Assembly (NCBI GenBank): GCA_030264375.1
Contig: JASCQW010000032.1
Coordinates: 72,177,615 to 72,241,614 of the forward strand
Length of the DNA: 64,000 bases
Source of the DNA: Carcharhinus longimanus
Taxonomy: Eukaryota
Direction: 5' to 3'
The notes beneath the pieces are model-generated. The model was not told where the DNA came from. It made no database searches and worked only from the letters and a program-made list of their open reading frames with translations. The translations under genes and the position numbers were made by a program. Shown here one piece after another: positions 1-64,000 of this stretch (its first letter is position 1; each line of letters begins with the position of its first letter).

Positions 1-296
1 TTCAATGTTGCCCATTTTTCATTCTTGCCAAAAATCAAAAATTGCGTCTAGTGGGGTAAACTTTCAATGTGCTCTTTGGGTGTGAAACAGGACTTGCTGA
101 AGACTGAATGGAATCAGCCAATTTTCAAACCCAACAAAATGAACGGAGACAAAGATTTGACAGTTTATGTAATGGGCAGCTAATCCACAGATACCAATTT
201 ACCCCCAGGAGACAAATTAAAGATTATTCCCAGCATCTTGTCCCAGCAAATTAACAGCTCTTGGGATCTGGGTGCTCACTTTGTCTGAAAAATATA

Positions 297-422
297 GGCC
301 GAAATTTTACTGTCCTGCCCGCTACGGGAATCGAAGCGGGCGAGGGATGGACCATGGAAAGGTCCATTTAACTCGGGCGGGATTTTACGGTTTTGGGATG
401 AGTGAGGCCGTAAAAATCACCC
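297..422 (+). mobile_element. ~125-bp GC-rich MITE-like element (PIF/Harbinger-like)
   Basis: Ends ggccgaaattttac...gtaaaaatcaccc are inverted; internal sequence shared with copies at 30271, 38184 and 39331. Confidence 0.7.
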
Positions 423-2129
423 GAGGTACAGTCAAGGCAAAGGGAGTATGGACTTGAGTTAAATCACTCTTTGGTTAGCAGTTTTTTTGCTTGTCTTTTT
501 TGTTATTGCCCTCCAGAATTTTTATTTTTATTTCTAATGTTGACTAAATTTAAATGTAGAGTTGGGGCGCAAATAAAACTGCCCCTGAAACTAAAAAGCT
601 GCTGGACAAAAATACACAGAATGAAAGCTTCAAATGTAAACACTTGAGGAATTTTCCATTCTAAAAATAATGTTTTTGTAGTGAAGGAGCACTGATTGTA
701 GTTACTTATTATTGGGGGATGGGTGAAAATGCCATGTTCCCACATTTGCACAGCATAATTTATTGCAGATTATAAACTAAGCCAAATCATCTCTTTTTTG
801 TTCCTATGTAAAAAATCATAAATCTCTCCTCCTAAATATAGCTTCCCAAATTAGTTTTCTTCCTCATTATATGTGCTTATTCCAATTAAAATTGTTTAAA
901 CTATGCTGTCACCTCATTGTTGTGAATGTGTTCTTGCTTTGTTAATGGCTAGAAGTTGTAAAATAGAGAGACTAGTATCCAACTCCAAGATTAGATCAAT
1001 GTGCATAAACTTTTACAGCAAAATACTTCCAAGTGCTAAAAATATATAGCAATAAATAACAGTAGATTCTCCAATAGAATACCAATAATGTCTGTTGATT
1101 GAAATGTACACCCAACTGTTCCAAAAAGAGCAGTTCCATATAATGTTAACAAAAACGTAGATTAATCCCGATATAATTAACCGCTTATATTTGGCAATGA
1201 TAATTAAAGGTAAACCCCAATATAACAGAAGGAATAGTGAAAAATGTTATTATAGCTACCATATAAGCTTTATTCAAAGCAAAGCATAGCATTCTAGGGT
1301 GATTTTTGTGTGCATTTTCCATAACTATTGCCACCAAAAATAAATTAATTTGTGATTCATCATGTGTCTTTGTGAAACCTTGTTCTGAGCATATGCTTAT
1401 CCATAAAACAAAGTCATGTGATTTCAAAGTACTTCAAATGACTTATGTTATTTATGTACTTACCAAAATAAGGTGCAAGAAAAACTACAGAGTAGGTTTC
1501 TTAATGTTAACGCTGGGAACACCTTATTATTGGTGTACACTGCTTAACCAGCTAGCTGAATGCACCCCAAACCCCAACATACATATATCACAACCTGTTT
1601 TGACACTGAGCTGTTAGAATGCTCGGGGCAGGGAGGTGGCAAATCCTAATGCAGCCCCTGTTACATTTTCTAGATGATCAAATGAATAACGTAAAAATTG
1701 GGAAGGATTTTTTTAGAAGTAAGTGTTCTTTTTCCCATATGATTTACCTGTATTCATTGCCTGAAGACAATGCGACAGCCCAGATGCAGGAACAGGAAAG
1801 TCTGTCTGGGAACGTTTTATAAATATAATTGTTTCTATCTTTCTTTCTTACTTCTCAAGTCAATTTGTTGGGAAATTAAAATGAGCAGATGGAGGAAATG
1901 TACTCTCGCACTGCCCCCACATCCAGCGAACACTTAAAGAGTGGCATGTTAAGAGACTGATGCTACAGTTGTAAGCCTATGAAGGCCAGCCAATTGTTGT
2001 TGAATAGGAATGAACCTGATTTGTTGCACAAGTGTAGAATGAAACCAATTTTTTGAATTCTAGCTAGTTATATTTCATTCCCCATATAAGAAATAAACAT
2101 GTGTAATGAGAACAGAACTAATTTGGGAA

Positions 2130-2470
2130 GTTATATGTATGAGGAGAGACTTCGAACAGTATTCTTTTACACTGCCATAGAAAAAAGGTGATTTAATAGA
2201 TGTTTTTAGGATTCTGAGGCTTTTCAATGGGATCAATGGGGAAGGCCAATTTCCTCTGGTTGGGCAACTAGTGATGAAAGATCTACAATTTAAAATTATC
2301 ACTAAGAAGGTGGGGAGGGAGTTTCAGGAAATTGGTTTATGTAGAATGTTGCTGGAGTGTGGATTGATTTGACACAAGAAACACTTCAGGCGGAGACTAT
2401 TGCACCTTTAAGATAATAACAAATATGCACTTGAAACAGAAAAAAGATGCAAGAATACAGGGACAAGATG
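2130..2470 (+). mobile_element. Degenerate CR1-type LINE 3' fragment
   Basis: Decayed equivalents of the RGDLI..FKI and RVV..W motifs seen in better-preserved CR1 copies in this window. Confidence 0.55.
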
Positions 2471-2478
2471 AACACATA

Positions 2479-2611
2479 GGACGGGACTTTCCGACCACAG
2501 TAGTCCTGAAACTATAAAATCCCAGCCAAGGACTTTCCATTGTCTCCACCCCCCACCCCCCCACCCTCCACCCCCGATTCCCATGGCGGGTGGGGCAGTA
2601 ACATTCCGGCC
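2479..2611 (-). mobile_element. MITE-like element, same family as 297-422
   Basis: ggacgggactttcc...cagtaacattccggcc with internal cccgattcccatggcggg. Confidence 0.6.
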
Positions 2612-2769
2612 ATTGAGATTAATGCTTTAATCCTCAAACAGAGATCCAGAACTGATAGAATAGATGAGAAGGCCTTGTTTGTTTCTATACTTCATGTAAA
2701 TGATTAAAGATATCAATTCATACAATACAAATAGATCTTCCATGATTATATTTATAATAATTGTTATAT

Positions 2770-3093
2770 GATAGAAACATAGTAACTCGAAGCAGGAGTA
2801 GGCCATTTGGCCCTTTGAGCCTGCCCTGACATTCATTTTGATCATGGCTGATCATTGAGTTCAATATTCTGATCCCCCCTTCATCTCATATCCCTTGATC
2901 CCTTTAGCCCCAAGAGCTATATCTAATTTCTTCTTGAAATCAGACAACGGTTTGGCCTCAACTACATTCTGTGGTCATGAATTCCACACGTTCACCACAT
3001 TCTGAGTGAAGATATTTCCCTTCAGTTTTAAAAGCTTTACCCCTCATCCTCAAACTATGACCCCTCGTTCTGGACAGCCCCACCACTGGGAAC
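2770..3093 (-). mobile_element. CR1/HER1 LINE 3' end
   Basis: Reverse complement of the tail ...cagccatgatc...aagggccaaatggcctactcctgct; matches 8950-9068. Confidence 0.8.
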
Positions 3094-5142
3094 ATGATGA
3101 TAGACACCACGTGGTGTGCAATCCTTTCCCTTTAAGGCCATAACATTCTAATTGCTGTGAATAAATGGATCTTGCAGTCATTTAGGGGTTAATACTACTG
3201 ATACGAGAAGTTCACAGATCAGCAGGTGGTTGAAAATTTCAGGCCCCAAGCAAAAAGAAACCAGGATGAAATGGTTGGCTTCCTTTTTCTTTATCTTTTA
3301 AATGCCTTTTGACAGAATTCTGAAATGTGATGGCCTCATAACTTCTGTGAAGATAACCTATGGATAAGATAATTGCCCTCTCATGTCTGAAAACCTGAGA
3401 GTTGTGTTGTTCCTTGGTGGCATTTATTTATTTTTTGCTTGCCTGTTAAGGAGCTCAACACAAGTTGCTGGATCAAACACTTAGCTGTGGACCATTCATT
3501 CGGAAATGAATGATCAGAAAATCCTATGCAGCCAGAGCCAGATTTTTTAATAAATTGGTGGGCAAAGCTCTCTCCAAGGATTGCAAAGTCATAAATTTAC
3601 CCTCAAGGATTTATATATTAGCGTGCAGCAAATGTTATGGAGGAACTGATCAAAGTCTTCACATATGATGCTGGAGGACTGAAGCATCTATGAATGCTAA
3701 AAATGAAGCCCATACCAAAGTAATGTGAGCATAGTATCACTATATTACACATTGTAAGTATGTTTGCAATATTTGGAGAAAACATAATAGAATTTTAAAT
3801 GTATTAATTTAAAACACTTCTTGACGGTTCAGTGCGTAACGGCACTATATGGCTTTTTATTAAAGCATGCAGACTGGGTCAGTCCCTGCTCTGTGCTAAG
3901 TTAGTTGAGAAAAACGTTGGGTTTTCAACTGGCCATGCCATTTCTTGACCTGAATCAGCTTGTTGTCTCCTCCTGCTCACTCTCCACTTTTCAGAGTGCG
4001 TGAGTGGAATACTGAGAATCCATCCCTATCTATTAGTTGAATTTTCTTTTATTCAGCACCTAGGCATGACTGAAAAGGCCAGTATTTATTACCCATCCGA
4101 ACTGCACTTAAAAAGGTAGTGGCAAGCCACTTTCCCGAATCAATGCAATCTGTGTGATGAAGGTTCTTCCACAGTGCTGTCAAGTAGTGAGTTCCAGGAT
4201 TTTGACAATCAGAAACAGCAATATATTTTCAGGATGGTGCATGATGTGGAGGGGAGCTTAGAGGTCCTTTGCTCTTATTCTTTTAGGTGACAAGGTTTCA
4301 GGTTTTGGAGGCATTGCCATTGGGGTCTTGATGAGTTTCTACTTGTAGATTGTTCACAGTGCAGCCATGTTACAGTAGTTGTGGAGAGAATAAGTGCTTA
4401 AGATGATGTATGGGTTGGTGATCAAGGGAATTTTTTTGTCTTGGATGGAGTCGAGCTTGAGTACTGCTGGATGAACACTCATCAAAGCAAATCGGCAATA
4501 TTCTATCACATTTTTGACCTGTGACTTGTAGACGGTAGAAAAACTTTGGGGAGTCAGGAAGTGAACAAACAACTGCAAAATGCTTTGTTTCTGACCTGCT
4601 CTTGGAACTATCATATTTATGTGGCTGGTCTAATTAGGTTTTTGGTCAACCGTGACCCCGAGGATGTTGATATTGAAGGATTTGATGGTGGAATATCTTT
4701 GAGTACCAAGGGGAGCTGGTTTGCTTCATTGTTTTGTTGTCGATAATCAATCTTTGGCAATTCTGTGGCCAAAATGTTGCTTGTCACTCATCAGTCTAAG
4801 CCTGAATGTTGTCCAGGTCTTGCTGTATGCAAGCACGGACTGCTTCATTATCTGAAGAATTGTGAGCAGAACTGAACTTTGTGCAACCAGTAGTGAACAT
4901 AATTCAATTCAGACCTGATGATGAGGGGAAAGTCATTGATGAAAGTATTGAAAATCACTGGACCATAGCATTGCCCTGAGCAACTCCTGCAGTGGCATTC
5001 AGGCGACCGGTAGCAACAACAACAACAATCATTCTTTGCATGAGGTATGACTTTGGTCAGTGAACAGATTTCCCAGACCATTAGTAACTTCAATGCTCCT
5101 GGTGTCAAACTCTGTCAAATGTTGTCAAGATCAGGTAGAATT

Positions 5143-5340
5143 GTAGAATCATAGAATCACTGAGGTGCAGAAGAAGACATTTGGCCCATTGAGTCTGCAC
5201 TGACTCTCTGACAGAGAATCTTACCCAGGCCCTTACCCCCACCCTGTCCCTGTAACCCCATATATTTACCATGGCCAATCCACATTTAGGGGCACTAAGG
5301 GGCAATTTAGCATGGTCAATCTACCTAACCTGCACACCTT
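5143..5340 (-). mobile_element. HE1-type SINE, 3' part
   Basis: catagaatc...ggcccattgagtctgcac...gggcaatttagcatgg. Confidence 0.8.
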
Positions 5341-5371
5341 CATTTCACCTCTAAAATTAAACTCCTTTATT

Positions 5372-5688
5372 CATAGATCATAGATTCCTTACAGTGCAGG
5401 AGGAGGCCATTTGGCCCATCAAATCTGCACCAACAACAATCCCACCCAGGCCCTATCCCCTTCACCCCATCTATTTACGCTGCTAACTAAAGGGCAACTT
5501 AGCATGGCCAATTCACCTAACCTGCACATCTTTGGATCGTGGGAGGAAACTGGAGCACCTGGAGGAAACCCATGCAGACATGTGGAGAATGTGCACACTC
5601 CACACAGCCAGTGACCTGAGGCCATAATTGAACCCAATCTCTGGCGCTGTGAGGCAGCAGTGCTAATCACTGTGCCACTGTATCACCC
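5372..5688 (-). mobile_element. HE1-type V-SINE, full length
   Basis: tRNA-like head (gtggcacagtgattagcactgctgcctcacagc), V-domain core and CR1-type tail. Confidence 0.9.
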
Positions 5689-6295
5689 CATGCTTGGACC
5701 TCAACTGTAATGAAATCTGGAGCTGAGTGATCTTGAAAGAACCCAAACTAACCATCAGTGAACAGGTTATTGATGAGTAAGTGCTCTTTGATAGCAATGA
5801 TAATGACACCTTCTGCCACTTTTCTAATGATTGAGGTGGGACAGTAATTGTTGGATTAGATTTGTCCTCCTTTTCACTGACAAGATTTAGCAAGGTAATG
5901 TTTGCATTGTTGGACCGATTTGGAGCAGCTTGTTCTCAGACACAACTATTTCGGAAACACAGATCTTCAAAACTACAGTCAGTACATTACTGGAATTTAT
6001 AGCTTTTTTCTATTCAGTGCACACAACCGTTTCTTACTATCATGTGAATTGAGTCAGATTAGCTGAAGACTGGCATCTTTGATGGTGGAACCTCAGGAGA
6101 AGGTCAAAGACCTCAAGAAAAGATCAAATCTGATAACCAATTGCCTCTTCTGGCTGAAGAGTTTTGCGAATGTTTCAAACTTGTGCTGGGCTCTGACATC
6201 ATTGAGAATTCGTGGAGCTCTATTCTCTCATTGGCTGTCTAATTGTCCACTAATATTCATGATTGGATGTAGCAGGACTGAGGAGTACAGATAGG

Positions 6296-6445
6296 TCCAT
6301 AAGACCATAAGATATAGGGACAGAATTAAGCCACTTGGCCCATCCAGTCTGTTCCGCCATTCCATCATGGCTGATCATTTTCTCTCATGCCCATTCTCCT
6401 GCTTTTTCCCTGTAACCCGTGATCCCCTTATTAATCAAGAACAGA
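6296..6445 (-). mobile_element. CR1/HER1 LINE 3' tail
   Basis: cataagaccataaga...ccatcatggctgatc. Confidence 0.75.
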
Positions 6446-6495
6446 TCATGTGATCCATTGGTCGTGGGATTGCTTAGTTTTGACTTTGACATGAT

Positions 6496-7359
6496 GGGCG
6501 TGATTTTACCATCTGGCCATTCCAGTGAACAGCGCAGTGAGCTGGGAAACCTGTGTGCAATGCTAAAAATCTGATTGCTGCCCAACACCAAATTGTTTTC
6601 CATGTTTCCGGCCCCTTTCCAGGAAGGGTGAAAAGTCAATTAGCACATTTAAAATAGCATTTAAACATGCATTGCCCATTCGAAACTCAATGCACAGAAT
6701 CTTCTGGCCTTTGAGTGCAGTGCCACAACAGCACAGACCTTGTACGATTGTCAGTCTGGGGTGGGGGCTTGGAGGCCATCGAAGCACCCCCCCCAGGTGG
6801 TCAGGGGCATGGCCAGGCAGTGCCCATTGGACACCTTGGCAATGCCCACCATGCAATCTGATAGTGGCCAATAGACATTCCTGGTGGTGCCAGTTGGGCA
6901 CATCCTGCGTGCCTGAAGCGGTTCTGGGGGTAGGTTGGGCTTGAGTGAGGGCCATGTTTAGGGGGGTGGGGGCTATGCAGGGGAGATTGTATGGGGGTGG
7001 ATTATGGAGGAGGTCATGATGGGGGTGAATGTCATGGGGGTCCTGATGCCCCAATGCCAGTGACCCATGTTGGGGGGGTGGGGGGAGAACATGCTGCTGG
7101 GGATGGGGGTCAGGGGTGTCCTGATGTCTGTGAAGTACTCCCAGCACACTCTGACATCAGAGTGCCCTTGCAAAACTTTGCCTGAGCCCTCTGCAACCGG
7201 CTGAGCAGCGTGTTTAGGTCCCACCACCCTGAGCACCAGCGTGAAACTCCAGCAAAGTGACTGAGTGTCGAAAGATCGCAGTGCGGAGTGCCCCTGAGAG
7301 AATTACACAGTTCACCCCATTTTCCTCACCATTATGACATTTTGGGTAAATTTCCACCC
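6496..7359. mobile_element. GC-rich non-autonomous TIR element (Harbinger-like)
   Basis: Ends gggcgtgattttacc / ggtaaatttccaccc are inverted; sharp GC rise; source of the spurious ORFs at 6563-7236. Confidence 0.65.
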
Positions 7360-8119
7360 GCTGTTCCCACTGTACAGCACGCATGCAGTCCTATGTTGTT
7401 CCTTCACCAGGTTCGTGTCTCTTTCTCAGAGATCTTGATACTGCTCTTGGCATGCACTTCTATACCGAGGAACCTAGGCGCATAGCCTGGCTTGATGGCA
7501 ATGGTAGTGTGTGGGATATGTTCGGCTAGGTGGTTACAGATTCTGGTTGAGTACAATCCTGCTGCTGACGGTCCAGTGTGCTCACAGGTGCCCAGTATTG
7601 AATTGCTAGATCTGTTCTGAATCTATCCCGTTTTGCGTGATGGTAATGTCATATAACATGGTGGAGAGCATTCTCAGTGTGAAGATAGGAGTTTGTCTTC
7701 ACAAGGATTGTTCAAGTGAAAATTCCAAAGCCCAACGCTGGGGAAAGTGGCATGCTGAACGAATTTGTATTCTGCTCTCCTTTGACTTTAAGTATGTGGC
7801 AGTTTTAGCAAATATTAATTCGATTTTCAAATCTCTAAACCTTTGTGTCTCAGTTAGAAACAAAATTATTGTGTTTTCCATGCAAATTTCACCCACGACT
7901 GCCAGTAAAGAGAGTGACTCACTTCCAACTAATACACATTTAAATATTTAAAAAGAAATCCCCTCTCTTGAACAAGACTTATTAAGTTTGCACATTAAAC
8001 ACGGTTGGGGATTTTTGTTTATATTACAGGTTAATTGGTTTATTTAGAAACCTGACTGAATTTGCCTAATGCTCAGCCACAGCCTTGGTAACTGTGTTCC
8101 GCACGTGGTGATCTTTGTG

Positions 8120-9120
8120 GGTGGCACGGTGGTGACCACTGCTGTCCCACAGCGCCAGGGACCCGGGTTCGATTCCCAGTTTGGGTCACTGTCTGTGTGG
8201 AGTTTGCACGTTCTTCTCATGTCTGCGTGGTTTTCCTCCGGATGGCCTGGTTTCCTCCCACCGTCCGAAAGATGTACTGCTTAGGTGCGTTGGCCGCGCT
8301 AAATCCATGCTAAGTTCTCCCTCAGTGTTCCCGAACAGGCACCAGAGAGTGGTGAGCAGGGCATTCTCATAGTTGCTGAAGATAAGAATGCAGGTGCAGC
8401 AGGCGGTAAAGAAGGCAAATGGTATGTTGGCTTTCATTGCGAGAGGTTTCGAATACAGGAGCAGGCATGTGTTGTTGCACCTATATAGGACCTTCATGAG
8501 NNNNNNNNNNNNNNNNNNNNNNNNNNNNNNNNNNNNNNNNNNNNNNNNNNNNNNNNNNNNNNNNNNNNNNNNNNNNNNNNNNNNNNNNNNNNNNNNNNNN
8601 NNNNNNNNNNNNNNNNNNNNNNNNNNNNNNNNNNNNNNNNNNNNNNNNNNNNNNNNNNNNNNNNNNNNNNNNNNNNNNNNNNNNNNNNNNNNNNNNNNNN
8701 NNNNNNNNNNNNNNNNNNNNNNNNNNNNNNNNNNNNNNNNNNNNNNNNNNNNNNNNNNNNNNNNNNNNNNNNNNNNNNNNNNNNNNNNNNNNNNNNNNNN
8801 NNNNNNNNNNNNNNNNNNAGACATTTCTTCACCCAAAGAGTGGTGAGCCTGTGGAATTCATTACCACGGGAAGTAGTTGATGCCAAAACATTGAATGTAT
8901 TCAGGAGGCAGCTGGATATAGCACTTGGGGCGAATGGAATCAAAGGTTATGGGGAGAAAGCAGGATTAGGCTATTGAGTTGGACAATCAGCCATGATCGT
9001 AATGAATGGTGGAGCAGGCTCGAAGGGCCAAATGGCCTCTTCCTGCTCCAATCTTCTATGTTTCTATGTAACTTCATTATAGTGTTAACGTAAGTCTACT
9101 TGTAACACTAATAAATAAAA
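8120..9120 (+). mobile_element. HE1-type SINE (alternative tail B) split by a CR1 insertion
   Basis: Head and core at 8120-8372; the tail taacttcatt...cttgtaacactaataaa resumes at ~9069. Confidence 0.8.
8373..9068 (+). mobile_element. CR1/HER1 LINE 3' fragment (spans a gap)
   Basis: QVQQAVKKANGMLAFIARGFEYRS motif of the CR1 ORF2 C-terminus; tail ...cctgctccaatcttctatgtttctatg. Confidence 0.9.
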
Positions 9121-9779
9121 TTTTTAAAAAACAATTTGTATCCCCTCAGCTCTCCTCCCTGCCTGGTCCCCTAGATGAGACAGCCTACCCATTTTGCACT
9201 GAACCCGCTGACCTCTGCTCTTGCCTTGGGGCCATTGCTCAATCGTTTACTCATCTAATCTATATTCCCTGTTAGAATTTTGATTTTTCCACCAATGGTT
9301 GTCAATCAAACAAAGTGGCAATCCATTGTTGGAGCTTTCTATCGTAGGGTTTAAGGGCAGGATGCAGAGGAGATTCTATTCAATCGGGATGTAGAACAGT
9401 TCACAGCTCAAGCTATTTCTTATGATTAATGTGAAGAATGCTGAACGAACTCTTTTAGCCATCATGTGAGACTCCCCACCATGTCATCATTAGGCACCAC
9501 AGTGCCCTGTGTGATCAGCCATGTCACTGACCTCTAAGGCTGATACTAGTCAACCCTACCAATTAAGAAGTGCAATTGCAACTGGTGAGGATGAAGCCTG
9601 TAGGTTTTTCCTTTCATATTCTTTCTTTCACCACCCGCCACAAGATTAATCTGCCAGCTTCAGTCTGGACAGAGATGTACTGATGCACCATTCTTCATGA
9701 TGGACAATTTATACCTTTGCAACTCTTGGTGCTTTTTCCAAATAGCGTTCAACATGAAAGGGTAACAATTTATCAGCTC

Positions 9780-10445
9780 AGAATGGACAGGAGATGACAA
9801 GCATTTGGGAGTTTTCCTTACCCATGTTTGACCTGAGGCCATGAGACTTCATGAAGTTCAAAGATAATGTTAGATTCCCAGGGTTACTCACATCTAACTA
9901 TGGCTTTATCTCTAATGATCTAACCTTCCAGTGGGACTACACCTTCCCAGGGATAGTGATGGAGGAGTACTGGCCATTGACTGAAAGATATTATTCAGTG
10001 AGCGTTCCATGCCAAAATATTGCTTGATGTGGGGTGTGAGAGACCTCTTTTAACTTTGGAATAAGTGCCCAAAGTTTGTCAGGAGGATTGAGATTGGTAA
10101 TCCTTTGGCATGTCTAAATCCACCACAGTCAAAACCGAGTGTTCTGTCCAGTTTGATTCTCATTGTCCCACATTCCCATAGTTTGATATGACTGAGTGAT
10201 TCGCGAGATCATTTAGTGCACAGCTTGGAGCAATCCATGTTCTTGTGGATCTGGAATCAGATAGATCAGGCCAGGTAAGGATGGTATGTTTCCTTCCCTA
10301 AAGGTGCAGCAAATTCTTCACCTTCACCTTTGATACCTAAAAGACTTCAGTGAATTTAGTCGGATTTCTACATTAATTTGTTAGCTTCATGCTCACCTTC
10401 ACTGATATGAACTCTCTATTTTTGATTCACATCGTTGTAGAATTT
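9780..10445 (-). mobile_element. Decayed LINE fragment plus SINE family-2 fragment
   Basis: ggccaggtaaggatggtatgtttccttccctaaagg matches family-2 SINE copies; upstream part is LINE-like. Confidence 0.5.
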
Positions 10446-11054
10446 GAACTTGTGTTACAAGATGCAGATTATTCCAGGTCTCCCTGGTCTCACCTCACCC
10501 TCTATTTCTGTACCTTCTCCAGCCTCACAAACCTATGACATCTCTGCATTTCTCCAATTCTGGTCTGTTACACATTCCCAATACTCACAGTTCTACCATT
10601 GCCAATTATGTTGCCAGCTTGTCAAATTACATTGTTAAGGTTTGTTAAATACATTATTAAGGTTAATAGAGACAGGTGATGGGTGTTAATTGAGTACATA
10701 TAAATAGGGGACAGCTGGGACATGGGTGGTATGGAAGAAGACCTTTGAGACTGGTTGAGTCAACAAACTTGCTCTCAATAAATGACAACTCTGTGACTTG
10801 GTTTCTGCTCCACCAATTGGCTTGGATCTTATTCACAGACTGCATCTTCAGCTGTCTCAGTTCTCAGCTGTGGAATTCTCTATCTAAAGCTCCTGAAAAT
10901 GTGCTTCCTTGACCAAGCTTTTGGACATCTGTTCCCATATCACCTTGTAGCTCAATGTGAAGTTTTGCTTGACAATTGCTCCTGTGAATTTGGGATGCTG
11001 TCAAAGATGCATATGAGCCAAAGCAGGAAACACTTCCACCATGTAGACAACTAA

Positions 11055-11333
11055 TGGTGGTGCAGTGGCACTGTGGTTAGTATGGCTGCCTCACAACGCC
11101 AGGGACCCGGGTTCAGTTCTGTCCTTGGGTCACTGTCTGTGTGGAGTTTGCCTGTGTCTGCATGGGTTTCCCCCAGGTGCTTCAGTTTCCTTCCAAGTCC
11201 AAAGATGTGCAGGTTAGGCCATGCTAAATTGTTCAGGGGATTAGCAGGGTAAATATATAGGGCCTGGGTGAGATTGTAGTCAGTGCAGACTTAACGGGCT
11301 GAATGGCCTCCTGCATTATAGAGATTCTATGAT
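11055..11333 (+). mobile_element. HE1-type SINE
   Basis: Head, V core and tail gggctgaatggcctcc...gattctatga. Confidence 0.85.
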
Positions 11334-12819
11334 AATGGTTGATGATAGACCTTGTGCAGGCTGCACAGAATCTGATTTACTTGAAATCGCTTGAGGATTT
11401 GGATGATCTTTGTTGGAGGTTAAGAAAAGAAAGAAGAATTTTCCTGATGAGAAAGAAGGCTTTGTGTGCTGGAAAAATGAAGTGGTCAGTATTCCCCTTT
11501 CACATGGAATTGCACGGTTTTCACCACAAAGTGATTGCTGATGTAAAGGGTAGCAAAGATGATGCCAATAAGGTTGATTTGAGATTCCAGAGTTAGAATT
11601 AAGGTCCAACTGTTTTAAGAAGTGTCTCCTACAACAGCTGAAATATGTTCAAAGCTGAATATTTCAGGACTTGGAGCTCTGATGTTCTTGTAAAATTAAC
11701 CAATATTCTTAGAAAAGTGATGTGTGCCCTTGTCAGGGTCCTTTGCTACACTATTGACTAATTCAATTAAACTTTGAGTCATGAAGTGAGTTTAATTGAG
11801 ACAGGCTGGCTGTGACGACGGCTATGTGCCAAAGTCAAGATGCATTCTAAGTTCACGATAAAAGTAAGTGGAAAAAGAAATTGACGGATTTACCTTTAGA
11901 TCCTTCATACTTGTTTTTCTGATAACTTGACATATGTGCACTGTGCAAGAGCTAATACACAACTCTTACATCCATGCACATACATTCTAAGATAAATTGT
12001 ATTTATCTGCCACTTAAATTATTTACTAAAGAGGCAGCACAGCAGTTAATACATTACCATGCCAAAGTGTTAGGGGACAGGCTGATAAAATGTGGCTCAT
12101 ATTCATATTTTGCTGCACCACAAGTTTCCAATATTAGCTGGTACTTAATCAGCAAATACTTCACAGAATCAAGGAATCACTGCAGCACAGAAGGAGGCCA
12201 TTCAGCCCATTGTGTCTGCACCAGCTCTCTGTAGGAGCGATTTACTGAGTGCCTCTCCCTTATATTACAATAGTGATTACATTACAAAACCATGTAATTG
12301 GCTTTTTAAATGCTTTTGGGATGTTCTGAAATGCTGTACAAATGTGAAGTTCTTTCTTTCTTTAAGTCCCCTTTGAGAAAGAAGAAAGAAAAGCAAAGGT
12401 GAAGTATTGGGGGATTCAGGTGAAATCTGACTGTCCATCATCCTGGTCCAAGGAATATTCCACTGTAAAGGGCAGCACCCTGACTCGGAAATAAATCCTT
12501 TTCAGTTGCTGGGTCAAAATCCTGGAATTCTCTCCTCAGTGGCATTGTGGGTCAACCCACAGCATGTGGACTGCAGCGATTCAAGAAGGTAGCTCATCAC
12601 CACCTTCTCAAGGGCAACTAGGGATGGGCAATAAATGCTGGCCAGTTAGTGAATCCCATGTCCCATGGCTAAGAAGAAGTAAGGGAATATGGAATAATGC
12701 AAAGAACAACATACTAGAAATGATCAAGAAAAATCATTTTGAAGGAAGCACAGATGGTTTTGCTGCTGTCCTGCTCAATGTTCTGTGATCAAACCATACT
12801 GTAAGGCCCTTACCAAGGA

Positions 12820-13110
12820 TCTGCACGGTGGTTAGCACTGCTGCCTCACGCTGCCAGGGACCTGGATTCAATTCTAGCCTTGGGTGGCTGCATGTTCTCC
12901 CTGTGTCTGTGTGGGTTTCCTCCGAGTGCACCAGCTTCCGCTCACAGTCCAAAGATGTGCAGGTTAGGTTGATTGGCCATGTTAAATTTCCCTTAGTGTC
13001 AGGGAGATTTGCAGGGGTTACAGGGAGAGGGCCTGGGTGGGATTGTTGTTGATGCAAGCATAATGGGCCAAGTGGCGTCCTTCTACACTGTAGAGATTCT
13101 ATGATTCTAT
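12820..13110 (+). mobile_element. HE1-type SINE
   Basis: gtggttagcactgctgcctcac...gattctatgattctat. Confidence 0.85.
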
Positions 13111-13619
13111 CTCAGCGGGATGCCACTGCAATCATCTTAAATATTTTTCAGTCGTCCATCCACAAGAACACAGGTTGACAAAATGTTCAGTGCCCTTACC
13201 ACTGAAGTGATTTACCCTATCGATGAACGTGACCACATAAGCATATTGTGGAGGTCTGTGCCCAGTTCCGCAGTAGCTGCTGAGTTATTTATCTTGTCAA
13301 ATATCCCCCTGATTTTCTCATCTGGCAGGGCAGATACGTGAGAGAGGGATGTTGGGGGGGAGGGACAATTCACTTCAATCTTAGCCCCGACACGCCGTCA
13401 CAAACGCATTGCGCTTGAGCAGTTCAGAAATAAAAAATACCTATAACAGCAAGAGGAGAATCATTGAGCTCACCATTTTATTCCTGAAGCAACTCTTTCA
13501 ATGCACAGATAGGTCTGGGGCTCATCTCTACAGCCAGTGTCTCATCCATAATGACATCCAGTCATGAGTTAGACAACATTGCTGTCCAAGGAGGACTGGA
13601 ACTGCAGCAGGCAGACCGA

Positions 13620-14158
13620 CAAATAAAGAAAATAAGGAAATTTGTTATGTCCACTACGCTTCTCACCAACTTTTATAGATGCACAATAGAAAGCATTCTT
13701 TTTGGTTGTATTACAACCTGGCGTGGCTCCTGCTCTGTTCAAGACTGAAAGAAACTACAAAAGGCCGTGAGCGAGGTCCAGTCCATCTCACAAACCAGCC
13801 TGCCATCCATTGACACTGTCTACGCTTCCCACTTCCTCAGAAAATCAGTCAGCATAATTAAAGGCCCCACACACCTTGGACATACACTCTTCCACATTCT
13901 TTCATCGAGAAAAAGATACAAAAGTCTAAGGTCACATACCAGCCGACTCAAGATCAACTAGTTCACTGCTGCCATCAGACTTTTGAATGGACTTACCTTG
14001 CATTAAGTTCTTTATCTACACTCTAACAATGAGTGTAACACAATGTCCTGCATGATCTCCTTTTCTTCTCTATGAACGGTACGCTTTGTCTATATAGTGC
14101 GCAAGAAACAATACTTTTCACTGTGTACCAATACATACAACAATAAATCAAATCAAAT
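13620..14158 (+). mobile_element. Rex1/Babar-type LINE 3' end
   Basis: LTNFYRCTIESIL.GCIT.W.GSCS motif typical of the Rex1 C-terminus; tail ends caataaatcaaatcaaa. Confidence 0.85.
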
Positions 14159-15829
14159 AGCTTCCTTTTTGCGTGATGAGCAGGCTGGGCCTAGACAAGG
14201 CAGAAACAAAGGAAAATGTGCCCAAAAATACCCAGTTTGCTTGCACTCCACTGAGAAATTTCAAAAATAAACAGAGCTAATCCTCCTGGCCCTCTCCATA
14301 TTGTCAGGTTAAATTGGTAAGACCAGCACCAGCGGCAAACTTTGCCACACAAGGTTAAAATAATGCAGGAGTCAGATTGACATCATCAGACCCTGAATGT
14401 TGAACATCAATGTCGAAGACAGGGAGAGCCACTGCATGTTGCTCCACATGTGCCTGTAAATATTAGTGTGGGATATGAATGTATACCAATCATGAAGGTC
14501 ATTGCCACAATTTTAACCCCTATCCCACATCCCTGCTGACCCACTTTTTGTCAGGGTTGGGGGTTAAAATTGAGCTGCTGACATTTGGCCCACATCTGTT
14601 TTGTGAATTGAAACAGTTCAGCTCACAAAGCCTAGAAACCTCAGTGTGGTTTATATTTCCAGGGAGTGGATCTGTGGAGGCAGGCAGTGGGAGGGGAGAA
14701 AATATATATGTTAGAACTGGAAGGGCTGAGGAAAATCTGGTAACCACCTTGTGTACCATTTTTCAACTGTATCTGCAGTCCTTCTGTCATAGTTACAGTT
14801 AGTTACCTGGAGAAAGCTCCTCATCCCTGCCATTTAAATTTATCCCCATAAACCCTATTGGAGTTTAGGACAAAGGTTTGGACACTGCTGTGATGAGTGT
14901 TGCTGCCTAATAGGTGAATGTATCTCAAATCAGATCACCAAGGTCTGTTAGTAATTTATAAAAGCTGCAAATTAATGAATTGAAAGTTTACAAAGACAAT
15001 TCTAGCCTTTGTGTGTGGAGTTGGCAAGGTGCAGGTGTTGTGGAACTGGAAGCGGAACCATATTGTGAACAAGTTGCACGAGGGATTACATCTTTGATTA
15101 ATAACATTCCCACTGCCGGAATGAAAACATGCGCTGCTGAGGGTCTTCAAAGCCTTGCAGGAGTTTGAACGAGGCTTGCAGCAGCAGTAATTGTGAGTCA
15201 CTCGTCATGTCAACCCGATGCAGTTGGAGCAGCAAGGTAATACAATGGAGGGAGCTAGTGCAGTCAGGTTAGTCAGGCATTAGAATGAGTCAGTTAGGGT
15301 GCTTGAAAAGATGTGACACAAGCTATAATATATATGATCAGTACCTCGCTCAGACCCGACTGCACGAAACATTTAATGGTCTCCCCAGGGGTCCTACGGT
15401 TGGAGATCCTAGCAAAGCCTATTCTAATATTCAAAATGAATAGCATAATCATAGTGGTGGAATTTCTTTCAGTTACTGAGTAATCCTCATCATCGCTCCC
15501 TCCTTCTCCAACTAACATTAAAGTGTCAAAAACTTGCATTTATAGAACACCTTCAACATAGAGACCCACCCCTTGTACTTCACAGAAATGTGAATGTAGC
15601 AGATGATCAACTTAAGAAGGAGGTATTCTGAAGAGTGATGAAAAGCATTGTCAAAGAGGTCAGGCTTAAGTCAGGCCTTTATGAAAGAAAAGAAGCTGGA
15701 GAGGTGAAGGGATTGAAGAATTTTGGTGCACAAATATTGAGCTTGCTGGCCAAAAGTATAACTGCCGATGGCGATGGGGCAGGATGGGGCAGAGGAATAC
15801 ATAAAAGATCAAAGTTCAGAGGAATGACA

Positions 15830-16190
15830 ATGTTGCTGGACTGATAATCCAGAGACCCAGGGTGCTATTTTCAAGACAAAGGTTTCAATCCCACCATGGT
15901 ACATAGTCAAATTTAAAATTAATAAAAATTTGGAATTAAAATTCTAATAAAGACTATGAAATCACTGTCAATTGTTGTAAAAACCCATCTGTTTATAATG
16001 TCCTTCAGGGAAGGGAATCTGCCATCCTTACTTAGTCTGGCCTACATGTGACTCCAGATCCACAGTAATATGATTGAGTTTTAAATGATCTCTGAAATGG
16101 CTTAGCAAGTCACTCAGTTCAAGGGCAATTAGGGATGAGCAATAAATGCTGACCCTGAAAACAAAGTGCATATCCCCTGAATTAATGTTT
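15830..16190 (+). mobile_element. tRNA-derived SINE family 2
   Basis: cccaccatgg...gggaagggaatctgccatccttac...agggcaattagggatgagcaataaatgctg; shared with 53198, 54528 and 59700. Confidence 0.8.
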
Positions 16191-16459
16191 TAAAAATGGG
16201 GGGAAGTTTTAGTATTTAAGGCAATTAAAGACCAAGACAATAATTTAAAACTTGAACTACTGGTATTGGCAGTAAATCTGAGCAAGCAGAACTTGGTGTG
16301 AGATAGGATATGAGTGAGAGGGTTTTGTATGAACCGAAATTAATGAAGAGTGTAGGTTGGGATGTTGACCAGCTAAGCATTAGAGAAATTGGGTTTGAGG
16401 TGCTAAAAGTATGGAGGATAAACTGAGTTAAGGGTAGAGACAGGTGGCAAGGGTAAATG

Positions 16460-16760
16460 GGTGGCGCGGTGAAACAGTGGTTAGCACTGCTGCCTCAAGG
16501 CACCAGGGACTCAGGTTTGAGTCCCGGCTTGGGTCACTGTCTATGCGGAGTCTGAATGTTCTCCCCATGTCTGCGTGGGTTTCCTCTGGGTGATCCGGTT
16601 TCCTCCCACAGTCCAAAAGATGTGCTGGTTAGGTGCAATGGCCATGCTAAATTCTCCCTCAGTATACCGTAAAAGGCACTGGAGTGTGGACACTAGGGGA
16701 TTTTTGCAGTAACTTCATAGCAGTGTTAATGTAAGTCCATTTGTGACACTAATAAATACA
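16460..16760 (+). mobile_element. HE1-type SINE, tail B
   Basis: V core followed by ggagtgtgg..actagggga...gtaacttcat...gtgacactaataaa. Confidence 0.85.
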
Positions 16761-17559
16761 AAAAAAGGTGATGTTACAAAATGAGAAGCATATGGCCCTG
16801 GTGATTAAGAGGACATGGTGGAGGGTGGGGGGTGTTGGGGGGGTGGATTTCAATGTGGGAACCTGGCGAAAGTGAGGGAATAATGATATTATAATAGCTG
16901 TAGGGTACTTACCTTTGTTCATGTCAATAATCCTGTCACTGTCATCCTGAATGAACACTGGATGGCTGGAGTGCCCATCTATCTTAGGCATTGAATCCTC
17001 TTAATATCTGAAACAGGGGCTTACGGTGAATTTGGATCCCGATTGCCATTTTATGATTCAACTGGGCAGAACTTGTGTCACATCCAGTTTTACAGATGGG
17101 ACAGCTGTTCAAATGTCAGAATCTAGGGTTGCAGAATTCCTCTTCATCTTCAAGAACCCTACCTTGTATTTTACCTGTTAATCAAATGAACTTTATAAAA
17201 TCACCTCCTCTAGACCACAAAATGGCAAGATGTCTGGAAAGTAGCGCTGTCCTAAAATTATAAAATTATGACAAAGGTGCTGCCTGTTTTTGGCAGGAAT
17301 GTTTGATATCTGCTGCTGTTCTAATCAGAAAATAACAGCTGATGCAAGATGAGGCAGATCCAAAAGTGGATTTGCATCATGAAGCACAATAGAATCTACA
17401 ACTGACCCATAAATATCCATAACATGGATACAAGTGACCCATGGTAATGCAAATATCCCTGCTTTAAATATTTATGCTATTAGAAATATTAATTTGAAAT
17501 ACCTCAGTGGAATACATATACACAGATTTCAAACTGTATTTCCCTCATGCACATTCTCA

Positions 17560-18035
17560 ATGTCTAGATTGTTGAGAATGGTTCTTGGGTTGAGAAGCTT
17601 CTGTTATACAAGTAGCCCAGAGAAGTTGGGACTGTTCTCCTTGGAGAAGAGAAGGCTGAGAGGAGGTCTGATAGAGCCATTCAAAAAACCATGAGAAGGC
17701 TGGACAGAGTAGAGCAGGAAAAACTGTTCCCACTTGTAAAGGCGTCGAGAACAAGAGGACACGGATTGAAAGTAATTGGTAAAAGAAGCAAAAGCAACAC
17801 GAGGAGAAACCTTTTCACACAGCGAGTAGATAAGGTTTAAAATGCATTTACTGAAAGTGTGATGGAGGCACGCTCAATCAAGACATTTTTAAAGTGAATT
17901 ATCTGAAAAGGAACAACTTGCAGGGTTATGGGGAGAAGGCTGGAGAAGGCAGCAAGTGATTTGCATATTCAGAGAGCCAGTGTGACATGATGGGCTGAAC
18001 GGCCTCCATCTGCACTGTAAGAATTGTGTGATTGA
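17560..18035 (+). mobile_element. CR1 LINE 3' fragment
   Basis: LEKRRLRGGLIE.FK motif and CR1 tail. Confidence 0.85.
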
Positions 18036-19744
18036 GAACTCAGTGGCGCAGTTATGGTTGTCAGCCTGAAATTACATACATTTCCAGTTAGCTTTTAATA
18101 GAAATATTGTGGCAACCTACAGTGCTGCAATTTTATTTTTTCCAAGTAACAGGTTTAAGAAAAACCCCATTGATCATAAATATTCTTTAGAGTAAAAGGA
18201 AGAGGTGAGAAAATATGCTGAAGACTAGCTTTATTTTCGTCATTCCGTGAACAAGTTCTTAAAAAAAATTGTTAACCGTAACACATTTGGACTCTCACAT
18301 GTGGAAATTCAAATATTACTATATTCTCTCCAATAATCACCACAGTTCCCCACGGGGATGTGTGTGTATAAGTGGTGCCCATTGAGGACCAATCTGAAGA
18401 AAATTTTCACCCAAAGGATGGATGCTGTTTTGTGATTTTTTTGCACATAATAGGCAAAGTGGAAAAAATATGTTCAGTAATAGGTTGCTCTTTTTCAAAA
18501 CAAAATCAAAAAGTACAAGAATAGGATTATGCCGAATTACATCTGCCCTGTGCATTTTAAAGTTAAAAACCACAATGTCATTTTCAAAGTGATTTGGCTG
18601 TGTTCTCTAGGGGAAGCTCTTTCCTCTTTATGGAGATGACGTGAAGTCTCTTCACACATTTGTTTTTTTAAATAATACAGCTACACTTACTTTGTTTACG
18701 TACACTGGAAGCACTTTAATATCAAGCCAAATGGGAATTTGGACTGACAGTGTCATTTGTATGATGTGTGTAAAGTTGAGGTTTTTCATCCAAGTCGTAT
18801 TAATCTAAATGAGTTCTACCCGTGCAGACCTTGGGCAGAATCCAATTCTGATTAATCCATTGTAAAGTCACTGGCGAGGCAACTAGATCAGCATAAAACA
18901 ACCCTGGTGCCTATGTGAATCTATGGGAACAACCAGTTAAGGGCACAAGTATCTTTGGCAGGGTCAGCTGGGTGTTTTGTGCCAAAGACTGTTTAACATT
19001 TTATAAGCTCACATCTTATTTATTGGTAGAAACTGAAAGCTTTTGCTCCCTAGCCACACTTAATAGTGGACCAAATATAACACTCAGCTGGATTATAACA
19101 ATTCATATCCCCAAAATGTTAACACTATTAGTTCCAGGTTTCAAAGTAGTATTCCATTACTGATTAACACCCAAATTTAATTCTTTCCTCTGAGGTTTGA
19201 TAATTTACAAATGCTTCATTCAATATGAATCAAGGAATATAGATACTTGCTTCTCTGAGTGTAGTTGGCATTCTGAATCAAGAATCTCTCATCAATGACC
19301 ATCTTACAATATTTATGTCTATTGATATTTATTGATTAAAAAGAAACACAGTACTAATCTCACAGAAGTGTCATATCTTTGAATGTTAAACTGGGCGTCA
19401 TTGTCCTGGTTAAAATGGTTAATTTCTTACATTTCATTATTGAAGACTCAGTGAAACTTTTATTATGCTTGCTTCGATTATTTGCTTTTCTGATTAACTG
19501 ATGAACCCCCCTGCAGCAAGGGAAAATGTTTGAAATTCTTCAATGTCGGTCACCTCATCACCACTGCCGGTGAGACCGGAGAATTTAGTCCTTAGCAAAA
19601 TCTCCATTCACTGCAGCGGGACTGAAGAATCCCAGCCAAGAGAGAGATTGGAGAATTCCAATCACTGTGCCTTGGTGATCATCCCCATCTGGCATTAGCT
19701 TGAGAGAAATATTGCATCCGATATCTGATTTGTTTTTGCTCTTA

Positions 19745-20078
19745 TTGAGTCATTGAATCCCTACAGTGCAGAAGGGGGTCATTCGGCCCATCGAGTGTGG
19801 GCTGACTCTCCAAGAGTATCCCACCTATCTCCATAATCCCAAGCATTTATTCTGCAAAAGTTTCCTTAACCTACAAATCTTGGGACACCAAGAGGAAATT
19901 TAGCATGGCCAATCCACCTAATGTGCACATCTTTGGAGTGTGAAAGGAAACCNNNNNNNNNNNNNNNNNNNNNNGCAAATACAGAGAGAACGTACAAACT
20001 TCACACCAAGGCTGGAATTGAACCCAGATCCCTGGCGCAGTGAGGCAGCTGTGCTACCCACTGTTCCACCATGCCGCC
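19745..20078 (-). mobile_element. HE1-type SINE
   Basis: Reverse-complement head and tail present. Confidence 0.8.
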
Positions 20079-20944
20079 CTACTTCCTTTCCGTGCCAAGG
20101 GTGGTGCACTATACATGAAAAACCAGATTTGGGGGACTGACAATTCTCTGATAATTTCCGTCATCCATTTGGGGTCATCTCCTGCACTCTGGTGGGCAAT
20201 GGAAGTTACACTATAAGTTTAAATAATCTGGAATGATTCCATGTTGAAATGAGTTGGTTTTGGCAGAATCTGCTATCATATGTTTGTGACAGTGCCATGT
20301 GGTATAAAGCTGCTGTATAATCTTTCTTTTTAAGAGAAGTGATCTTATGCCAACAGGAAAAGAAATAGAAAAGTTCCATTATCTTATATCAGAAAAAACA
20401 AATTAAAATGATGATTTAGAACTAAAACAATCCAATAGAACTTGCAGTCGGTTGCTTTAGGAAGTGCACATATTGCCTTGTTTTCTGAAGCAAGTAGCTT
20501 TTCCCAGATGGTCAGAGAAAACTTTTTTTATATATCAGAAAATGCAAACTATTGCTTTCGGGTAAAGCGCCGCATAAAAGGTAATTTCCCTATATCAAAA
20601 TGAAAAACGGAAGTCAGTAAGGTAATGATTTAATTTATCTTTAGGAATAATTACTGCCTAGCTGGAGGCTACCACTGCACTCATTTGAAAGAGAAAGCAT
20701 TCAGACTGTATTTATCTGTTTAATTGTTCTGAATCATCAACAAATGCCCAGTTGTGAATGTGAAGCTGCATTAAAAATGCACTTTATCTCGAAAGGTTTG
20801 CCTAGATTGTGCTTGAAATGTAGACAAACTCAGATACTGTGGAATACCATGGAGCTAAATAAAATGCAAGTGCAATTCTGACATTCTGAAAAGACACTTC
20901 CAGGTTTCACCGTGCTGAAAGTACATCACTAAAATTGTAATATA

Positions 20945-21298
20945 ATCTATAGTATCATATTGTGCAGTAGGAAGCCACTTAGCCCTTCAAGCTTGTGCCA
21001 ACAATAATCCTACCCTAGTCCTAACTCTGTAATCCTGCCAATCTCCCTGACACTAAAGGGCAATTTAGCGTGGCCAATCCACCTAACCTGCACATCTTTG
21101 GACTCTAAGGGGCAATTTAGCATGGTCAATCCATCTAATTTACACACCTTTGGACTGTGGGAGGAAATCCAAAGGAAACCCATGCAGACATGGGGGAGAA
21201 TGTGCAAACTCCAGATAGACAGTCACCCGAGGCTGGAATTGAACTCCGGTCTCTGGCGCTGTGAGGCAGCAGTGCTAACCACTGTGCCACCGTGCCAT
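20945..21298 (-). mobile_element. HE1-type SINE with internally duplicated segment
   Basis: Two copies of gggcaatttagc.tgg.caatcca.ctaa. Confidence 0.85.
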
Positions 21299-21660
21299 CC
21301 ATGAACTCCTGAATCCTGATGACANNNNNNNNNNNNNNNNNNNNNNNNNNNNNNNNNNNNNNNNNNNNNNNNNNNNNNNNNNNNNNNNNNNNNNNNNNNN
21401 NNNNNNNNNNNNNNNNNNNNNNNNNNNNNNNNNNNNNNNNNNNNNNNNNNNNNNNNNNNNNNNNNNNNNNNNNNNNNNNNNNNNNNNNNNNNNNNNNNNN
21501 NNNNNNNNNNNNNNNNNNNNNNNNNNNNNNNNNNNNNNNNNNNNNNNNNNNNNNNNNNNNNNNNNNNNNNNNNNNNNNNNNNNNNNNNNNNNNNNNNNNN
21601 NNNNNNNNNNNNNNNTTTTTTTGTATTTCTGTGAAGTACTTTGGGGTTTCCTGAGAACAT

Positions 21661-22941
21661 GACACATTAAAAATGAGAAACATGAAACTACATTGTTAAA
21701 CTAGAAATTCAAAGCCATTTCTTCAGGAAAATAAGTCATTTGTTAAAGAAAAACATGTTCAGTGCAGTATTCCTGGCTACTGGCATTGGATGTCAGTTAT
21801 GCTCATTAATGATGTTCATTGTCGCTGAGATCACCTCCCCTTAGTGGATGCCTCAGGGATGTAATGAGAGCTGCAGGAATTTCCCACACCCTTACAAGGC
21901 TGCCCCGTCAGGTTTGTCAGTGCTGCCCCAGGGTTGGATGTGAGGGATCACTCTGTGTCTGATCGGGGGAACTGCAATTGGGAAGAGAGTGCACTGAAAG
22001 CCATCTCACGCCCTTCCTTGCCTCCACCCACTCAACCCCCTCCCCTCCTCCACCCTATCCTACCCTCATTCAACTTTGGTCATCGCACAGTTCTCAAGGG
22101 CTTTGGTGCAAGCTCTATTACTCCCACTGGCAGCAGCTCTCAGCTGGCAGAACTTCCGCTGCCAAGGATCTCAATCGTGGGAAGGCACGGTGGTGGCCTG
22201 AAAGGCACTTGATTCCATTGAGCCTCCACCACAGAACTGACGAGGGTTCCCTGACTGCCCAACAAATCCTGCCCCCGTCTGTGGGCTGCACAGTTCTACA
22301 TGAACTACTTGCCCTTTGCTACAAAACCCAGTAGATAGTGCAACCCAAAAGGGTTTGGAGGAAGATGACCTGAAATCACTACAATCCCTCCAAGGATTTA
22401 CGTGAGAACTGCTGTGACTCAGTTTGCGTGCCTGGCGGTATTAAGTTACCTGCTTGATGTACAAGCTGCCTTTTGATTAATAGCTCGGGCCTGCAGGAGA
22501 GATGCATTAGCCATCTACACCAGCTCTATAGAAATCCCTTGTGTCACTGTCCTATACAAAATCACAAGTGCAAGTTGAGTACTTCTTTACACAGGTTATC
22601 AAATGTACTTGTTTTCCTCGTAATGCTTCAACCTGAAATACTGACCCAAAACTGGCTGCAAAGTTTATATAATAATGAAACACAACACTTTCATTTGCAT
22701 GGTTGTTGCCATATTTTGTTGATGTACCTGAAAATACTTCACACATTAATTTTTTTTTGAAGCGCAGTGACTATTTTTATGTAGTAAAATTCCTTCAATG
22801 CAAACATTGCTTCAAAAGAAGGCAAAAAGATGAGGACTGTTGAACATGTTTTTCTTTTACAAATGACTTATTTTCCTGAAGAAATGGCTTTGAGTTTCTA
22901 ATTTAATAATCTAGTTTCATGTTTCTCATTTTTAATGTGTC
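21661..22941. repeat. Long inverted repeat: arms 21661-21761 and 22841-22941, spacer 1079 bp
   Basis: The reverse complement of the left arm matches the right arm at 96/101 positions with no indels (checked by eye). Confidence 0.95.
22450..22551 (-). other. Candidate non-coding, poison or terminal exon (102 nt)
   Basis: Minus strand: branch-like tactcaac, acceptor gtgattttgtatAG, donor CAG|gtaact. Stops in all three frames. Unique sequence inside the long inverted repeat. Confidence 0.3.
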
Positions 22942-22959
22942 TACCATTTTACCTCACAA

Positions 22960-23130
22960 CTTGATTTGATTTATGATTGTCACATGTATTAGTATGCAAT
23001 GAAAAGTATTGTTTTTTGTGTGCTATGCAGACAAAGCATACCATAGACAGAGAAGGAAAGGAGAGGGTGCAGAATGTTGTGTTACAGTCATGGCTAAGGT
23101 ATAGAGAAAGATCAACTTAATATAAGGTCG
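22960..23130 (-). mobile_element. Rex1-type LINE tail fragment
   Basis: Reverse complement of 14020-14158. Confidence 0.75.
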
Positions 23131-25311
23131 ATCTCTATGAAGTGAAATGGGAAATATTCTTTGCCAGCATTTTAATTTTAATTTGCATTGAATTGAATCA
23201 TGTGTGCACGAAATATGCAATGGATTTCATTTTGTAGTAAAAGAACAGCGTTGACCTTATGGAGGCAACCCCAGTTAGCTGCAAACATCATTCTGGCACA
23301 GAAGGTCCATAGCAATTCTCTCATTCTCGCATCATGACGCCACACACAGAAAACTCAAATTCAGCTCCAGTCTCTATAATGGTCTATAAAGGCTAATTTC
23401 AGCTGGAGCAATTGTGAGATGTCACAATTGGCCAATAGGGAGGGGAAAGGTCTGTTAGTATAACTGTTCTGGCAGCCACTGAATCCCACTGGAAAGCATC
23501 CTGTGTCCACATCAGGGGACAACAGAATTGTGCTTGGCTATGATGACTTGCATAGCTGAATAGACTGCCAGCCTTGGCTTTAAGAACAGCTACTTGCATG
23601 TTTCACTAAGAAGTGTCTTGCACAGTAGTTCCGGATAGCACAGGGCGAAGATATAAGAAACAGGTTTAAATCTGGTTCCTGCTGCAGAAATATCTATCGA
23701 AATCTTGCAAACAATCCCTGCATTCTATGGCAGGGTGTTTACTTACTTACAAGAAATCAACCGCAATGGTTTTGATAATATATTTTCCAATTGAATTTCA
23801 TGCATATTNNNNNNNNNNACGGTAATGCTTGAAAACACACCCGGCCTTTATGAGCACTAATAGATGTCCGATTAAAACCCTTTCTTGTGCTTTGGATTTT
23901 TTTCTCTCTCAAATTACTGTAGTGTCGCAGCCGAGAAGACTACATTTTCCATTTCTTATAAATAGCCACAAGAAATGTATTAATTATCCTCACGGAATTT
24001 AATGCACCAAGTGCTTTAACCTTTCAGGTTTTAAACTCCTGCATAACAAGGCATATCCATGGTAGCAAATGTGATTTATGACACGAATGTTTAATTTGTG
24101 TTGTTTAAGACATTACTGAGCTATCTGCATACATTTAAATTCACCCGCAACACTTTTTTTTTCTGACTCCAGACAGTTATTTAATATTCAAGGATGATTT
24201 TGTCCACATACATTTTGGTTTGTGTCACCTCAAATTAAATTATTACTGTTTCCTTCCTTTGTAGCAGGCCTTAGGCTGTTATTTACAAGAATCAATGAAA
24301 TGGAAATGAAAATCCATTTTTCATACTATCAGCTGGGTCTTACCTTTATTTAGTTAGCTTCATCTAACCAAGCTATTCTTTATGTACAAATGTCAACGCA
24401 CGAGGAAACACAGAGGCGCGAAAGAGTTAAATTTTAATGGGAAAAAATAAGTTTTGCCATTTCATTTAGACAAAGGACTTGTAATTAAGCTTTAGTTTAA
24501 GTAAGACCAAACAAATTTGCTAAAAAATTACTCATTCAAGAAATAATTTTCCCTCCTCGGAACCAATACCTTGATAGGCTATACAGTGATCCTGATTTGG
24601 AGTGTGACCTTTGAAAGCTCTCTCCAGCTTGATTAAAGATGTATTAAATTTGTTTAAATAAACCTTGTTGTAATGGCACATCATTTGTAAGAAGCTATTA
24701 GGGCCTGGAAATTGTGCTGCTGTATTTGCATTAAAATGTGCCCTGCTAAAATTGAGGATCACATTGAATGAGCTGCTATGCCAGGGTGACACTTTCATAA
24801 TTTCTCCGGTGACAAAAGCAGATGAAACTTTATGCTGAGCGGGATGAGGGAGGAGGGGGGAACTGCTTAACAGCACCAGAGGTTTATAATTCAGTACTGA
24901 GGGAGCATGTTAACAGCTCTGTATGTTCCTCTGACACCTATCTACCGTACAATATTTATTACGTTACTGGGGTTGTTTTTGAGTCGCATTTCTCAGTAAA
25001 ATATACCCTCGCATTTATGACCCAAGATCCCAGAAATACAACATCGAACCAGTCACTCCAAACAGCTGCTGTGTTCGCAAGACAATCGTAAATAAAATGC
25101 ACGTAGTGCAAAGTTATTTCTTGTTTTTCTGCTTCTTCCTCCTATTCTGCTAAAATTATTTTTCCATTGAGACTTCCAGTGCTTCCCACCTGACTCCATG
25201 CCTTCCTAATCCTGCTGCAAGACTCATGAGGGCTGCCTCTTGCTTCATAACTGCTGCCATCACCGGGAACTTAATCAATGATTGAGATAAGGTGACCCCC
25301 CCCACACAAGA

Positions 25312-25630
25312 CCATGAGACCATAAGAAATAAGATCAGGAGTCTGCCATTCAGCCATTCGAGACTGTCCTACCATTTAATAAGATCATGGCTGACCTAGC
25401 ACTCACTAAGTTCACTTTCCTGCCTTCTCTCCATAGCCCTTAATTCTCCTACAGATTAGAAACCTATCGAACTTGGCTGTGAAAATGTTCAAGGACTCGG
25501 CTCCACAGCTTCCTGAGGTAAAGAGTTCCAAATATTCACCTCTCTTCGAGAGAAGAAATTCTTCCTCAAATCCATTCTAAATGAACACCCCCTTATTCTG
25601 CAACTATGCCCTCCGGTCCTATACTCGAGC
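25312..25630 (-). mobile_element. CR1 LINE 3' end
   Basis: RKNFFSRREVNIWNSLPQEAVE motif (ORF 25489-25716). Confidence 0.85.
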
Positions 25631-26444
25631 AAACTGGCCTTCTTCCTTCTAATGCACCAGCAAAGAAATGGAAAAACTAATCTAAAGAGGGCTGAAATAT
25701 TTAAATGGAAAACCAAAATAATTCCAGTCCTCAGATTTGGGGGTCAAGTTATTTCTTTTAGCTTTTGGCCATAAAGGTACAAAATTTAACCAGAATGAGT
25801 CCGATGTTAAGCCTCTCAGTTGTAGCCCAGTAATAAACGATGATGCAAGTCCAGCTTCTTCACAAACTCACTTTATTGTATTTTACAACACTATATGCAC
25901 ACACCCAACACCAGTGGCACTTGTAACCCTTTTATATATCCCAGTGAATATTATTAAACAATTAACATAGCATACATTAGGTCTATAGTGGAAGGTTGCA
26001 GTTAATCCACTCCTAACATCCAAGAATCCAATCCCAATGGTTGAGGTGAAAACATTCTCAAACAATATAAGAAAATCTTCCCAGTGTACTTGCTGTGAAA
26101 ATTGATGCTAATTCATCTCTGCAATACTAGAAATTGTGTTTAAACCCTTCCTGTCCATGCAAACTAACACCAACCAGAAAGGGAATAGATTGATGGTCTC
26201 CAGAAAACCACTAAGAATCAAATATCCATCCTGATTAGACAACAAGTGATAAGTAGCATTTGTTTTGAAGATTTACCTATAGTTTTGGTTATGGTTTTGG
26301 CTTTGGGAAATGGTGAGCTATCGCCTGTAATGACAGCATGGAAAACAGTAGGATGAGAAAATTGTCCCATATGTGGGCCAAGGAATGGTTGCTGGTGTTC
26401 ATCAGAGCTTTATAAAGAAAGAGATGTTCACATGTAGACCATTT

Positions 26445-27553
26445 TAAATGTGTAGTTATGCACTTTGTTGTGAAAAACTGAAAGGAAGAGAATTATTTAA
26501 ATAGTGATAGATTGGGAATTGCAGATGTAGAAGGGGATGTGTGTGTTCTTGTACACTAGTCAATGAAAGTGGAGAGGCAGGTACAGCAAGTCATTAGGAA
26601 GGCAAATGGCGTGTTTGCCTTTATTGCAAGGGGATTTGAGTTCAGAAATAGGGATGTCTTACTGCAGCTATACAGGGCCTTGGTTAAACCACACCTGGGG
26701 TATTGTATGCAGTTTTTGTCTCCCTACCTCAGGAAGGATATGCTTACCGTAGAGGGAATGCAGCAAAAGTTCACTAGTATGATACTGGGGTTGGTGAAGC
26801 TGTCCAATGAAGAGAGATTGGTTTGACTGGGCCTGTATTATCAAACCTTTCAGCGCAGAAAGGGTTGATTCAGTCCATTGGGTCTGCACCAACCACAGCC
26901 CCACCCAAGCCCCATCCCCATAACCCTATGCATACACCCTAACTAGCCCCCGTGACACTAAAGGGCAATTTAGCATAGCCAATCCACCTAACCTGCACAT
27001 CGTTGGACAATGAGAGGAAACTGGAGCATTTGGAGGAAACCCATGCAGGGAGAATGTGCAAACTCCACATAGACAGTGATCCAAGCTGAGAATCAAACTC
27101 AGGTCCCCGGTGCTGTGAGGCAGTGGTGCTAGCCACCTGTGCCGCCCCACTCATAGTTTAGAAAGATGAGAGGAGATCTGATTGAAATGCGCAAGAATAT
27201 AACAGGGCCAGACAAATGAGATACAGAGAAGATGTTTTCCTTGGCTGGGGAATCTAGAACCAGGGGTCGGAGTCTCAGGATATGGGGTAGACTATTTAAG
27301 ATAGAGATGAGGAGAAATTTCTTCACTTAAAGGGTGGTGAACCTGTGGATTTCTCCACCACAGAAGACTGTGGAGGCCAAGTAACTTAAATCTCTTCAAG
27401 AAAGAAATTTTTTTTAGATTTTAATGGCATTAAAGGGTAAGGGGAGAAAATGGAAATATGACATTGAGATCAAGGGTGAACCATGATTATATTAAATGGT
27501 GGAAGAAGCTCGAAGGGCTGAATGGCCTATTCCTGTTCCTAGTTTCTATGTTT
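26445..27553 (+). mobile_element. CR1 LINE 3' fragment with nested HE1 SINE (26850-27148, minus)
   Basis: QVQQVIRKANGVFAFIARGFEFRN...LYRALVKPHL; LINE sequence resumes after the SINE. Confidence 0.9.
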
Positions 27554-28644
27554 GAGAACATTCTAATGATGTGGTCATTACTATCAAGATCAGGATTTAT
27601 TCCTCATCCTAAATTATCCTGGAGAAGGTAAAGGTGAGTTACCTTCTTTGAACCACTACAGTCTGTGATGGAGTTAAAGAGAGAGTCCCGGGATTTTTAC
27701 ATGGAGATGATGAAGAAATGACTATATAGATCCAACTCAGGATGTGTGTTGCTTGATGGGGAATGTGGAAGTGATGACATTCCCATTCTCCTGCAGGTGT
27801 TGTCCTTACCAATGGCAAAGATTGTTGGTTTGCAAGATGCTGCCAGTGAGGCCTTGACGAGCTGCTATAGTGCATCTTGCAGAAAAATGCACCAATCAGC
27901 CACAGTGTATTATTGGTTATTCAGGGACCTCACCTTGTCAACCTCGCTCTTCACCTCAGGTGTGGTGATCCTCAGGTTCAATCACCACCTGTCAGCTCTC
28001 CCCTTCAAAGAGGAGAGCAGCCTGTGGTCATCTGAGGCTATGGAAACTATATCTCTATTGGAAGCTGAGGGAGTGGATATCTAAGGGGCTGGATGGGCTG
28101 CCAATCCTCAAATAGTGCAGGAGAATTATCAAGAGCATGAAAGTAACAACTTGAGGAGCATAGATCTGACAATTAGTACAAGGGTGAGAGTGCAGTGAGC
28201 AGAGTTATGCCCCCTTGACATCATATGTATTAAGCCCTTGGACCTCTTTGTGATAATGTAACAAAATGTAAACTCTGGGAGCTGAGACTTTTATACTATT
28301 ATCCAAGGGCTCAAAGTAGATGTTGGCATTCACAGTTTAATTCTTCAGTGAGAGGATTTGGCATTTCTCTAAGTCGGAGAACCAATGAGTACTGCAGTCA
28401 CAAGTGAGATACATCAATCTTTCCACATGAGTGAGAAAACACCTGGAACCCATGGTCACGGATGAGATCATTTGTTTGTTGTATTATACCGCCTGGAAAC
28501 TATAATATCAAGCCAAGGTTTAATTGCGCAACCTTAATTTCAATATTTGCACTAAGTGTATCTTCAGCCTCAGAAGACATGAAATTCGGATTCTCCACAG
28601 TTGAAGTGAAACTGCATGACAAATAGTGGTTCTTCTTCATCTTA

Positions 28645-29535
28645 CTCAGTCTAGTGTTCGATCAGGAGGGATTTTGACAGAGTAAATTCTGAAAAAACTA
28701 TTGGTCAGCAACTGGTGGGAACAGCTGGAAAACCCCACCCCAGTAGTCACCTGAGAGAGCATACATATGCAATTTTGTCTGAGGGAATGAAACAGAGGTT
28801 CACTAGATTGATTTCTGGGAGGGCTGTCCCTGTGATTATTGAGAAGAATGGTCCGATATTCTCTGAATTTTAGAAGAAAGAAAAGAGATTTCATTGAAGT
28901 GTAGAATGTTCTTTTACAGCTTGGCAGGATATAAGCTAAGAGGTTATTTTCCCTGGTTGGAGTGTCTAGAACTAATCGCTGGATAAGGGTTTGGTCATTT
29001 GAGATTGAGACGTGGGGAAATTTCTTCACTCGAGAGGTTTTAAAATTTATTTTATTAGTGTCACAAGTAGGCTTACATTAACACTCCATTGAAATTACTG
29101 CGAAAATCCCCTAGTTGCCACACTCTGGTGCCTGTTCGGGTACACTGAGGGAGAATTTAGCATGGCCACTGCACCTAACCAGCACATCTTTGGTCTATGG
29201 GAGGAAAGTGGAACACTCCAGAGAAACCACACAGACACTGGGCAAACATGCAGACTCTGCATAGACAGTGATCTAATTCGGCAATTGAACCCGAGTCCCT
29301 GGCGTTGTGAGGCAGCAGTGCTAACTGCTATGCCATCGTGCTAGCCTTGCCACCATGCCAACCTTTTTTTGTGATCCTTGGGAATTCTCTATCCAAGAGG
29401 GACATTAATATAATTAAGGGAGATGGGGAGAAGGCAGGAAAGTGGAGGTAATGTAATTCAGCAATGATCTTTATTAAATGCTGAGCAGACTGAAATGGTC
29501 CTATAGCTCTGACTCTCTCATTTCTTGTGTTCTTA
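28645..29535 (+). mobile_element. CR1 fragment with nested HE1 tail-B SINE (29045-29345, minus)
   Basis: ggaaatttcttcactcgagagg before the SINE and gggaattctctatcc after it. Confidence 0.75.
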
Positions 29536-29993
29536 AGGCCCTGGCATTGACATGTCTATTATTATTCCTACTAGATTAGCAAAGATTAGATGAATGGATA
29601 AGCACCGAGGACAACCTGCTACTTTTTCCATTTGACTATCATAAATGGTATGTCTGGCTTGTCATTATCGTAAGAAATAAGATGCTGCACTAAATTGATA
29701 GCTATGAAATCCTTTTCCCCTTCCTACAACATGGTCAAGCTGAGTTCAGGCTTCAGTTTTTTTTTACAAAATGAGCGATTTCTTTGTTGGTCAAGAAATC
29801 TGAACTTGAATATACAAAACCTTGGAGCCAAGCCCAACTTTCAATTACACTGTTTCCTGAAGGTTCAGAACTTTGGGTTGGGTTTTCAGTCTGATGGACC
29901 AGAGTCAGTTCAGGCCAAACTGAACGGAGAATGTAAACCAAACTTAAACCTAAACTTAATTCTTTCGCCTTGAGTGTCTTATCCTGAAACACA

Positions 29994-30395
29994 GGGTGGA
30001 ATTCTTAAGCCAGACTGGTCTAAAGCCCAGAAATTCCCGCCCGATTGTCAATGGACCTTCACATTTGTCCGCAACCTGCCCACGAAAGTTGCAGTGGCAG
30101 GTGGGTTGGGAGAATTCCAGCCAGATTTTTTTCAATGCTACCACGGGAAGTCGTCAGGNNNNNNNNNNNNNNNNNNNNNNNNNNNNNNNNNNNNNNNNNN
30201 NNNNNNNNNNNNNNNNNNNNNNNNNNNNNNNNNNNNNNNNNNNNNNNNNNNNNNNNNNATTCTGCTCATTGGGGCGAATTTTAACGTCTCGCCCGCCATG
30301 GGAATTGAAGCGGGCGAGCAGTGGATTATGGAAGGTTCATTGACCTCGAGCGGGATTTTCTGGTTTCGGGGTGAGTGAGGCTGGAAAATCCTGCT
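29994..30395. mobile_element. Two MITE-like copies (29994-30122, 30271-30395) around a gap
   Basis: gggtggaattct...agaattccagcc and ggggcgaatttt...ggaaaatcctgct; same family as 297-422. Confidence 0.65.
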
Positions 30396-32444
30396 CTTTG
30401 CCACTTTGTCAATCGCATCCAGAGTTAAATAAGAAACAAACAAAAATGGAAGAGTTCCTTGAGAACTTGCACTGAACTGGACAAGGCATCTCCCTATTGC
30501 ACAAACTTGCCGTAGTGTCTAAAAAGGTGGCACTGGAAGTAGGCTCTGTAGCAGGCTGTCCTTGCCTGTCTAAATACTCCTTAATACACTGACATTTGCC
30601 CTTTTAGAAGCAGGCAATCAGACTGATGAAACAATGCTGTTACTCTACGTAAAAGGACAATGATGAAAAAAGAACTGTTCAGTTTGTTTCTTGCTTTCCT
30701 TTGTATTGTCTCTCACATCATTTCAGCTGTGTGCATGACACCAAGTGAATCATTTCAGGGGATTCTGACAGTTACACAATCTCACCATCATGTGATTTTT
30801 TTTTTTAAATAGAAAATAACAATCTTGGACCGGTTGGTGTGATTGAAAGCAGAAGATACCACCAGACATATGTCCGATTGTATGTCGACTCATAGCTATA
30901 CTATTTTGAAATGTGATTATTAGCCTTTCATTCTGAAATACATCAATGAATCAAATATTTCTGTAATTACATTTCTCTGAACTCAGTAGCCAGTATTCCC
31001 TAGCTAAATGTGGGACTTAAATCTGAGTGGAAACAGGGACAAATCAGTAAATTTTGAACTATGCTTATTTGCATTGAGGTGATTAAAATGAACTGGCTGA
31101 CCTGTACCCAGTTTGGCCTCTGTATGACTAACATGTGCATTATTAAACAGTGGGGAAAAGGGAGGGGGTTTGTAGTCACAGATGGTGATTAATAAATATT
31201 GACCAATAGCTCATGTGAACCTTGATGAAAGACCTTATTTGATCTGCTTGTGAACCTCCTGCAGTCCATGCGATCCATAGCGAGTCAATAACACCCTCAC
31301 AATGACAACCATACCTTTTGAAGTTGTTTCGTTCTCGGAAGGTGAACAAATATGTTCCCTTTAGGCATCGATAACTTTATTTTATATTGGCCTCATTTGT
31401 ACAGCTGGAATACCTTTTTTGAGAAGATACTGGTCCCCTCCATCCATCGATGCACATTGATACACTCTCAAATATTGACCACTTTGCTGGGGTGAGCGTG
31501 TACTTAACTAGTTCAAAGCTTGCTTGTACTGAAGTTGACAATAACACACGAAGGCCGCGTAATAGCAAAGTAAAATAAAATTCTTGTCAATTTTTATTCA
31601 ATGTGCATTCCATAAGTGCACATTTATACTTAATTCTTTCAGTTCAAATATCTTTGATAATCATAATTCAATGGCTTACTACAGAAAACAAACTACATTG
31701 TCTGCAAGTTATCTCCCTTATGCTGCTGCAGTCTATCTCACTCATACTATATCTCTAAACAGCAGGGTAATAAGTCTATGCTCACAAATTGCATGAAAAA
31801 CATTTGTAAGCCACTGGCAGATTGACCTGTGGGCCATTTTCAGGGACATAGAATGTGAATTAGACAAATTAACAGTAATGCTTTCTACAAGGCACTCTTC
31901 ATTTGAAGGGAGGAATGATGTTCCTTTGTATGGTACTGTAACTGGAGAGGAATGGTGATGATGAGGATGGGAAGTAGGTGGCCATCAGTTGGGGTGGGGG
32001 GCGATTTGGAGAGTGTGCAGGAAATTCCTGGGTTCTTTAAGCATTGGACGACCATGATGCACATAGGCACAGTGATGTAGACAAGAGCAATCATGAGTAG
32101 CATCATTACATCACAAAAGAATTGATTGCCAAAGTGAAAGGAGTGATTTTGATAGATTTTCAATGTGGCACTCAGGTCAAATTGACACTGTTGGCTGCCC
32201 ATTTACAGAAAATGTCTACCATTTGTTAATTAAAAGATGAAAAATATAAAAGGAAGGACTAGTAAAAATAAGTTGTAATTTCCCAGGTTCTCTGTTATGT
32301 CCTCAACAAAGTGACTACGTGCTGAATATGGAAGTTAAATCCATATGCCGGGAAGTTCCTGGGGGATTTTACCCAGGCATCCGAATGTTGGCTCATACCC
32401 CTGTAGACACATGTGATGATGGATTTTTCCCAGACTCTTCTGCA

Positions 32445-32830
32445 CAATTTTAATTTGATTTTATTTATTCCATGTATTGGCATACAGTGAAAAGTATTGT
32501 TTCTGGCACACTATACAAGCCTTTCGTAAGAAGGAAGGGAGCAGGTGTAGAATGTAGTCTTATAGTCACAGCTAGTGTAGAGAACTTAATATAAGATAGG
32601 TCATGCAAAAGTCTAATGGCAACAGGGAAGAAGCTGTTCTTGACTCATTTGGTACATGTCTTCAGATTTTTGTATCTCTCTCCCAATGGAACGAGGTAGA
32701 ACAAGGCAGAAGAAAATATATCTGGGATGCACGGGGTCCTTGATTATGCTGACTGCTTTTCTGAGGCAGCAGGATGTGTAGACAAAGTCAATGGATGGGA
32801 GGCTGGTTTCTGATATGGATTGGGCTTTCT
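32445..32830 (-). mobile_element. Rex1-type LINE 3' end
   Basis: AQSISETSLPSIDFVYTSCCLRKAVSIIKDP, homologous to 13767-13961. Confidence 0.85.
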
Positions 32831-33451
32831 GGTTTTCAAAATTCAAAACCACAATTTAGCATCTAAATTTTCTCCGGTTTTGTTGCGTCCCACCAGGCCA
32901 ATGGCTTTCCAGTATCTCATCTAAGTGGTTATTCCTCACTAATAGATAAAAAACGTAACAGGTCTGTCAGCATCCATAGAGAGAGAAACACAGTTAACTG
33001 AGTCTACTGACCGTTCTACGATTCTCTGGAATTGACAAGTGTGGGACTATAACAGCAAAGGTTGATCTTGTCCTCACCTGACATGTGTGCTTCCGAGCAT
33101 TTGTCCCTCAGTTGTGATCAACGTGCACATTCTCCTCTGTGAGGAGATTTTAATGGAAATTAGGTGTGACTGTAAAGCAGTGTTCCCTGTTTTAACTAGT
33201 AACTGAGGGAAATGCCAGAGCATTTCTATTTCAATGCACTGTTGCTGTGTGAAACCAGCATCTTGAGTAGCTCAATGATTTGAATCTGTCTAGCCTGTAT
33301 GGATCAGTTTAATGTGACTCAATGCGATGTAGAGAAGGGGAGTGTGGCAGGGTATGGGTGGTAGGGGGTGCATATTCTTCTTTCACTGGTTGATTCCTTG
33401 TGTGGTCATGCAGGACTTACCAGTTCTTCCTTTCTCTTAGAATAAACTAAG

Positions 33452-33755
33452 GCAGCACAGCGGCACAGTGGTTAGCACTGCTGCCTTACAGTGCCAGGGA
33501 CCCAGGTTCCATTCCCAGCTTGGGCCACTATCCATGTGGAGTCTGCATATTCTCCCCGTATTTGTGTGGGCTTTCTCCGGGTGGTCCAGTTTCCTCCCAC
33601 ATTCTGAAAGATGTGCTGGTTAGGTGCATTGACTATTCTAAATTCTCCTCGAATGTACCTGAACAGGCACCGGAGTGTGGCGACGAGGGGATTTTCACAG
33701 TAACTTCATTGCAATGTTAATGCGAGCCTACCTGTGACGCTTACAAATAAACTTT
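33452..33755 (+). mobile_element. HE1-type SINE, tail B
   Basis: Head, V core and tail gaacaggcaccggagtgtggcgac... Confidence 0.85.
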
Positions 33756-33864
33756 AAACCTTAATTTTGGTATTTCACAATCCTCCAGCTTTGGAGCTAT
33801 TGTATTCTGACGGGAATGCTTCTGGCTACAACAGCACTCAAGATTATGTCATGGTAATGCTTTA

Positions 33865-34240
33865 TTATTTGAGCACAAAATCTAGATGGACGCTCCAGGT
33901 CAGCGCTGAAGGAGTGCTGCCAGGTCGAAGGTGCTGATCTTCAGATGAAACATGAAAACATTAGCCCACTCTGCTCTATTAGGTGCACATAACCCAGTGC
34001 ATTATTTTAAAAAAGAACGCAGATGATCTCTCTGGTGTCTTAGACAGTATTTATCTCTCAACCCACATCACTAAAACCGATTATCTGGTCATTATCACAT
34101 TGCTGTTAATGTGATTTGTTGTGTGTCTGCACATTTCCTGTATTATCAACATACACTTCAAAACTATTTCATTCCCTGTAAAGCACTTTGAGATGTCCTG
34201 AGGTTGTGTAAGGTGTTATATGAATGCAAATTCTTTGTTT
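33865..34240 (+). mobile_element. Deu-SINE (SacSINE1-like) with L2-type tail
   Basis: Deu-domain-like ggtgctgatcttcagatgaaac, then gattatctggtcattatcacattgctg and tail ctgtaaagcactttgagatgtcctgagg. Family name is from a recalled consensus. Confidence 0.65.
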
Positions 34241-35811
34241 ATTTCTTACTGCCTAATTAGAGCCAGGAAATAAAAAAATCAGATGATATTTGTTTTTTTT
34301 ATTTTAAATCAATTCTTCACCTACAAATGGATGGTTAAAGAACCAGAAGGTCAATTTGATCCTGGGTTCAGTCAGGGGACGCCCAAAGCCAAGATACAAA
34401 TTGAGTCAAATTGCTCAGTTGGAAGTCACCATCTCTCCTTTCATATAGCTGAAAACTGTGAGACAAAAATGTGTTAATAGCTGCACAGTGCACATTAGAT
34501 CTTCAGTGCTTCCACATGAGTTGAAACAGTGTAAGATGCAGTCTATTGGCTTGTACATATTTAAGCAAACCAAAGATCTTAAAAGGCAAGTAAAATCTAT
34601 CATCTAAAGGTGAGCAAGCTGAAAAAAAAGCTTATGAACGTAATGATTTTTTTCTTTGTTCCTGTCCAGATGAGTTGCTTTCGTTAGAACTGCACACAGC
34701 TGCAATCAAAAGGGGTTTTCAAAGAGAAAGGTTATGAGATCTACTCTTGGAAACTAATGGGTAGGACTTGCAAACACTTCCAGAAATCGTATCACAAAAT
34801 CATATTATTTTGTCAATCTCTATTTTTTTCCCATAAATGACTCTATCAAATGGTCTTCAATGTGGACGTACATCTTGTGCCATGGCAACTGCCAAACTCA
34901 GAGTCGTTCTTCTCAGACACACTACTTGCCCTGAAAGAAATGACACAGTGGCAGCCATCCTCATAATCATAAGTGTCTACAGCTAGATTTTCCCACATGT
35001 GTTAGCAATTGGGCGGATGACTAGCAGATTTACCATCAGAACATGTGAACGCCCTCCAAAAAACAAGACTCATCCCAAAGGTAGGCTCTATGGAGTTTCC
35101 AGCTCACGAAGTATTACTCAGTTAACAAAACACAGAAAAGACCTTTCACCTAAATACAGTCAAAGGCTGACAAAACTGCTCTCAGTGCTTTTACAGGGTC
35201 TATGTGCAGTCAGCAGTTTCCCATTTTAGGGGCATATATTTGTTGCATATTGTCTTACTGTCTCTGCCATGATCTCTAAGCATTCTGCCACATTGCATAA
35301 CTAACTCTTAGATCCTCAGACTAGGATCTAGCTTGTCACTTTACGTTAATGGAGAACTAAGCCAGAACCAGAAAAGATTTAAGTTTAGCCCAATTTTCTT
35401 GAGGCTTGCTTATCATGATGTAAAGGTACAATTAGTGCAATAGGCCAGAATAAGCTTTCAGTGATTACACTGAGGGCTAGTTTTTATGTTATGGTTCTAA
35501 ATTAGGGGAAAAAAAGTATGAGTTAATAAAATATGAAACACTGATTCTGGAGGTTTGGGTTATAATCAAATCTGAGTGATCATTATTGAACTACACAAAC
35601 AATAACAGCAAAAACATTATGGTACATGAACTAAGAATTGTCAGTAGTTGAAATACTTCTCTTAGCCATTTTCATGATGTGAAATGCCTTCTTGTTGCAT
35701 TGTGTCAGGAGCACTTGGAAGTCTTTAGTTGCTGTAGTTACATGGCAGGCGGTCTTTTGGTGCAGGGGATAGCGTCCCTGCCTCTGAGCCAGAAGCTCTG
35801 GGTACAAGTCC

Positions 35812-36020
35812 CACAGTAAGAAGTCTCATAACACCAAGTTAAAGTCCAGCCGGTTTATTTGGTAGCACATGCCACTAGCTTTCGGAGGGCTGCTCCTTCC
35901 TCGAAAGTGCGCCGAAAGCTAGTGGCTTGTGCTATCAAATAAACCTGTTGGACTTTAACCTGGTGTTGTGAGACTTCTTATTGTGTTTACCCCAGACCAA
36001 CGCTGGCATCTCCATATTAC
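35812..36020. mobile_element. Fold-back Penelope-like terminus inserted into a tRNA-SINE
   Basis: 74-nt inverted arms 35812-35885 / 35912-35985; flanked by acaagtcccac / acgagtcccac duplication; same sequence family as 58520-58612. Confidence 0.75.
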
Positions 36021-36631
36021 GAGTCCCACCCCAGCATCTGATGGCCAAGGAGGGTGCGTACATAATGTGGTCAAGACGGTTGAGTGTGTCAACCTGCAAT
36101 ATTCTTCCAAACATGACAATGGCTAGAGGTAAGACCGGGGGAAGCTCCTGGTCATCCATGCTTGATGTAGAGTGGCCTCCTCAAGCTATAAGTCCCGGGT
36201 AGCAGGCTCGTGACGAGTTCTGGGAATTATAAGCTATAGAAACAGACAAAAGTCTGTCTGTGTGCACCACAAGGTGTGGGAAGAGAATTGGAATGCTTGT
36301 CTGGTATTTACCAAACATACATACTTCCCACAACATGGTACTGGATTTTCCACTCAGATCCAAATTACTATTAAAATCAGTGTGATTAAATCCAGATGTT
36401 CTAATTGAACTTTTCCAAAATGAACCCGTTCTCTGTACATCATTTTGTTTTTCTGGAATCGCTGGTAAAATTAACCAAATGAAAATTTGTCACGGCTGTA
36501 GCTGCAGCTATGATGATGCATAATGCAAGCAGTAGGGTTGACAAAAGTCCCTAAAGCTAGCCAATGGCAGTCATGGAAAGAGACTAAAAATAAATACTGC
36601 ATTTCATGTTACAGTAAGGGGTAAAGGCTAC

Positions 36632-37734
36632 GGGGTGATTCTCCCATGCCAATGCGTTTTTAGCACCGTGGGTCGCAAGACTCGAGCGGCAGTCGATTCG
36701 CACTGAGCGTCCGGATCTCTGAGTGTCTCTCGGAGCTGGGTTTCCAGCACAGTCAACTCTGGCGCAGAGCTGCCTAATCAATGCAGTAGCCAATTTAAAT
36801 CTAGTATGAACATCATTAGTGGGCTCTGGGCCCGCTAGCTTCTACCCCTACCGAACCACTCCAACCCCCCCACCGCCACCACCACCACCACCAGGGTTTA
36901 CTATACTTCCCTACTAACGGGGAGTTGATGGCCTGGCACTGCTGGAGTGAAGAGGGGGGCAATCAAGGCTCTCCCGAGAGGGTCGGGCACCAGGGGAGGG
37001 AGCCTCCCTGGGCATTGCCAGCCTGGACCCCCTGGCAGTGCCCAAGGGACAACTTGCCAATGCCCGGGGGTACTTTGGCACAGTCCACCAGACAGAGAGC
37101 AGTGCCAAGAGGGCAGTGCCTAATGAGAGCAAGACCTCTGTGGGGGGGTGAAGGGGGGTGGGGGGGGAGCGCGGGCAGAAGCAACCTGTGGGGGTGGGGG
37201 GGGAGCGCGGGCAGAAGCAACCTGTGCTTGTGGGGGGATCCTGCTCCCACTNNNNNNNNNNNNNNNNNNNNNNNNNNNNNNNNNNNNNNNNNNNNNNNNN
37301 NNNNNNNNNNNNNNNNNNNNNNNNNNNNNNNNNNNNNNNNNNNNNNNNNNNNNNNNNNNNNNNNNNNNNNNNNNNNNNNNNNNNNNNNNNNNNNNNNNNN
37401 NNNNNNNNNNNNNNNNNNNNNNNNNNNNNNNTGGCAATACAGGGGTCGTGAGGCTGGCCAGCGATCGAACTGCCACAATCGAGAGGCTGGCAGACAGGGG
37501 CCACCGCGCATGCACCGATTTCGGCACTGACAGATTGACACATGCTCAGTGGCCCATCACCGCTACTCTGCCGGCTTCTCCAGCAGGAATAGGCACCGCC
37601 CACTGGTTTCTCGAGTGAATCACAATAAGGAGAGTGGGAGGTTTATTTTGAAACTTCTGCTGAAAACACCAGTGAGATTTTCCCCTGTGTTTACACAAAT
37701 TTGACACTTAGAATTTTTTGGGAGAATTCCACCC
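36632..37734. mobile_element. GC-rich non-autonomous TIR element with 3-bp TSD (Harbinger-like)
   Basis: TIRs ggggtgattctccca / tgggagaattccaccc; TAC on both flanks; internal G-rich tandem repeat and a gap. Confidence 0.75.
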
Positions 37735-37844
37735 TACCTCTGTGTACCAAAGGTAGCAAAACCCTACACACATTCTTTATAACTAGTGAGCAGTCATATC
37801 AATAACTTTTGTTCCCCCATCTTAATGCTTAATGGAGGCCTTGG

Positions 37845-38425
37845 AACAGAGGAACACAGGATCTTGGAGCAGAAGTAAGTCATTCAGCTCTTAAATCACA
37901 CTCCACCATTCACTAAGATCGTGGCTGATCTGATTATGGTCTCAACTCCAATTTGCTGTCCGTTCCCCCATAACCCTTGATTCCTTCACCTGTCAAAAAG
38001 GTGTCCAACTTTACCGTGAGTAAATTCAATGACCCAGTTTCTACCATTTTCTAGGGGAGAGAATTTCATGTGGTAACAACCCTTTGAGAGAAAAAGAATC
38101 TTCTCATTCCTGTCTTAAACAGTAGGCCTATTATTCTCATACTGTGTTCCCTGGTTCTACTCTCTGCCATATGTGAAAACGCTGGTCAGTATTTTACCAC
38201 CTCACCTGCCATGCAATCAGAATGGGCAAGAGTGTGGCATTGGGAATCTTTGTTGACTTCGGGCAGGAATTTCCGGTCTGGCCCGAGTGAGGCTGTAAAA
38301 TTCCACCCATCTGCTCAGTATCCAACTTATCAAATCCCCTCAGGACCTTATTTGTTTCAATAAGATCTCCTAATATGCTCCAAAACCCCAAAAGGAACTG
38401 ACACAACATGTTCATCCTTTCTTCA
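37845..38425 (-). mobile_element. CR1 3' fragment with nested MITE (38184-38308)
   Basis: GDLIETNKVLRGFDKLD motif; MITE ends ggtcagtattttacc / gtaaaattccaccc. Confidence 0.8.
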
Positions 38426-38928
38426 TGGGGGTAGGCCTGGGTAGGATGCTCTCCAGAGAGGTGTTGCAAACTCGATAGGGCTGAATGGACTCCTTCTACG
38501 CTGTTGGGATTCTGTGATTCCATGAATTAATGAAAAAAGAATTTCTCTCTTTTTGGATGGTTTGTTGCTGGTGATATCTATGGTACACCATTATCCTTTC
38601 TCCATATCTTTCTACTGTTCCTCATTCTGTTATAATTCTGACAACCTTCATTGGAATGTATTGTAATGCTCCCTTGCTGATCGAAATGCCTTGGGACAGT
38701 TTTCTATAATAAAGGCACCAACTAAATTTAAGTTGTTGTTGTCACTTTGATTCTTTTCAAATCTGGTGCTATCTAGTGCCCTCTGCACAGATACTTGGGT
38801 TTGGTTATTTAGTTTTACAAAAGACCTTTGATGGCGCATCCTTTTCCTTTTCATGGCTCCTGCTCTTTTCAACACATATCCATCTTACTCGGAGTGTACT
38901 TTAGCAATGTTTCAAATAGATACAGTAC

Positions 38929-39026
38929 CTTTTGAGCTTCAGATTCAAGGCCTGGTTCTTGGTGAGTTTGTTGATCTTGTCCAGGTTGGCACTAACACCA
39001 CCGCCAGTGGCTTCAATGCCGCTCAA
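38929..39026 (-). CDS. Internal coding exon (98 nt) of an unidentified large gene; peptide LSGIEATGGGVSANLDKINKLTKNQALNLKLK(R/S)
   Basis: Minus strand: long polypyrimidine tract cctgtctcttctattatctccctctcttaAG, then one open frame (the other two stop within 5 codons) with protein-like codons, then donor AAG|gtactg. Phase 0 in, phase 2 out. Lies in unique sequence. Confidence 0.7.
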
Positions 39027-39134
39027 CTTAAGAGAGGGAGATAATAGAAGAGACAGGATTTGTGTTCCCGATCAGCACTGGAATGTTCTTGAGAGTAAAT
39101 TATGATGATAAATGCAGGTAGAGTGACAAGAAGG

Positions 39135-39588
39135 GTGGCATGGTGGCACAATAGTTAGCACTGCTGCCTCACAGCGCCAGGGCTGGGTTCAATGCTGGCC
39201 TTGAATGACACTGTGTAGGATTTGCACATTCTCCCTGTGTCTGCATGAATTTCCTCCAAGTGTTCCAGTTTCCTCTCACAGTCCAAAGATGTGTGGGTTA
39301 GGTTGATTGGACATGATAAATTAATCCTTAGGATGGTATTTTACGGCCTTGCTCATCCTTAAACCGGAAAACTTGCCTGAATTCATCGGACCTTCCCATT
39401 GTCTGCCCCTCGCCCACTCCGATTCCCGTGGCGGATGGGACAGTAAAATTCCGGTCGTAGTGCCAGGGGGATTAGCAGGGTAAATGTGTGGAGTTACAGG
39501 GATAGAATCTGGACGAGATTGTAGTTGGTGCAGACTCAACGGGCTGAATGGCATCCCTCTGCACTGTAGGGATTTTGTGATTCTATGA
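39135..39588 (+). mobile_element. HE1-type SINE with nested MITE (39331-39456)
   Basis: SINE interrupted at cctta|...|gtagtg; MITE TIRs ggatggtattttac / gtaaaattccggtc. Confidence 0.85.
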
Positions 39589-41764
39589 CATTAAGCTATC
39601 ATGACTGAGTGACAGACCATATACAGAGTTAGACCCATTGCCTACAGGGGGAAATTGGGGGGTGCAGAGGGGTGGAAGCTGTTGAACTAAACAGAAATAT
39701 ATGTAAGAGAAACATCTGGTAGCAAGATAAATTGAACTTCATCAGCCGGCATTGTATTCTGAGCACTTCTATTTCACCAAAACCCAGAAGTATGGGCAGA
39801 AAGGTAACAATGCACACAATGCCATCAACGTACCTCTCGAGGTTAAAATAAATATAGCAGTCAGCTAAAACATTTAAATTGTCAACATGGAGCAGCCCTT
39901 CAATGCACCACTAATGCTTATATACATTTTATCCCATTTTCTTGTCACACTAGTCAAATGCAAGCCTTCACAGTGCCCTCTAAATGGGCAACATAATCAA
40001 GAATCTCCAAAAAACTACAGTTGCAGTCATTGGAAAATATATGACTGACTTATTTTTGCAGTGATTTTAATGGTTGAATGACTATATTGGCGCGAATCAC
40101 TGTTATTGTCACTTCAGGTTTATTGTTATTTCTCTGAACGGGCAAATTAAAAGTTATAACTGCGCTCCACTTTGCCAATGCTGTTTTGAGTACAAAATTG
40201 CTAGCCTTTGCTGTCTCCCCAAACAAGTGCCATTTTGGTTTCAGCAAATATTCATCACAAAATGAAAGTTTCCACTCAAAAGAAAGTCCCCACTGTACCC
40301 TCGCAGTGTACCAGATTCAACACCCTTCTGTTGAAATCGTGACTCACTGTCTTACCTCCCACTCTCTAATTCCTTGCCAGCACCTCAAAATTAATAGCTC
40401 TTCCTCGTGGCTTTTAATTTTGCCTTTTCCATCCAATCTATAGATACTGAAAATTTAAACTCGGTGTCACCTAACGCCTTTCCCCCTGACTGTACAGTGT
40501 TTTCTCCCCCTCAGAGGTGACTTGCATTGTGAGGGTGTTCAGTCTTTCACCTAGCATCCTTCCTTAATTGTTTTTTTAATAGGAGAAGTTGCACAACAAT
40601 GTTCTTCCTGGCACTGCAATACTGTTGCATCATCAATATCTTTAACTCGGATGACAGCAATGTTTTATTCAGGAATGCGGTGTGGTTCAGCATTGTGGGA
40701 TTCTAACGAAACCTTAGTGAATAATATTTACCAGAAGGTGGTCATTTCTGAAACAGTCAGCAAGGGTGGTGAGGGGCGCAGCCCTGATGACTACCTACCA
40801 CTTCCAGATGTTTGGGAACAGAGAGGCCATCGGCTGGCCACTGGGTTTTTTTTTTACTTTTAACTGTCGGTAACCTATCCAGCCCCTGCTGATGATCCAT
40901 TTTCATACGGCTGTGAAAGTAACGACTGATGAAACGCCACCTGACATTTTGCCCATTCTCCTGTGTCAGTTGCTGATTCATAGGCCACACGCAAGAAGAG
41001 GAGCTCAGGCTTGATTAACTAACCTCGCTGTGTCGGAGCGGACAGACATAGATCCTGAGTTCCTTTCAGGCTGCGGAGGGAGGGTAAGACATGGTATGCT
41101 ACACCCCAGTAACAAAAAATAGCAGCACAATGAAGATGACGGCAACTTTGTTCACGGTGTGCAGTTATTAGAGTTCTGCTGCCTGAGCCTGAAGCTGGAA
41201 CACTGAAGACGCAACGGTGATGACTAATGCATTTTTTTTAAAAAAGGACTACAACTGTCATTTTTGAGAACTAAAATAGCTATTTGACTTTTGCTAACAA
41301 GCTGCTCACAAGCTAACCTGTCATTACAAGTAACATTATATTGAAATTCAATATAATTAAAGATTGATGTCACATAACCTCCCCCCACCCCACCCCATAA
41401 AGATTGCACAAGTGAGACTTGATTCTGTGGAAAACTTTTAATTGAAACACCGTTTTCGTGAACAAAAAAACCTCTTATCTAAAGGCTGCAATTCCCACTT
41501 TATTAAGGAAAAAGCAGGAGAATGCCTATGTTTTTCATAATTAGCCACTCACTAATGAAATTAAATCCACGATCCCCACAATTTTTATTGAAGACTCATT
41601 AATTATGAAGGAAACCAGACATTCTCCTGCACTTTTTGCTAAAAGACGAAGTTCCAATCACCATCGAGCCACAGCGAACAAAATTAAATTCCATTTTCAC
41701 TGCATGGGATGACTGAATTACAACTGGAAAAGAGTCAGATTGGAACAAACATTGGACTTTCTGA

Positions 41765-41945
41765 CATAAAGGCAAAATACTGCGGATGTTGGAAAATCTC
41801 AACAGGTCTGACAGCTTCTGTGCAGAGAGAATCGAGAATGTATCTGGCTCTTAACTCTGACAAACAGACATCCAGACTCAAAATCTTGGTTCCAATCTCA
41901 TTCCTCAGATGCTGCCAGACGTGCTGTGACTTTCTTACACTTGTT
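41765..41945. mobile_element. Short fold-back repeat (Penelope-like terminus family)
   Basis: ggaaaatctcaacaggtctgacagc paired with gatgctgccagacgtgctg; related to 42860, 45945 and 58612. Confidence 0.55.
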
Positions 41946-42064
41946 TAATGCTGTTGATTGCGCGATTCTTGTTGATGTGCATGTGTAGCAGGAGGATGTC
42001 ACCGGAGAGGTAAATAAAATGTGTTTTTAAATATGCTCTTCCCACCCCCAAAATCCCACCTTTC

Positions 42065-42375
42065 ACAGAATTATAGAATCCCTACAGTGCAGAAGGAGGC
42101 CATTCAGCCCATCGAGTCTGCACTGACCACAAGCCACCCAGGCCCTATCCCCATAACTCCATGCATTTATCCTAGCTAGTCCTCCTAACAATAAGGGGCA
42201 ATTTAGCATGGCCAATCCACATAATCCACGTAAACCTTTGGGCTGTGGGAAGAAACCGAAGCACCCAGAGGAAACCCATCCAGAAACCGGGAGAATGTGC
42301 AAACTCCGCACAGACAGTGACCAAAGTCGGGGATCGAACCCAGGTCCCTGGCACAGTGCTAAACACTGTGCCATC
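42065..42375 (-). mobile_element. HE1-type SINE
   Basis: Reverse-complement head, core and tail. Confidence 0.85.
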
Positions 42376-42509
42376 CAGTGTGATTCACTTCCTAGCTTTT
42401 ACAGAGGGCCATTGCTGGTGAGTTAAATGTCTCAAATCTGGGTCCATTGACATGGTGAGCTGTAGGTGTGACTAGGTCAATGGACCCAGTTTTGAGACAT
42501 CTAACATCT

Positions 42510-45500
42510 TGATTTCAATCAAGCCACACCTTGTAAATAAAGCTGCAATGCTTTATTTAAGTAACCTAAGTTGTGGCGCCTCAGAAATTCTTTTTCCTTG
42601 TTGTCAGGCTCATCAGAAACAATTGTACAAGAAGGAAAAACTGGCGACCAGATTAGTTTTAAGTCGGAATAGACCGGATTCTGAAGCTTTTCTTTTAAAC
42701 AGTGACTTTGGCATGAAATGGGACATTGACATCGGGAAGACAAGAGAAAAAAACATCAGCACCTCAATGTGAAACAGGTCGAGAAACCTTGCCATGCGGT
42801 AAAGTATCTCTCAAGAGCAGAGAAAACTGCAAGAAGCAAAACTGAGCCTTGAAAAAGAAGAACAGAAAAATGTTGGAAAATTTCAGCAGGTCTGACAACA
42901 TTTGTGAAGAGAGTGTAGGCCAACATTTTGAGTCTCAATGAGTTCGGTCAGACTTTAAAACAGTTATCTAGGAGACAGCATAGATAAAGGATGGCCTCCA
43001 CAATGAATCTAAAAAAAACGACAGTGATCCTAGATGTGCCAAGGCCACAGAATGTGTCACAGTTACAATCATTTTTAGGACCATTCAATTATTACAGAAA
43101 GTGCATCCAAACCCTGTAACACTAATAAAGCCACTTCATGTTTACTGTGTGCTAACTAACAATGGAATTGGACAAAAGAGTTGGAAGTGCATACAAAGGA
43201 GATTAAAAACTCAAGCAATCCGCAGTCCACTTTAACCCAGAATTCAAAATTCAGCTAACATGTCATGCACTGCAGTATGGGGTGGGTGCTGTTGTATCTC
43301 ACATCGTGGTAACTGGGGAGGAGTCACTAATAGTGACCATTTTGAAGCACAGAACAAAATTATGCACAACTTGAGAAAGAAGTGCTCAGCATAATTTTTG
43401 GCATTAAACAAATTCACCAGTAGCTGTATGGCAGATGATTTACTTTGTTGGCTGACCACAGGCTGTTGATGACGATTTTTGGTCCAGACCAGTGAATTTT
43501 ATCATTAGCCACAAGTCATCTACAAAGATGGGTGTTACTCTTGTCAATGAATAATTATGAAATCAAGTATCGGAGGTCAGAACAGCATGGCAACACGGAC
43601 ACCTTATTGAGATTGCCACTTGAGGATGAAACCGGATCACAAGACAGCTACATCAACATATTATCCTTCATCCAGGTTGAGGATGTTCCAGTAACATTGT
43701 CTCAGGTGCAAAGGCACACAGGGAATGATGCGGTAGTGGGGAGGGTCATGGATCGCGTTTTAAAAGGAACATCATTCGACAAACAAAAGAAGAATCCTGA
43801 ATTCTTATGTAATGAGGGAGTTTGAATTAACTGGCCAAAATGGAGTATTGCCACAGGAGATCAGGATGATCATCCCTCTATGCTTCTGATGCCAGATCCT
43901 GGATCAACTCCAGGGATAGTATGGATTAGGGATCTTGCACAAAGCTACTTTTTTGTGGCTGGGACTTATCCCACAAATAGAAGAAAAAGTGAAGCAATGC
44001 CAATCATTTGCCAGAACATGGAATACTCCACTTCCACAACCTGCTCACCCATGGGAGTGGCCAAAACAAGCTTGGCAGAGAATGTTTGTCAACTTTGTAG
44101 GGCTCATTGAAGGCTACATGTTTCTTGTCCTAGTGGATATGCATTCAAAGTGGCCCAAAGTCAGGGTGATGAAATCTACCACAAAAGAAAGAGCCAGATA
44201 GAGTTGGATGAGTTGTTTGCAAGATTTGGATGGCCCAAAGAACTAGTCAGTGATAGTAGGACACAATTCACAGCCCAGGGATTTGTGGATTCTCTTAAAA
44301 ACAATGGTATACAGCACATGGGGACTGCCCCACTACTGGATTGACGAGGAGGTTAATACATTCAACGAAACATGCCATAGAAGAGTTAAAAGACAAAGGT
44401 TCACTAGCTAGGAGAGTAAACAACTTCCTCATATATGTGAGAAGACTCATGCCACCACACAAAATTCACTGGAAATGTTGTTCCTGAGAAGGAACTAACT
44501 TCAATCTACTCACACCATCTGACTCTACTGCAATAGGAGAGCAACAACAACAAGCACAAGTTGCTCACCATGAACAAGCTTCAAAACTGAGGAGTTTTAA
44601 ACAAGAAGAAAGGACTTTAGCAAAACACTACTCAATAAGTGAGAAGTGGGTACCTGCAATCATTCTAGCTAAGACAGGTCCAATTTCTTATACAGTGCAA
44701 TTTGATGATGAGAGAATATGACAAAGGCACAGAGATCAAATCCCCACTTCAAAAAGTGAATTAGCGGAGACAGTATCAGAAACATTACATCAGACACCTA
44801 AGGTTGTGAAATCTCTGAACCACGGATTACTACGAATAAAGTTCAGATTCTACTCCAGTAGAACAACCTACCTCTGGAAGCTGACATTGAAGCAACTTCA
44901 TAATATGAAGTATCAGATACCTGTGAGGAACGAACTACCGAGGATATGAAATATCACACTCTGGAATGTCCTATCTTACCAAAACAAAATCGAGGTTCAC
45001 CAAAAAGACACTCAATTTACTTACACATATGTAGATAATAATACTTGAAAATGTAACTGATGTCCATAGTGGGTAATTATTAATGTGTAAAAGTTTATTG
45101 TTGTACAACTGAAGTAAAGGGGGAAGGATGTTATGTATTGTAAAGCAATGTATCTCTGTGTGATTAGTCACAAAGAATCCGAGAATCAAAGAATCCCTAC
45201 AATGCATAAGGAGGCCATTCGGCCCATCGAGCCTGCACTGACAACAATCCCACTCAGGTCCTATCCTCGTAACCTCATATATATACCCAGCTAGTCCCTT
45301 TGACACTAATGGGCAATTTAGCATGGCCAAACAACCTAACCTACACATCTTTGCAGCGTGGGAGAAAACCAAAGCACCTGAAGGAATCCCATGCAGACAC
45401 AGGGAGAATGTCTGCAGAGTTTGTACAATGACCCACGCCTGGAATTGAACCTGGGTTCCTGGGGCTGTGAGGCAGCACTGTGCCACTGTGCTGCCCCATG

Positions 45501-45683
45501 ATCTGCTATGACATCAGTGAAGGCATCCATGGGCTTTTGTCTCTGTTCCATGTTGGATTTCAACCAGGCATTATGTTATGAATAAAGCTGTGTTGGCTTG
45601 TTTAAGTAACCCACGGTGTGGCATATCAGCAATCCTTTTTCCTTGTTATCCAATCAGTCAGAAAAAATTGCACGTACATAACA
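42510..45683 (+). mobile_element. Decayed Ty3/Gypsy LTR retrotransposon, internally deleted
   Basis: Partial 5' LTR (~42510-42630) similar to the 3' LTR; PBS-like tggcgacc at ~42642; RNaseH/integrase remnants (YEIKYRRSEQHGNTDTLLRLP; HPWEWPKQAWQR...LVLVDMHSKWP; FARFGWPKELVSD); PPT aaagggggaagga; 3' LTR 45129-45683 TGTTATG...CATAACA. Confidence 0.9.
45178..45498 (-). mobile_element. HE1-type SINE inserted in the Gypsy 3' LTR
   Basis: Full reverse-complement SINE between the LTR halves. Confidence 0.85.
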
Positions 45684-45944
45684 AGAATACACATATATAT
45701 TTTAAAAATCCTGAAAGGGGAAAGAATAAAACCTTCGATCAATACATTCTGTATTTTATCAGTGACATTCTCAATACTCTGTTTTGAGAGTGAGTAATGA
45801 GGATAATTTCTCCAGGAATATAGAATGCCATTGTTTCCCTTCACACCGTGTGATACTCTGGCAGAATTATTGAACCAAAATCTAAAGTTCCTTTCAGAAA
45901 GTTGTTTAGGGCCCAAAAATCTTTACCAGTGTATTACTATTTTG

Positions 45945-46105
45945 ACAAAAAATGTTGGAAAATCTCAGCAGGTCTGCCAGCATCTGTGGGAAGAAAATAG
46001 AGTCAATACTTCAAGTCGAGATGACCCTTTGTCAGACCTGCTGAGATTTTCCAGCATTTTCTGCTTTTGTTTCTGATTCCAGCATCTGCAGTATTTTGCT
46101 TTTAT
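45945..46105. mobile_element. Short fold-back repeat (Penelope-like terminus family)
   Basis: tggaaaatctcagcaggtctg / cagacctgctgagattttcca inverted arms. Confidence 0.65.
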
Positions 46106-46219
46106 ATTTCCACTTTGATTTTAGTTGCATCAAGGAAGGTATGCTTCAGAAAAAGAGTGGAATAATCTTGGAAGGCTGCAAGCCTGGAGAAGGTTACAGA
46201 GATGGGGAGCAGTGAAGCC

Positions 46220-48225
46220 ATGGAGTGATTTAGGTAGAGCTGAGGAACATTAAACGGCAAAAGACATTAATGGAGGTTTTACATAGATCTCCAAGCTGTG
46301 GTGGTGAAGTTAAGGATTGGGCAAATCAAATTAGTCACAATACTGTGAAAGGGGAATTCCTGGAGTGTAAACAGGAGGATTTTTTGGACAACAAACTAGA
46401 CAACAGGCTATCCTATACTGAGTATTGTGTAATGAGAAAGGATAATTGGTCAACTAGAGACCTCATGGGGATGAGTGACCATAACATGGTAGAATTCTTC
46501 ATTATTATAGAGAGTGATGTATTGATTCTGAACCTCGGGTCCTGAATCTTAATAAAGCTGACCATGTTGGTGTGAAACATGAGTTGGCTGTGATGTATTG
46601 GGAAATGTTAGTAAAAGGAATGATGGTGGATAGGCTATGGCAAACATTCAAAGAGCACATGGATAAACTGCAACAATTGCTCCTTCCTGTCTGGCATAAA
46701 TGTAAAATTGGAAAGCTGGTCAAACCATGGCTTACAGGGGAAAATTAGAGGTATTATTAGATCCAAAGAAAAGGCATACAAATTGGCCAAAAAAAAACAA
46801 CAGACCTGAGGATTGGGAGCAGTTTAAAATTCAGCAAAGGAGGACCAATGGACTGATTAAGAAGGGGGAAATAGAGTATGAGAGTAAGCTTGCAGGGAAC
46901 ATAAAACCTGACTGTAAAAGCTTCCATCGGTATGTGAAGAGAAAAAGATTGGTGAAGACAAATGCAGGCCCCTTATAGTCAGAAACATGTGAGTTTATAA
47001 TGGTGAACAAAAAAGTGACTCAGTAAGTACATGCTTTGGCTCTGTCTTCACAAAGGAGGACACAAATAACATACCAGAAATGTTGGGGAACACAGAGTTT
47101 AGTGCAAGGGAGGAATTAAAGGAAATCAATTTTAGTAGAGAATTGTTGTTGGGGAAATTGAAGGCCAATAAATCCATCAGGACCCCTGATCTCTGTGGAG
47201 TAGTCCTATAAGGGCCCATCCTAGGATCTACATCCTAGAGTAATCCAGGTAGGTGACTCTAGATATTGAGGATACATTGGGTGGTCATCTTTTAAGACTT
47301 GAGAGACTCTGGAACAGTTGCTACTGTTAGGGGGATAGCTAATGTCACCCCACTATTTAAAAAGGGAGGTAGAGAGAAAACAGGAAATTATAGACCAGTC
47401 AGCCAGATGTCAGTAGCGGGGAAAGTTCTGGAATCCATTATCAGATTTTATGGCAGAGAACTTGGAAAACAGTGGTAGAATCTGCGTCAGCGTGGATTTA
47501 CGAAAGTGAAATCATGCGTGACAAGTTAGCTAGAATTCTTCATGGGTGCAACTAGTAGAATTGTTGAGGCAAAGCCAGTGGATATTGTTTATTTAGATTT
47601 TCAGAAGGCTTTCGACAAAGACCCACATAAGAGATTAGCATGTAAAATTACAGTGCACAGATGGATAGAAAACAGGTTGGCAGATGGGAAACAGAGAGGG
47701 AATAAACAGGCCTTTTTCTGAATTTCCTTATCTGAGGAAAGATGTTCTTGCTGTAGAGGGACTGCGGTGAAAGTTCCTTAGATTGATTCCTGGAATGGTG
47801 GGACTGATATGAGGAGAAATTGAGTCAGTTAGGATTATATTTGCTGGAATGAGGAGGAATCTCGTAGAAAAATGTAAAATTCTAACAGAACTAAACAGGG
47901 TTGATGCAGGAAGGATATTTCCAATGGCATGAGCATTTAGAACCATGGGTCATATTCTAATGACACGGGTTAAACCTTTTAGGTCTGAGATTAGGAGAAA
48001 TTTCTTCACCCAGAGATTGGTGAGCCTATGGAATTCATTACCACAGAAAGCAGTTGAGGCCAAAATATATATTTTCAAGAAAGAGATAGTAATAGCTCTT
48101 AAGATAAAGAGGATCAAAGGATGGGTGTGAAGGCTGGATCAGAATATTGAGTTGTTTGATGAGCCATGATCATAATGAATAGTGGATTTGAAGGGCCTAT
48201 TCCTGTCCCTATTTTCTATGTTTTA
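46220..48225 (+). mobile_element. Longer CR1 LINE ORF2 remnant (EN end, RT, 3' tail), frameshifted and deleted
   Basis: SDHNMVEF; KSFHRYVKRKR; PLFKKGGREKTGNYRPVS; DIVYLDFQKAFDK; RRNFFTQRLVSLWNSLP. Confidence 0.9.
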
Positions 48226-49169
48226 ATGAGTGCCTCCAATACTTCTGTGGTGTTGGGGAAGGGTCCCCCTCCATAGACGTGGTGGGGAAGATTTCATAGA
48301 TTAATGATGGACCCCTGATCTCTGAGGATTAGTCCTATAAGGGCCCACTCTGACAGACTGATAGTACAAACCAACCCCGACCCCCATTCTTTTGACATAG
48401 TGTCAGAAGATCTGGTCAGAAAGCTTGGCAGTGAGAAACACACCAGTTTTCAGTCAGAACCTGAGACCTTGCCATTTTTTCGGAAAATTCCACCCCACAT
48501 CAATGTTGTATGGGGTGCTGGATTACACCAGAATAAAAATGTGCATCCTTTACAAGTCAGCAACATGACCTTTGATCTACAAGGGTCAACAGGTCAGCAG
48601 CATCGGCACAAATGGCCAAATTGTCTATTTTTCCTCCTATTTCTCATGTTCTTAACTCGCTTTAGGTATCGCAATATATATCCCCCTGCCGGTCCTTATT
48701 GACATCCAACAAAACACTTTCCAGAAATCCATTGGATCAATATCAGGATTGGAAGCTATGGCTGGGGTTTGTCTCCCTAGCCCTGTGGCAATGAGATCAA
48801 TGATATTGCCTCTAATTATCAGCCTGAATAAGACTGGCAGATTCAGTATCAGCCAGGTCTGGACCTCAAACATTTCTAGCCGAGCTTATCCCCATACAGG
48901 ACAGTGCATTTAATAACGGAGACATCGAGAGCAATTTAACGATATGTAAACATGAAAGGTTATTGAGCTATTTTGATTTCACAGAGTAGCACCAACTTTG
49001 ATTCTTCCTACAGTAATTAGATTTCAAGATGTATTCAGCTGTCTTGATTCTTCTGTCCTTGAGACAACACTATAATAAGTGTGGAGCTCGGTGTGGGCAG
49101 TTCATGAACTTTGAGGAGTGTGTGGGAGTGAATGCACGGGAAATGTGTGGGGAATATGTATCATGCTCG

Positions 49170-49445
49170 TAAAGTTTGTTTATTAGTCACAAGTAAGGCT
49201 TACATTAACATTGCAATGAAGTTACTGTGAAATTCCCCTAGTTGCCACACTTCGGCTCCTGTTTGGGTCAATGCACCTAACCAGCACCTCTTTCAGACTG
49301 TGGGAGGAAACCAGAGCACCTGAAGGAAACCCACACAGACATGGGGAGAATGTGCAAACTCCACACATACAGTGACCCAAGCCTGGATTTGAACCCGGGT
49401 CCCTAGTGTTATGAGGCAGCTGTGCTAACCAATGTGCCAACATGC
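49170..49445 (-). mobile_element. HE1-type SINE, tail B
   Basis: tttattagtcacaagtaaggcttacattaac...gaggcagctgtgctaacc. Confidence 0.85.
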
Positions 49446-49542
49446 TACCTCTCTTTATGGTGAGTTGGAAATATGCAGAGAGCTGGGTATATCAGAAGTG
49501 TGTTGTGTGCACTTCTGTATAGAGTGTGAGGAGCATGATATG

Positions 49543-49890
49543 AGTGGCATGGTGGCACAGTGGTTAGCACTGCTGCCTCACAGCACCAGGGACCCAGGTT
49601 CAATTTCTGTCTTGGGTGACTGTGTGGATCTTTCACATTCTCCCCCGTGTCTGTATGGGTTTTCTCTGGGTGCTCTGGTTTCCTCCCAAAGATGTGAAGG
49701 TTAGGTACATTGGCCATGCTAAATTGCCTCTTAGAGTCCAAAAATATGCAGGTTAGATGGATTAGTCACGGTAATTGCATGGGATAACAGGGATAGGATG
49801 GGGGTGAGCCAGGGTAAGGTGCTCTTTCAGGAAGTCAGTGCAGATTCGATGGGCTGAATGGCATTCTTCTGCTGTTAAGGCAGTCTATGG
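49543..49890 (+). mobile_element. HE1-type SINE, tail A
   Basis: ggcatggtggcacagtggttagcactgctgcctcacagc...gatgggctgaatggc. Confidence 0.85.
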
Positions 49891-51965
49891 TGGAGAGGGT
49901 TGAGTGTGAGGACTGCAGTATGAGTAGAGGGAATATAGTGTGTGCAGTGAGACTACCTTTGACTACACCTCAACCACCCTTCCATCTACCGCCACCCCTC
50001 TACGAACCCCCATCCCTCTGACTATTCCATCGAGCCATCAACAGCCAATGACCCCTCCCTGACCAGCCAACCCCCTTACTCCTCCCTCTGACCCATTCTA
50101 ATCACTTTCCCACTGTGGGGGGATTTTCCAATCCTGCTGTGTAACCCTTCAGAGTGATTTAGACAGGCCAGCCAAACATCCATTTATATAGAAGGGCGGG
50201 GCTGGAAAATCCTGCTCATTGTTTGAAAAGTATATCGATGGGTGGTGTGCAGACGCCCAGCTTTACATTCAACATTCCCAGTTTTACAACAGAAACTTCT
50301 TCAAGTTTAAAATGTGCCTTTATCTTATCGTTCATATTAAGTAACATTGTCGTATACAGGAAAATAATTGGCACAGAGTCAAACCTTCCTTTTAAGTGCA
50401 TGTTTCTTATCAACGGGATGCCTATTAACTTGCTTGCTATGTCCTGGATATCATGAGGTTTAGTGAACTCTGCATTTCCCCGGAATGGCAGTGTATGTCC
50501 CGGCTTTCAGTATGTTATACTGTCGTTCCTGACATGTACATGACACTGAACAGAATTATATCCCATTTTCTCACTGCTGTATTGGCTAAATGACAAGGCA
50601 AACATTAAGTCTCAACCCTCAAACTTGCCACTTGTTTGATCAAGTTGACAGTTTCACTGAGTCCACTGGACAGACTTTCACAAGCATTTTATTACAGCAA
50701 CCCAGTCCTCTATGCCACTCTGTCAGGTAACTTTACTGGGGGGTGCTGGTGGGGTGGGGTGGGAGAGGTGGGGGAATCTAAAGATGCTCATGGCTGTAAT
50801 TCTCCTGCTACGTTCGTTCTTCTTGTTTCCTGACGGCAAATAAGATATGAAAAATATTCAAGCACTGAAAGCTTAATGATTCGAAGAAGAAAAAAAACTC
50901 TTCTGGGAAAAACACTGCAGCTTGCACAAGAGCCTGACCTATAACCCTCGCCCACGTAAGGTCCCAGGTGCCCTCATCATTTAAATTACCCTGTGTGGTA
51001 CTGGCGGGGCGGGGGGGGGAAGAAAACCCCCTGATGTGAAAACAAACAAAAAAAAACAACTTCTTTCACAAGTATTCGTGTGGTAGATAAAAATAAAACA
51101 GATCATTTTTGTTTTAAATGAACATTAAAGTGATGTCAGAAGGATGTGGAGTTTTATTGCGTTTCCCGCGGACTGCGAAGAACTCTCATAAATATCTGCT
51201 GAAAAAATCTAGCAACTACTTAAAAACAAAAGCCTTGAGGACTGTAATTAGTTCAAAAACTCAGCCAAAGTAAACACCACAAAAACGAATAAGGCAACTT
51301 TCTTTTATGTCTCGATTTCCTCACTTTCCTGTTGAGATTTACTCTGGTTTTTGAAAATTCTTAGGCGGAGATGCATTTGCCAGAGTTTGTGGGGTGGTGG
51401 TGGGGAGGATGGGTGTGGGGTTGGGTGGTGGTGATATGCGTGCATGTTATTTGCTCTGCTTAAAACATGTGCACTTTTGTGGAGGATAGCGTTTTTAATG
51501 CTTTAGCAGAAGGTAATATGGTTTCCCACACATGTAACTGAATACTTCATCACAGCAAAAAAAAAGGTGTCCGCAGTTTATTTGCTTTAGTCGAAGTAGA
51601 TTTGCCTCACGGTTAGTTGTGGTCTAGCACTAAGAGACACACCTAAACTGCAAGGCTCCCCAGTGGCCCATGTTAGCTGTTCATATATTGTGGTACTTGG
51701 AGCCGAACCAAGGATTAGGTGTTCCTGTGCTGCTTTTGGCCCACTTTGCTGAGGATGTCATGGGAATAGTTTACGCACTTTTCCTGCAGGCCACATATCA
51801 TCAGGGTACATAACCACCGGGAGACAGGAGTTGCACAGAGGTATACATTAAACTAAGTGGAACATGCAACCAGAGAGAATGTGGGAGGAGACCCGGGACC
51901 ATGGTGACAGGAGCCAGGGAACAATGAACTCATTGTAAATCGCTGATCTGACAGATGTCAGATTA

Positions 51966-51984
51966 GAGCTCCATCTACTGGTCA
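51966..51984 (-). promoter_or_regulatory. Putative CTCF binding site
   Basis: TGACCAGTAGATGGAGCTC closely fits the vertebrate CTCF core CCASYAGRKGGCRC (one C>A difference); lies in unique sequence. Confidence 0.6.
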
Positions 51985-52179
51985 GTGATATAACGCAGAC
52001 ATCTGAAGCTGATCTCGAACTCTAGGATGACATTCGTAAAGAGTCAGGGTCCTAACACATAGTGACGTGGTTCCTTTACGTTGTAGAAAGCTGTTGTAAA
52101 TCATAATTTAACTATTACCGAGCTGATTGTGGGGAGGGTGGTGGGCCGGGCGGGCGCAGAGAAAGTGGGCACTTCAGCT

Positions 52180-52485
52180 TGTTTATTTATCATTGCTACA
52201 AGTAGGCTTACATTAACACTGCAATGAAGTTGCTGTGAAAATCCTCCTAGTTGCCACCCTCCGGTGCCTGTTCGGGTACACATGACATCATCAGCAAAGT
52301 GGGCGTGGCCAATGAACCCAACCAGCAGGTCTTTCGGACTGAGGGAGGAAACTGGAGCACCTGGAGGAAACCCATGCAGACATGGGGAGCACGTGCACAA
52401 TCCGCACAGACAGCGACCCAAGCCAGGAATTGAACCCGGGTCCCCGGCACTGTGAGGCAGCAGCGCTAACCACTGTGCTGCCCCC
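52180..52485 (-). mobile_element. HE1-type SINE, tail B
   Basis: Reverse-complement head, core and tail B. Confidence 0.85.
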
Positions 52486-53197
52486 TTTCTGTGCAAAGTA
52501 TTGGAATTCTCACAGGCCACTCAACGAACCTGCAAACAATTAGCAGAATCATCAAAAGTCGGGTTTCTCATGGAAGCCGCTAAAATAATGTGCAACTCAT
52601 CTATGAGCTAAAAACAATCTGCACAAAAAGACTTCTAAAACTCTGCATGCCGCACGAGTCTCAAGTTGCCTTCATGCGCTGGACTGAACATACTTTGTAT
52701 CACTGATTAGGGCTTGGATTTAACATTTTGCTGATTGAGTTTTTTTTAAAAAGAGCTAGGGTATTGTGTCTCTCCAGTGAAAGTTTGTTTGGATACATTT
52801 GATACAGTGATTTTGGCTTTGAGCAATTGCGTATAATCCCAATCAATGTTAAAAGTGAAACAGATTGACCCTCTAGGCATGGTGCGTTAACATACTAGCT
52901 AACAGTGCCAGACAGTGGCTTTCAACCATATCTCTTGCTCAGCAAAGTTCTTAGCTCAGCAAGGGTATTCAGGAAAGTGCCAAGAAGCGGTGAGGTTCTT
53001 TCTGTAAGGCAGGAGCAGAAATTGAGTCATTTACTTTGCTCTCCAACGCCTCTCAGTGGCTAGAGCTTTGAATGGGCCTCCGAGTTGTAGTTGGGGCAGT
53101 GCATGTGGTGAAAGGTGTAACAAATCAAAAAGTACCCCGAGATTCGAAGTGAGATTTAAAAAAAATAGTTGTGGGATGTGACGCTCTGCAGTGGTGG

Positions 53198-53555
53198 GAG
53201 GCAGTGGTGTAGTGGGATTGTCACTGTACTAATCCAGTGACAATCCCAAACAACCAAGGTAATGATCTGGGGACCAGAGTTCGAATCCCACCATGGCAGA
53301 TGGTAAAATTTGAATTAATAAAGAAAAAGCCTTGAATCAAAAGCCTAATGATGACCATGGATTGTTGTAAATGCCCATACTAACGTCCTTTAGGGAAGGA
53401 AATCTGCCATCCTTATCTGGTCTAGCCTACACGTGACTCCAGATCCTCAGCAATGTGGTTGACTCTCAAATACCCCTCTAAAATGGAGGGCAGTTGAGGT
53501 GGGGCAATAAATGCTGGCCCAGCCAGTGATGCCTACATCCCATAAAATGAATGAT
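53198..53555 (+). mobile_element. tRNA-derived SINE family 2
   Basis: A-box-like gtggtgtagtgg, B box gttcgaatcc and family tail gcaataaatgctggcc. Confidence 0.85.
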
Positions 53556-53664
53556 TTTCCTGGTTGAAACTGTGTCGTTAAGGGATTAGACCAAGCCAGT
53601 AGTTTCATGACAGAATAGCTCGTCATGGCTGCTCAATCTCATTCACTTGTTTACCAGCCAGGGA

Positions 53665-54012
53665 GACTTAATAAAAGGTGTTTAAATGCTTGAGGGAATT
53701 AAATAGGGAGGAACAGTTTCCACCAGCTGTAGGGTTGGTAACCAAAGGAAGCAACTTTGGAAGTAATTGGAAAAAGTGGGGAGATGAGGAATTTAGTTTC
53801 CGTGGTGAGTAGCTATGAGTTGGAATACATGGAATGGTGCTGAAAGGAGATTCAATCATCACTTTCAAAGGAAAATTGGGCATATACTTGGAAGAGGAAA
53901 GAATTGCATGGCTATGGAGAAAGCACAGCAAAATGGGATAAGAAGGGGATAGTCATCACAGGCAAAATGGGCTGAAGAGCCTCCTGTGGCATATGACCAA
54001 ATGATTCTATGC
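53665..54012 (+). mobile_element. Degenerate CR1 3' fragment
   Basis: gggagacttaataaaaggtgtttaaa...gggctgaagagcctcc...gattctatg. Confidence 0.6.
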
Positions 54013-54527
54013 AATGATGCTGTAGCATTCCTGGAAGCTTGATTGCATGGGTTGTATTTTCAAGTGGGATCAGGAACCTAACACGGGATGAATAATTTTA
54101 ATCCTGACCCTAACCCTCTGCTCCTCAGCTGCTTTGCTGATGTGATGCCAATTTTAAATGGAAATGACCCAGCTGGCCTGGAGGCAAGCTTGGTTACAAA
54201 TTAATGGCACTGAATGCTTCAAGGACAGGGGAGCTCTCAGCCTAGCACCGGTAGCAAAGTTAGATGGCAGTCATAATGGGGCCTGCTGCCTTATTTGCCA
54301 GATCGACCAAGCAGTTCCTCAGAGGGGAAAAAAAAAATACAAAATAAGAGTTCCGAGCTTGACCTGGCATGAGATGAAGGGACTGTTTTCAACAAATAGA
54401 TATAAACTTCCAGATGTCCTCACAATGAACCCAACACTGGGCAGTGTTGTGCACCAGATGGATTGGGATTGCTGAGCTGCCTTTTGAAAATCCCATTCTC
54501 ACCCCCTGTGAACAAGGAGCTTAATTT

Positions 54528-54905
54528 TATTCAATTCATTCATGGGACAAGGGCATCGTTAGTTGGGCCAGCATTTTTGTCCATCCCTAGTTGCCCTTGA
54601 ACTGAGTGTCTTGCTGGGTCAGCTGAGAGTCAACCACATTGCTGTGGCTCTGCAGTCACATGTAGGCCAGACCAGGTGAGCACGGCAGATTTCCTTCCCT
54701 AAAGGACATTAGTGTACCAGATTAATTTTTCTGACAATCGACAATGGTTTCATGATCATCAGTAGATCCTTAATTGCAGATTTTTAAAAATTCAATTCAA
54801 ATTCCTCCATCTATCTTGGTGGGATTTGAACCTAGGCCCCCAGAACATTAGCTAAGTTTCTGAATTAATGGTCCAACGATAATACCACTAGGCCATCACC
54901 TCCCC
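54528..54905 (-). mobile_element. SINE family 2
   Basis: Reverse complement of the 53198-53555 family. Confidence 0.85.
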
Positions 54906-55169
54906 ATGAATGGTCTGTCATTTTGTGGCAAGTGGGTTCTGCCTTTCCTCCACACCTGCCAGTACTTTGTAAAAAGTATCTGTCCCAGAGATGTGATGAT
55001 CCAGAGATACGACCACCTGCACATCTCTTCAAAATCACCCTGCCCCCTCACAATGCCAACACCTGAAAGTCTGTCCTTGTGTCTCAGCACGAGCCATGGA
55101 TCGATCTTTGAAATTAAGCTCTGCACAACAGCATCAAACAGCGTCAACCTTACGTTGGGGTGAGTGATA

Positions 55170-55890
55170 GAACAAAGAAACGTAGGGATTCAGGCTCATA
55201 GCTCCTTGAAAGTGGAGTCACATGTGGACAGAGTGATGAAGAAGGCATTGGCATGCTTGGTTCCATTGGTGAGAACATTGAATGTAGGAGTTGGGACGTC
55301 TTATTGAAGTTGTACAAGACATTGGTAAGGCCATTCTTGGAATACTGTGTACAGTTCTGATCACCCTATTATAGGAAGGATATTATGAAACTGGAAAGAA
55401 TGCAGAAAAGGTTTACTAGGATGCTACCGGGACTTGATGTTTTGAGTTATAAGGAGAGGCTGGATAGACTGGACTTTATTCTCTGGACTATAGGAGGCTT
55501 AGGGGTGATCTTACAGAGATCTATAAAATAATGAGAGGCATAGATCAACTAGAGTCAATATCTTTTCCCAAAAAAGGCCGGAGAGTCTAAAAGTAGGACA
55601 CATAGGTTTAAGGTGAGAAGGAAGATACACAAAGGGATCTAGAGGGATATTTTTTTTCACACAGAGGATGGTGCAATTTTGTCTTTTGTACAATTTTGTC
55701 TTTTGTACAGTTTTGTCTCTTAAAAAGCATTTAGACAGTTACATGGGTAAGATGGGTATAGAGGAAAATTGGCCAGACATGGNNNNNNNNNNATTGGGAC
55801 TAGCTTAGTTGTTTAAAAAAAAGGGGCGGCATGGATAAGTTAGGCTGAAGGGACTGTTTCCAGGCTGTAAACCTCTATGAGTCTATGAAA
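55170..55890 (+). mobile_element. CR1 LINE 3' fragment
   Basis: LYKTLVRPFLEYCVQF and SYKERLDRL motifs. Confidence 0.85.
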
Positions 55891-58249
55891 CAAAAAGTGT
55901 CTGGGGTAATGTCCTCTCACTCTGCTGTCTGCAGGGGGAAGATGACAACTGCATGCCCCCTCGCTTCTTTTGGCACCCTCACAATGAACTTAGTTCTGGA
56001 AATTGGTGCATAGCCTATATCACAACATTACTCGATTGAGAGAGCGCAGTAAAGAAGTTAACATCATATCACCATTAAACAAAAATTAGGTTCAGGGTGA
56101 AGAGCTCAACCCGCAGGATTCCACATGAATCATGTCCATATGAAATGTTCCTTCAGATGGAATTCATCCTGAAGTGATCATTCCCTTTAATTTCCTTCCT
56201 GCCAAATCCAACTAAAACAACAAAAGTTTATAAACAATGAAAATTCCAACTGCTTGACATCAGTGATGCATGACTACCACAGAGATACAAATATTTACCC
56301 TAAGACCTGGCACAGCAACCTATACCAATGTCTTCAATCATACATTTTTGCTTGATTGTGTTATACTTTCCGAATGCGTCGGCAGACAATACGGTGTTTC
56401 ACTTACTTTGTCTTCTCTNNNNNNNNNNAAAGGGGGAACCAGATGTCCCCCCACCCCACCCCCGCCCCCCGCCTCACAGCCACTGCGACATGGATAGAAG
56501 AAACCCTGGAGAATTTTATGCCTTGGAAAAATTAACCGAATCGCTTTCTTGACCAAAGAGTCTCCCGAATCCAGGTGACAAAAAAAAAGTCTCCAACACT
56601 TATAATCACCAGTTATATTCACAATAGAACGACATTAATAACAGCATTTGCATGTCTGGGTGACACAAATTTAACTTGGTCAGAAATTATATTTAAGACT
56701 CTTTAGACTTGCTGTAGAATACAGATTGTAGGATATCGTTGCTAGAATCGCCACAGTCAGGCTCCATTTTGAATGCTCTGGCCTGGTTTGGTCTCCATAA
56801 GAGGCAAGAATGAAGATGGAAAGGCCAAGATACTGATATCCAGTATAAAAGACTTCTGATCTGACATCTTTGGACATGAAAGTTATTGAATTCTATTTAA
56901 ATTGTGACATTGGATTCATGGGGTCCAGGTTCAAATGTGTCAAAGGTGAATTTAGTACTAATATCGCCCCCCCCCCCCACCGGCACTAACNNNNNNNNNN
57001 NNNNNNNNNNNNNNNNNNNNNNNNNNNNNNNNNNNNNNNNNNNNNTGGACTGAATTTTATACTGCGAACAGGACAATCCCACCCCGATGTTATAGTTGGT
57101 GGCAAGCCCACCTGCATTTGCCTACTCTCCCCATAGCCATTTGATGATTGTCCAGCCTTTAATTTGCTTGAGACGGGGCCTCAGTCCCCTTCTATGAATA
57201 AGTCCCACCTCAGAGAGCTATCAGCCAATCAAATGGCCAGTGGCCCCAGCTGCACCGCTGGAAGTGGAGGTTACTGCAGGACTGTCCCAGCTCCAAGAAA
57301 GGCATTCAACCAATGAACCTGGAGTACAAAGTGAGTCAAGAGTTGCACCAGGCTAGCAGGCTCTGGCTATGGGTCCCAAGGGATGGCAAAGATTAACAGG
57401 TCAAAGGGAAGGTTCGCGTTCTCACCTTGGAGGGCTAGGCCTCTATTGGTGCCCAACTAGGATGCACATCCCAGGATGACAGCTCCTATTGGGTTACCTG
57501 GAGACCACGGGGCCGGATTTATGGGGTGGCTTATTTCTCACCGCTCCTGCCCCCACCCACAGCAGAAAAGCTAGGGGCAAACTGGCCAACATTAAAACAG
57601 ACTGCTTGGTAACAATGGTATGCTGGTGGCAATCTTAATGAGGTGTGTGTGGGATTTGCATTCCTCGGGGACAAACGTCCCATCTTGAGATAGGATAATC
57701 CCAACAGAACCAGAAGCAGGTCATGGCCACATCTGTGATTACAAGGAAGTCCCTGGGAAGAAGTGTCATTGGATGCTGGACTATAGTAAGTTGGATGGAT
57801 AGGGATCAGGAAGTTTTGGGAGGTGCAGGTGAATGGAGCTAATGTTTTAAAGATAGGAGAAAGCACAAAGAAGGATTATCGTTATGAGTAGTTATCTCTG
57901 ATGCAGGCAAGACACCTCCCCCCCCCCAAAGGAGGCACTAAAACTGGTGAAAAAGTAGGGTGGCCTCCTTCATTCTTCCTTCCATTATCCACAATGTTAT
58001 GATGGCAGAGGTGGAATTAGGATCTTAACAAGCCCTTAATTAGTCAGTTAATGGCCCGCTTATGTCTAAGAGTGATAAGCTTCCCCCCATATTTTGGGAG
58101 GTAGTTTGCATATGGGTGCAAAGGTAATGGGCTAGCCACCTATCCAATTTTGCATGCTTCTTAGAGAGGGTTAAGCACAGGTTGAAGAGATGTGTATTGT
58201 CTCCAGCCACGACAGTTATGTCTAACTGCACGGTGGATGGTGGTGTCCC

Positions 58250-58612
58250 TCTCTCCACTCACATTGTCTGTACCTTTAAGACTTGATTACCTGTAAGGAC
58301 TCACACTNNNNNNNNNNNNNNNNNNNNNNNNNNNNNNNNNNNNNNNNNNNNNNNNNNNNNNNNNNNNNNNNNNNNNNNNNNNNNNNNNNNNNNNNNNNNN
58401 NNNNNNNCATTGTCTGTACCTTTAAGACTTGATTACCTGTAAGGACTCACACTCCAATCATTATTTTGTAAATTGAGTTTGTGTCTTTACATGCCCTGTT
58501 TGTGAACAGAACTCCCGCTCACCTGCTGAAGGGACAGCACTCTGAAAGCTTGTAACTTCTACTACCAAATAAGCCTGTTGGACTTTAACCTGGTTTTGTG
58601 AGACTTCTTACT
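58250..58612 (+). mobile_element. Penelope-like terminus with degenerate hammerhead-like core
   Basis: cacctgctgaagggacagcactctgaaagcttg followed by cctgttggactttaacctggt, as at 35912-35985. Confidence 0.65.
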
Positions 58613-58691
58613 TTTTTCTATCTCCACAGATCCTGTCAGACCGGCTGAAATTTTCCAGCATTTTTTGTTTTTATTTCAGATTCTAGCATAA

Positions 58692-59030
58692 TGCAGCACA
58701 GTAGCACAGTGGTTAGCACTGCTGCTTCACAGCTCCAGGGACCTGGGTTTGAATTCTGGATCGGGTCGCTGTCTGTGTGGAGTTTGCACATTCTCCCTGT
58801 GTCTGCGTGGGTTTCGTCTGGATGCTCTGGTTTCCTCCCACAGTCCAAAGACGCGCAGGCTAGGTTGATTGGCCATTTTAAATTGCCCCTTGGTGTCCCG
58901 CGATGCATAGTTTAGAGGGATTAGTGGGTAAATATGTAGGGATATGGGGCCAGGGCCTGGGTGGGATTGTGGTTGGTGCAGACTTGATGAGCCGAATGGC
59001 CTCTTTCTGCATTGTAGGATTCTATGATTC
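58692..59030 (+). mobile_element. HE1-type SINE
   Basis: Head, V core and tail A. Confidence 0.9.
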
Positions 59031-59699
59031 TCTTCGGCAGTATTTTGTTTTTGCAATCAGGAAAAAGACCACTTGGCCCACTAGTCATGTCAGCTTCCAT
59101 CTCCACAAGTTCTCATCACATTTATTCTCTTGTCAGGAGGACTGTTCACTTTTCTGACTGGATAAATTGCAAACCTCCTCCACGTTTATCTTCTAATCTT
59201 TTTGTGCATTTATTGTGTGTGCGCCTCCATTAACATCCCCATTTCTGTTTTATAATTAAAATGATTCCAAAACCATTCCTCACTGAGAAATTTGCTACTT
59301 CCCAGCAAGGCAGGCAGGACCACTACAGATGGATTCATCAGTGCAAAATTGTTAGTACAATAAGATGGACAATGGGCAGGCAGCATTTGAAGCAGAGAGA
59401 TAAGCCAACATTTCAGTTCTAAGCTGGAGCTCAGTTATACCCGATTCTTAAAGATACAAAACCAACAGACAGAACAGGCCAGGCAAACCCAAATCAATCT
59501 TGCTTCTTGGTCCAAAAACCAAATTTAAATTAAATCCAGTTTATGGTCCCCACAAGAAACATGTACAAGATCCAAGCTGACAAGATAAGGCACTGCGCTC
59601 CATCTTCAGCTTGTTATAGCCAAAAAAGCCAAGAAGCGCATCCTTGCCAAGTATAGCACAGTTATGTCACTCACACGAATGTTTGTGTTTCATTCCAGA

Positions 59700-59995
59700 C
59701 AGGGGAGATCATGGCCTAGTGGTACTTTCGCCAAGCTATATAATCCAGAAACTCAGCTAGTGTTCTGGGTGTCTGGGTTCGGATCCCACCAGGGCAGATG
59801 GTGGAATGTGAATTCAAAAAAACCTATCAGGTTCACCATGCCCTTTAGGGGAGGAAATCTGCCCTCCTTATCTGGTCTGACCTACATGTGACTCCAGAGC
59901 CACAGCTGTGTGGCTGACACTCAACTGCCCTCTCAACAAAGGATGGGTAATAAATGCTGGCCAGCCAGTGATGTCCTTGTCCCACAAATGAATTA
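59700..59995 (+). mobile_element. SINE family 2
   Basis: gggttcggatcccacc...gggtaataaatgctggcc. Confidence 0.8.
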
Positions 59996-60924
59996 GAAAA
60001 ACCTTCAGCATCAGGCCTGGGCTCAAACTGCAGGGACTGCTGCATTGTTAAGATGCTCGGCCTTATTTGCTGGCAGGATCTTCCAGTCCCGCAGAAGGCG
60101 TACCCCTCCCTCGCCCCTCCACCATGGCAGGCTCCCTGGCAGCAGGGTGAGCAAGCAACACAAAACGCCATAAACCTCAACCAGTGATAAACCAGAAAAC
60201 ACTCTGCGGAGAGGGCGGAAAACCCCGGTCATTGTTTTCTGGATGACATGACAAAACCAAACGCACGGAGATTATCCTGTGGCCCCATTCTGGAAAAAAA
60301 CAGCTGAAGGTCCTGGCCAGTACTTAACCTTCAACCAGCATGATTCAAAACAGGTTATCAGACTAGTTTCAAATTGCTGTTTGTGGAATCCCTCAAAAAG
60401 TTACTTAATTTTCTGTGAAGTGGGTTGGGCTGCCAATAGCTTGTGAAAGTCATCGATGGCATCAGACAAGTAAGTATTCATGCCTTGGAAATTGTCCCAG
60501 GATTGTCCCCATGTTACTATTTAGGAAACACAATGCAGCAGAAAAAGCGGTGCAAACATTGATTATGAAATACTGGGGTGTTCGATTGATCCAAGACGAA
60601 ACCAACATGATTCTCAGGCTACCTGCCCATGAAGAGGGCATATGTTAAATATTTGTTCTACGTCACTGTTATGCCAGTGACATCAGAGGACATCTCCTGG
60701 AAGAGTTCTTCAAGTAACCTGTGCTGATCGATGCACTTCTTTCTCCTCTGCAGGTCACTTAACACATTTTTATGAAGCCGATCACAGACATCTCGTTGAA
60801 AAGATGAGCTGACTTCCCAGTTTGCAGTCTGATAAATGTATGTAATCGCTCGGGGACAGTTGACTTCTTAACATCCAATAACTAGCTACTGGGCATTGTA
60901 TGACCTCCAGTTTCTCAGTCAAAT

Positions 60925-61790
60925 ATAGAAAATAGGAGGAGAAGTAGGCCATTTGGCCCTTTGAGTCTGTTCCACCATTCATTATGATCATGGCTGATCA
61001 TGTAACTCAATAGCCTGATCCTGCCTTCCTTCCAAATCCATTGACCATCATTTCTCCCTAAGCTATATCTAACTACTTCTTGAAAACATTCAATGTTTTG
61101 GCCTCAACTGCTTTCTGTGGTTGCAAATTGTCTACTATACTGTGTACAGTTCTCATCACCTTATTATAGAAAGGACACTATTAAACTAGAAAGAGTGCAG
61201 AAAAAGATTTACTAGGATGCTACTAGGACTTGATGGTTTGAGTTATAAAGAGAGGTTGGATAGACTGGGACATTTTTCTCTGGAGCGTAGAAGGCTGAGG
61301 GGTGATCTTACAGAGGTCTATAAAATAATGAGGGGCAGAGATCAGCTAGATAGTCAATATCTTTTCCTAAATGTGCCAGGGGGTTGCGGGGGGAGTGTTG
61401 GGGGGGGGGTCNNNNNNNNNNNNNNNNNNNNNNNNNNNNNNNNNNNNNNNNNNNNNNNNNNNNNNNNNNNNNNNNNNNNNNNNNNNNNNNNNNNNNNNNN
61501 NNNNNNNNNNNCTCCAGCTGCGGCCTCACCAGTGCCCTGTACAGTTGCAGCAAGACCTCCCTACTTTTATATTCTATCCCCCTCGCGATAAAGGCCAACA
61601 TACCATTTGCCTTCTTGATCACCTGCTGCACCTGCAGACTGGGTTTTTGCGATTCATGCGCAAGGACCCCCAGGTCCCTCTGCACCGTAGCACGCTGCAG
61701 CTTTTCACCCTTTAAATAATAATCCCTCCGACTATTATTTCTACCAAAATGGATAACCTCACACTTGCCAACGTTATACTCCATCTGCAA
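60925..61790. mobile_element. Cluster of CR1 fragments: 60925-61130 (-), 61135-61370 (+), 61512-61790 (-)
   Basis: WQMEYNVGKCEVIHFG...KANGMLAFIARGIEYKS and LERRRLRGDLTEVYKIM motifs. Confidence 0.85.
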
Positions 61791-62614
61791 CCTGGGAAGG
61801 TATTGGAACGGGAGGAGGGTACCACCGGGGTGATGAAATCACAATAATTTAGGCACACTTACCACACATTGCATAGTCTCCCACCCCACACTGTGCATTT
61901 TTTTTTTAAATTTCAGGTCATCAAGGTTTGCAGTTTTGCAGTTAATCTCTTTTAGATGTGAAAACATTGCTTCAGAGAAGCAGCCAGCGGTGCGATAATG
62001 GATGCATCCACTATCCCCATTTCTAAACACATTCTCTCACTGCTGAGAGTACTGTGCTGTCAGAATATCCCTGAGTAAGTAAGCCTGAGAGTGCTGGAGC
62101 TCAATTCACTTGTGGCACTTAGCAATCTTTGACGGAAAAAAAATGCAACCTTTCGTTTAAAGAAGAAATCAAAGTGTTCTTTTACCAAGTTGCAGTGGAG
62201 TACTGTTAAATTAGAGATGAGAAAATTCATCCCAAACTTTTGGACTCGACTCGGATCCTTTAGAGATTAATCATTTGAGGCTGATTTTGTCATTTTACGC
62301 TGAACAAGAAAAACAGTGGAACATTTTGAGAAGTAGCCTCGATGTCAAAGGAGGAGAAAGTGGACGGGCACCATTGGTTCTGACTCTTAAAAGGGGCGAG
62401 TGTGTTTATGTGTTTTTTTTTCTTAAGTATCTGAGAAGACGGGAATATGTTTGCACTCACATAACCGCAGTATGGATGATGTTTTTGAGTTACTAGTGTT
62501 TCACAGATGTGTGCTTTACTGTCATTTGTATTTCCAGATGGTGCAAAGTATGCACTGGGAGCCAGGAAGTGTCTTATGCTACTGCTCCCACATATGGCGG
62601 TGGCACGGGAGGAA

Positions 62615-62830
62615 GGGGGGTGGATTTTACAGATGTTCCCATCAGTGGAGTCTTCCAGTCCCGTCAACGGCGACCCGTCCACTGCGGGTTCCACAGCATT
62701 AGAGGATGCAAACAACAGGAAACTCCACTGACTGATGCGGGGCCAGAAGATCCCGCTGCCAGCCAATGGCAGCTTGACTCTGCTGCTGTGAAACATGTCA
62801 CGGGGGTGTGGAAAATCTTGTGCCCGCCCC
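62615..62830. mobile_element. GC-rich MITE-like element(s)
   Basis: gggtggattttac...ggaaaatcttgtgccc ends resemble the Harbinger-like family. Confidence 0.45.
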
Positions 62831-63184
62831 TGTGGCGGGTTTGGTGAAGGGAGGCCTTTAATCAGATGGGCGGATGGCAGGCACAAATGCTGCCACTTTC
62901 CCACATCCAGCACAATTAATTCCATGGTGGGAGGGCCTGCGGACANNNNNNNNNNNNNNNNNNNNNNNNNNNNNNNNNNNNNNNNNNNNNNNNNNNNNNN
63001 NNNNNNNNNNNNNNNNNNNNNNNNNNNNNNNNNNNNNNNNNNNNNNNNNNNNNNNNNNNNNNNNNNNNNNNNNNNNNNNNNNNNNNNNNNNNNNNNNNNN
63101 NNNNNNNNNNNNNNNATGTATTCCCTAGCTTGGCTGTATGGCATGGGAGAGGCATTGAATTTGAATGAGTTCTTTTCCAATATG

Positions 63185-63345
63185 TTGTTTCTGCCATCTG
63201 CCATCCTTACCTGGGCTGCCTACATGTGACTCCAGAGCTACAGCAATGTGGTTGACTCTCAACTATCCCTCCAAGGGAAACTAGGGATGGACAATAAATG
63301 CTGACCAGCCAGCGATGCCCATGTCCCACGAACAAATGAATAAAA
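63185..63345 (+). mobile_element. SINE family 2, 3' part
   Basis: tctgccatccttacctgg...gggatggacaataaatgctg. Confidence 0.8.
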
Positions 63346-64000
63346 GTAATCTAGACTATGAGGGTGTGGAAGCACTTTGTACCAAATGTTGTTGTAGCTC
63401 TTTATCAAAGGATGGGAAGATGAAAGGTAATTCCCCATTCCTTCTCCTGGACTATTCCTCCATATAAGGCACAAAGGCATTCTATCCACTTTATTTTGTG
63501 GCCTGGCCTGTGTAAAATACAAATGAATAAATAATAAAAAAAAGGCATAAAGGGAAAAGTTATCATTTCAAAATAAAAAATGTCACCAGTTTTGAAAATC
63601 TATTAAACTATTCAGTATTCAGGAGGTTAATTTAACAGGAAAAGATCAGGGGTGAAATTAACATGTCTGCTTATACAAAATGCTATAAATATTTATTTGA
63701 TTCTTGATCCAATTTATTAGTTCTGTTCAAATGAGAATAGGATTATTGTTTCCTGTCAACAATGGTGACAGACAGGTACTTAGGTAATTTATTAGTTCAA
63801 TAAATACACCAAATCAAATAAAATATTAAACTCATGTCAAACACTTTGGTGTGGTAACAACTGAATATTGTGTCGGAAAGCACATAATGTTTAAAAAAAA
63901 GGAGTGGTGATGATAAAAGGTGTGGTTTATCTTTTTTAGAACAATCGATTGATCTACTTTTTAGATCAATCCAAATCAATGACTTTACTCAATTTAGTCT

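What the first reader, a model, noticed from the sequence alone, without database searches (positions are those of the whole stretch)
21661..22941. 101-bp near-perfect inverted repeat of non-repetitive AT-rich DNA bracketing 1.08 kb
Seen: arms 21661-21761 and 22841-22941 match at 96/101 with no indels, resemble no repeat family I see in this window, and have no target-site duplication (flanks ...gaacat / taccat...). In a plus transcript the five differences give two G-U wobbles, one A:C, one C:C and one U:U; in a minus transcript two A:C and one G-U, plus two purine mismatches. Inference, three options: (a) a functional long-range intronic RNA duplex (ADAR substrate, exon looping or circularisation); (b) the scar of a staggered-break micro-inversion; (c) TIRs of an unknown DNA transposon.
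Basis: partly seen in the sequence, partly recalled or inferred. Interest (0 to 1): 0.75.

Follow-up and report, generated by a model that had tools for sequence, protein, structure and literature searches.

The report
Old single-copy inverted duplication scar
A 101-base stretch of ordinary DNA sits twice, back to front, 1.08 kb apart; four related genomes share the locus without extra copies and the arms differ by lineage-specific changes, so it is likely an ordinary old copying scar rather than a transposon or a functional RNA duplex.

Summary
Contigs from 4 of 22 holder runs (four organisms, 2.1-6.9% from the window) were laid on the locus. Both arms are seen or implied in three of them. 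The closest one covers the left arm, the spacer and only 7 letters of the right arm. Arm depth stays near spacer level against 10^5-10^6 over the neighbouring repeat, so this is neither a misassembly nor a multicopy transposon end. Three of the five window mismatches are absent in a relative; no compensatory change was seen. Arm divergence equals the right flank's rate (14 vs 14.8 expected) but is below the spacer's (14 vs 25, P=0.011), so mild constraint is not excluded. No host gene was found and no RNA could be laid. Best reading (0.72): a neutral inverted duplication from a template switch or staggered break, older than all sampled splits; whether the spacer flipped is unresolved. One distant relative leaves the window's sequence exactly at the left arm's outer end, so the arms may once have been longer. 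The scan noted a similar scar in another genome (e1-3308074).

The parts
21616..21660 (.). Left flank between the 291-N gap and the left arm; probably the edge of an older dispersed repeat. Shared by relatives B and D, not by E.
   Evidence: table 8: X6 aligns from 21629, X12 from 21633, X16 stops at 21661 with 269 letters unlaid. First-bin depth exceeds the listed records by 13-26 in three runs. The within-window match to 34176-34202 is not above shuffled controls, so the repeat reading is inferred.
21661..21761 (+). Left arm, 101 nt, 27% GC, single copy
   Evidence: covered whole in X6 and X16, in pieces in X12, inner 29 letters in X19
21762..22560 (.). GC-rich (52%) part of the spacer with CpG-type decay; likely an old repeat fragment, near single copy at 85% likeness
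   Evidence: 9 of 16 listed X16 differences in 21762-21923 are CpG-type; no Pfam hit in 12 of 12 arm/spacer ORFs scanned; no Rfam match at gathering score
22561..22840 (.). AT-rich (33% GC) part of the spacer
   Evidence: covered by one contig in each of 4 runs
22841..22941 (-). Right arm, reverse complement of the left arm at 96 of 101
   Evidence: covered whole in X16 and X19, in pieces in X12, only to 22847 by the listed X6 contig
22942..22957 (.). 16-nt unique right flank shared by D, E and (to 22955) G
   Evidence: table 8 records 3, 9, 18
22958..23128 (-). Tail of a very high-copy retroelement-like repeat, likely inserted after the duplication; not continued into by relative G
   Evidence: Depth 10^5-10^6 (table 2); copies at 14029-14156 and 32452-32574; X19 record 18 runs on unlike after 22955

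Best explanation
The two arms are single-copy, inverted copies of one AT-rich stretch that four related genomes share at least in part, and they were likely made by one replication or repair template switch that copied about 100 or more bases onto the opposite strand 1.1 kb away, after which they have likely been decaying without function. Shown: the repeat is real, not multicopy, older than the splits to relatives about 7% away, and carries lineage-specific unpaired changes. Inferred: the origin by template switch (about 0.42 for an inverted insertion that left the spacer in place, about 0.30 for a switch or staggered break that also flipped the spacer), and the lack of function. If the region is transcribed the arms would form a duplex of about -140 kcal/mol on either strand and could be edited as a by-product.
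For: (1) No pile-up on the arms in 4 of 4 runs laid: depth in the two inner arm bins 12.3 and 10.5 against spacer 10.5 (X16), 7.7 and 14.8 against 14 (X19), versus 10^5-10^6 on the adjacent repeat (the tool warns that depth is not copy number, but the contrast is five orders of magnitude). (2) Both arms in relatives: X16 has both in one contig (21661-22989); X12 and X19 spacer contigs end symmetrically inside the arms (21714/22888 and 21733/22869, both summing to the axis 44602), and X12's breaks imply exactly the window's perfect run 21709-21743. (3) Decay: X16 reads A at 21695 and C at 21708, the letters that pair with the window's right arm, while the window, X6 and X12 share the mismatch letters; X16 has its own change at 21751; X19's inner 30 letters pair perfectly, so the 21744 mismatch is absent there (inferred from contig ends). 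X16's unbroken contig implies further unpaired changes in its arms (inferred from 31-letter graph behaviour). (4) Rate: arm-bearing records differ from the window at 14 places against 14.8 expected from X12's right-flank rate; X12 6 of 261 against 17 of 710, Fisher P=1.0. (5) Clock: 5 arm-arm mismatches against 3.9-6.9 expected if the copy arose at the deepest sampled split. (6) The class is common: inverted duplications of non-repetitive DNA, 46 bp to about 1.9 kb, at 17 of 29 Drosophila inversions (PMC1885836, passages); templated insertions as human germline variants (PMC8421209, section 10 part 1).
Against: The ancestral one-arm state was not seen in any of 4 relatives, so the origin is not shown. 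Against the spacer's rate the arms look conserved (14 against 25.2 expected, P=0.011; X16 left arm 3 of 101 against 16 of 162, Fisher P=0.048), and the flank used as the neutral yardstick may itself be constrained; among changes private to the window, the AT-rich spacer part (2 in 280) is not clearly slower than the GC-rich part (7 in 799; table 3). The 14 differences come from records that include 120 non-arm letters and, for X16, only from the 40 of 185 rows shown. Both dated changes in the window's lineage give G-U pairs in a plus transcript (1 in 4 by chance for two transitions). X16 departs from the window exactly at 21661, which a simple insertion into the present left flank does not predict.
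Confidence: 0.72

Rival explanations
1. The arms form a selected long-range RNA duplex in an intron or non-coding transcript (editing substrate, exon looping or circularisation).
For: Predicted duplex -139.8 (plus) and -137.9 (minus) kcal/mol; the best inverted pair in the window by identity; arms differ from relatives less than the spacer does (P=0.011); two dated changes are G-U-compatible on the plus strand; kept across about 7% spacer divergence.
Against: Arm rate equals the right-flank rate; C:C, U:U and C:A mismatches stand; no compensatory change among the rows shown, and unpaired changes implied in X12 and X16; no exon confirmed in 256 ORFs scanned against Pfam or in four candidate exons searched further, and no exon candidate lies in the loop.
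Confidence: 0.13
2. The unit is a lone surviving non-autonomous DNA transposon with 101-nt terminal inverted repeats, whose left target-site copy was removed by a deletion starting at the element end.
For: Length 1.28 kb with long terminal repeats; TA follows the right arm (sequence); X16 departs from the window exactly at the left end, as deletions adjacent to an element end do (recalled).
Against: No other copies at 85% likeness in 4 of 4 whole runs, although a family with 95%-identical arms should be young enough to show; no target-site duplication; no transposase fragment in 12 of 12 ORFs scanned.
Confidence: 0.07
3. The arms are the surviving core of an older or longer inverted duplication kept alike by occasional arm-to-arm gene conversion or template switching, with outer parts lost in the window's lineage.
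For: X16 leaves the window exactly at the outer end of the left arm with 269 unlaid letters; X19's right-arm contig runs 377 letters without the branch expected at the outer end, and no separate left-arm contig was laid; perfect runs of 30 and 35 nt in the window; template switching is reported to perfect near-perfect inverted repeats (PMC7954356, Introduction part 1).
Against: Run lengths are not unusual (P=0.11); no remainder of a longer left arm in the window (best match to the 16-nt right flank has 4 mismatches), though the gap could hide it; the unlaid letters were not printed; a filtered or missing record explains X19 equally well.
Confidence: 0.07
4. The repeat is an assembly artefact next to the 291-N gap.
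For: The left arm starts 45 letters from a gap.
Against: X6 spans left flank, left arm and spacer in one contig; X16 spans both arms in one contig; X12 has contigs across all four junctions.
Confidence: 0.01

Closest known systems
Inverted duplications of non-repetitive DNA at inversion breakpoints, staggered-break model (Ranz et al. 2007, PMC1885836; passages read)
   Same: Non-repetitive sequence duplicated in inverted orientation at the two ends of a segment; one duplicated side only is the common case (12 of 18 there); size within their 46 bp to 1.9 kb range.
   Different: Their inversions are chromosome-scale and proven by an outgroup; here the spacer is 1.08 kb and no relative with one arm or a flipped spacer was found.
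Short-range template-switch events, four-point model (Walker et al. 2021, PMC7954356; abstract and Introduction part 1) and MMBIR-type templated insertions (Osia et al. 2021, PMC8421209; abstract and section 10 part 1)
   Same: A reverse-complement copy of a nearby template that leaves an inverted repeat; short homologies at junctions (a 6-letter word lies on both sides of the left arm, chance about 0.4% post hoc).
   Different: The template here is about 1.1 kb away, beyond the tens to hundreds of nucleotides modelled by Walker et al.; the pre-event allele was not found, and the outer junction differs in one relative.
Pairs of conserved complementary regions in introns (PMC8052449; passages)
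   Same: Long, very stable, long-range complementary pair; such pairs are enriched for A-to-I editing and outside back-spliced introns.
   Different: Those lie in conserved intronic regions of known genes and their best cases show compensatory substitutions; here no host gene, no compensatory change and no clear excess conservation were found.
Non-autonomous DNA transposons with long terminal inverted repeats (MITE or Foldback type; recalled)
   Same: Terminal inverted repeats around a non-coding interior.
   Different: No target-site duplication, no copies, no transposase trace.

Membership tests
Non-autonomous TIR DNA transposon | Terminal inverted repeats | tested here: met
   101 nt, 96 of 101
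Non-autonomous TIR DNA transposon | Target-site duplication | tested here: not met
   Only an offset 3-letter match; the left flank may be secondary
Non-autonomous TIR DNA transposon | Dispersed copies in the genome | tested here: not met
   No pile-up on arms in 4 of 4 relatives at 85% likeness; the window's own genome is not held
Staggered-break inversion with inverted duplication | Inverted duplication of non-repetitive sequence at both ends of a segment | tested here: met
Staggered-break inversion with inverted duplication | Outgroup with one copy and the segment in opposite orientation | tested here: inconclusive
   Not seen in 4 of 4 relatives; same orientation in 2 of 2 resolvable (X6, X16); no deeper outgroup available
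Template-switch or MMBIR templated insertion | Inserted sequence matches a nearby template in reverse orientation | tested here: met
Template-switch or MMBIR templated insertion | Microhomology at the junctions | tested here: inconclusive
   6-letter word on both sides of the left arm, but the outer junction is not shared by relative E
Template-switch or MMBIR templated insertion | Ancestral allele without the copy | tested here: inconclusive
   No listed contig skips either arm; 15 of 68 joints shown, all in the neighbouring repeat
Conserved intronic RNA duplex or ADAR substrate | Stable long-range duplex | tested here: met
   About -140 kcal/mol on either strand, predicted
Conserved intronic RNA duplex or ADAR substrate | Lies within a transcript | tested here: inconclusive
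   No exon confirmed; small exons or proteins over 2000 residues could be missed
Conserved intronic RNA duplex or ADAR substrate | Conservation above neutral DNA | tested here: inconclusive
   Equal to right flank (P=0.49), below spacer (P=0.011)
Conserved intronic RNA duplex or ADAR substrate | Compensatory substitutions | tested here: inconclusive
   None among 40 of 185 rows shown; right-arm rows were cut; unpaired changes implied in X12 and X16
Conserved intronic RNA duplex or ADAR substrate | A-to-I editing or splicing effect | not testable with these tools
   No RNA run could be laid

The most novel reading that the evidence does not exclude
A chance inverted duplication was recruited as a long-range RNA duplex in a shark transcript and has been held near-perfect (by selection or arm-to-arm conversion) across lineages about 7% apart, accepting G-U-compatible changes; it may be the core of a longer ancestral stem still intact in relatives E and G. 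It would be a datable case of a non-repeat editing or splicing structure being born.
Probability: 0.15. Interest if true: 0.6.

Novelty: new member of a known kind. Interest (0 to 1): 0.2.

Why it matters
If the best reading holds it matters little: one more local inverted duplication, useful as a shared structural marker for a clade and as an example that a 101-nt, 95% inverted repeat with a 1-kb loop can persist in a vertebrate genome. It would matter more if deeper outgroups showed the arms held together by paired changes, because most long double-stranded RNA in animals is attributed to repeat pairs (recalled) and a dated, non-repeat duplex would let one watch such a structure arise.

Tried and rejected
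Own-genome search: no genome held. RNA: no RNA holder listed; this says nothing on expression. Host gene: a rough splice-site scan and reading by eye gave candidates at 38904-39071, 16752-17000, 15297-15539 and 13215-13397, all minus strand. 256 filtered ORFs (33 aa or more, mostly outside repeats, with an AG..GT segment; not all ORFs) gave no Pfam hit above its cut-off. Three word-indexed protein searches gave nothing (proteins up to 2000 residues only). The full phmmer search gave 4 hits, which looked like repetitive proteins adding up weak stretches; the one named is bacterial. PDB searches gave no credible match. Rfam: 0 matches at gathering score in the window, one chance-level match at E=0.42. 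My first model, a 95-letter insertion with a 6-letter target duplication into the present left flank, was weakened: relative E does not share that flank. Holes in coverage (X6 beyond 22847; X6, X16, X19 over 23170-23808; X19 over 21695-21708) prove nothing by the tool's own warning; X6's word share (0.46) is higher than its listed contig explains, so I do not claim loss of the right arm in B, although that contig has 25 unlaid letters after 22847. Left flank as a repeat: within-window score 34 against shuffled best scores 30-39, not significant. Dating: the pedigree rate of 7e-10 per generation (PMC10587355, passages) would give roughly 30-50 million generations by simple arithmetic; I do not trust that as a date (wide interval, another species, unknown generation time). 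Literature: searches listed no paper on this locus or on such repeats in sharks; only listings and the passages named were seen, no supplements were read, and subscription journals are largely missing.

Full report
Observation. Arms 21661-21761 and 22841-22941 pair at 96 of 101 without gaps, with the five mismatches as stated. The arm occurs nowhere else in the window, is the most identical of 88 inverted pairs of 80 nt or more (95% against at most 83%), and has no target-site duplication. The spacer has a GC-rich left part (52%) and an AT-rich right part (33%). A 291-N gap ends 45 letters to the left, and a high-copy repeat tail begins 16 letters to the right.

Relatives. No genome is held. 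A run search on 21616-23808 listed 22 holders, all assembled contigs. I laid 4 of them, from four organisms (B, D, E, G), at 85% likeness. The output was flooded by the repeat tail: 40 of 185 difference rows, 15 of 68 joints, 24 of 1,099 loose ends and 32 of 94,595 pieces were shown. The main contigs differ from the window by 2.1% (B), 4.1% (D), 6.5% (E) and 6.9% (G). B spans left flank, left arm and spacer in one contig and stops aligning at 22847. D has contigs over all four junctions. E has both arms in one contig. G's spacer contig ends symmetrically 30 letters from the inner edges, and a second contig carries the right arm. The ends in D and G sum to the repeat's axis, and D's breaks imply exactly the window's perfect run 21709-21743, which supports reading contig ends as places where the arms share 30 or more letters. 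The structure is therefore real and older than the deepest sampled split. The spacer has the window's orientation in both relatives where one contig decides it (B against the left flank, E against the right).

Copy number. Depth on the arms stays near that of the spacer in E and G and is mostly accounted for by overlapping junction contigs in D (an excess of 7.7 in one right-arm bin is unexplained), whereas the neighbouring repeat reaches 10^5-10^6. The tool warns that depth is not copy number, but a transposon family with 95%-identical ends would have left many contigs here. With no target-site duplication and no transposase trace in 12 of 12 arm and spacer ORFs, the transposon reading fails.

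History of the mismatches. E reads A at 21695 and C at 21708, the letters that pair with the window's right arm; the window, B and D share the mismatch letters, so these two changes arose after the split from E. G's inner 30 letters pair perfectly (inferred), so the 21744 mismatch is absent there. E has its own left-arm change at 21751; its partner position was not shown. E's unbroken contig implies at least one more unpaired change in each of two long runs, and D's implies one in the outer 30 letters (inferred). No compensatory change appears among the rows shown, but right-arm rows were cut, so this test is incomplete.

Rates. Arm-bearing records differ from the window at 14 places. Scaled to D's right flank (17 of 710) the expectation is 14.8 (P=0.49); scaled to the spacer contigs it is 25.2 (P=0.011). 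The spacer's left part shows CpG-type decay (9 of 16 listed differences), which inflates its rate, while the arms have no CpG. But the flank may itself be constrained, and changes private to the window are about as dense in the AT-rich spacer part (2 in 280) as in the GC-rich part (7 in 799). So neutrality is favoured, not proven. Five arm-arm mismatches fit a birth at or shortly before the deepest split (3.9-6.9 expected).

Mechanism. A reverse-complement copy of nearby unique DNA is the expected product of a template switch (PMC7954356, abstract and Introduction part 1; PMC8421209, abstract and section 10 part 1) or of staggered breaks at an inversion (PMC1885836, passages). [quoted passage not shown] A 6-letter word lies on both sides of the left arm (chance about 0.4%, post hoc), which first suggested an insertion into the present left flank. 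E argues against taking that literally: its contig leaves the window exactly at 21661. Either the window's left junction is secondary and the arms were once longer, or E changed at that very base. G's right-arm contig also runs past the outer end without a branch. No remainder of a longer arm is found in the window, but the gap could hide one. Whether the spacer flipped cannot be told without a deeper outgroup.

RNA reading. The duplex is predicted at -139.8 (plus) and -137.9 (minus) kcal/mol (whole-region fold), so any transcript through the region would carry a strong stem, of the kind enriched for editing in human introns (PMC8052449, passages). But no host gene was found, no RNA could be laid, and Rfam has no match. 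Passive editing would not show function.

Novelty and verdict. Searches listed no paper on this locus; supplements were not read and could hold structural-variant lists that bear on it. Earlier scan notes had nothing at this place or on this sequence and one similar scar in another genome (unchecked, seen after I had reached this reading). Verdict: a real, old, single-copy inverted duplication, most likely a neutral scar (0.72); selected duplex 0.13; lone transposon 0.07; longer or conversion-maintained repeat 0.07; artefact 0.01. New member of a known kind; interest 0.2.

Noticed in passing
window 21661 (relative E, run X16 record 9): The contig aligns exactly to the outer end of the left arm and continues for 269 letters unlike the window; the letters were not printed. 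Record coordinates were read as native-strand, which four other minus-strand records support.
   Followed up: partly
window 22958-23128: Tail of a repeat with depth 10^5-10^6 in all four runs; present in D and E, not continued into by G, which would place G outside the other four lineages.
   Followed up: partly
window 22848-22872 (relative B, run X6 record 25): The contig has 25 unlaid letters 7 letters into the right arm and crosses the left arm unbroken, so B's right arm may be altered; not established.
   Followed up: partly
window 38904-39071, 16752-17000, 15297-15539, 13215-13397 (minus strand): Exon-like stretches with splice-like ends and protein-like translations; no homologue found, phases only partly compatible.
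   Followed up: partly
window about 42420-45680: Decayed integrase-like and RNase-H-like reading frames (43200-44700) between two similar direct stretches at 42422-42628 and 45556-45673; looks like an old LTR retrotransposon.
   Followed up: no
window 47180-47218 and 48309-48347: A low-copy 39-letter similar pair about 1.1 kb apart within and beside a LINE-like fragment.
   Followed up: no
window 58262-58307 and 58408-58453: The same 46 letters on both sides of a 100-N gap; probably an unmerged assembly overlap.
   Followed up: no
window 20400-20660 and 23820-24500: Unique AT-rich stretches that look like conserved non-coding DNA by eye; not tested.
   Followed up: no
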